A model generated the notes under the pieces. The model was not told where the DNA came from. It saw only the letters and a program-made list of their open reading frames with translations, and did no database searches. Source: a virus (Duplodnaviria; Caudoviricetes). Taken from it: a stretch of 33,979 bases of DNA. Positions 1 to 33,979 of the stretch are shown one piece after another (positions within the stretch are counted from its first letter, which is position 1; each line of letters opens with the position of its first letter). The stretch covers positions 1-33,979 of the IMG/VR virus record IMGVR_UViG_3300032292_000307. One strand, given 5' to 3'. The position numbers and the translations under genes were made by a program.

Positions 1-981
1 CAACTTGGCAGCAACCGCGTCCTGGTCTGCGTACTTCCTGTTCGATCGACCTTCGACCATCTTGTAACCGGGCACGATTGTGTTGTGCTCTGTTGCCTGC
101 TTGAGTGCATACGCTTTTAAGTCGTTGAACCAATCGATAACCATGTCTGCTTTGGGTAGCAGCTCTGCGATCCGATCCATCGACAGCGACTCAGGCAGCG
201 GTGGCTGCGCGTCCTCAAGCGGACCGAACTCCTGTTGTGCAACAGCGATGGCTTGTGCTGCTCTCGCCGGGCATGTGTAGCGAGCCTTGCAAAAGCAGCT
301 GGTGCAGTGCTCGCCTGCAACGAACTCACCCTTGCCCACCCACGCCAGGTCCGCCAATGGCTTGACTGTATATATGGCCCACTCAAGCAGGTCATCGATG
401 TGTAGCTCCTCGCTACCAAAGTTGTGGAGCCTTGGTTGCAACACTGTCATGCGCACGCGGAAGATGTCGTACAGGTGGCTCAGCTCATTGAACGCGCCCA
501 GGCCATACAAACGCAGCTGACTGTTGTGGATCGGATCAACGTAGATGCCCTTGCCATACTTCAGGTCCATCACCTCAACGATGCCGTCGGCCACGATCAC
601 CAGGTCACCGGTGCCAAAACCTTCAGGCACCCAAATGCTGAAGTCCAATCGTTTCTCAACCATGATGACCGGGTCCTTGCACCCGTGTTTGATTTCACGA
701 ATGCGCTCCATCGCAAAGATAACTGCTTCTTCTACGTAGTCTTCTAGCTCTTGCGAGTAGAACGCGTCCTTCATCAGTGCCGCCCGCCTGGTCTTGTGTT
801 GCTTGGCGGTGATGCGCTCAAGGAAGTAGCTAATCTCCAACTCAAACAGCTGATGCGCAAACGAGCCTTCGCGTGCAAACTCGCTGCCCTCATCGGGGAA
901 CTGTGCTTCCAGGTTTGCACTGGGTGTGCACGTCATCCACTTCTCACTGCCGGATGCTGATAGCTTTGCATGTGCTGTCAT
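1..981 (-). CDS. DUF2800 family Cas4-like (PD-(D/E)xK) exonuclease, truncated by the window edge
   Basis: Not in the ORF track because it runs off the edge. Manual translation from ATG 981 gives MTAHAKLSASGSEKWMTCTPSANLEAQFPDEGSEFAREGSFAHQLFE, the typical DUF2800 N-terminus. Later motifs GFGTGD, IDLKYGKG and QLRLYGLGA. ATGA overlap with the upstream gene. Confidence 0.85.
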   Translation of the reverse strand, partial: MTAHAKLSASGSEKWMTCTPSANLEAQFPDEGSEFAREGSFAHQLFELEISYFLERITAKQHKTRRAALMKDAFYSQELEDYVEEAVIFAMERIREIKHGCKDPVIMVEKRLDFSIWVPEGFGTGDLVIVADGIVEVMDLKYGKGIYVDPIHNSQLRLYGLGAFNELSHLYDIFRVRMTVLQPRLHNFGSEELHIDDLLEWAIYTVKPLADLAWVGKGEFVAGEHCTSCFCKARYTCPARAAQAIAVAQQEFGPLEDAQPPLPESLSMDRIAELLPKADMVIDWFNDLKAYALKQATEHNTIVPGYKMVEGRSNRKYADQDAVAAKL

Positions 982-1175
982 GTTTGTTCTCTTGCATGCA
1001 GCATTTCGTCCGCGATTCCGTATGCGTATTTTGCAAGGTTCTCAGAACCAATCGTGTCGTTAGCGGGGTTTATTAGCATGGCATGAAGAGACATCAGCGC
1101 AAACTGATCACGCAAGGTAACGCCTTTATGCTCAACGCCATCGTAGTTGGTTGGAAAGTAGTTTGGATTTGCCAT
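978..1175 (-). CDS. Conserved small phage protein (GxTLRDxFA...AYxIADxML family)
   Basis: 65 aa with GVTLRDQFALMSLHAML...AKYAYGIADEMLHARE; AAGGA RBS upstream. Confidence 0.75.
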   Translation of the reverse strand: MANPNYFPTNYDGVEHKGVTLRDQFALMSLHAMLINPANDTIGSENLAKYAYGIADEMLHAREQT

Positions 1176-1185
1176 TTGATTTTCC

Positions 1186-1464
1186 TTATTTACCGTATCT
1201 CGGTGCGCATGTCACGTCGACCGGGACTGTTGACAAGAAGCCGTTGATGCGGCGACGGGCCGTGATCATCACAGGGCGAAGGCCGCTCTCTTCGCACTCC
1301 TTCACGCTGTTGATGACCTCGTTGCGTGTGAGCATGGTGATCTCTCGGTCGACGATCAGCTCAGTGTTTTGGTACGTGTTGTGACTGGCGATGTGCGCGG
1401 GCTGCGGTGCAGGCGTTGAGCACGCAGCCAGCGTGAGCACGGCCAGGAACGCTGCGACTCTCAT
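1186..1464 (-). CDS. Putative lipoprotein
   Basis: Start moved to ATG 1464 (ATGA overlap with 1461..1673). MRVAAFLAVLTLAAC is a signal peptide with an LAAC lipobox. Confidence 0.7.
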   Translation of the reverse strand: MRVAAFLAVLTLAACSTPAPQPAHIASHNTYQNTELIVDREITMLTRNEVINSVKECEESGLRPVMITARRRINGFLSTVPVDVTCAPRYGK

Positions 1465-1673
1465 ACAGGCGCACCGATGATGTTCGATGGGTCCATGCGG
1501 TTGTACCAAGCAATCGCGTCGTCAGACACTTGCTTTGCGTTTGCGCTGATGTAGCTTGCGATGATCAACGCAGGTGTTGGCACTTCGTCAAGTGCGTTGA
1601 TTGGATCGAGTGTGCCCTCAATAGTGAACTGATTGTCGGGCGCGTCTTTGATGATGATGGTTGCAATGGTCAT
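1461..1673 (-). CDS. Hypothetical protein
   Basis: 70 aa, translationally coupled to both neighbours. Confidence 0.65.
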   Translation of the reverse strand: MTIATIIIKDAPDNQFTIEGTLDPINALDEVPTPALIIASYISANAKQVSDDAIAWYNRMDPSNIIGAPV

Positions 1674-2017
1674 TAGAGTTTCTCCGCCTTGGCCATCAAA
1701 GCTGCGTAATCTTCGGACTTGACTTCGGTCAACTTCGTAGCACCAAACTCGGCAATCAATGCAGACACTTCAGTCTTCTTGCCTGCCTGGCTTATGTCGG
1801 TCAACCTGGCCCGCACGGTTTCCAAAGTTACCGGCTTCGGTTCTGCTGCCGGGGCAGATGCAACGGAGCTCTTCGCAGAAGAGACACGGGGTGTAGTCTT
1901 TGGCGGAGATGGTTGGTCTTGGAATTGAGCCTCTGTTGAAGCCGGGTAGTCTTGCAATAATTTCGTCACTGCTGCTATTTGTGCCTGCGTCTGCGGCACG
2001 ATTGTGATTGTGATCAT
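1673..2017 (-). CDS. Conserved phage protein usually found upstream of DUF2800 genes
   Basis: Pro/Ala-rich linker, then C-terminal domain VTLETVRARL...LIAEFGATKLTEVKSEDYAALMAKAEKL. Confidence 0.7.
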   Translation of the reverse strand: MITITIVPQTQAQIAAVTKLLQDYPASTEAQFQDQPSPPKTTPRVSSAKSSVASAPAAEPKPVTLETVRARLTDISQAGKKTEVSALIAEFGATKLTEVKSEDYAALMAKAEKL

Positions 2018-2020
2018 TTG

Positions 2021-2182
2021 TCATCTCTTCAAAAATTGGGGAATGGATACGGGTGCAAGGTCGCGGCCCGTGGGCTGCCAACCAAATCGTCGCCAGGTTG
2101 CTTGCACGTCTGTTTCCTTAGTCCATCTGAACTGAGGGTGTGACGCCGGTATCGTTGGTTCTGTGCGCTTAGCTCCTGCCAT
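2021..2182 (-). CDS. Small phage protein, 53 aa, first gene of the leftward operon
   Basis: Below the ORF-track cutoff. MAGAKRTEPTIPASHPQFRWTKETDVQATWRRFGWQPTGRDLAPVSIPQFLKR*, with AAGGAG RBS (plus-strand ctcctt at 2191-2196). Confidence 0.7.
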   Translation of the reverse strand: MAGAKRTEPTIPASHPQFRWTKETDVQATWRRFGWQPTGRDLAPVSIPQFLKR

Positions 2183-2209
2183 GCTGTTTTCTCCTTGTTG
2201 CTGGTTAGT

Positions 2210-2280
2210 GGGCGCGATGATAGCAGAACTTTCATGGGGCCTGTCAAGTTTATTTTGAAAGTAGTGCTAACATCGCGCCC
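2210..2280. promoter_or_regulatory. Divergent promoter/operator region formed by a long inverted repeat
   Basis: Arms 2210-2234 and 2256-2280 (25 bp, 3 mismatches). Each arm has an extended -10: TGcTATCAT leftward, TGcTAACAT rightward. TTGACA on the minus strand at 2242-2247. Confidence 0.7.
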
Positions 2281-2281
2281 C

Positions 2282-2494
2282 ATGAATACACGAGACATCA
2301 TTAGAAAACTTGGGGGCCCCGTTTACGTGGGCTGGTATCTGGGTATCAACTCCCAGGCTGTGAGCCACTGGTCGTCGAAGGACCGCATACCGGCTGCTCG
2401 CGTGCCTGAGCTGATGCTTTTATGCAACGAACTTGGTGTGAAAGTTACGCCAAGGCAGATGCGTCCTGACATCAATTGGCACGGTATGACATGA
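2282..2494 (+). CDS. Cro/YdaS-like HTH transcriptional regulator
   Basis: MNTRDIIRKLGGPVYVGWYLGINSQAVSHW...RIPAARV...QMRPDINW matches the Cro-like pattern. First gene of the rightward operon. Confidence 0.8.
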   Translation: MNTRDIIRKLGGPVYVGWYLGINSQAVSHWSSKDRIPAARVPELMLLCNELGVKVTPRQMRPDINWHGMT

Positions 2495-2688
2495 CACAAA
2501 CTCGTTATGACCTGGTGCTTTCCCTAGATGCCTTGCGCTCGATGATCGCAGGCGAGATACTGGAATTGCATATTGACGATGACCTGATCATCACACTGAA
2601 GTGCGATGACCCAACAATTGAAAGTTTTCGTGATCACATCAACAAAGCAATGCTGGCATTGTTGCCAACACCACCACTTGTAAATTAA
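2491..2688 (+). CDS. Hypothetical protein
   Basis: ATG 2491 overlaps the Cro-like stop (ATGA). Confidence 0.6.
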   Translation: MTQTRYDLVLSLDALRSMIAGEILELHIDDDLIITLKCDDPTIESFRDHINKAMLALLPTPPLVN

Positions 2689-2694
2689 ACCGAG

Positions 2695-2721
2695 CTGCGC
2701 GGATCGCAGTGTTTTATTTTT
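2695..2721 (+). terminator. Weak intrinsic terminator (tR1-like position)
   Basis: ctgcg-cggat-cgcag hairpin followed by tgttttattttt. Confidence 0.4.
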
Positions 2722-2730
2722 GGAGACAGT

Positions 2731-2913
2731 ATGAGCACTAGGCTTGATTATTTTGACGACCTTCTTCGAGATTGCTGGCAAGCAGTTAACGATGTAGGAA
2801 TACCTGAGATATATAAGGGCCAGGTAATGGCCGCGCTGATTCAGTCCGACAGCTTGAACGGTTTGCGCAAGGCGCTGCTGCAAGCTGAAGCTAATCGGAG
2901 GACTGCGCCATGA
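2731..2913 (+). CDS. Hypothetical protein
   Basis: 60 aa, GGAG RBS, ATGA coupling to the next gene. Confidence 0.65.
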   Translation: MSTRLDYFDDLLRDCWQAVNDVGIPEIYKGQVMAALIQSDSLNGLRKALLQAEANRRTAP

Positions 2914-3290
2914 CACAAGATGAAATCATTGAGATGTATCTGCAAGTCTCAAAAGAATTATGTAATGACACCGAATGGTGTTGGGCTGGTGTTGGCGAAC
3001 CTTTGCAGATGTTTGCCAAACTGGTAGCCGCCAAAGCCTTGGCACAGCCCAAGCAAGAGCCACGCAATGTTAGAGAGCGTTGGAATGTTGAGTTTGATGG
3101 AAATGATTTGCTGGTTTGTTTTAACGACCATGAAAAAGGTGATAAATGCCAATATGAACGCTATTCACCACAGCGCACATGGGTTGGGCTGACGGATGAT
3201 GAAATTGATACATGGAACATTGTTGGGCATGAAAGTTTGCGTGAATTTGTCCGAGCCATTGAAGCCAAACTGCGGGAGCTCAACACATGA
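2910..3290 (+). CDS. Hypothetical phage protein with WVGLTDDEI motif
   Basis: C-terminal RTWVGLTDDEI...FVRAIEAKLRELN, a recurrent small phage module; coupled to the primase gene. Confidence 0.7.
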   Translation: MTQDEIIEMYLQVSKELCNDTEWCWAGVGEPLQMFAKLVAAKALAQPKQEPRNVRERWNVEFDGNDLLVCFNDHEKGDKCQYERYSPQRTWVGLTDDEIDTWNIVGHESLREFVRAIEAKLRELNT

Positions 3291-5593
3291 CACGACCCAC
3301 AGTATTACCAGTGCAACCGCAGAACGTACCTCACGAACTGCGTGCTCTCAACAGGTGGGTGATGTGGCAGCTGGTGCAGCGCAAAGGTCGATGGACCAAG
3401 ATGCCTAAGACCGTCGACGGTGCAGCAGCAAGCAGCACTGACTCATCTACCTGGTCGACGTTCGACGACGTGTGCGACGCTCTCCTCATGGGCGACGGCT
3501 TCGACGGCATCGGTCTTGTGCTCGGCACTGACGTGCAAGGCATCGACCTGGACGACTGCCGCGACCCAGTGACGGGCGTGTTGACAGACTTGGCCAACGA
3601 AGTGCTTGAGCGCGTGCAAGGTTACGCAGAGGTGTCGCCCAGTGGCACCGGCATCAAGGTGTTTGCGAAGACCAACCTGGATGGATCAAGGACCAAGAAG
3701 GAAGTCGGTGTCGAGCTGTACAAGGACGGTCGTTACTTCACAGTGACAGGCCATCAGCTGAACGGGCACGAGGGCGTGAGTGACGAGGTGCAGGACCTGG
3801 GTTGGTTCGTTGAGCGAGTGTGGTCCGAACAGCTGAGTGCTGACGTCGACGCAGACGAACGAGCCTTGGCCAACTACAAGCCAGTGCTCGAAGACTGGGA
3901 CTTAGATCGTGTGATGACCAACGTGCTCCCACACTTGGACCCTGACGGCGGGTACGAAGAGTGGCTGAAGGTAGGGGCTGCTCTGCACCACCAGGGGGTT
4001 GGGTCGGAGGATTGGCTCGAAGCCTGGGACGCCTGGTCGAGTGGGTCGGGCAAGTGGGTCGAGGGCGTTTGTGCTGAGAAGTGGTCTACGTTCAGTGAGC
4101 AGCGAAACGTGGGCCGTGGTGCAGTGACCTTGGCCTCGCTGCTGAAGGCGACCAAGGAGAAGAGGGCGGCGGCGGTGCGCTCAGAGCGCGACCAGGTGAT
4201 GGCCGACCTGCTTGACCAGATCGACCAGGCATCGGACCCGCGCGACCTGCAAGAGAAGATCGCGGCCAAGGCTGCACACAACGGTGACCTGTCAGACGTT
4301 GAGCGTGCTCAGCTGGCGTCGGCTATCCAGCTGCGTGCCAAGTCTTTAGGTGTCAAGGTAGAGATCGCAACGGTCAGGGGCTGGCTTCGGCCAAGGGTAC
4401 GCGCGTCGTTCCCACACCTGAACGACGACGGTCACCCACTGTGCACACTTGAGAACTTCGGCGTTCTGCTTGAGCGCCTGGGTGTGACGATCAGGTACAA
4501 CGTGATCAAGAAAAACGCAGATGTGTTGGTGCCCGATGCTTCTTTCAGCAGAGACAACAAAGACAACTCAGCACTCGCATATATTTTGTCAGAGTGCGAG
4601 AAGGCACGTATGTCTACCAAGCACATCGTGCAATACATGCCCATGATCGCGGACATGAACCCGTACAACCCAGTGTCAACTTGGATCGAGAGCGAACCAT
4701 GGGATGGCGTAAGTCGTCTTGATTTGTTTTACGACACAGTGGATACGGGCGATCAAATGCCAGAGGAACTCAAGAGACTGCTTATGCGCAAGTGGTTGGT
4801 CCAGGCCGTGGCTGCTGCGTTTGAGCCCGATGGCATAGCAGCTCAGGGCATCCTGACATTCACCGGACCTCAGAACATTGGCAAGACGACATGGTTCAAG
4901 AGACTGGCACCCGAAGCACTGGACGTGATCCTGACCGGCCACACATTGGACGTGCGTTCAAAAGACTCATGCTTGATCGTTTTGAAGTATTGGCTTTGCG
5001 AGCTTGGCGAGATCGACGCGACATTCAAGAAGTCAGACATTTCTGCATTGAAGTCATTCACTACCCAGTCAGTCGACAACATTCGGCGGCCATACGCGAT
5101 GACCGAGTCGACGTATCCACGGCGCACGGTGTTTGGCGCAACGGTCAACGATGAGTGGTTCTTGGCCGATCCGACCGGGAACAGGCGGTTCTGGACGATA
5201 CCGGCTGTGAAGTTCAACTTAGAACTTTTTGATAACGAGCTGAACATGCAACAGCTGTGGGCTGAGGTGTTGGGATTTTGGAAAAACGGGGAGCGTTGGG
5301 ACTTGTCAATGGAAGAGACAGGGGTCCTGGGCGAGCACAATGAAGGGTTCACTGCGGTCGATCCGATTGATGAGCGGATAGGTGCGGCGTGGGCCTGGCG
5401 TGACGTTGTGGTTGATTGGGATTGGGTCACAGCGACCGATGTTCTGATGAAGATTGGTGTCAAGGACCCGAGTAAGTATCAAACGATCGCGGCATCGAGG
5501 GCTTTGAAAAAATTGAATGGAGGACAGCGGAAAAAGTCGAACGGCAGGGTGCTGTTTGCGATTCCGTCGGCAGCAAACGATTTTCTAGGGTAA
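3287..5593 (+). CDS. Primase-polymerase / PriCT-2 / VapE(VirE)-type ATPase replication protein
   Basis: AEP-like motifs GIDLDDC, EVSPSGTG, VELY...RYFTVTG. PriCT-2-like YEEWLKVGAALH. Walker A GPQNIGKT, Walker B ELGE, and FLADPTGNRRFW typical of VapE. Confidence 0.9.
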   Translation: MTRPTVLPVQPQNVPHELRALNRWVMWQLVQRKGRWTKMPKTVDGAAASSTDSSTWSTFDDVCDALLMGDGFDGIGLVLGTDVQGIDLDDCRDPVTGVLTDLANEVLERVQGYAEVSPSGTGIKVFAKTNLDGSRTKKEVGVELYKDGRYFTVTGHQLNGHEGVSDEVQDLGWFVERVWSEQLSADVDADERALANYKPVLEDWDLDRVMTNVLPHLDPDGGYEEWLKVGAALHHQGVGSEDWLEAWDAWSSGSGKWVEGVCAEKWSTFSEQRNVGRGAVTLASLLKATKEKRAAAVRSERDQVMADLLDQIDQASDPRDLQEKIAAKAAHNGDLSDVERAQLASAIQLRAKSLGVKVEIATVRGWLRPRVRASFPHLNDDGHPLCTLENFGVLLERLGVTIRYNVIKKNADVLVPDASFSRDNKDNSALAYILSECEKARMSTKHIVQYMPMIADMNPYNPVSTWIESEPWDGVSRLDLFYDTVDTGDQMPEELKRLLMRKWLVQAVAAAFEPDGIAAQGILTFTGPQNIGKTTWFKRLAPEALDVILTGHTLDVRSKDSCLIVLKYWLCELGEIDATFKKSDISALKSFTTQSVDNIRRPYAMTESTYPRRTVFGATVNDEWFLADPTGNRRFWTIPAVKFNLELFDNELNMQQLWAEVLGFWKNGERWDLSMEETGVLGEHNEGFTAVDPIDERIGAAWAWRDVVVDWDWVTATDVLMKIGVKDPSKYQTIAASRALKKLNGGQRKKSNGRVLFAIPSAANDFLG

Positions 5594-5797
5594 AGGGCAT
5601 TATGACTGGGGAGTATTGCCCTGGGTAATGCCCTTGCCTAAGTCCTTGATTCTCTTATTCTTTTCTTCTTTTAGGGTATTAGGGTAATAGAAATAGAAGT
5701 ATAAATAGGGGGGAGAGAATTAAATGAAGGATATAAAAAAAGGTTGCTATAGGGGTATAGGGTTTTTAAGTGCTAATGCCCTTTACCCTAATGCCCT
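5586..5797. other. Candidate replication origin (iterons, inverted repeat, IHF site, AT-rich core)
   Basis: Perfect 17 bp inverted repeat (5586-5602 / 5774-5790), several AGGGYA / TRCCCT units, IHF consensus at 5639-5651 (minus strand), purine/pyrimidine-skewed AT tract. Confidence 0.6.
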
Positions 5798-6059
5798 GGA
5801 GAAGACGATTGAAGGGTACCTGGTGAAGCGGGTGAAGGCGTTGGGAGGACAGGCACTGAAGTGGGTTTCACCTGGTATGAGCGGGGTGCCGGACAGGATT
5901 GTTTTTCTGCCAGGTGGTCGGATTATTTTGGTGGAAGTCAAAGCCCCTGGCAAAAAGTTGAGGCCGCTTCAGCTGTATGTGAAAGAACAGTTGGAGGCCC
6001 TGGGCGTGGATTTCAGGGTTGTTGATTCAAAGGAGGCAGTTAATGCTTTATTCTTCTAG
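5724..6059 (+). CDS. VRR-NUC domain nuclease (start uncertain)
   Basis: LEKTIEGYL...KWVSPGMSGVPDRIVFLPGGRIILVEVKAPG, a PD-(D/E)xK VRR-NUC signature. The conserved part starts near 5796. Confidence 0.85.
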   Translation: MKDIKKGCYRGIGFLSANALYPNALEKTIEGYLVKRVKALGGQALKWVSPGMSGVPDRIVFLPGGRIILVEVKAPGKKLRPLQLYVKEQLEALGVDFRVVDSKEAVNALFF

Positions 6060-7356
6060 GCCCGCACAAGCGATCACGCAAGAGCGGATGATGGAAAACC
6101 CTTACCAGCTGATCGCGTTGAGGATGGGTGGCGGCAAGACCGTGGCGACTTTGACGGTGGTCAAGGAATTGATGTTGGCCAAAACCCTGGTGGTGGCACC
6201 CAAGAGGGTGGCCGAAATGGTTTGGCACAGGGAGGCTGCCAAGTGGGACCACCTGGCCGACTTGCGTGTGGCCAAGGTCCTGGGCACCAAAGACCAGAGG
6301 ATGCGTGGGCTGATGCAGGATGCGGATGTGTACGTGATCAACCGAGAGAACTTTGTTTGGCTGGTCAAGCTGGTGGTCGAAAGCAAGCAGCCATGGCCGT
6401 TTGAGTGCGTGGTGATCGACGAGAACATTGGGTTCAAGGATCGGGGCAGCAAAAGCTGGCAGGCCCTGAAAAGCGTCAGGAAGGCCGTAGAGCGACTTTA
6501 TATTTTGACAGGTACCCCTGACCCTAACGGTGACCTGCTGGACCTCTGGCCGCAGATCAGCATGCTTGACGGGGGTAAACGGCTGGGCACAGGGATCACC
6601 AAGTACAAGGACAGGTGGTATTTGCCAGACAAGAGGAACGGCACAACGATCTACAGCTGGAAGCTGAAACCTGGGGCCAGGGCTGAGATACAGGGCTTGG
6701 TCAGGGATGTGATGGTGAGCATTGACAGCGACACACAGCTGCCGCCACGGATCGACAACGTGGTGCCGGTGCCGTTCAACCGAAAAAGGTATGACGAGAT
6801 GGAGGCCACCCAGATCAGCGGGCCGGTGGTTGCGGTCAACCCGGCAGTGCTGGCGGGCAAGCTGGCGCAGATGGCCAACGGTGCTGTGTATGACGACCAA
6901 AGGGTGGTGCACCCGATACACGAAGGCAAGCTGGATGCGCTGGCCGAGATCGTGGAACAGGGCGAGCCGGTCCTGTGCTTTATTTCGTATGTGCACGACT
7001 GGGACCGGATCAAAGAAAGATTTCCCCAGGCCGTCAAATTCACAGGAGATGATGTCCTGGACGATTGGCAGGCCGGACGCATCAAGCTGATGGTGATGCA
7101 CCCAGCAAGCGGCGGGCACGGCGTGGACGGGCTACAGGTGGGCGGCAACGTGGCTGTTTGGTTTGGTCTGCCATTCAGCTTGGACCTGTACGAGCAAGCC
7201 GTTGCCAGGATTCACCGGCCAGGACAGCAGAACCAGGTTGTGGTGCACCACCTGGTTGCGATCAACACGATTGATGAAAGAATCATGCAAGTGCTTGAAA
7301 CCAAGGGCGACATGCAGCAGGCTTTGATAGACGCAGTAAAGGAGGTCAGAGGATGA
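6043..7356 (+). CDS. SNF2-like superfamily 2 helicase
   Basis: ATG 6043 with AAGGAGG RBS. Motifs MGGGKT, VIDE, LTGTP, HPASGGHG and QAVARIHRPGQ. Confidence 0.9.
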   Translation: MLYSSRPAQAITQERMMENPYQLIALRMGGGKTVATLTVVKELMLAKTLVVAPKRVAEMVWHREAAKWDHLADLRVAKVLGTKDQRMRGLMQDADVYVINRENFVWLVKLVVESKQPWPFECVVIDENIGFKDRGSKSWQALKSVRKAVERLYILTGTPDPNGDLLDLWPQISMLDGGKRLGTGITKYKDRWYLPDKRNGTTIYSWKLKPGARAEIQGLVRDVMVSIDSDTQLPPRIDNVVPVPFNRKRYDEMEATQISGPVVAVNPAVLAGKLAQMANGAVYDDQRVVHPIHEGKLDALAEIVEQGEPVLCFISYVHDWDRIKERFPQAVKFTGDDVLDDWQAGRIKLMVMHPASGGHGVDGLQVGGNVAVWFGLPFSLDLYEQAVARIHRPGQQNQVVVHHLVAINTIDERIMQVLETKGDMQQALIDAVKEVRG

Positions 7357-7814
7357 CAAGCAAAGAGAAGATAACGAGTGCGCAAACCAGCAAAAACTTA
7401 GGGGAGACGCCGTCTTATGAGCTGGGCGACATTGACATCATCAGGGCTTGTGGGATGGCTGGGCAGAGCAACCCGTTGGGGCTGTCGATTTGGAGGTGGC
7501 GATATGCCGGTGACACGCGCGAGGTGTTTAAGGTCGCGGAGGGTTTGATAGCTAAGGGTTATGAGACCAGGGTGGTGTATGTGGTTTTGGATCACCTGGC
7601 CAACGACGTTTGCAAGGTATGCAAAGGTCGTGGTTATGGAATGATAGCGGGGGCCCCGGTATTGAACGGTGAGGTTTGCTTCGACTGCCGGGGCACCGGT
7701 CGACGACCTTTGGACGGTGAAAAAGAACAGGCCCTGATCGAAGTGATCATGGGCCTGGAGAGGGAGATCGCGGGCAGCATCATGCGCCGACTGGCGCAGG
7801 ACCTTGATCTCTGA
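7353..7814 (+). CDS. Putative Q-like late-gene antiterminator/activator with DnaJ-type Zn finger
   Basis: CKVCKGRG...CFDCRGTG zinc finger; last gene of the replication operon. Function inferred from motif and position. Confidence 0.65.
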   Translation: MTSKEKITSAQTSKNLGETPSYELGDIDIIRACGMAGQSNPLGLSIWRWRYAGDTREVFKVAEGLIAKGYETRVVYVVLDHLANDVCKVCKGRGYGMIAGAPVLNGEVCFDCRGTGRRPLDGEKEQALIEVIMGLEREIAGSIMRRLAQDLDL

Positions 7815-8199
7815 TGACCTGGTTGCAGTGGGGGCAGATGTCTCGGCCCTCACGCCTCTTGATCGCACGGTGAACAGCTGACTCATGCACGCCTACCTGT
7901 TTGGCGGCTGCATATACAGTTAAGCCCTCGTCCAATACCATGGCCAGGGCCTGCATGGTTTTGGACAAGGGCTGTGCTGCATTTCGTGGATCGTCTCCGC
8001 GCTTGGACCAGATAGCAAAGGCAGTGTCTGGCCAAGATTCAGGCTTAGCCGTGAAGGCAGAGCATGAGGGGTGACCGGCATTGTCCCAAGCTACCAGGTA
8101 GCGCATGTCGTCCCGATCGGACATGACGCGCAACTTGTGGCGCACGTTGTCTGACCATGGGATGTCGTAGATGAAATTATCAAAGTCGAGCAAGTTCAT
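7780..8199 (-). CDS. HTH protein with C-terminal CxxC motif
   Basis: Start reassigned to ATG 8199 (ATGA overlap). GLTVYAAAKQVGVHESAVHRAIKR is an HTH, followed by CPHC. Confidence 0.7.
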   Translation of the reverse strand: MNLLDFDNFIYDIPWSDNVRHKLRVMSDRDDMRYLVAWDNAGHPSCSAFTAKPESWPDTAFAIWSKRGDDPRNAAQPLSKTMQALAMVLDEGLTVYAAAKQVGVHESAVHRAIKRREGRDICPHCNQVIRDQGPAPVGA

Positions 8200-8393
8200 G
8201 CCAAGCCCTCCAACACTGCAACAGCGATGGCGCGCATCTGGTGCCGTGGCAGCGTGACCGAGTAGGCCACCTGCCGAGCGTCGGGGTTCTTGGCACCGAG
8301 CCACTGAGACTCGATCTTGAGGTGGTACTGGTCAAACTTTTGGGTTGGTGTGACCGTGACGTGCAGTTTGTAATCTTCGGATACGTCAATCAT
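8196..8393 (-). CDS. Hypothetical protein
   Basis: 65 aa, coupled on both sides, AAGGAG RBS. Confidence 0.65.
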   Translation of the reverse strand: MIDVSEDYKLHVTVTPTQKFDQYHLKIESQWLGAKNPDARQVAYSVTLPRHQMRAIAVAVLEGLA

Positions 8394-8923
8394 TAAAGCT
8401 CCTTCATTTTGGTTACGGTTTCAGTTAAAGCGAATGCCATGGGCGCACCCCTGGCGGCGATGATGCTGGCCAACTCGGTGTAGTACCAGAGAACATCTTC
8501 CTTGGGTGCCTTGAATTTTGCAAACACTGTGGGACCATCGGAGACGATCGCCCTGGCGTTGTGCAATTTGTCAGACCCGGCAATGAGAAGAACCTCGGCG
8601 CTTGACCTGGCCAAGTGGGCCAGGTACTCGATCCGTTTTTCTTTCCAAGTGCCACGTCCAAGGTGGCTGACGGCCATCACCAGGTCCGCGACATGGGTGC
8701 CGAATTCTTCCCTGATCGAGACAATGAAGCCCCGGCCACAGTCTTCGATCACGTCGTGGAGGACGGCTGCAATGGCGACATCTTCACTACCTCCGTACTC
8801 CATGGCCATGGCCGAGACAGCAAGCGGGTGCGAGATGTAGGGCACGGTCGTGCCGGTTCTGAATACGCCAGCATGAGCGGCAGTGGCCATAGCCACCGCC
8901 CTGGCATAGCGTGGTGTTGTCAT
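8393..8923 (-). CDS. Stand-alone RelA/SpoT-type HD hydrolase (small alarmone hydrolase, Mesh1-like)
   Basis: Start ATG 8923. Motifs AHAGVFR..TVPYISHP, AAVLHDVIED and DKLHNAR; no synthetase domain. Confidence 0.85.
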   Translation of the reverse strand: MTTPRYARAVAMATAAHAGVFRTGTTVPYISHPLAVSAMAMEYGGSEDVAIAAVLHDVIEDCGRGFIVSIREEFGTHVADLVMAVSHLGRGTWKEKRIEYLAHLARSSAEVLLIAGSDKLHNARAIVSDGPTVFAKFKAPKEDVLWYYTELASIIAARGAPMAFALTETVTKMKEL

Positions 8924-9009
8924 AACGGTCTCCAAAAGAAAAGGTCCATCAACAACACGGCCATGGCCGCGATGTAGATGATCGTGAGGGCAAAGGTTTC
9001 GCGGGTCAT
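8920..9009 (-). CDS. 29-aa single-TM membrane peptide
   Basis: MTRETFALTIIYIAAMAVLLMDLFFWRPL*, with ATGA overlaps at both ends that exactly fill the gap. Confidence 0.7.
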   Translation of the reverse strand: MTRETFALTIIYIAAMAVLLMDLFFWRPL

Positions 9010-9341
9010 GCGATCCCCTGTTCTTTGGCAGCAGCCAAAATGATTTCGTCCATCTTGGCTTCGATTGCATCAGCGGTTGCCTTGCTGATCATGTCGTAGC
9101 GTCCGTAGTTTTGTTTGATTTCCCTGGGCACGCCAGGGATGCGAAACACGGTGCTGAACTCGCGGGCCTTGTTGCAAAGGCCGTTGTTGTACAGGTCGTA
9201 GTAGCAGTTCGATGCCTTACGAAACTTCTCAAGATGTTTGTTGGAAGTTTTTGCGTTTGGTGCGGAGCCAAAGACTGGCACCCGCCCTCTCAACGCATCG
9301 GCCTTGGCCTGGTATCGGCCCTTGTTTTCCCAATATGTCAT
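9006..9341 (-). CDS. Hypothetical phage protein (YYDLYNNG motif)
   Basis: MTYWENKGRYQ...ASNCYYDLYNNGLCN; GGAG RBS before ATG 9341. Confidence 0.75.
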   Translation of the reverse strand: MTYWENKGRYQAKADALRGRVPVFGSAPNAKTSNKHLEKFRKASNCYYDLYNNGLCNKAREFSTVFRIPGVPREIKQNYGRYDMISKATADAIEAKMDEIILAAAKEQGIA

Positions 9342-9342
9342 G

Positions 9343-9606
9343 TCAGTCTCCAAAGAATTCAGCCAGGATGTTTCTTAGAACGTAACGGGGTTCGGTATCA
9401 GAGGCACCGAATTCCGAGTACAGGTCCAAGACTTTGCAGGCTTCAAAGTAAGCCTTGTCTTTGTTTGGCGCGGCGTTGATGATGGCCGCGACCTCGATGT
9501 TGATGGCCCTTGCAGCTGGTTCGCAGTCCCGGTTGCCTGTGTACAGGTCCCAGTCGTCGCCGGTCAGTTCAAGCGTCATGGCTTTTTTGATGATTACGTT
9601 TCTCAT
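9343..9606 (-). CDS. Hypothetical protein
   Basis: Start ATG 9606 with AGGAGG RBS; contains GASDTEPR. Confidence 0.7.
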   Translation of the reverse strand: MRNVIIKKAMTLELTGDDWDLYTGNRDCEPAARAINIEVAAIINAAPNKDKAYFEACKVLDLYSEFGASDTEPRYVLRNILAEFFGD

Positions 9607-9620
9607 GTGTCCTCCTGAGT

Positions 9621-9693
9621 CCTGGCAACCGGCCAGATCGGAGTGCAAGCGCACTGGTCAGGGCACCCAAGTGGATGCCCTGCACCGCTGTGC
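9621..9693 (-). ncRNA. Structured intergenic element, family B copy 1 (two hairpins + mini-pseudoknot before the RBS)
   Basis: RNA: CAGGGCAUCC-ACUU-GGGUGCCCUG hairpin, AGUGC-GCUU-GCACU hairpin, then CCG AU CUGGC CGG UU GCCAG. Covaries with the copy at 11562. Confidence 0.6.
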
Positions 9694-10650
9694 TTACGCG
9701 GTTAACAAGTCCAAGGCGCGGGACTTGAGGTCAGCGCCTGCACCCCACTGGGATGCAACGAAGCGGTTCTCATCGCTACGAGCGCGGACGTGGTGGTCAG
9801 CGTATTCGGTGACCGCGTTGAGGAAACCCCAGCGTGTACCGAAGACACCGTCCATGGTGGAGCCCATGCCGCCGCCGTTGAAGAGGTCCAGGACCTTCTT
9901 GAAACCGGCAGTCTCACGGGCTTTGTCACCGCCACCGAAGAGCGTGACGGCCATGTCGCCAGCCTGCTCTTCGTGCATGTCGACGTTGGCCAGGCTTGTC
10001 ACTGTGTGACGGAAGGCATCCCAGGCAGCGGTGTTCAAGCCCATGAATTCTTTGATTGATTCAGGGTTGAACACAGAGCGGTGAGTCACCTTGAATGACG
10101 CGGGAGCGTCAGCCATGGCCATCTGCAAAGTGTTCTTGCAGACGGTGCGAACAGTGGTACGACGTACCTCAGTGGACAGCGATCCGTCAGCCGAGGTGCT
10201 GATCAGGATGTAGCCACCGATCTTGTCGGCCAGTGAAGCGGGAGAGGCTTCGCCAATCTTGGCCGTAGCCCAGAAACGCTTGCCACCGTAGATCGTGCCA
10301 GCTGCTGACAACTCCAGGCCACCGGCCTTGGCGATGTCGCGGAAGAACTCGATCACTTCACCAGGCTGCACGACCTGGTACTTGCGGGACACGACACCCA
10401 AGGGTGCTTTTGTGTCGGAGCGGAACAGAACGTGCTGGTCCGGCAACTCGACCTGGCCACCGTTGTATTCGGTGTTGAAGCGGACGATGCCGCGCTTGAT
10501 CCTCCAGTCCATGCCAGCAGCCTCGCGCCAAGCATCGAGGCTGGTGCCGTCGGCGAGTGCTTGGCCAAGGCCGTGCCAGGGTGTTCCGTCCGAGGCCAAG
10601 TAGGCAAATTCGACACGGCCATCAGCGCGGGTTGTGAGTTCGTGAGACAT
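9694..10650 (-). CDS. DUF932 family protein (phage/plasmid-like protein TIGR03299)
   Basis: TPWHGLG, LGVVSRKYQVVQP, TSADGS, VRTVCKNTL and GTRWGFLNAVTEYADH are characteristic DUF932 motifs. Confidence 0.9.
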   Translation of the reverse strand: MSHELTTRADGRVEFAYLASDGTPWHGLGQALADGTSLDAWREAAGMDWRIKRGIVRFNTEYNGGQVELPDQHVLFRSDTKAPLGVVSRKYQVVQPGEVIEFFRDIAKAGGLELSAAGTIYGGKRFWATAKIGEASPASLADKIGGYILISTSADGSLSTEVRRTTVRTVCKNTLQMAMADAPASFKVTHRSVFNPESIKEFMGLNTAAWDAFRHTVTSLANVDMHEEQAGDMAVTLFGGGDKARETAGFKKVLDLFNGGGMGSTMDGVFGTRWGFLNAVTEYADHHVRARSDENRFVASQWGAGADLKSRALDLLTA

Positions 10651-10671
10651 GATTCATTTCCTTTATAAAAA

Positions 10672-10733
10672 ACCAAGCAGTTACGGTCGCCTGGATACAC
10701 CGCCAATACCCGGCACGCCGGGCATTGCAAGGG
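10672..10733 (-). ncRNA. Structured intergenic element, family A copy (CGUG hairpin + H-type pseudoknot)
   Basis: RNA CAAUGCCCGG-CGUG-CCGGGUAUUG, then GCGGU GUAU CCAGGC G ACCGU AACU GCUUGG U, upstream of the DUF932 RBS. Confidence 0.75.
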
Positions 10734-11030
10734 CTATGCGCCCTCCATTTCAAACAACCAGTCACCACCCATGGCAGCTTCGACGAAGCTGATGCTGCCC
10801 TTGGTGCCTTCTTTCACGTCATCCCGCGAGGGGATCGCGTTGCCCCAGTAGTCGCGGGCAGCGTTGGGGCCAAGCAGGCAGTGGCCAGAGTTGATGGCAG
10901 CCATCATGGCCCGGCCATAGCTGCCCTCCATCGACCAGTGACCGGCGTTGATGGCGCGCTGCACGCTGAGGTAGTAGTCGAGTTCATCGAGAGACAACCC
11001 AGCGTCGAGCATCAGTTCTTCGATAGCCAT
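10734..11030 (-). CDS. Hypothetical phage protein
   Basis: 98 aa; WSMEGSYGRAMM...DYWGNAIPSR; AAGGA RBS. Confidence 0.75.
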   Translation of the reverse strand: MAIEELMLDAGLSLDELDYYLSVQRAINAGHWSMEGSYGRAMMAAINSGHCLLGPNAARDYWGNAIPSRDDVKEGTKGSISFVEAAMGGDWLFEMEGA

Positions 11031-11042
11031 ATCAGTTTTCCT

Positions 11043-11255
11043 TTAAAGTTTAGATTCCATGGCCCTAAACAGCAGGGCCTTGGCGCGGTTAAGAGATTGC
11101 CGAGCGCCTTCAACATCGCCGAAGGCCATTTGTTCCTGGGCATCCGACATCAGTCCAGCGACGACCATGTTGACGCCGCTGACCTGGTAGGTAAACGACT
11201 CAACCACGCTGGCGACAAACTCATCGATGTCGCAGCCGTACATCTGGTCGACCAT
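11043..11255 (-). CDS. Hypothetical protein
   Basis: Start ATG 11255 (MVDQMYGCDIDEF...LMSDAQEQM...ARQSLNRAK) with GGAG RBS. Confidence 0.7.
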   Translation of the reverse strand: MVDQMYGCDIDEFVASVVESFTYQVSGVNMVVAGLMSDAQEQMAFGDVEGARQSLNRAKALLFRAMESKL

Positions 11256-11256
11256 G

Positions 11257-11544
11257 TCAGTTCTCCAGAGGTTCGGTTTGAGCGGCCAGCAAGTTGTAGC
11301 TGGTGGTTGTGTACTTGGTGACCAGGTCGGCGGGAGCTTTGAGCTCCTGGGCAACCTTGGACCAGGCAGTGGTCTTTTTCTCGGGGGTCAACTTGACCGT
11401 GGTGACGTACATGCTGCCTCTGTAAGTGCCAGCACCCAACAACTTGATTTTGCTTTTCAAGTCTTCGGCCTGTTCTTGCAGGGCGTCGATCTGGTCTTCC
11501 AACAGGCCGAGCTGGTCGACCATCTTCAAAGCGGTGGTATCCAT
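11257..11544 (-). CDS. Hypothetical protein with N-terminal coiled coil
   Basis: Start ATG 11544 (MDTTALKMVDQLGLLEDQIDALQEQAEDLK) with GGAG RBS. Confidence 0.7.
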   Translation of the reverse strand: MDTTALKMVDQLGLLEDQIDALQEQAEDLKSKIKLLGAGTYRGSMYVTTVKLTPEKKTTAWSKVAQELKAPADLVTKYTTTSYNLLAAQTEPLEN

Positions 11545-11561
11545 AAAATCTCCAAACAAAC

Positions 11562-11631
11562 ACCAGCAACCGGCTGGCACGGAGTGTTGATCACACTGCA
11601 CTACACCCTGTCACGGTGTAGCACGCTGGGA
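11562..11631 (-). ncRNA. Structured intergenic element, family B copy 2
   Basis: RNA: CUACACC-7nt-GGUGUAG, AGUGU-GAUCA-ACACU, then CCG UG CCAGC CGG UU GCUGG. Confidence 0.6.
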
Positions 11632-11811
11632 TCAAGCAGGGGCAAACAGCTTGCGACCTTCACGCATGAACACGCGGAAGGCAGCAGCTTCGCGGTTGTC
11701 GAGTTCGTCGTTGGCGAGCATCTCTTCCATAACGAGCAGCATGTCCAAGAAGGTCATGCCGTAAATCTCGCGCTTGTCGTCGATAATGTTGATTGCGGTT
11801 GTGATGTCCAT
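11632..11811 (-). CDS. Hypothetical protein
   Basis: 59 aa from ATG 11811, GGAG RBS. Confidence 0.65.
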   Translation of the reverse strand: MDITTAINIIDDKREIYGMTFLDMLLVMEEMLANDELDNREAAAFRVFMREGRKLFAPA

Positions 11812-11813
11812 GT

Positions 11814-12023
11814 TTATCTCCAAACTGAGTAAGGTTCGCCACCGCTGAGCGCGATGTCGTAGGGTGAAAAGATCGGTGTGAATTTGCGGGCGCTGTTCAT
11901 AATGTTGACAGCGTTGTCGTAGAAGTCTTCGCGCAAGGTGTCAAAACGCTTGCCCCCTACTTCTACCAGCGGCATTTCCAGATCGATCAGTTGTACGCTG
12001 ATCGGTATTTCGCGGTACTTCAT
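11814..12023 (-). CDS. Hypothetical protein
   Basis: 69 aa, GGAGG RBS, ATGA overlap. Confidence 0.65.
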   Translation of the reverse strand: MKYREIPISVQLIDLEMPLVEVGGKRFDTLREDFYDNAVNIMNSARKFTPIFSPYDIALSGGEPYSVWR

Positions 12024-12214
12024 ACGACCTCCGGTGTGTAGGCGTTGACGTACTCGATTTCATAACCGAGGGCCTTGATCGCGACCAGGTCGCTGGTGCT
12101 GAAGGTCTTTGTGCCGACCAGGGCAGCAAGCAACTCAGCAGTGCGGTTGCCTGGTGCTGGGTAAACCTTGGGAAGGCCGTACACCGATTTGATTGTCAAA
12201 ACGACAGTTGGCAT
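12020..12214 (-). CDS. Hypothetical phage protein
   Basis: IKSVYG...YP...LAALVGTKTF...IKALGYEI; AGGAG RBS. Confidence 0.75.
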   Translation of the reverse strand: MPTVVLTIKSVYGLPKVYPAPGNRTAELLAALVGTKTFSTSDLVAIKALGYEIEYVNAYTPEVV

Positions 12215-12231
12215 GTCTATCTCCTGAAAGT

Positions 12232-12263
12232 ACCGGGCTGTTATGGCCGCCCGGATACGCCAT
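12232..12263 (-). ncRNA. Family A pseudoknot, diverged copy without the upstream hairpin
   Basis: RNA AUGGC GUAU CCGGGC G GCCAU AACA GCCCGG U; both stems differ in sequence from the other copies but keep their pairing. Confidence 0.7.
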
Positions 12264-12268
12264 GCCGT

Positions 12269-12535
12269 TTACGCGGCCTCGAACGTCACTTCAGCAACGT
12301 CCATGATTCCGGCCAAACGACCGTTTGCATTGATCGAGTATTCGATCTGTTCGACAGTCGGTTTGAAACAACCGCTGTAGTCAGCTTGTTGGCCGCACTT
12401 GCGTGAGCCTTCAAACCACACCAGTGAAATGATGTTGCCAACTGGCGCACCCTTCACTGTGTAAACCTGGGCGTCGGCGTGTTGACCACGCACAATCAAT
12501 AACCCAGGACGCATGTCTTGCTTTTTGTAACGCAT
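12269..12535 (-). CDS. Hypothetical protein
   Basis: MRYKKQDMRPG...; AAAGGA RBS (alternative start 12541). Confidence 0.65.
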   Translation of the reverse strand: MRYKKQDMRPGLLIVRGQHADAQVYTVKGAPVGNIISLVWFEGSRKCGQQADYSGCFKPTVEQIEYSINANGRLAGIMDVAEVTFEAA

Positions 12536-12552
12536 GACCATCCTTTCAAAAT

Positions 12553-12624
12553 ACCAAGCAGTTGCGGTCGCCTGGATACACCGCCAATGCCAAGCACGCT
12601 GGGCATTGGAAGGGCCGAAGCCCT
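12553..12624 (-). ncRNA. Family A copy (cUUCGg hairpin + CGUG hairpin + pseudoknot)
   Basis: AGGGC-UUCG-GCCCU, CCAAUGCCCAG-CGUG-CUUGGCAUUGG, then GCGGU GUAU CCAGGC G ACCGC AACU GCUUGG U. Confidence 0.75.
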
Positions 12625-12629
12625 GGGGG

Positions 12630-12725
12630 TTAGGAGTTCAACCACTCCTCAAAGGTTTTGATTGGCAAGCCGAGAGACTCGGCACATGCCACATAGATGG
12701 CGTAACGCGATTGCAAAGTTTCCAT
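12630..12725 (-). CDS. 31-aa phage peptide
   Basis: METLQSRYAIYVACAESLGLPIKTFEEWLNS*, AAGGAG RBS; below the ORF-track cutoff. Confidence 0.7.
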   Translation of the reverse strand: METLQSRYAIYVACAESLGLPIKTFEEWLNS

Positions 12726-12740
12726 ATTTACTCCTTGAAG

Positions 12741-12953
12741 TTAAGTTCCGTAAGTAGCCCAGTCGGGCATTTCCCACAGCCATTCGCGAGCTGTGTAAGG
12801 TAATGATTCCCGTGTCCGTTCGTTGTTGGCGTATGCAACCAGCGCAGCGCGATCCGACCGAAGCCGTTCAAGCGTGGCAGTTACATGCGCATCGGGCCGG
12901 TACGACTCAAACATCTTGATGTTGAAGTCGATCTTGGCAAGTGCTTTTTCCAT
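12741..12953 (-). CDS. Hypothetical protein, first gene of the early leftward operon
   Basis: MEKALAKIDFNIK... from ATG 12953 with GGAG RBS. Confidence 0.65.
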   Translation of the reverse strand: MEKALAKIDFNIKMFESYRPDAHVTATLERLRSDRAALVAYANNERTRESLPYTAREWLWEMPDWATYGT

Positions 12954-12968
12954 GCTGATCTCCAAAGT

Positions 12969-13025
12969 ACCAAGCAGTCACGGTCGCCTGGATACACCGC
13001 CGGAAGGCAGCACGCTGACTTCTGG
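12969..13025 (-). ncRNA. Family A copy within the operon leader
   Basis: CCAGAAGUCAG-CGUG-CUGCCUUCCGG, then GCGGU GUAU CCAGGC G ACCGU GACU GCUUGG U. Confidence 0.75.
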
Positions 13026-13169
13026 ACCATCCTTCGCACTCGTCAGTCTGGGGGACTGGTTCTTAGCGGTCTGGCCTTTGGGTTCCCTGGTCGGTACTTC
13101 GTAATCAGCTGGTTCCCTTTTTGTATCCCCCTGGTCCTTCGGGGCTGGGTCGTTACCGACCACGAATTA

Positions 13170-13197
13170 AATGTACCACACTGACAGGCACTGTCCA
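13170..13197 (-). promoter_or_regulatory. Putative sigma70 promoter for the leftward early operon
   Basis: TGGACA-16 nt-TACATT with extended -10 TG, and an AT-rich region upstream. Confidence 0.55.
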
Positions 13198-13294
13198 GTA
13201 ATATTTAAGTTTAGGCACAAATACAACAAAAATAGTTTTGCAAGCGTTGTTTTTGCGCAACAAATATTTTGTGTTTTTGCAGGATTTCAGGCAC

Positions 13295-13383
13295 TTGACC
13301 CGGTTTGCACGCTGGACTACACTCTTCGCGGGACCGTGCGTCTCAAAAAACTGTTAACAAAGCCGCCAATCAGGCGGCTTTTT
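13295..13383 (+). promoter_or_regulatory. Late promoter-attenuator unit 1
   Basis: TTGACC-17-TACACT, GGGACCgtgCGTC at 13330, terminator aaagccgcc-aatca-ggcggcttttt at 13359-13383. Confidence 0.75.
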
Positions 13384-13396
13384 CATTGGGAAAATC

Positions 13397-13636
13397 ATGC
13401 AACAAATCACAATTTCCGTCGGCGACGACGGCAACATCACTGTCGAAACAAGCGAAGGTGGCGAGCCGTACCAATGTCAAAGCACCGATGAGTGCTTGCA
13501 GTACGTCGGCATGATCCTCAAGGAAGAATCGGGCGAAGGCCCACAAGAGCAATCCACTGAAGGGCCAGAGAACTATGGCCAGATGTGGGAGCAAGAGGCG
13601 GCCAGCCGCAAACCCCAACCGGGCCTGATGGCCTAA
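13397..13636 (+). CDS. Acidic hypothetical late protein
   Basis: 79 aa, first ORF after the late promoter. Confidence 0.65.
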   Translation: MQQITISVGDDGNITVETSEGGEPYQCQSTDECLQYVGMILKEESGEGPQEQSTEGPENYGQMWEQEAASRKPQPGLMA

Positions 13637-13651
13637 CTCAAGGAGCTAAAC

Positions 13652-13891
13652 ATGCAGAGCTATTCCAACCCAGCATCACGTAACACCATGCGCGCCGCAG
13701 GCGATCCGATGAAAACCGGTGCAGCTATGGGCGGCGGCGGCAATCAGACACAAGGCCAGGGCATGCTGCCCAACAAAGTGTCCGTGCCCATGCCTGGCAC
13801 AAATACAACCCAGACGCCATACAAGGGCAGCGGCGGCGTATACAAAGCGCCTATGGGCTTTAACAACGGCCTGATTAACGGCAAAATCTAA
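13652..13891 (+). CDS. Small Gly/Met-rich late protein
   Basis: AAGGAG RBS; low-complexity and basic. Confidence 0.7.
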   Translation: MQSYSNPASRNTMRAAGDPMKTGAAMGGGGNQTQGQGMLPNKVSVPMPGTNTTQTPYKGSGGVYKAPMGFNNGLINGKI

Positions 13892-14067
13892 TGGCGACGA
13901 AACCCGGTTTGTACGCCAACATCCAGGCAAAACGTGCCAGGATCGCAGCGGGCTCGAACGAGCGCATGCGCGCGCCGGGTGACAAGGGTGCGCCAAGCAA
14001 AGCCGACTTCGTGGAGTCAGCCAAGACTGCCAAGACCGGCATCATCAGCAAGGCGATGAAGCAATGA
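13891..14067 (+). CDS. Conserved small basic phage protein (GLYANI.AKR family), 58 aa
   Basis: MATKPGLYANIQAKRARIAAGSNERMRAPGDKGAPSKADFVESAKTAKTGIISKAMKQ*; coupled at both ends and missing from the ORF track. Confidence 0.75.
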   Translation: MATKPGLYANIQAKRARIAAGSNERMRAPGDKGAPSKADFVESAKTAKTGIISKAMKQ

Positions 14068-14375
14068 AGAGCCCAGCCTGGCAACGATCCGAAGGAAAGA
14101 ACCCCGAAGGGGGTCTCAATGCAAAGGGTCGTGCCAGTGCCAAGGCTGAGGGCATGAACCTCAAAGCTCCGGTGAAGTCCGGCGACAACCCACGTCGCGC
14201 GAGCTTCCTGGCCAGGATGGGCAACATGCCCGGTCCTGAGCGCAAGGACGGCGAGCCTACCCGGCTGCTGTTGAGTTTGCAGGCTTGGGGTGCTTCATCC
14301 AAGGCAGACGCCAAGGCCAAGGCCAAAGGGATCAGCGCACGCAACGGCATTATTCGCAAAGCGATGAAGGATTAA
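14064..14375 (+). CDS. Basic phage protein, DUF6321-like
   Basis: KSPAWQRSEGKNPEGGLNAKGRAS...RRASFLARM...PTRLLLSLQAW. Confidence 0.7.
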   Translation: MKSPAWQRSEGKNPEGGLNAKGRASAKAEGMNLKAPVKSGDNPRRASFLARMGNMPGPERKDGEPTRLLLSLQAWGASSKADAKAKAKGISARNGIIRKAMKD

Positions 14376-14376
14376 C

Positions 14377-14838
14377 ATGGGACGTAAAACCGGAGCAACT
14401 CGATTGGCTGAGCTGGCAGGCGCACCGCCCAGGCTCGCCTCTGTCGAGGACCTCGAGGCTGCTGGCCCCACGCCTTCTCACAGACACGCCAAGCAAATCT
14501 CAAGCAAGAAGCCCATGGGCATCAACCTCAAGGCGGTGGCCGAGGCTTTGCGCGAGGCTGGCATGGACCCGGCAGTCGAGATGATCAACATCTTAAAGCG
14601 CCAGGTCTTAGTGCGTGATGTCAACGGCAAGCCACGTATTGATCCTGAAACCAAACAGCCAATCATGGTCGATGCTGTCGACGCAGACACCAAGCTGCGC
14701 ATGCTCAACGAGATGCTGCAATACACGCAACCCAAGCTCAAGTCTGTCGAGATGAAAGTCTCCGGCAACCTGGAGCTCACGTCTGAGCAACTCGATGATC
14801 GATTGGCCATGTACTTATCCAGGGCTGCAAGCAAATGA
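14377..14838 (+). CDS. Probable terminase small subunit
   Basis: Directly upstream of and coupled to TerL; YTQPKLKSVE...ELTSEQLDDRL C-terminus. Confidence 0.6.
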   Translation: MGRKTGATRLAELAGAPPRLASVEDLEAAGPTPSHRHAKQISSKKPMGINLKAVAEALREAGMDPAVEMINILKRQVLVRDVNGKPRIDPETKQPIMVDAVDADTKLRMLNEMLQYTQPKLKSVEMKVSGNLELTSEQLDDRLAMYLSRAASK

Positions 14839-16316
14839 AGATTGACGACCTCGACCTCTCTCGACTTGATCTGTCATTGCTCAATCACGAAGAGAAGCTC
14901 GAAGTCTATGAGCTGCTGAGAATCAAAGACATTCGCGCCAAGCGCAACCGCTTGGCCACCTACAAGCCATACGCCAAGCAGGTGGATTTCCATCAGGCTG
15001 GCGCATCATTCCGTGAGCGTTTGTTCATGGCCGGTAACCAGCTTGGCAAGACATGGGCTGGCGCATTCGAGACCGCGATGCACCTGACTGGCCGCTACCC
15101 TGCCTGGTGGAAGGGCACGCGGTACCCTTACGCAATCCGCGCAATGGTCGGTTCCGAATCAGCTGAACTGACACGCAAAGGCGTGCAGCGTTTGCTGCTT
15201 GGTCCGCCTGAAGTGCGCGACGAATGGGGCACTGGCTCCATTCCTCATGAGTGCATCCGCGACACCAGCATGAAGCAGGGCGTGCCGGACGCAGTGTCCA
15301 GCATCGTCGTGCGTCACGACTGTGGCGAGGATTCGGTCATTCAGTTCAACTCATACGACCAGGGCCGCACCAAGTGGCAGGCCGACACGGTCAATTGGGT
15401 ATGGTTCGATGAGGAGCCACCACTAGGGGTTTACTCTGAGGGCCTGACCCGCACGCAGGCTGTCGGTGGCCAGGTGTGCGTGACCTTCACGCCTTTGCTG
15501 GGTATGTCCGATGTGGTCAAGCGTTACCTAATCGACAAGCCCACAGGCACCAACGTCACCAACATGACGATCCATGACGCCGAGCACTACACGGATGAGC
15601 AGCGCGAAGCCATCATCAACGCATACCCTGAGCACGAACGCGAAGCACGGGCAAAGGGCATTCCTATTCTGGGCAGCGGGCGCATCTTCCCGGTTGCCGA
15701 AGAGGCAATCAAGGTAAAACCTTTCCCGGTTCCGGCGCACTGGCCGCGCATCATGGGCATCGACTTCGGTGTTGACCACCCAACCGCAGCCGCCTGGATG
15801 GCGTGGGACCGAGACAGCGACACGATCTATGTCACGGACTGCTACCGCAAGAGCGAGCCTGGCATTGCCGGGCATGCCATGGCCGTTCGGGCCAGGGGCG
15901 AATGGGTGCCAGTTGCCTGGCCGCATGACGGCTTGCAGCGTGACAAGGGCGGGTCCGGCGAACAGCTGGCCAAGCAGTACCGCGATCAGGGATTGAACCT
16001 GTTGAAGGACCGAGCTACATTTGAGGATGGCAGCAACGGCGTAGAGGCCGGACTGTCTGAGATGCTGACACGCATGCAGACCATGCGCTTTCGGGTGTTT
16101 GCTCACCTGGAAGATTGGTTCGAGGAGTTCCGCCTGTACCACCGCAAAGACGGCCTGGTCGTCAAGCAGGCTGATGACTTGATGTCAGCCACGCGATACG
16201 GCATGATGATGCGCCGGTTTGCCAAGACGCAAGAAGAAGCCGAAGTCCGCATACGCGGCAACAAGATTCCCAACATCACGCCGTTTGGCGTATTCGACCC
16301 TGTGACTGGATACTGA
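14835..16316 (+). CDS. terL: Terminase large subunit (P22 gp2-like)
   Basis: Walker A MAGNQLGKT, Walker B WFDEEP, TFTPLLG, nuclease GIDFG..HP and DDLMSATRY. Confidence 0.92.
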   Translation: MKIDDLDLSRLDLSLLNHEEKLEVYELLRIKDIRAKRNRLATYKPYAKQVDFHQAGASFRERLFMAGNQLGKTWAGAFETAMHLTGRYPAWWKGTRYPYAIRAMVGSESAELTRKGVQRLLLGPPEVRDEWGTGSIPHECIRDTSMKQGVPDAVSSIVVRHDCGEDSVIQFNSYDQGRTKWQADTVNWVWFDEEPPLGVYSEGLTRTQAVGGQVCVTFTPLLGMSDVVKRYLIDKPTGTNVTNMTIHDAEHYTDEQREAIINAYPEHEREARAKGIPILGSGRIFPVAEEAIKVKPFPVPAHWPRIMGIDFGVDHPTAAAWMAWDRDSDTIYVTDCYRKSEPGIAGHAMAVRARGEWVPVAWPHDGLQRDKGGSGEQLAKQYRDQGLNLLKDRATFEDGSNGVEAGLSEMLTRMQTMRFRVFAHLEDWFEEFRLYHRKDGLVVKQADDLMSATRYGMMMRRFAKTQEEAEVRIRGNKIPNITPFGVFDPVTGY

Positions 16317-16317
16317 C

Positions 16318-16620
16318 ATGCAACAACCCTACAACATGATGCAGCCGCCGCAAAAAGACATACCACCGGCTCAGGCTAACGTAACCGCCATGAACCAGGC
16401 CGCTGCACGCAATGCAGCCATGCAAGGCAACAGATCACAGAATGCGCCAGCCATGCGCGGTGGGCGAGAAGTCATGCGGCGACCACCCACATTGCAGCCG
16501 GTCCAAGGTGGCCTGGTCGACGGTCAAGCAACCAAGACCGGCATCAACCCCGAGAATCGAAACATCAAACAAACCATGGGCACGGGCATCATCGCTGCCC
16601 AGATGAACCGCCCAGCCTGA
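16318..16620 (+). CDS. Gln/Met-rich hypothetical protein
   Basis: 100 aa filling the TerL-portal gap. Confidence 0.65.
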   Translation: MQQPYNMMQPPQKDIPPAQANVTAMNQAAARNAAMQGNRSQNAPAMRGGREVMRRPPTLQPVQGGLVDGQATKTGINPENRNIKQTMGTGIIAAQMNRPA

Positions 16621-16632
16621 TAGGACCAACAC

Positions 16633-18849
16633 ATGCAACCCCAACAAATTGATGTAGAAGTTGTTGATCCAGAGATGGAGAGGGAACGCACGCAAGAGCG
16701 TTTGCAAGCGTTTGGCCAATCCATGTCTCACCAACGCGACGACTGGATTCGGGCCCGCTACAGCTACGGGGTGGACAAGCGTTGGCTCGAAGACGAAGAC
16801 CAGTACAACGCCAAGGACAACGTCAACAAGGCAGCCAGCCAGATGATGACCAGCGTTGAGCAGGGCTACCCGGTCACCACACAGAACGCCAAGCCTCATC
16901 GCTCGACTGTCTACATCGGCTTGACCAGACAGAAAACCAATGCAGCCGAGGCACGCATATCCGATATTCTGTTGCCCACCGACGACCGCAACTGGGGCAT
17001 CAAGCCCACACCAAAACCCAAGATCATGGCCATGAGTCGTGACACTCAGATGGCCGGTGACAAAGAGACTGGCCAACCACTGCTGGACCCCGATACCGGC
17101 GAGCCCTTGGCCATGCGCGACATTGCCCGTGCGGCCATGAAAATGGCACGCGAGAAGTCGGACGCCATGCAGCTGGAGATTGAAGACCAGCTGGTCGAGT
17201 GCGACTACAACGGCGAGCTGCGCAAGGTGATTCACAACTCGGCACGCCTGGGCACCGGTGTGATCAAGGGGCCGATCGTCACCAACCGCACACGCAAAGC
17301 CTGGCAGCCATACAAGGACATGGAAGGCAACACGATTCACCAGCTGGACATCGTGAACGAAGTGACGCCCGCGTCATTCAGCGTTGATCCGCGCAACATC
17401 TGGCCAGACCCAGGCTGTGGTGATTCGATCCACAACGGCAAAGGCATTTACGAGCGCGAGCAGCTGACCAGCCGCCAAGTTCGTGACCTGGCCAAGCAGC
17501 CAGGGTTTATGAAGGACCAGCTTCGCAAGGTGCTGGAAGAGGGCCCAAAGAAGTCGGCCACCTTCCAGGAACTGAAAGACGACGACCAGCGCGACATCGC
17601 ACGCGACGTGTACGAGATGTGGAGCTATTGGGGCGAAGTTGACCACGACGACCTGGAAGCCGCAGGCATCAAGGTAGGTGAGAAGGACGAGCTCCGCGCA
17701 GTCAGCGCATGCGTCGTGATGATCAACAGCACAATCGTTAAAGCGTTTCTCAACCCGTTGGAAGGCGGCGATCTGCCGTATGACTTCTACGTCTGGGAGC
17801 GCGTGTCTGACAGCGTGTGGGGTTATGGTATTCCCTACCTCATGCGCGCGCAGCAGAAGGTCCTTAACGCAGCATGGCGTCAGATGATGGACAACGCCGG
17901 TGTATCCAGCGGGCCACAGATCATCGTCAAGGCCGGAGCCATTCAGCCAGCAGACAAGCAGTGGCAGATCAGCGCACGCAAGATATGGTTTGCCACCGAC
18001 GAGGTGGACGACGTGCGCAAGGCATTCACCGCAGTGGAATTCAACAGCCACCAGGTCGAGCTGTCAGGCATCATCAAGATGGCCATGGAGCTGGCCGACA
18101 TGGAGACCGGCGTGCCGGTCATCATGCAAGGCGAGAAGGGTGCAGCACCTGACACTGTTGGCGGCATGCAGATGCTGATGAACAGCGCCAACGTGGTGTT
18201 GCGCCGTTTGGTCAAACAGTTTGATGACATGGTCACACGCCCGCACATCCGCCGGTACTACGACTACAACATGATGTACAACGAGGACGAAGAGATCAAG
18301 GGCGATTTCAGCATCGACGCCCGAGGCTCGTCGGCTTTGCTGATCCGCGACATCCAGAACCAGGCATTCCTGAACCTGTTGGCCGCTGGAGCGAACCCGG
18401 TGTACGGCGTGTACCTGGATACCCAGAAGCTATTCGAGAAGGCCCTACAGGCCCAGCACATCGATCCCAAGGACGTGTTTAAGTCCGAGGACGAGCTGGA
18501 AAAAATCAAAGAGCAGCAGAAGAATCCACAGGAAGCCCCGCCCGATCCAGCCATGGCCGTGGCCCAGCTGCGTGGCCAGATCGAGATGGAGAAGGCCAAG
18601 GCCCAGAACGCGGGCGACATGGCCGAGTTGCAGGTACGCCAAGGCATCGCCCAGCAAGAGGGTCAATTGCGCATGGCCGAGATGCAGCTCACGCGCGAGA
18701 TCGAGATGCTGAAGATGGCCAACACCCAGAACCTCACACTCGAACAGATCAAGGCCAAGCTGGCCGACACGGCAATGCGCGAGCGCGGCAAGAAAGAGCT
18801 GTACGCGGCAGAAGCAAATTTAAAAATGACCACTGGTCAAGGCATCTAA
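16633..18849 (+). CDS. Portal protein with long C-terminal helical barrel
   Basis: 738 aa after TerL; LGTGVIKGP, WGYGIP and TVGGMQMLM motifs; coiled-coil C-terminus as in podoviral portals. Confidence 0.85.
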   Translation: MQPQQIDVEVVDPEMERERTQERLQAFGQSMSHQRDDWIRARYSYGVDKRWLEDEDQYNAKDNVNKAASQMMTSVEQGYPVTTQNAKPHRSTVYIGLTRQKTNAAEARISDILLPTDDRNWGIKPTPKPKIMAMSRDTQMAGDKETGQPLLDPDTGEPLAMRDIARAAMKMAREKSDAMQLEIEDQLVECDYNGELRKVIHNSARLGTGVIKGPIVTNRTRKAWQPYKDMEGNTIHQLDIVNEVTPASFSVDPRNIWPDPGCGDSIHNGKGIYEREQLTSRQVRDLAKQPGFMKDQLRKVLEEGPKKSATFQELKDDDQRDIARDVYEMWSYWGEVDHDDLEAAGIKVGEKDELRAVSACVVMINSTIVKAFLNPLEGGDLPYDFYVWERVSDSVWGYGIPYLMRAQQKVLNAAWRQMMDNAGVSSGPQIIVKAGAIQPADKQWQISARKIWFATDEVDDVRKAFTAVEFNSHQVELSGIIKMAMELADMETGVPVIMQGEKGAAPDTVGGMQMLMNSANVVLRRLVKQFDDMVTRPHIRRYYDYNMMYNEDEEIKGDFSIDARGSSALLIRDIQNQAFLNLLAAGANPVYGVYLDTQKLFEKALQAQHIDPKDVFKSEDELEKIKEQQKNPQEAPPDPAMAVAQLRGQIEMEKAKAQNAGDMAELQVRQGIAQQEGQLRMAEMQLTREIEMLKMANTQNLTLEQIKAKLADTAMRERGKKELYAAEANLKMTTGQGI

Positions 18850-18867
18850 ACCCGAAAGGAAATTATC

Positions 18868-19230
18868 ATGGCATCAATCAGCGCAACCGTCAGCCGCGAC
18901 AAGGCTCCCGGCGCAATCATCGTTACCTGGGCATTAGGCGACGCCGATACCGGCTTACCGTACCAGCTCAGCTCAGCATCAGACTTAACGTGCCACACCT
19001 TTGGCACGTTTGGTTCAGCCACCATCACTTGGCAGGGATCGAGCGACGGCACAAATTGGCACGCAATGACCCAGAAGGGCGGCACGGCCAACATGGCCTA
19101 CACCACTGCTGCCAACCACTCGCCCAACGAAATGCCCCCGTTCATCCGCCCGATCTCCGCAGGCGGTACGGCCACTGTAATTACGGCATCCTTGTGCATC
19201 TACCCGCGCTGGTCCAAGAACCAATTTTGA
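18868..19230 (+). CDS. Putative small virion beta-sandwich protein
   Basis: GTFGSATITWQGSSDGTNW motif; AAGGA RBS. Confidence 0.6.
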   Translation: MASISATVSRDKAPGAIIVTWALGDADTGLPYQLSSASDLTCHTFGTFGSATITWQGSSDGTNWHAMTQKGGTANMAYTTAANHSPNEMPPFIRPISAGGTATVITASLCIYPRWSKNQF

Positions 19231-19234
19231 TGAC

Positions 19235-19321
19235 TTGCGCACCACCCCCTGCCTGGCATAGAATCCGGGCAGGGACCTTGCGTCCAAAAATTACATAGCC
19301 AGGCAATGACCTGGCTTTTTT
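19235..19321 (+). promoter_or_regulatory. Late promoter-attenuator unit 2
   Basis: TTGCGC-18-TAGAAT, GGGACCttgCGTCC at 19272, terminator agccagg-caatga-cctggctttttt at 19297-19321. Confidence 0.75.
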
Positions 19322-19327
19322 GATGGC

Positions 19328-19528
19328 ATGAACGAATACACCTCTGATACCTGGCACAAACTGCGTAAGTGGGCTGAAGCAGAGCTCGAACGCGCACGCG
19401 TGCGAAACGACGCCGTGGGTCTCTCCGAACACGACACGGCTGCGCTCAGGGGTGAGATCAGGATGCTCAAACGATTTCTCGACTTGCCGCAAGCGGCAAC
19501 TCGGGGTGTAGTGGTTGAGCCGGACTAA
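19328..19528 (+). CDS. Small conserved head-module protein
   Basis: TWHKLRKWAE...TAALRGEIRMLKRFLDLP, typical of the small gene between portal and scaffold. Confidence 0.75.
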   Translation: MNEYTSDTWHKLRKWAEAELERARVRNDAVGLSEHDTAALRGEIRMLKRFLDLPQAATRGVVVEPD

Positions 19529-19552
19529 CAGTCCCGCACAACCTGTCTGAGT

Positions 19553-19575
19553 GACCGCCTTCGGGCGGTCTTTTT
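19553..19575 (+). terminator. Intrinsic terminator
   Basis: gaccgcc-ttcg-ggcggtc followed by ttttt. Confidence 0.75.
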
Positions 19576-19590
19576 ATTGGAGAGCGAAAA

Positions 19591-20487
19591 GTGGAACAAC
19601 AACTATCCGAAGAGGAAACGCAAAAACTCTGGAACGAAGAAGCCGCAAAACTTGAAGCCAGTGAGCCATCACCCGCATTCGAGACCCAAGGCGTTGCGCC
19701 GGTAGACCCGCCGCAAGACCCTCAACCCCAGGACCCTGCGCCAGTTCAAGGACAAGACGTTGATCCGCTGGCAGGACTACCAGAACCAGTGAGGCAGGCC
19801 CTAACCCGCATCACAGAACTGGAGACCGCTAACTCTCAACTGCTGCACCACGTAAAGACTGCCGAGGGTCGCGTGGCCGCGATGCAGCGTGAATTCCAGC
19901 AGGCACGCCAGGCCCAACAATCCGTTGGGTCACAGGACGCGCCTTCGCAGGGAGCCATAGCTGCCGCTGCCAAGAACCCCGAGAAGTGGGAGCAGCTCAA
20001 GCAAGATTTCCCGGAATGGGCCGGGGCGATGGAAGAGTACGTTGGAGCCAAGCTCAGCGGTATGCAAAGCGGTGTTCAGGCCACCCAGGTCGTTGAATAC
20101 GTGCAAGCACAACAGGCTGCGCTTAGAAACCAAATGCAAGCTGCCATTGAAGAGGCCCGTGTCGAAGGCAAATACGAAGACTGGAAACAGACGATTAACA
20201 CATCGGACTTTGCCCAGTGGTTCGCTATTCAGCCAACCGAGGTGAGAGCCTTGGCCGACAGTCCACACGGCAGAGACGCAATCAAGATGTTGGACATGTT
20301 CAACAACGTGAGAGCACGACCTGCTTCGGAGATTAGGCAAGAGCGCGGAGCACGACTCGCCGCAGCCGCGACGACCCGACCTGGTCAGACACCGCCGCCC
20401 AAGACATTGGACGACTTGTCGCCAGAAGAACTCTGGAACTACGAGGCCAAGAAGCGCGAAGAGAAAAAAGCGCAACAAGGCTACTGA
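19591..20487 (+). CDS. Probable capsid scaffolding protein
   Basis: Acidic Pro-rich N-terminus, coiled coils, immediately upstream of the capsid gene; GTG start with GGAG RBS. Confidence 0.7.
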   Translation: MEQQLSEEETQKLWNEEAAKLEASEPSPAFETQGVAPVDPPQDPQPQDPAPVQGQDVDPLAGLPEPVRQALTRITELETANSQLLHHVKTAEGRVAAMQREFQQARQAQQSVGSQDAPSQGAIAAAAKNPEKWEQLKQDFPEWAGAMEEYVGAKLSGMQSGVQATQVVEYVQAQQAALRNQMQAAIEEARVEGKYEDWKQTINTSDFAQWFAIQPTEVRALADSPHGRDAIKMLDMFNNVRARPASEIRQERGARLAAAATTRPGQTPPPKTLDDLSPEELWNYEAKKREEKKAQQGY

Positions 20488-20510
20488 AAACTTTTTAAAG
20501 GAACCAAACC

Positions 20511-21572
20511 ATGGCTATTCAAAATTACGGCACAGTTGCATCACGGAACTTGATCCGTGCCGCACAAGGCATGCTGGAACACGCCCAACCCATCACCGTC
20601 TTGGGCGACTTCGGTACTCAGCGCGAAATGCCGCAGAACTCGACAGACACTTTGGTGTTCCGTCGTACTCTGCCTTTCGGCGCATCTACAGCAGGCACCA
20701 CAATCGAGAACTCCACTCGTTATGTTGGTACTCCTGACATCACCGCATCCAACTTCGTGTTGGCTGAAGGCGTGACCCCTAACTCCAACACCATCACGTT
20801 CCAGGACGTGTCCGTTCAGCTCCAGCAGTACGGTGTGTTGTTCAAGTACAGCTCTAAGACTGAGCAGTTGTACGAAGACGACATCCCCGGCGAGATGGTC
20901 AAGCTGACTGGCGAGACCCTGGCCGAGGTGATGGAGTTGGTTCGCTACGGCGTGTTGAAGGCTGGCTCTACTGTGATTTACACAAATGGCTCTAGCCGTG
21001 CCTCGATCAACACAGCGATCAGCTTGAACTCAATCCGTAAAGCTGCCCGTACCCTGGAATCAAACCGTTGCCGCCGCGTCACCAGCCGCTTGGCTCCTGG
21101 CGTGAACTTCGGTACACGCGCCGTTCAACCCGCCTATGTGGTGTTCTGCCACACAGACGCAGTGAGCGACATTCGTAACCTTCCAGGCTTTACCCGCGTG
21201 GAAGACTACGGTTCATTCAAGCCCATCCACGATCGCGAGATCGGTGCCTGTGAAGACTTCCGCTTCATCAGCTCTCCGCTGTTGAAGTCCTTCTTGGCTG
21301 CCGGTGCTTCCATTGGTTCAAGCGGCATGTTGTCTGTTGGCGCTGCCAACGTCGACGTGTATCCCTTCATCGTTATCGGTGAAGACGCATGGGGCCAAGT
21401 TGCATTGAAGGGCATGTCTGCCATCAAGCCTGTGGTGTTGAAAGCATCTCAGACCAACCACGCTAACCCATTGGGCCAATTTGGCTACGTGGGCGCTTCG
21501 ACCTGGTTTGCTACCGTGCGTTTGAACGACGCCTGGATGGCCCGTATCGAAGCCGGTGTGACCGCTCTGTAA
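20511..21572 (+). CDS. Major capsid protein, N4-gp56 family
   Basis: MPQNSTDTLVFRR, LAEGVTP, LQQYG, EIGACEDFRF, DVYPFIVIGEDAW and NPLGQFGYVG; strong codon bias. Confidence 0.9.
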   Translation: MAIQNYGTVASRNLIRAAQGMLEHAQPITVLGDFGTQREMPQNSTDTLVFRRTLPFGASTAGTTIENSTRYVGTPDITASNFVLAEGVTPNSNTITFQDVSVQLQQYGVLFKYSSKTEQLYEDDIPGEMVKLTGETLAEVMELVRYGVLKAGSTVIYTNGSSRASINTAISLNSIRKAARTLESNRCRRVTSRLAPGVNFGTRAVQPAYVVFCHTDAVSDIRNLPGFTRVEDYGSFKPIHDREIGACEDFRFISSPLLKSFLAAGASIGSSGMLSVGAANVDVYPFIVIGEDAWGQVALKGMSAIKPVVLKASQTNHANPLGQFGYVGASTWFATVRLNDAWMARIEAGVTAL

Positions 21573-21578
21573 TGATCA

Positions 21579-21603
21579 GGGGTGTGAGCCTGGCTCACGC
21601 CCC
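21579..21603 (+). other. Stable hairpin after the capsid gene with no U-tract (mRNA stabiliser or pause site)
   Basis: ggggtgtgagcc-t-ggctcacgcccc. Confidence 0.5.
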
Positions 21604-21624
21604 GTCTAACCAAAGGAACACACC

Positions 21625-22122
21625 ATGAGCAATCCAGCTTTCTATAGCCTTATTAACAGCGGGCGATTAACCGGTAACGTGATTGGCGCGGTGCTTGCCA
21701 CCGATCCCCTTGCAGTTACAGGCGCAACCCTGACCTGCACCCGTGATGTCCACGGCGGTCGTATGAACGTAATCAATGCAGCCGCAGGTTGTGCAGTCAC
21801 ACTGCCAAACGCGACTGGCACTGGTTCGGTCTATCGATTCATGATCGGCACAACCATTACATCAAACAGTACCACCATCAAGGTGAACAATACTACTGAT
21901 GTCATGTCTGGCCGCGCATACGTGATCAGCGATAACTCGGCTGCGGTACTTGGCTACGCCACTGGTTCTACTGATGACACCATCACCCTCAACGGAACTA
22001 CGTTGGGTGGATTTGCTGGCGACGTCATTGAAATCACTGATGCAATTGCCGGTACTTTTTTGGTCGAAGTACACACCAAAGCCACCGGCACGGAAGCAAC
22101 TCCGTTCTCGGCAACTGTCTAA
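21625..22122 (+). CDS. Putative head decoration/structural protein
   Basis: VTLPNATGTG...DTITLNGTTLGG; Thr/Gly-rich; follows the capsid gene. Confidence 0.65.
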   Translation: MSNPAFYSLINSGRLTGNVIGAVLATDPLAVTGATLTCTRDVHGGRMNVINAAAGCAVTLPNATGTGSVYRFMIGTTITSNSTTIKVNNTTDVMSGRAYVISDNSAAVLGYATGSTDDTITLNGTTLGGFAGDVIEITDAIAGTFLVEVHTKATGTEATPFSATV

Positions 22123-22148
22123 TCCCCTTTTTTTTAAGGAATCTCACC

Positions 22149-22586
22149 ATGTCATATAACATCGCAGAAATTAACAGCGGCTTTGTGTCGCTGACCGCCG
22201 CCGGTTTGGCTGAGGGCACTAACAGCGCCACTTTCAAAACCACCAACACTTTGACTTTCACCAACAACGGTGTGTTCAAGTCTAAAGCTGCAACCGACAA
22301 CTTGGCATTCAGCACAGGCACTGCCCTGGCTAACAGCCAGGCTTGTTTGTTCGGCGTTTGGATCAATACCTCTGGCACCGTGACGACCACACAAGGTCCT
22401 ATCGTTGCCGCTGGCGATCCTTGCCCTGTGCCTGCACAAGCTACTGCCAACACCACTTTGGTTGGCTTGATCAAGGTGACTACCAGCTCGTCTGCTACGT
22501 TCACCCCAGCCACTACCGACCTCAGCGCAACAGGCATCACTGATGACTTTTACGACTGTATGGTCATGCCTGGCTCGGCCCTGTAA
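22149..22586 (+). CDS. Putative structural protein
   Basis: 145 aa, Thr/Ala-rich, AAGGA RBS. Confidence 0.65.
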   Translation: MSYNIAEINSGFVSLTAAGLAEGTNSATFKTTNTLTFTNNGVFKSKAATDNLAFSTGTALANSQACLFGVWINTSGTVTTTQGPIVAAGDPCPVPAQATANTTLVGLIKVTTSSSATFTPATTDLSATGITDDFYDCMVMPGSAL

Positions 22587-22615
22587 GTTGTCATCCTCTT
22601 CCTAGAAGAGTTTAT

Positions 22616-22644
22616 GCAGACCGCCTTCGGGTGGTCTGCTTTTT
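22616..22644 (+). terminator. Intrinsic terminator
   Basis: gcagaccgcc-ttcg-ggtggtctgc followed by ttttt; near-identical to 19553-19575. Confidence 0.75.
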
Positions 22645-22671
22645 GGATTTTTAACCCCCTGGAGAATAAAG

Positions 22672-23097
22672 ATGGCAAGTAAGAAAAACACCGTCCAAGG
22701 AATGGAAATCATCGACGACGAACCGGTCATTGAGACCGTGGCCGAGTCGCGTGATTTCAGCAAGCTCGCAGCCGATGAGGCTTTTATGAACGAGCTGGTA
22801 ACCGTCATGGTTCATTCGACCACTGATGAGAATCAACCCAACCATGTCGTTGTCAATTGCAACGGCATGAACCAACCCTTGATCAGGGGTGTGCCCACAA
22901 CCGTGAAGCGCAAGTATGTCGAAATCTTGGCCCGCATGAAGGAAACCAAGTACACCCAGGTCACGCGCAATGCTTCTGCGCCTGACCAGATCGACATGGT
23001 TGCACGCCACGGTTTGAGCTTCCCCTTTGACTTGGTTGAAGACAAAAACCCTCGTGGCCGTGCATGGCTGCAAAACGTCTTGACTGAAGCAGCCTAA
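22672..23097 (+). CDS. Conserved phage morphogenesis-region protein
   Basis: FMNELVTV...VNCNG...IRGVPTTVKRKYVEILAR...DKNPRGRAWL. Confidence 0.75.
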   Translation: MASKKNTVQGMEIIDDEPVIETVAESRDFSKLAADEAFMNELVTVMVHSTTDENQPNHVVVNCNGMNQPLIRGVPTTVKRKYVEILARMKETKYTQVTRNASAPDQIDMVARHGLSFPFDLVEDKNPRGRAWLQNVLTEAA

Positions 23098-23109
23098 TAG
23101 GGTCTTTGC

Positions 23110-23787
23110 ATGAACCTCCTTCAACTTGTCAACCAAGCCCGTGTAGAGTGCGGCGTCTCTGGCCCGGCGCTGACCACAGCGGTAAGCCAGACCGGCGAAT
23201 CAGGTCGCATGGTGTCTTGGGTGCAGCAGGCATGGATTGACATCCAGACCAGCAAAGAAGATTGGCTGTTCTTGCGAAGCCCTTTTACATTTAACACGGT
23301 TGCGTCTCAATTTCAATACACCGCCGCTAACGCGGGCCTGACTGATTTTGGAAACTGGAAGCGTGACAGCTTCCGGTGTTCCAGTGTTGGTCAGTCCTAC
23401 CGAGACGAGCAGTTGATGAACTACATGGACTGGACCACGTTCAGAAACCTGTACCGTTATGCCAACATGCGCAACACAACCGCGCGTCCGGTCGTTGTAG
23501 CAATCACACCTGAAAAGGACCTGGCCTTTGGCTCGACTCCTGACATAGCCTACGTGATCGATGGCGAATACTACACACAACCTGTCAGTCTCACGGCTGA
23601 CGCTGACACTCCCGGTATACCGGATCGATTTCAAATGGCCATCGTCTACCGGGCCATGATGTACTACGCTGGGTATGAGGCAGCCCCTGAAGTCCTGTCG
23701 CGAGGTGACTTCGAGTACCGACGTTTGTACTCGCGAATGGAGATCGACCAGCTGCCGACTATTGTCAGCGGACCACCTTTGGCGTAA
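23110..23787 (+). CDS. Head-tail adaptor protein
   Basis: MNLLQLVNQAR...WLFL...DADTPGIPDRFQMAIVYRA, an adaptor-type pattern in the expected position. Confidence 0.7.
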   Translation: MNLLQLVNQARVECGVSGPALTTAVSQTGESGRMVSWVQQAWIDIQTSKEDWLFLRSPFTFNTVASQFQYTAANAGLTDFGNWKRDSFRCSSVGQSYRDEQLMNYMDWTTFRNLYRYANMRNTTARPVVVAITPEKDLAFGSTPDIAYVIDGEYYTQPVSLTADADTPGIPDRFQMAIVYRAMMYYAGYEAAPEVLSRGDFEYRRLYSRMEIDQLPTIVSGPPLA

Positions 23788-23789
23788 TC

Positions 23790-25829
23790 ATGGCCACAGG
23801 AATGCCTCCCGTCAAATACAGTCTGATCCAGCTCCAGGGCGGGCTTGACCTGGTCACGCCCACGCTGTCGCTGCCACCAGGCATTGCTCGTTCGTCTGTT
23901 AATTTTGAAGTGGCCATCACGGGTGGGTATACCCGCATTGCCGGGTACGAACGATTTGATGGGCAGCCTAATCCGTCGGATGCCGTCTACAACTCAATCA
24001 CGGTTGCAAGCGCCAGCAACCTGGCCGTTGGTAATACGTTCACCAATTTAGCGGCCACGTCGTCAGGCTACATCATTGCCATTAACGACACCACGGTAAT
24101 CTACACCCAGGCTGTGGGCGTGTTTGCCGTTGCAGATGGCCTTTATGTGGGCGGCATTCTTAAAGCGACTGTCACGGTTCTGGGCGCAACCGCTACCATA
24201 ACCAGTTTGTTATCCAGCCAATACACGTACTTGGCTGCTGAAGTTTATCGGGCTGTCATTACTACGGTGCCGGGAGCGGGACCCATACGTGGTGTTGTCT
24301 ACTACGGCAGCACGGTGTATGCCTGGCGCAACAACGTCGGTGAAACGGCCATGGCTATTTACAAATCAACTACCAGCGGCTGGGCCCTGGTGCCGTTGGG
24401 TTTTGAGTTAGCCTTTAATACTGGCACAACCCAGCTTAACGATGGCAATGTAATTGTTGGCCAAACAAGCGGAGCAACTGGCACCATTACCCGCGTAGTT
24501 CTGAGTTCCGGCACTTGGGCGGCTGGCACGGCGGCTGGTTATCTTACGTTTGCGTCAGTGACTGGCACGTTCCAATCAGGCGAGAATTTGCGAATTGGCG
24601 CAACCACATACGCCCTTGCGGGCGGGGCGCAAGCCGCCATTACCTTGAACCCTACTGGCCGGGTTGAAACGGCAATTGACAATATTAACGGCGCGTCCAG
24701 AATATACGGCGCGGATGGTGTTAACTACGGGTTTGAGTTTGACGGCACGGTTTATGTGCGAATTCGCACAGGCATGACGACCGACACACCGGTTCATGCT
24801 GTCGTTCACAAGTCGCATTTGTTTTTTAGTTTTGGCGCATCAATTCAATTTTCAGGGATTGGCGACCCGTACAGCTGGAGCCCGGTTGTGGGCGCGGGCG
24901 AGATTGCGCTAAATGGAAACGTGACTGCGTTCTTGGTCCAGCCAGGCGACCAGTCAACCGGTGCCATGGCTATCTACTCGGACGACAACACTTCGATTCT
25001 GTATGGCAGCAGTTCGGCCAACTTCCAACTTGTTTCATACAACGTAGGCACTGGAGCAAAAGCCTACAGCTGCCAGAACATCAACGTCAGTTATTCGTTT
25101 GACGATCGTGGCGTTATGAACATGGCGACCACGCTTAACTTTGGCAACTTTGATTCAGCGGCATTGACTTTAAACTTGCGGCCCTTTATCGCTGCACGGC
25201 GTGCCCTGTCCACGGCCAGCGGCGTAAGTCGGGAAAAAGGCCAGTATCGAATTTTCTTCAGTGATGGCAATGGCTTGTACGTTACTTTGGCCAACGGTAG
25301 TTTTATGGGGGCCATGCCCGTGCGGTTTCCAAACGCAGTGGCGTGCATGTGCGAAGGCCAGCGAGCTGACGGAGCGGAGACATCATTCTTTGGTTCAACC
25401 AATGGATACGTGTATCGCCTGGATGCAGGAACGTCATTTGACGGAGCTGAGATCACAGCCAACATGGCCCTGGTGTTTAACGCAATTGGCAGCCCTCGTT
25501 TGTTAAAACGATTTCGCAAAGCGTCATTGGAACTCACCGGCACCAGCTATGCCGACTTTTATTTCAATTACGATTTGTCTTATGCGACCACGGAAATTAG
25601 TCAATCAGAGCAAAATTTGTATGCCAACAACTTAGTTTCAAGTCTTTGGGATACGTCCTCTTGGGACTTTTTTGTGTGGGATGACCGCACCCTTGCGCCC
25701 TCCGAGGTTGAGGTGAACGGCACTGCTGAAAATATTGCGTTAAAGATTGCATCTAATTCGCCTTACTTTCAGCCATTCACAATCAACAGCGCGATCTTGC
25801 ACTACACACCGCGAAGAGGACTTCGATGA
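23790..25829 (+). CDS. Tail nozzle/stabilisation protein (P22 gp10 / tubular B-like)
   Basis: GGLDL N-terminus, beta-rich body, KRFRK and INSAILHY C-terminus; follows the adaptor. Confidence 0.65.
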   Translation: MATGMPPVKYSLIQLQGGLDLVTPTLSLPPGIARSSVNFEVAITGGYTRIAGYERFDGQPNPSDAVYNSITVASASNLAVGNTFTNLAATSSGYIIAINDTTVIYTQAVGVFAVADGLYVGGILKATVTVLGATATITSLLSSQYTYLAAEVYRAVITTVPGAGPIRGVVYYGSTVYAWRNNVGETAMAIYKSTTSGWALVPLGFELAFNTGTTQLNDGNVIVGQTSGATGTITRVVLSSGTWAAGTAAGYLTFASVTGTFQSGENLRIGATTYALAGGAQAAITLNPTGRVETAIDNINGASRIYGADGVNYGFEFDGTVYVRIRTGMTTDTPVHAVVHKSHLFFSFGASIQFSGIGDPYSWSPVVGAGEIALNGNVTAFLVQPGDQSTGAMAIYSDDNTSILYGSSSANFQLVSYNVGTGAKAYSCQNINVSYSFDDRGVMNMATTLNFGNFDSAALTLNLRPFIAARRALSTASGVSREKGQYRIFFSDGNGLYVTLANGSFMGAMPVRFPNAVACMCEGQRADGAETSFFGSTNGYVYRLDAGTSFDGAEITANMALVFNAIGSPRLLKRFRKASLELTGTSYADFYFNYDLSYATTEISQSEQNLYANNLVSSLWDTSSWDFFVWDDRTLAPSEVEVNGTAENIALKIASNSPYFQPFTINSAILHYTPRRGLR

Positions 25830-27406
25830 GCAATAACTTTTACACACACGGGTCTTTCCCGACTACCGGTTCGGCGGCAACATCTGCGTCTATGCGGTCT
25901 GAGTTGGACCTGATCACCGCTGGCTTTGACAAATTACCAACGCTAACAGCAAACGCAAACAAGTTTGTTGTTGTCAACAGCGCGGGTACGGCGCTGACTG
26001 CCACCAGCGCGTTGCCTGCGGGCACCGTGACCGATACCACGTTCACTGTTCAAAATACTACTGACAACACCAAGACTTTTCAGTTCTTGGCCAGCGGCAT
26101 CACGGCGGGCACTTTGCGCATCTACACAATGCCGGATGCCAGCACGACCCTGGTGGGTATTGGCGTTACACAGACGTTGACCAACAAAACGCTGACTGCG
26201 CCAGTCATTGCAACGATTGTCAACACTGGCACGCTAACGCTGCCCACGTCTACCGATACCCTGGTCGGTCGGGCGACCACCGACACGTTGACCAACAAAA
26301 CGCTGACGTCTCCGGTCATCGGCACTATTGTCAACACCGGCACGCTTACATTGCCCACGTCTACCGATACTTTGGTCGGTCGGGCGACCACCGACACATT
26401 GACCAACAAAACGCTGACGTCTCCGGTCATCGGCACTATCGTCAACACCGGCACGTTGACGCTGCCTACGTCGACCGACACCCTTGTCGGTCGGGCGACC
26501 ACTGACACGTTAACCAACAAAACGCTGACAGCGCCGGTCATTGCAACGATTGTCAACACTGGCACGTTGACGCTGCCTACGTCGACCGACACCCTGGTCG
26601 GTCGGGTGACCACTGACACGTTGACCAACAAAACGCTGACAGCGCCGGTCATTGCAACTATTGTCAACACCGGCACACTGACGTTGCCCACGTCTACCGA
26701 CACCCTGGTCGGTCGGGCGACCACTGACACGTTGACCAACAAAACGCTGACAGCGCCAGTCATTGCAACGATTGTCAACACCGGCACACTGACGCTGCCT
26801 ACGTCGACCGACACCCTGGTCGGTCGGGCGACCACTGACACGCTGACCAACAAAACGCTGACAGCGCCGGTCATTGCAACGATTGTCAACACCGGCACGC
26901 TTACATTGCCTACGTCGACCGACACCCTGGTCGGTCGGGCGACCACTGACACGTTAACCAACAAAACGCTGACGTCTCCGGTCATCGGCACTATTGTCAA
27001 CACCGGCACGTTAACGCTGCCCACGTCGACCGACACCCTGGTCGGTCGGACGACCACTGACACGCTGACCAACAAACGTATTGACCCAAGGGTTACTTCA
27101 GCCGCATCAGCATCAACATTAACACCTGATATATCGGCTAGTGATGTTTACGCATACACAGCATTGGCGGCAGGACTCACTATCAATGCCCCAACTGGAA
27201 CACCTGTTGACGGAAACAAACTAATATTTAGGCTTTTGGATAACGGCACAAGCAGAGCATTGACTTGGAATGCAACCTACACAGTCATTGGCCTTGGTTT
27301 AACTTTGCCAACAACGACAACAGCAAGCAAAACAACGTATGTGGGTTGTATATATAACGCCAACAATACACGTTGGGATGTGATTGCAGTAGCCACAGAG
27401 GTTTGA
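25826..27406 (+). CDS. Tail fibre-like protein with 37-aa tandem repeats
   Basis: N-terminal anchor (ELDLITAGFDKLP), 8 TLTNKTLT-type repeats, and a distinct C-terminal domain. Confidence 0.75.
   Translation: MSNNFYTHGSFPTTGSAATSASMRSELDLITAGFDKLPTLTANANKFVVVNSAGTALTATSALPAGTVTDTTFTVQNTTDNTKTFQFLASGITAGTLRIYTMPDASTTLVGIGVTQTLTNKTLTAPVIATIVNTGTLTLPTSTDTLVGRATTDTLTNKTLTSPVIGTIVNTGTLTLPTSTDTLVGRATTDTLTNKTLTSPVIGTIVNTGTLTLPTSTDTLVGRATTDTLTNKTLTAPVIATIVNTGTLTLPTSTDTLVGRVTTDTLTNKTLTAPVIATIVNTGTLTLPTSTDTLVGRATTDTLTNKTLTAPVIATIVNTGTLTLPTSTDTLVGRATTDTLTNKTLTAPVIATIVNTGTLTLPTSTDTLVGRATTDTLTNKTLTSPVIGTIVNTGTLTLPTSTDTLVGRTTTDTLTNKRIDPRVTSAASASTLTPDISASDVYAYTALAAGLTINAPTGTPVDGNKLIFRLLDNGTSRALTWNATYTVIGLGLTLPTTTTASKTTYVGCIYNANNTRWDVIAVATEV
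26174..27076 (+). repeat. 8 x 111 bp coding tandem repeat plus a partial ninth copy
   Basis: Units start at 26174, 26285, 26396, 26507, 26618, 26729, 26840, 26951 and (partial) 27062. Confidence 0.95.
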
Positions 27407-27408
27407 CC

Positions 27409-27630
27409 ATGAAGATTGATTTTTCCTTTCCATCACAGTACGGCACATTTTCGGATGCTTTGCATTTGGAAGATAACCATGCGTTTACAAATGTTGAGAT
27501 TGAAGCAATGAAACAACAAAGGTTTGATAATTGGATTGCCATAATCACTGCGCCCCCACCAAACTATTTGTTGGATGCTGATGGAAATATAGTTTTTGAT
27601 GCTGATGGTAACCCTTTGATTGCGGAGTAA
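27409..27630 (+). CDS. Small tail-associated hypothetical protein (possible fibre chaperone)
   Basis: MKIDFSFPSQYGTFSDALHL...EIEAMKQQRFDNWIAII, lying between two fibre-type genes. Confidence 0.65.
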   Translation: MKIDFSFPSQYGTFSDALHLEDNHAFTNVEIEAMKQQRFDNWIAIITAPPPNYLLDADGNIVFDADGNPLIAE

Positions 27631-27633
27631 AAA

Positions 27634-30462
27634 ATGGCTGACCGTTACTGGGTAGGTGGTACAGGTACTTGGGGTAGCACTCAGACAACCAATTGGTCTG
27701 CGGCCACTGGTTTATCTTTTACTGCTAGTTGTACAGGTACTGCTTTAACTACTACTGGATCACCAGCACTTGTAGTTGGAATGACTGTATGGTCAAGCTC
27801 GCATGTCTCACTTGGAACAATTGTTAGCGGTTCTCTTAATTCATGGGTTGTATCTGTTGGTGGAACTTACAGTTCTCAAGGCATGAGTGCGGCTACTGTT
27901 GGCGCATCGGTCCCTACTGCGTCAGACAATGTATTTTTTAATGCCAACTCAAATAGTAGTACATCATCATTTACGGTCACTATGGCAAACACGCCAAGGG
28001 TCTGTAATAATTTCACAGCATCAGGCCTTGATGGCACGATGACGCTTGCAGGGTCAGGCATTGGATTGACAGTATCAGGTAGCCTTGATTGGCCTGCAAC
28101 AAACTTTAGCCGTACCTATGGCGGCACAACCACATTTAATGCTACAACAACTGGTAAAACTGTAACAGCCCGTGTTGCATTTGGTGGGCCGGTTGATTTT
28201 GATGGTGTTGGCGGTGGATGGACGTTAGGTAATAATTTTAGTTGTGGAACTCAAACATTAACACTTACTAACGGCACATTTGATACTTCATCCTCTGGGA
28301 ACTATTCCGTAACTGCTGATTCTTTTAATTCATCTAATTCAAACATAAGAACAATAAATTTAAATGCTTCTACAATAACATTGTCCGGTTCTAATAGTGC
28401 TTGGTATATTGGAACCAGCACTAATGCAACACTTAACGCTGGAACATCAACAATAACTTTTTCTAATACTCTCATTCAATTTTGGGGTGGTGGGCTCACT
28501 TATTACAACGTGACGTATACATCTACCGCAGCTTCATATTATTCAATACAAGGCGCAAACACATTTAATAACCTATTTATAACAGGTAGAACTACTATTG
28601 GTATTTGTGGTGTGGAAATTTACTTAAACCAAACAATCAACGGCACATTTACTATAAGTGCGAGCACTGCTGCTGCATACCGCGTATCGATTTGTAGTTC
28701 TGGTACTGGAACTACACGCACATTAACTTGCGCATCTATTGCTGCTATGTCTGATGTTGATTTTAGAGACATTACAATAGCAGGGGCACATGGCACGTTG
28801 TCTGGGACAAGGTTTGGTGACCAAGGTGGCAATACCAACATAACTTTTCCTGCGGCTAAGACTGTTTACTATAGGCAAACAGGTTCTGCTGATTGGGGTA
28901 CTACAGGTTCAGGTTCTTGGTCTGCTACATCCGGTGGTGCATTAGACGCAACCATGTTCCCATTGTCGCAGGATACCGCTGTATTTCCTGCGGCAACTTA
29001 TCCTGCATCAGGTTCAACGACAACTCTTAACGATTCCTATAACATCGGCGCAATAGACATGTCGTTAAGAACGACAAACACTATGGTGTTTGCAACAGGA
29101 GCAACTACACCATCAATTTATGGCAATTGGAAAAACGGTTCAGGAATAACTTTATCAGGCACAGGCTTACTTTATTTTCAAACCCGCACAACACAAACAA
29201 TTACAAGTGCTGCTAAAACATTTTCTCAGCCCATATATATTGACGCCCCAAGTGGTTCTGTTACTTTACAAGATGCGCTAACAACAAGCACATCAGTATC
29301 GACTACTTTAGCCCAAGGCACATTAAATTTAAATAGTTTTCAATTAAGCACAGCCACATTTAGTTCAAATACCTCACTTACGAGAGATATTGCTTTTGGC
29401 ACAGGAAGTATTGCTTTAACGTCAATAACAACAGGCGCTACAGTTTTGTCGATGGCAACGGCTACAAACTTTACTTTTACTGGGACTTCAAATATTTCAG
29501 CGGCAATGAGTAGAACAAGGACATTTAACTTTGGTGGAACGGCGGGCGCAACAACTTCCAACAGATTAAATATCAATTTAACTTCAGGCGCATCAGTTCC
29601 AACATTCACAGGCTCATTTAGACAAATTAATTTTACAGGGTCAACCTTAAATCCTGGCTCTGTAACTATTTCTTGTCATGCATTTAATTTAGCATCTGGT
29701 GGTACATATACATCCACCAGTTTTACTACAGTTGGGGATGGTACGCTAACGTACAATGCAAAAACAATTCTTGCGTTAAATATAAACGCAACTGGAATTA
29801 CAACAACGCTGGGCGGTGCTGGGACACAGGGAACTGTTACGTTAACCAATGGAACGCTTGATTTGGCTGGGTATACTCTTACAAACACAACTACATTTGC
29901 AACCGCCTCGGGCACAAAAAATCTTACGTTTAATGGCGGCACAGTTATTTGTGCAAAGGATGGTGCAACATCATTTGACAACGCCGCACCAACAGGCTTC
30001 ACTACAACAGCAGGAACAGGAACAGGCACGATCTCCATGACTGCCTCATCCGCAAAGACTTTTGTTGGTGGTGGCTCTACGTTTAACTGCACACTCAACC
30101 AAGGTGGTGCTGGTGCATTGACTATCACAGGCTCAAACACATTTAGCAACATTACCAATACTTATAAAAGCACTGGTGCAACATCTATTTTGTTTACTGC
30201 TGGAACAACAAATACTTTTACTGATTGGAATGCTAGTGGAGAAACTACAAGACTTCTAACCATTGGCTCGGTAACGGCGGCAACCCATACCCTATCTAAG
30301 TCAAGCGGTACTGTTAGCGCAAACTTTCTATCTATCAGCAAGTCTATAGCCACAGGCGGGGCAACATGGTACGCAGGGGCAGACTCCACAGATGGTGGCG
30401 GTAACGCAGGATGGATATTTGCGGGTAGTAGTTTTGGGGGCCTTTTTTTAGCGTTTTTCTGA
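27634..30462 (+). CDS. Large Thr/Gly/Ser-rich adhesin/tail-spike-like protein
   Basis: 942 aa starting MADRYWVGGTGTW; repeated LTLTNGTxD / ITGxNTFxN beta-solenoid-like units; AT-rich DNA. Confidence 0.7.
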   Translation: MADRYWVGGTGTWGSTQTTNWSAATGLSFTASCTGTALTTTGSPALVVGMTVWSSSHVSLGTIVSGSLNSWVVSVGGTYSSQGMSAATVGASVPTASDNVFFNANSNSSTSSFTVTMANTPRVCNNFTASGLDGTMTLAGSGIGLTVSGSLDWPATNFSRTYGGTTTFNATTTGKTVTARVAFGGPVDFDGVGGGWTLGNNFSCGTQTLTLTNGTFDTSSSGNYSVTADSFNSSNSNIRTINLNASTITLSGSNSAWYIGTSTNATLNAGTSTITFSNTLIQFWGGGLTYYNVTYTSTAASYYSIQGANTFNNLFITGRTTIGICGVEIYLNQTINGTFTISASTAAAYRVSICSSGTGTTRTLTCASIAAMSDVDFRDITIAGAHGTLSGTRFGDQGGNTNITFPAAKTVYYRQTGSADWGTTGSGSWSATSGGALDATMFPLSQDTAVFPAATYPASGSTTTLNDSYNIGAIDMSLRTTNTMVFATGATTPSIYGNWKNGSGITLSGTGLLYFQTRTTQTITSAAKTFSQPIYIDAPSGSVTLQDALTTSTSVSTTLAQGTLNLNSFQLSTATFSSNTSLTRDIAFGTGSIALTSITTGATVLSMATATNFTFTGTSNISAAMSRTRTFNFGGTAGATTSNRLNINLTSGASVPTFTGSFRQINFTGSTLNPGSVTISCHAFNLASGGTYTSTSFTTVGDGTLTYNAKTILALNINATGITTTLGGAGTQGTVTLTNGTLDLAGYTLTNTTTFATASGTKNLTFNGGTVICAKDGATSFDNAAPTGFTTTAGTGTGTISMTASSAKTFVGGGSTFNCTLNQGGAGALTITGSNTFSNITNTYKSTGATSILFTAGTTNTFTDWNASGETTRLLTIGSVTAATHTLSKSSGTVSANFLSISKSIATGGATWYAGADSTDGGGNAGWIFAGSSFGGLFLAFF

Positions 30463-30471
30463 AAGTTAAAT

Positions 30472-30678
30472 ATGCAAGACCTTGTTACTGAAACTGATAA
30501 ACGCTTGAGTGTCCACGAAGCGATTTGCGCCCAGAGGTACGAGGGCATCCAAGCACGTTTTGACGAAGGGTCAAAACGCATGACCAAGATTGAGTACCTC
30601 TTGTATGTGGTGATCCTAGCCGTGTTGCTTGGGCCAAATGTGGCTGCTGATTTTGTAAAGAAAATCCTGGGGCTGTAA
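30472..30678 (+). CDS. Small coiled-coil + TM protein (haemolysin XhlA/holin-like)
   Basis: LSVHEAICAQRYEGI...MTKIEYLLYVVILAVLLGP. Confidence 0.65.
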   Translation: MQDLVTETDKRLSVHEAICAQRYEGIQARFDEGSKRMTKIEYLLYVVILAVLLGPNVAADFVKKILGL

Positions 30679-30682
30679 CGAT

Positions 30683-31384
30683 GTGGACCCCATATCGCTG
30701 TGCCTCCTTGCTGCCGGGCTAGTTAAGCAAATCCAGGCTGGGTGCGACCTGTACCGTGAAGCGAAAACCCAGTTCATCCAGGTAAGGCAAACAGCAGAAG
30801 AGGTCATAGCGATCGGCAAGGAGGCCAAGGGCTTCTTTGCCAAGCTGGTGCAGTTCTTTAATCCGGCACCGGCAAAGGCTGCCACCCCGGCCAAGCCAGC
30901 AGCAAAGAAAAAAGAAAAGCTTGTCGACGTCGATGAGCAGCAAATTCTGAACGATGTTGTGGCCAGGCTCATCGAGTTCTTCCACCTCCAGGAGCAGCTC
31001 GCGGCTCACATACGTGAGGAGGAAGAAAAGTCTCGGACCGTGTACGACCCCAACGCCAACCTGATGGAGGCGGCGATCAAGCGCGTCAGGGCGCAGGACC
31101 AGATGGACCAGCTTGTTGTCACCATAAGAGAGGCGATGACCTGGAACGCTCCGGCGGAGCTTGGGGCCCTGTACACCAAGGTGTTCGAGATGAGAGAAAT
31201 TGTTGGTGCTGAACAAGAGGCTGCCAGGCTGGCGCAAGAATCAATTGCGAAAAGGAAACGATGGCAACGTCAGCAAAAAGAGGCGGACCTCAACCTAAAA
31301 ATAGGAGCCAGCCTCCTGACTTTGGCTCTTATCGTATACCTGTGGATGTGGCTCCTGTGGCTGAAACAAGCGAGGATACTTTGA
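30683..31384 (+). CDS. Hypothetical coiled-coil protein with C-terminal TM
   Basis: MDPISLCLLAAG start; hydrophobic C-terminus. Confidence 0.7.
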   Translation: MDPISLCLLAAGLVKQIQAGCDLYREAKTQFIQVRQTAEEVIAIGKEAKGFFAKLVQFFNPAPAKAATPAKPAAKKKEKLVDVDEQQILNDVVARLIEFFHLQEQLAAHIREEEEKSRTVYDPNANLMEAAIKRVRAQDQMDQLVVTIREAMTWNAPAELGALYTKVFEMREIVGAEQEAARLAQESIAKRKRWQRQQKEADLNLKIGASLLTLALIVYLWMWLLWLKQARIL

Positions 31385-31614
31385 TGGGTGTACTGGGCTG
31401 GGTTTTCGCTGTAATTCTCGTGGCGTTCTTGCTGCCTTTGCTCGCGTTCCTGTACCTGGACATTCTCGAAGTGAAACACGAAAGCAAGGCCCAGCTGGAA
31501 CAGGTCCAAAAGCTCAGACGCGAAATTGAAAAACAAAGGCGCGATGATAAGAAGCCCGAAAGCTTTATTGACATCCCACTTTTTGACCGAAGGAGTAAAC
31601 GTGAATATCTTTGA
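31384..31614 (+). CDS. Small membrane protein (TM + coiled coil)
   Basis: Start ATG 31384 (TGATG overlap): MGVLGWVFAVILVAFLLPLLAFLYLD... Confidence 0.65.
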   Translation: MGVLGWVFAVILVAFLLPLLAFLYLDILEVKHESKAQLEQVQKLRREIEKQRRDDKKPESFIDIPLFDRRSKREYL

Positions 31615-31786
31615 GATATGGATTTTGTCATTTCTGCTGGTGCTGGCCACTGGATGCGAAGAGCGTTTTCGCTACCCATGCCAAAACCCTAAGAACTGGG
31701 AAACTGCCGAGTGCAAACCGCCAATCTGTACGGCTACCGGCACATGCCCTGAACAACTTAATAAACCTGAACAGGAGAAGAAATAA
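31601..31786 (+). CDS. Cys-rich lipoprotein
   Basis: GTG start with AAGGAG RBS; ...LLVLATGC lipobox, then EERFRYPCQNPKNWETAECKPPICTATGTCP. Confidence 0.7.
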   Translation: MNIFEIWILSFLLVLATGCEERFRYPCQNPKNWETAECKPPICTATGTCPEQLNKPEQEKK

Positions 31787-32106
31787 TGCCAACAGTCGTA
31801 ATGAATTCAAAACAACGCCTGAGTGTTGAAGAGATCGAAGTCCGTGTTTGGGCTTTTGTCATCACGGCCCTGATGATTATTCTTTTAGGTTCGGTCGCCA
31901 TGTTCCTCTACAGCGTCAGCTTCGTGACCCAACCCATGGCGGGCATGGCACCTATCGACAAGGTGTACACGCAACAAATCTCAACCATTATGGTTTTCAT
32001 CACCGGAGTGTTGGGTGGTGTTGCCGGGCGCTCAGGCTCTAAAGCGGTGGCCAATGCCATTGCCAAGGCCGAAGCAAACGACAACGATGAGCCACCTAAG
32101 CCATGA
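31786..32106 (+). CDS. Two-TM membrane protein, holin candidate
   Basis: Two hydrophobic segments, directly upstream of the spanins and endolysin. Confidence 0.55.
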   Translation: MPTVVMNSKQRLSVEEIEVRVWAFVITALMIILLGSVAMFLYSVSFVTQPMAGMAPIDKVYTQQISTIMVFITGVLGGVAGRSGSKAVANAIAKAEANDNDEPPKP

Positions 32107-32573
32107 GCATCTTCAACCCCTGGGTGCTGCTAGGCATCATCACCGCCGTTCTTACCAGTTTTGGTAGCGGCTATTACAAAGGAAAACATGATGAATCAAA
32201 TCGCAATCAAATTGAAGTTGCTCGCCTCAATGCTGAAGCTAGACAGATTGAGCAGCGCATGGGCGAAGTTGCTCGAACGTATTCGGAAACCTTGAGGAAG
32301 TCTCAAAATGTTGCAAAAACTAAAGAGACAAAGCTGCGTGCTGATATTGCCACTGGCAATTTGCGCCTGTCAATCCCCACCCAAGGTAGCGTATGCCCCT
32401 CCCCAGATACCGCCTCTGCCACTGGAAGTAACAGCGGAGAAGCAGGAGCCGAACCTGGTGGATCGACTGATGTCGCTGCCGATCTTCTCCAGATCGCAGC
32501 CGACGGAGACGCAGCCATCCGCAAGCTCAACACCTGCATCCAAACCTACGAAACCTTAAGGAACATGAAATGA
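32103..32573 (+). CDS. Rz: Rz-like inner-membrane spanin
   Basis: N-terminal TM, coiled coil, LRADIATGNLRLSI and ADGDAAIRKLNTC. Confidence 0.85.
   Translation: MSIFNPWVLLGIITAVLTSFGSGYYKGKHDESNRNQIEVARLNAEARQIEQRMGEVARTYSETLRKSQNVAKTKETKLRADIATGNLRLSIPTQGSVCPSPDTASATGSNSGEAGAEPGGSTDVAADLLQIAADGDAAIRKLNTCIQTYETLRNMK
32308..32559 (+). CDS. Rz1: Rz1-like outer-membrane lipoprotein spanin embedded in Rz (+1 frame)
   Basis: MLQKLKRQSCVLILPLAICAC lipobox followed by Pro-rich QSPPKVAYAPPQIPPLP; fully nested in Rz. Confidence 0.75.
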   Translation: MLQKLKRQSCVLILPLAICACQSPPKVAYAPPQIPPLPLEVTAEKQEPNLVDRLMSLPIFSRSQPTETQPSASSTPASKPTKP

Positions 32574-33034
32574 ACCTCTCTGCCAATTTTTCGCTAAAAG
32601 AACTTACGAAGTCAGACACAGCCACACGCCTGGGCCTGGACAACACCCCCGGCGAAGCCGAGATCGAAAGCCTGCGACTGCTGTGTGAGAAAGTGCTTCA
32701 GCCCGTGCGCGACCACTTTGGCAAATCGGTGACCGTAAACTCGGGCTATCGCAGTCCTGAAAGTAATGCTGCTGTGAATGGATCGAAGACCTCAGACCAT
32801 TGCAAGGGCCAAGCAGCCGATATAGAAATCCCCGGCGTGCCCAACGCGGAGCTTGCGCAATGGATCATGGACAATTGCGATTACACGCAATTGATCCTGG
32901 AGTTTTACACCCAGGGTATACCCGATAGTGGGTGGGTTCACGTCAGCTTTGACCCATCTAATCTCAAAATGCAAGAACTGACCGCAGTCAAGGTAGCTGG
33001 CAAGACTCAGTATTTACCAGGATTGCAAGCGTAA
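32570..33034 (+). CDS. Endolysin, peptidase M15A family
   Basis: LSANFSLKEL, SGYRS, SDHCKGQAADI and WVHVS zinc-peptidase motifs. Confidence 0.9.
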   Translation: MNLSANFSLKELTKSDTATRLGLDNTPGEAEIESLRLLCEKVLQPVRDHFGKSVTVNSGYRSPESNAAVNGSKTSDHCKGQAADIEIPGVPNAELAQWIMDNCDYTQLILEFYTQGIPDSGWVHVSFDPSNLKMQELTAVKVAGKTQYLPGLQA

Positions 33035-33035
33035 C

Positions 33036-33118
33036 TTGCGCCCACCATCCCTATGGCATAAAATCGTTGTAGGGACCTCACGTCCGCAGAAAGCCGCTTC
33101 TTAGCGGCTTTTTCTTTT
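33036..33118 (+). promoter_or_regulatory. Late promoter-attenuator unit 3
   Basis: TTGCGC-17-TAAAAT, GGGACCtcaCGTCC at 33072, terminator aaagccgct-tctt-agcggctttttctttt from 33090. Confidence 0.75.
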
Positions 33119-33127
33119 GGAGCACAC

Positions 33128-33979
33128 ATGGCAACAGCAGCAGCAAATCCTTTTGACATTCAGACTGGGGGCAAGATCACGCCTGGGACAACCACCACTG
33201 CTGCACAGTTTGATCCGGTCCAACGCCAGGTTGACGCAACCAAGGAAACAACCTCTGGCCAACTGCAAACCATCTTAGGCCAAGACAGCCCGCTCATGCA
33301 GCAGGCACGCGCACAGGCCAAGCAGGGTATGGCTGCTCGAGGCTTGCTCAACAGCTCCATGGCCCAGGGAGCAGGCGTAGCGGCTATGCTGGAACGCGCC
33401 ACACCGATTGCAGCAGCCGATGCAGGCACATACTTCAACCAAGGCCAAACCAACCAACAGGCAGCTAACACAGGCGGCCAGTTCAATGTTAACCAACAAA
33501 ACACGTTTGGCTTGCAAAAAGGTGCCCAGGCTTTTGCCCTTACCGAACGCGAAGCTGGGCAGGCATTTACGTCTGGCCAAGCTGGCCTGGAACGCGAACA
33601 GCAGTCCAAGTTGCAAATGGCACAACAGACTTTTACTGGCGCTCAAACAACCTTAGACCGTGCACAACAGGTTGCGCTTACCGACAAAAGCATTGAAGCT
33701 CAACAAGCTTTGCAAGCAGCACAGCAAAACTTTAATGCTGCCCAAAGCGCACTCGACAGAACACAACAGACCTCATTGCAGACCGGTCAACAGACATTCA
33801 CTGCTGCTCAAAATAAAGCACAACAAGACCTTACCGTTGCGCAAACGGCTTTGGACCGCGCACAACAAATTGCGCTTACCGACAAAAGCATTGAAGCTCA
33901 AGCGGGTTTGCAAACCGCACAACAGAACTTTGCCGCCGCCCAAAGCGCACTCGACAGAACACAACAGACCTCATTGCAG
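33128..33979 (+). CDS. Probable internal virion/DNA ejection protein, Gln/Ala-rich, truncated at the window end
   Basis: Open frame from ATG 33128 (GGAG RBS): MATAAANPFDIQ...SPLMQQAR...AARGLLNSSMAQGAG..., with a ~66-aa repeat. Confidence 0.7.
   Translation, partial: MATAAANPFDIQTGGKITPGTTTTAAQFDPVQRQVDATKETTSGQLQTILGQDSPLMQQARAQAKQGMAARGLLNSSMAQGAGVAAMLERATPIAAADAGTYFNQGQTNQQAANTGGQFNVNQQNTFGLQKGAQAFALTEREAGQAFTSGQAGLEREQQSKLQMAQQTFTGAQTTLDRAQQVALTDKSIEAQQALQAAQQNFNAAQSALDRTQQTSLQTGQQTFTAAQNKAQQDLTVAQTALDRAQQIALTDKSIEAQAGLQTAQQNFAAAQSALDRTQQTSLQ

What the first reader, a model, noticed from the sequence alone, without database searches (positions are those of the whole stretch)
10672..13025. 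Four copies of a covarying 32-nt H-type pseudoknot (family A) upstream of early-gene RBSs
Seen: cores at 10672-10703, 12232-12263, 12553-12584 and 12969-13000 read on the minus strand as [P1]-GUAU-[P2]-G-[P1']-RACW-[P2']-U. P1 is GCGGU/ACCGY in three copies and AUGGC/GCCAU in the fourth. P2 is CCAGGC/GCUUGG versus CCGGGC/GCCCGG. Every stem substitution keeps pairing, including G-U to G-C swaps that only work on the coding strand, while the linkers GUAU, G and RAC are unchanged. Each copy ends a few nt before the Shine-Dalgarno of the next gene. Inference: a repeated cis-acting RNA module that marks gene blocks in a host-takeover operon. Possible roles are a translational operator/enhancer bound by one protein (precedent: T4 gene 32 pseudoknot), a nuclease-blocking 5' structure on processed mRNAs, a small ribozyme or ligand sensor, or a decoy resembling type III antitoxin pseudoknots (ToxI is a similar-sized H-type pseudoknot). 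I do not recognise it as a described motif.
Basis: partly seen in the sequence, partly recalled or inferred. Interest (0 to 1): 0.9.

Follow-up and report, generated by a model that had tools for sequence, protein, structure and literature searches.

The report
Tiny RNA knot capping phage messages
A family of uncultured freshwater phages repeats a 31-base sequence, whose paired positions change together as in a small RNA pseudoknot, just in front of the ribosome-binding sites of early genes; it matches no Rfam family and likely shields the start of each gene-sized message from decay, although no function has been tested.

Summary
The four copies are real and belong to a wider family: 57 of 81 DUF932-anchored phage loci carry it. 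Both stems covary, also in tests not built into the search pattern. Corrections: stem P1 is 4 bp, not 5; the linkers vary; most copies carry an 11-bp hairpin (P0) abutting P1.

The knot ends 15-22 nt before the AUG in 94 of 105 contexts. A second, unrelated knot (D) takes the same place, also three times in this window. In relatives D lies 7-9 nt behind hammerhead cuts or just behind promoters. So family A is the counterpart of that 5' knot, not of the hammerhead.

Best reading (0.36): a 5' cap that hinders RNase E on processed or primary early mRNAs; P0 may be an RNase III site. Close rival (0.28): an S1/30S landing pad. Ribozyme 0.09; ToxI decoy unsupported. Copies also mark gene gain and loss.

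No Rfam match; two motif catalogues could not be searched in full. The scan has not reported this sequence before, only similar kinds on other DNA.

The parts
12969..12999 (-). Family A knot, copy 1 (ancestral position: end of the early leader); 16 nt from stem end to AUG at 12953
13000..13025 (-). P0 hairpin of copy 1 (11 bp with mismatches, CGUG loop), 0 nt from P1
12553..12583 (-). Family A knot, copy 2; 18 nt to AUG at 12535
12584..12609 (-). P0 hairpin of copy 2; pairs 3-6 match the RNase III proximal box
12611..12624 (-). UUCG hairpin between the upstream stop codon (12630-12632) and P0; would be the 3' end of the upstream message if P0 is cut
   Evidence: 33 of 103 contexts; role inferred
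12232..12263 (-). Family A knot, copy 3; no P0, P1 extended to 5 bp, P2 all Watson-Crick; 18 nt to AUG at 12214
10672..10702 (-). Family A knot, copy 4; 22 nt to AUG of the DUF932 gene at 10650
10703..10728 (-). P0 hairpin of copy 4 (G-G mismatch at its base)
11563..11582 (-). Family D knot (3 bp + 5 bp, 2-nt loops), unrelated in sequence, same place before the RBS of gene 11544
9622..9641 (-). Family D knot before gene 9606
2690..2709 (+). Family D knot before gene 2731, at the head of the replication genes
11583..11633 (-). Family B element upstream of D (second, diverged copy about 9642-9693); candidate processing element
   Evidence: role inferred
13026..13163 (-). Early leader with conserved family C motif, upstream of copy 1
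   Evidence: 40 of 103 contexts follow C
13170..13197 (-). Sigma-70-like early promoter (9 of 12, with TG)
   Evidence: consensus match only
9694..10650 (-). DUF932 gene, used as anchor for the comparison

Best explanation
Family A is a conserved 31-nt sequence with covarying stems of a small H-type RNA pseudoknot, placed 15-22 nt before early-gene start codons, that likely acts as a 5' cap: it would hinder RNase E from entering and scanning the downstream message, so that each early gene block becomes a separately stabilised mRNA. Shown: repetition, covariation of both stems, position, the abutting P0 hairpin, interchange with knot D, and D's place just behind hammerhead cuts and predicted promoters. 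Inferred: that the knot folds in the cell; that a 5' end is made at or near its first base (for P0 copies possibly by RNase III, whose two-base stagger would put the 3'-strand cut exactly at the P0/P1 border); that RNase E is the enzyme blocked. In the full cassette a UUCG hairpin would guard the 3' end of the upstream piece and the A/U spacer would feed the SD. As a side effect the repeats are crossover points for gene gain and loss.
For: (1) Structure: 98% of 449 cells paired, 5 of 10 pairs with two-sided changes, 0 of 500 shuffles; P1 complete in 54 of 59 hits whose pattern lacked its 5' strand. (2) Two sequence-unrelated knots share the place: knot end to AUG median 18-20 nt, never under 15, so shape matters more than sequence. 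RNase E is hindered by H-type pseudoknots whatever their make-up and bypasses ordinary stem-loops (PMC9943677). (3) Where a 5' end can be located, a knot is next to it: D 7-9 nt after the hammerhead cut in 13 of 13 contexts; D 7-14 nt after a -10 box in 8 of 12 contexts lacking B or a hammerhead (background 51 of 5000); A 23 nt after an 11-of-12 promoter in L061, where P0 has decayed. (4) P0 pairs 3-6 keep the pattern of the RNase III proximal box, including which pairs flip; pair 5, the strongest antideterminant position, is A-U or U-A in 34 of 34; box in 78 of 99 contexts against 19 of 750 other hairpins. (5) An RNase E-like site (motif recalled) lies in the spacer in 102 of 133 contexts. 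(6) Precedent: T4 gene 32 mRNA is cut at -71, has its pseudoknot at -67 and is the most stable T4 mRNA (PMC3014915; the review does not credit the knot). (7) In 16 loci a plain hairpin stands in the same place behind B (by eye), as expected if any 5'-terminal structure serves. (8) Weak: contigs of two RNA studies stop at 10690 and 10691, about 11 nt inside copy 4.
Against: No RNA end or half-life was observed. Knots of 8 and 11 pairs are only modest obstacles; D has 8, A 10-11. A hammerhead leaves a 5'-OH, which does not trigger RNase E scanning (established knowledge), and RNase J was over cut-off in 0 of 61 genomes of one candidate host family, so D behind a hammerhead is poorly explained. 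Copy 3 and its kin have neither P0 nor a promoter. By E. coli rules P0 is a poor RNase III substrate: 9 bp from cut to loop where 11 are needed, and no distal box. RNA-library contigs run through copies 1, 2 and 3, and one reaches 12605 inside P0, across the predicted cut. The promoter and hammerhead contexts come from one clade, so they are one or two events; the P0 counts are also inflated by descent. The host is unknown. Short phage leaders would put any such element near a 5' end.
Confidence: 0.36

Rival explanations
1. The knot plus the A/U spacer is a landing pad for ribosomal protein S1 and the 30S subunit, enhancing fresh initiation at the next gene. It is not exclusive of the cap role.
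For: The 3' side is the constant part in every context: knot end to SD 5-9 nt in 90 of 105, spacer 83% A/U, never closer than 15 nt to the AUG. S1 binds pseudoknots and A/U-rich stretches 5' of the SD (PMC10931766); a pseudoknot is needed for S1-dependent tisB translation (PMC7708055). The S1-selected knot has loops of 3/0/7 nt and, as far as the figure text can be read, stems of about 4 and 6 bp and an A/C-rich third loop, close to family A (4 and 6 bp; 3-4/1/5-6). It covers the 5'-OH and no-P0 contexts.
Against: Knot D has 2-nt loops and little resemblance to the selected ligand; a plain hairpin can replace the knot. The figure was read from unformatted text. The nearly fixed stem bases suggest selection for a stable fold more than for S1, which has little sequence preference.
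Confidence: 0.28
2. The knot, or P0 with its CGUG loop, is an operator bound by a phage or host protein that shuts early genes off together, as gp32 or Aca proteins do.
For: Repeated motif with fixed bases; an HTH gene lies in the same operon (7780-8199); Aca1 and Aca2 bind 5'-UTR structures (PMC13551039); gp32 nucleates on a pseudoknot followed by A/U-rich RNA. An AGCGUG-type sequence also occurs in family B.
Against: Unrelated knots share the place; the knot lies outside the 30S footprint; the A/U tract is 5-9 nt, against a long tract for gene 32; the loop varies freely in divergent copies and resembles a stable CUUG-type tetraloop (recalled). No candidate protein was tested for co-occurrence.
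Confidence: 0.13
3. Family A, with or without P0, is an unrecognised small self-cleaving ribozyme that cuts the early transcript as hammerheads do in relatives.
For: Before the DUF932 gene, 17 loci have A and 18 have a hammerhead (by eye, 79 loci shown). Clustered hammerheads flank phage genes (PMC3088659). A conserved G, a conserved A, a loop 2-loop 3 pair (44 of 45 paired) and a variable bulged base cluster at the stem junction.
Against: The hammerhead comes with knot D behind it, so A corresponds to D; all 15 loci in which the script found a hammerhead also carry A elsewhere. Only two unpaired bases are constant, and both were in my patterns. Four RNA-library contigs span copies (may be DNA). 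In L061 A lies just behind a promoter. No core of a known class.
Confidence: 0.09
4. P2 plus the following U run is a weak intrinsic terminator that grades expression along the operon, with P1 as a modulator.
For: Copies 2 and 4 score as terminator-like; many copies have 4-7 U after P2.
Against: The U run is missing in the hammerhead clade and in divergent copies; termination would fall just before the SD of the first early gene; 11 hits against 6.8 in shuffles is unremarkable.
Confidence: 0.05
5. Ligand-sensing riboswitch, or ToxI-like decoy.
For: Size and H-type topology resemble type III antitoxins and small riboswitches.
Against: No conserved pairing with the SD and unrelated downstream genes; copies dispersed, not tandem between promoter and terminator; no ToxN-family gene found (weak: nothing rang in the controls either).
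Confidence: 0.05
6. The repeats matter only as DNA crossover sites or are neutral hitch-hikers of duplicated RBS cassettes.
For: Chimeric junctions in 5 of 26 near-identical contexts, of two types.
Against: Two-sided changes in both stems and G-U asymmetry need selection on single-stranded RNA; 42 of 57 loci with A show a single copy within the DNA fetched.
Confidence: 0.04

Closest known systems
T4/T2 gene 32 mRNA pseudoknot (PMC3014915)
   Same: H-type knot in a phage 5' leader, followed by A/U-rich RNA and the RBS, 4 nt from a processed 5' end, on a very stable mRNA.
   Different: Single copy, 67 nt upstream, autogenous operator for gp32. Family A is repeated before unrelated genes and ends 15-22 nt from the AUG.
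Pseudoknot obstacles to RNase E scanning (PMC9943677)
   Same: Compact coaxial H-type knot of about 10-11 pairs upstream of cleavable RNA.
   Different: Shown with engineered viral and telomerase knots in E. coli; family A is untested, of modest size, host unknown.
S1-binding pseudoknots: SELEX ligand, tisB, rpsO (PMC7708055, PMC10931766)
   Same: Similar stem and loop sizes, A/C-rich third loop, A/U-rich single strand 3' of the knot.
   Different: tisB's knot is about 100 nt upstream of a sequestered RBS; family A sits next to the SD; binding untested.
Clustered phage hammerheads (PMC3088659) and the synthetic insulator RiboJ (search listing only; design recalled)
   Same: Same gene-junction niche; relatives use hammerhead + knot D + SD, like ribozyme + hairpin + RBS.
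   Different: Family A has no hammerhead core; it matches the structure behind the cut, not the cutter.
RNase III sites of T7 type, minimal substrate uR1.1 (PMC1540722)
   Same: P0 is 11 bp with a tetraloop and carries a proximal-box pattern.
   Different: Box register leaves 9 bp to the loop and no distal box; the lower half is a pseudoknot.
PeSL cassettes of T4-type phages (PMC2839356)
   Same: Repeated intergenic cassettes ending in an SD that mark gain and loss of small ORFs.
   Different: PeSLs hold a sigma-70 promoter and a terminator hairpin; 0 of 102 P0-type contexts have a promoter within 32 nt.
Type III antitoxins and pseudo-ToxI (PMC3475682, PMC12283969)
   Same: About 30-36 nt, H-type, adenosines in the last loop.
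   Different: Tandem repeats before a terminator and a toxin gene; family A is dispersed and tied to RBSs.

Membership tests
Any Rfam 15 family | Covariance-model match | tested here: not met
   nothing meaningful over any copy. Control: a hammerhead in L047 was found only at E 0.26 and missed at gathering score, so sensitivity is limited and pseudoknot pairs are not modelled.
H-type pseudoknot | Two crossing stems, each kept by compensatory change | tested here: met
H-type pseudoknot | Both stems formed at once in the RNA | not testable with these tools
   Folding tools are nested only; P2 alone -7.2 to -12.2, P1 alone -3.2 to -4.7 kcal/mol
Hammerhead ribozyme | CUGANGA, GAAA and UH core on three stems | tested here: not met
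   no hit in the window; 15 distinct hits in relatives, none overlapping A
Other small ribozymes (twister, pistol, hatchet, twister sister, HDV-like) | Class core and topology | tested here: not met
   No Rfam hit; topology compared from recalled consensus only
Self-cleaving ribozyme, any class | Site-specific self-cleavage | not testable with these tools
   Indirect only: four RNA-library contigs span copies
Type III antitoxin / pseudo-ToxI | Tandem repeats between promoter and terminator | tested here: not met
   Copies 321-1560 nt apart, each before an RBS
Type III antitoxin / pseudo-ToxI | Cognate toxin gene or toxin binding | tested here: inconclusive
   One search found no ToxN, but its controls did not ring and the genome is 61% complete; a decoy needs no toxin gene
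Translational riboswitch | Expression platform that pairs with the SD | tested here: not met
   SD begins 5 or more nt after P2 in 104 of 104 contexts with an SD; no conserved anti-SD seen
T4 gene 32-type operator | Upstream of the gene of its binding protein, long A/U tract into the RBS | tested here: not met
   Many unrelated downstream genes; tract 5-9 nt
RNase III site (P0) | Proximal box W-W, A-U, W-W, G-C | tested here: met
   first position is G-U in 15 of 34
RNase III site (P0) | 11 bp from cut to loop and U-A/U-G distal box | tested here: not met
   9 bp, distal box would fall in the loop
PeSL | Promoter inside the cassette | tested here: not met
   0 of 102 and 1 of 15 contexts
PeSL | Gene gain or loss at the repeats | tested here: met
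   5 chimeric contexts of 26; mini-circles not testable
RNase E obstacle / S1 ligand | Protects downstream RNA / binds S1 | not testable with these tools
   Needs reporter and binding assays

The most novel reading that the evidence does not exclude
Family A is a new class of self-cleaving ribozyme of only about 31 nt: a bulged, variable base at the P1/P2 junction is the cut site, flanked by a conserved G and A, and these phages swap it freely with hammerheads at the same gene junctions.
Probability: 0.09. Interest if true: 0.95.

Novelty: new variant of a known kind. Interest (0 to 1): 0.62.

Why it matters
Why phages scatter ribozymes and small structures between early genes is an open question (PMC6765202). 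This clade shows a parts list: an upstream module (P0, hammerhead, B or a promoter), a tiny knot (A or D), an A/U spacer and an SD, shuffled among genes. If the cap reading holds, it is a natural, repeated use of pseudoknots as RNase E obstacles; if the S1 reading holds, a natural counterpart of the S1-selected knot used as an enhancer. Either is testable in E. coli reporters with a 31-nt insert and could give a very small expression part. A new ribozyme class would matter far more but is unlikely.

Tried and rejected
Rfam: whole window, sub-regions and 16 loci gave nothing. Scan of bacterial genomes: about 1900 chance matches in GC-rich DNA; 11 of 120 loci passed a pairing-plus-SD filter and none had the family context. 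Model search of 151 genomes of the Variovorax family: 0 hits, a weak test since only 47 candidates per genome were scored. Cultured phages: no DNA match, proteins under 42% identical, so no host assigned; endolysin homologues unnamed. Simple insulation: withholding the knot's bases left predicted RBS accessibility unchanged, 0.48 against 0.46, better in 77 of 133; rejected as the main role. Promoter reading of the repeat: rejected. A 5-bp P1 and a seventh P2 pair (4 of 29 paired): rejected. The loop 2-loop 3 pair covaries but rests on one clade (2 changes on the left side). Motif strings were not found in the supplement of PMC10085705 or in 6 supplementary files of PMC10690425; three files of the latter and the supplement of PMC5737381 could not be read and may hold this motif. 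Only four RNA runs were laid, all as contigs, with no DNA run beside them; uncovered stretches there are no evidence. One search used a mis-counted pattern and one search's D search had a fault; replace them. PADLOC: no hit in 15 early proteins.
Full report
SETTING. The window is the whole record G000, a linear, 61% complete phage contig with primase, helicase, terminase, portal, capsid, spanin and endolysin genes. Spanins point to a Gram-negative host; no closer host could be assigned. Runs that hold the region are river and lake samples. A leftward run of small genes starts behind a sigma-70-like promoter at 13197-13170. Only DUF932, an HD domain and an HTH protein are recognised in it.

OBSERVATION. 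The four cores are present as described. A degenerate pattern gives these four and 0 in 100 shuffles. Pattern scans and 80 loci anchored on the DUF932 protein gave the family. It is in 57 of 81 anchored loci including the window, in two or more copies in 15. Its most constant place is the end of the early leader, before the first gene.

STRUCTURE. Alignment A1 has 45 distinct cores: 44 of the 53 that a sequence-led pattern returned (9 dropped as lacking pairing or an SD), plus L061. On it 98% of 449 cells pair, 5 of 10 pairs change on both sides, and sliding the partners destroys the signal. Because rows were partly chosen for pairing, two cleaner tests matter. With the 5' strand of P1 left out of the pattern, 54 of 59 contexts still had a full P1; the other 5 lacked the family context. 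Where the pattern allowed any Y with any R at pair 4-16, 53 of 53 were Watson-Crick (about 7 of these are chance hits in coding DNA). G-U outnumbers A-C 24 to 3, as expected for RNA on the coding strand. The model is P1 4 bp, loop 1 3-4 nt, P2 6 bp, loop 2 1 nt, loop 3 5-6 nt. The loop 2 base can pair with the last-but-one base of loop 3 in 44 of 45 rows, leaving one bulged base that is never C; this rests on one clade. Several 'invariant' bases were in my patterns, though the covariance model found no further variants in 62 sources down to E 2.

CONTEXT. In 105 contexts the knot ends 15-22 nt before the AUG in 94, never closer than 15, across a spacer that is 83% A/U (0 hits in shuffles). A hairpin abuts P1 with no gap in 86 of 105, with a CGUG loop in 84. 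This P0 has 11 pairs. Before P0 lies the leader motif C (40 of 103) or a UUCG hairpin (33 of 103). Copy 3 lacks P0 and has stronger stems, so P0 may also simply stack on and support the short P1.

THE KEY COMPARISON. Before the DUF932 gene (79 of the 80 loci shown, sorted by eye), 17 loci have A, 18 a hammerhead, 16 element B and 28 nothing I recognised. This first suggested a ribozyme. But each hammerhead is followed by a second tiny knot, D (3 bp + 5 bp), found in 63 contexts against 1 in shuffles, a few of them chance, and three times in the window. D keeps the same distance to the AUG as A. It lies 7-9 nt behind the hammerhead cut in 13 of 13 contexts, behind B in 40, and 7-14 nt behind a -10 box in 8 of the other 12 (background 51 of 5000). 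A lies 23 nt behind a strong promoter in L061. All 15 loci where the script found a hammerhead also carry A at their leader. So the layout is [upstream module][knot][A/U spacer][SD], and A corresponds to D. The promoter and hammerhead cases are one clade and count as one or two events.

P0 AS A CUT SITE. Pairs 3-6 of P0 are W-W (30 of 34), A-U (30), W-W (34) and G-Y (33). The E. coli RNase III proximal box, read from the cut, is A-U/U-A, A-U, A-U/U-A, G-C (PMC1540722; passages and sections 12 and 13). The box is in 78 of 99 contexts against 19 of 750 other hairpins and persists in copies with unrelated loops. The two-base stagger would put the 3'-strand cut at the knot's first base. Against this, only 9 bp remain to the loop where 11 are needed, there is no distal box, and one RNA-library contig crosses the site. 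I give processing at P0 about 0.3.

MECHANISM. RNase E scans from a 5' monophosphate, passes stem-loops and is slowed by H-type knots in proportion to size, whatever their sequence (PMC9943677; passages and Discussion). That explains why a knot, why two unrelated ones, and why near 5' ends. T4 gene 32 gives a natural parallel (PMC3014915; passages and section 24). I therefore take the 5' cap as most likely, at 0.36. It explains D behind a 5'-OH poorly, and the knots are small. The S1 landing pad (PMC7708055, passages and supplement part 2; PMC10931766, passages) covers every context because the 3' side is the constant one; 0.28. The two may both hold. An operator role has precedent (PMC13551039, passages) but no direct sign. 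Simple insulation was not supported.

RNA DATA. Four RNA runs were laid, all as contigs. Contigs cover much of the early region; four run through copies 1, 2 or 3, and two from different studies stop at 10690 and 10691 inside copy 4. Contigs show neither strand nor ends and may come from DNA, so both points are weak.

SHUFFLING. Among 26 contexts close to the window's own, 4 join the upstream side of copy 2 to the downstream side of copy 3 and 1 joins copy 2 to copy 4. The direction is unknown. This parallels PeSLs (PMC2839356, passages), but these cassettes hold no promoter.

NOVELTY. No Rfam family matches (control). Full-text searches turned up no description. Passages of the Minerva preprint, PMC10085705 (outline, sections 12 and 17, supplement), PMC6765202, PMC3088659, PMC12283969, PMC5737381 and PMC3475682 describe other motifs. 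PMC10690425 was searched only in 6 supplementary files. Unread supplements may hold the motif unnamed, and subscription papers are not in the library. Look-ups of earlier scan notes by sequence and place showed nothing; by words they showed similar kinds on other DNA, which I did not test.

VERDICT. A real, uncatalogued, covarying RNA pseudoknot family within a modular gene-junction system; function untested. New variant of a known kind; interest 0.62.

Noticed in passing
window 11563-11582 (-), 9622-9641 (-), 2690-2709 (+); L046-L065: Family D: a 20-nt knot with covarying 5-bp stem before RBSs, behind hammerheads, element B or promoters. A variant with a 1-nt loop 2 occurs in L070, L073, L075, L077, L088 and L149.
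   Followed up: partly
window 11583-11633 and about 9642-9693 (-); L029-L045: Family B: a conserved internal loop on a long stem; a 5' four-base segment covaries with the loop of a 3' hairpin in at least five sequence versions. No Rfam hit in the window. A better ribozyme or processing candidate than A.
   Followed up: partly
window 13026-13163 (-): Family C leader: conserved structured motif behind the early promoter, with a covarying hairpin and a C-rich loop; precedes A in 40 of 103 contexts; could be released as a small RNA.
   Followed up: partly
L046:5904, L047:5906 and related loci: Canonical hammerheads before the DUF932 gene that Rfam misses at gathering score.
   Followed up: partly
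window 13178-13194 (-) and 7780-8199 (-): The early promoter overlaps a short inverted repeat; similar repeats lie in promoters of relatives (L052, L053, L054, L061). The HTH gene at the operon's end is a candidate repressor.
   Followed up: no
L046, L047, L051-L057, about 100 nt after the DUF932 stop: A promoter appears inserted between element B and knot D in part of the hammerhead clade.
   Followed up: partly
window 26063-27139 (+): About nine 111-bp repeats in a tail-fibre-like gene.
   Followed up: no
window 33620-33979 (+): Two copies of a 162-nt stretch, 198 nt apart, at the contig end; a related 28-mer at 20107.
   Followed up: no
window 11031-11257 and 11806-12019: Single RNA-library contigs skip the genes 11043-11255 and 11814-12023: strain variants lacking small genes, at junctions without family A.
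   Followed up: no
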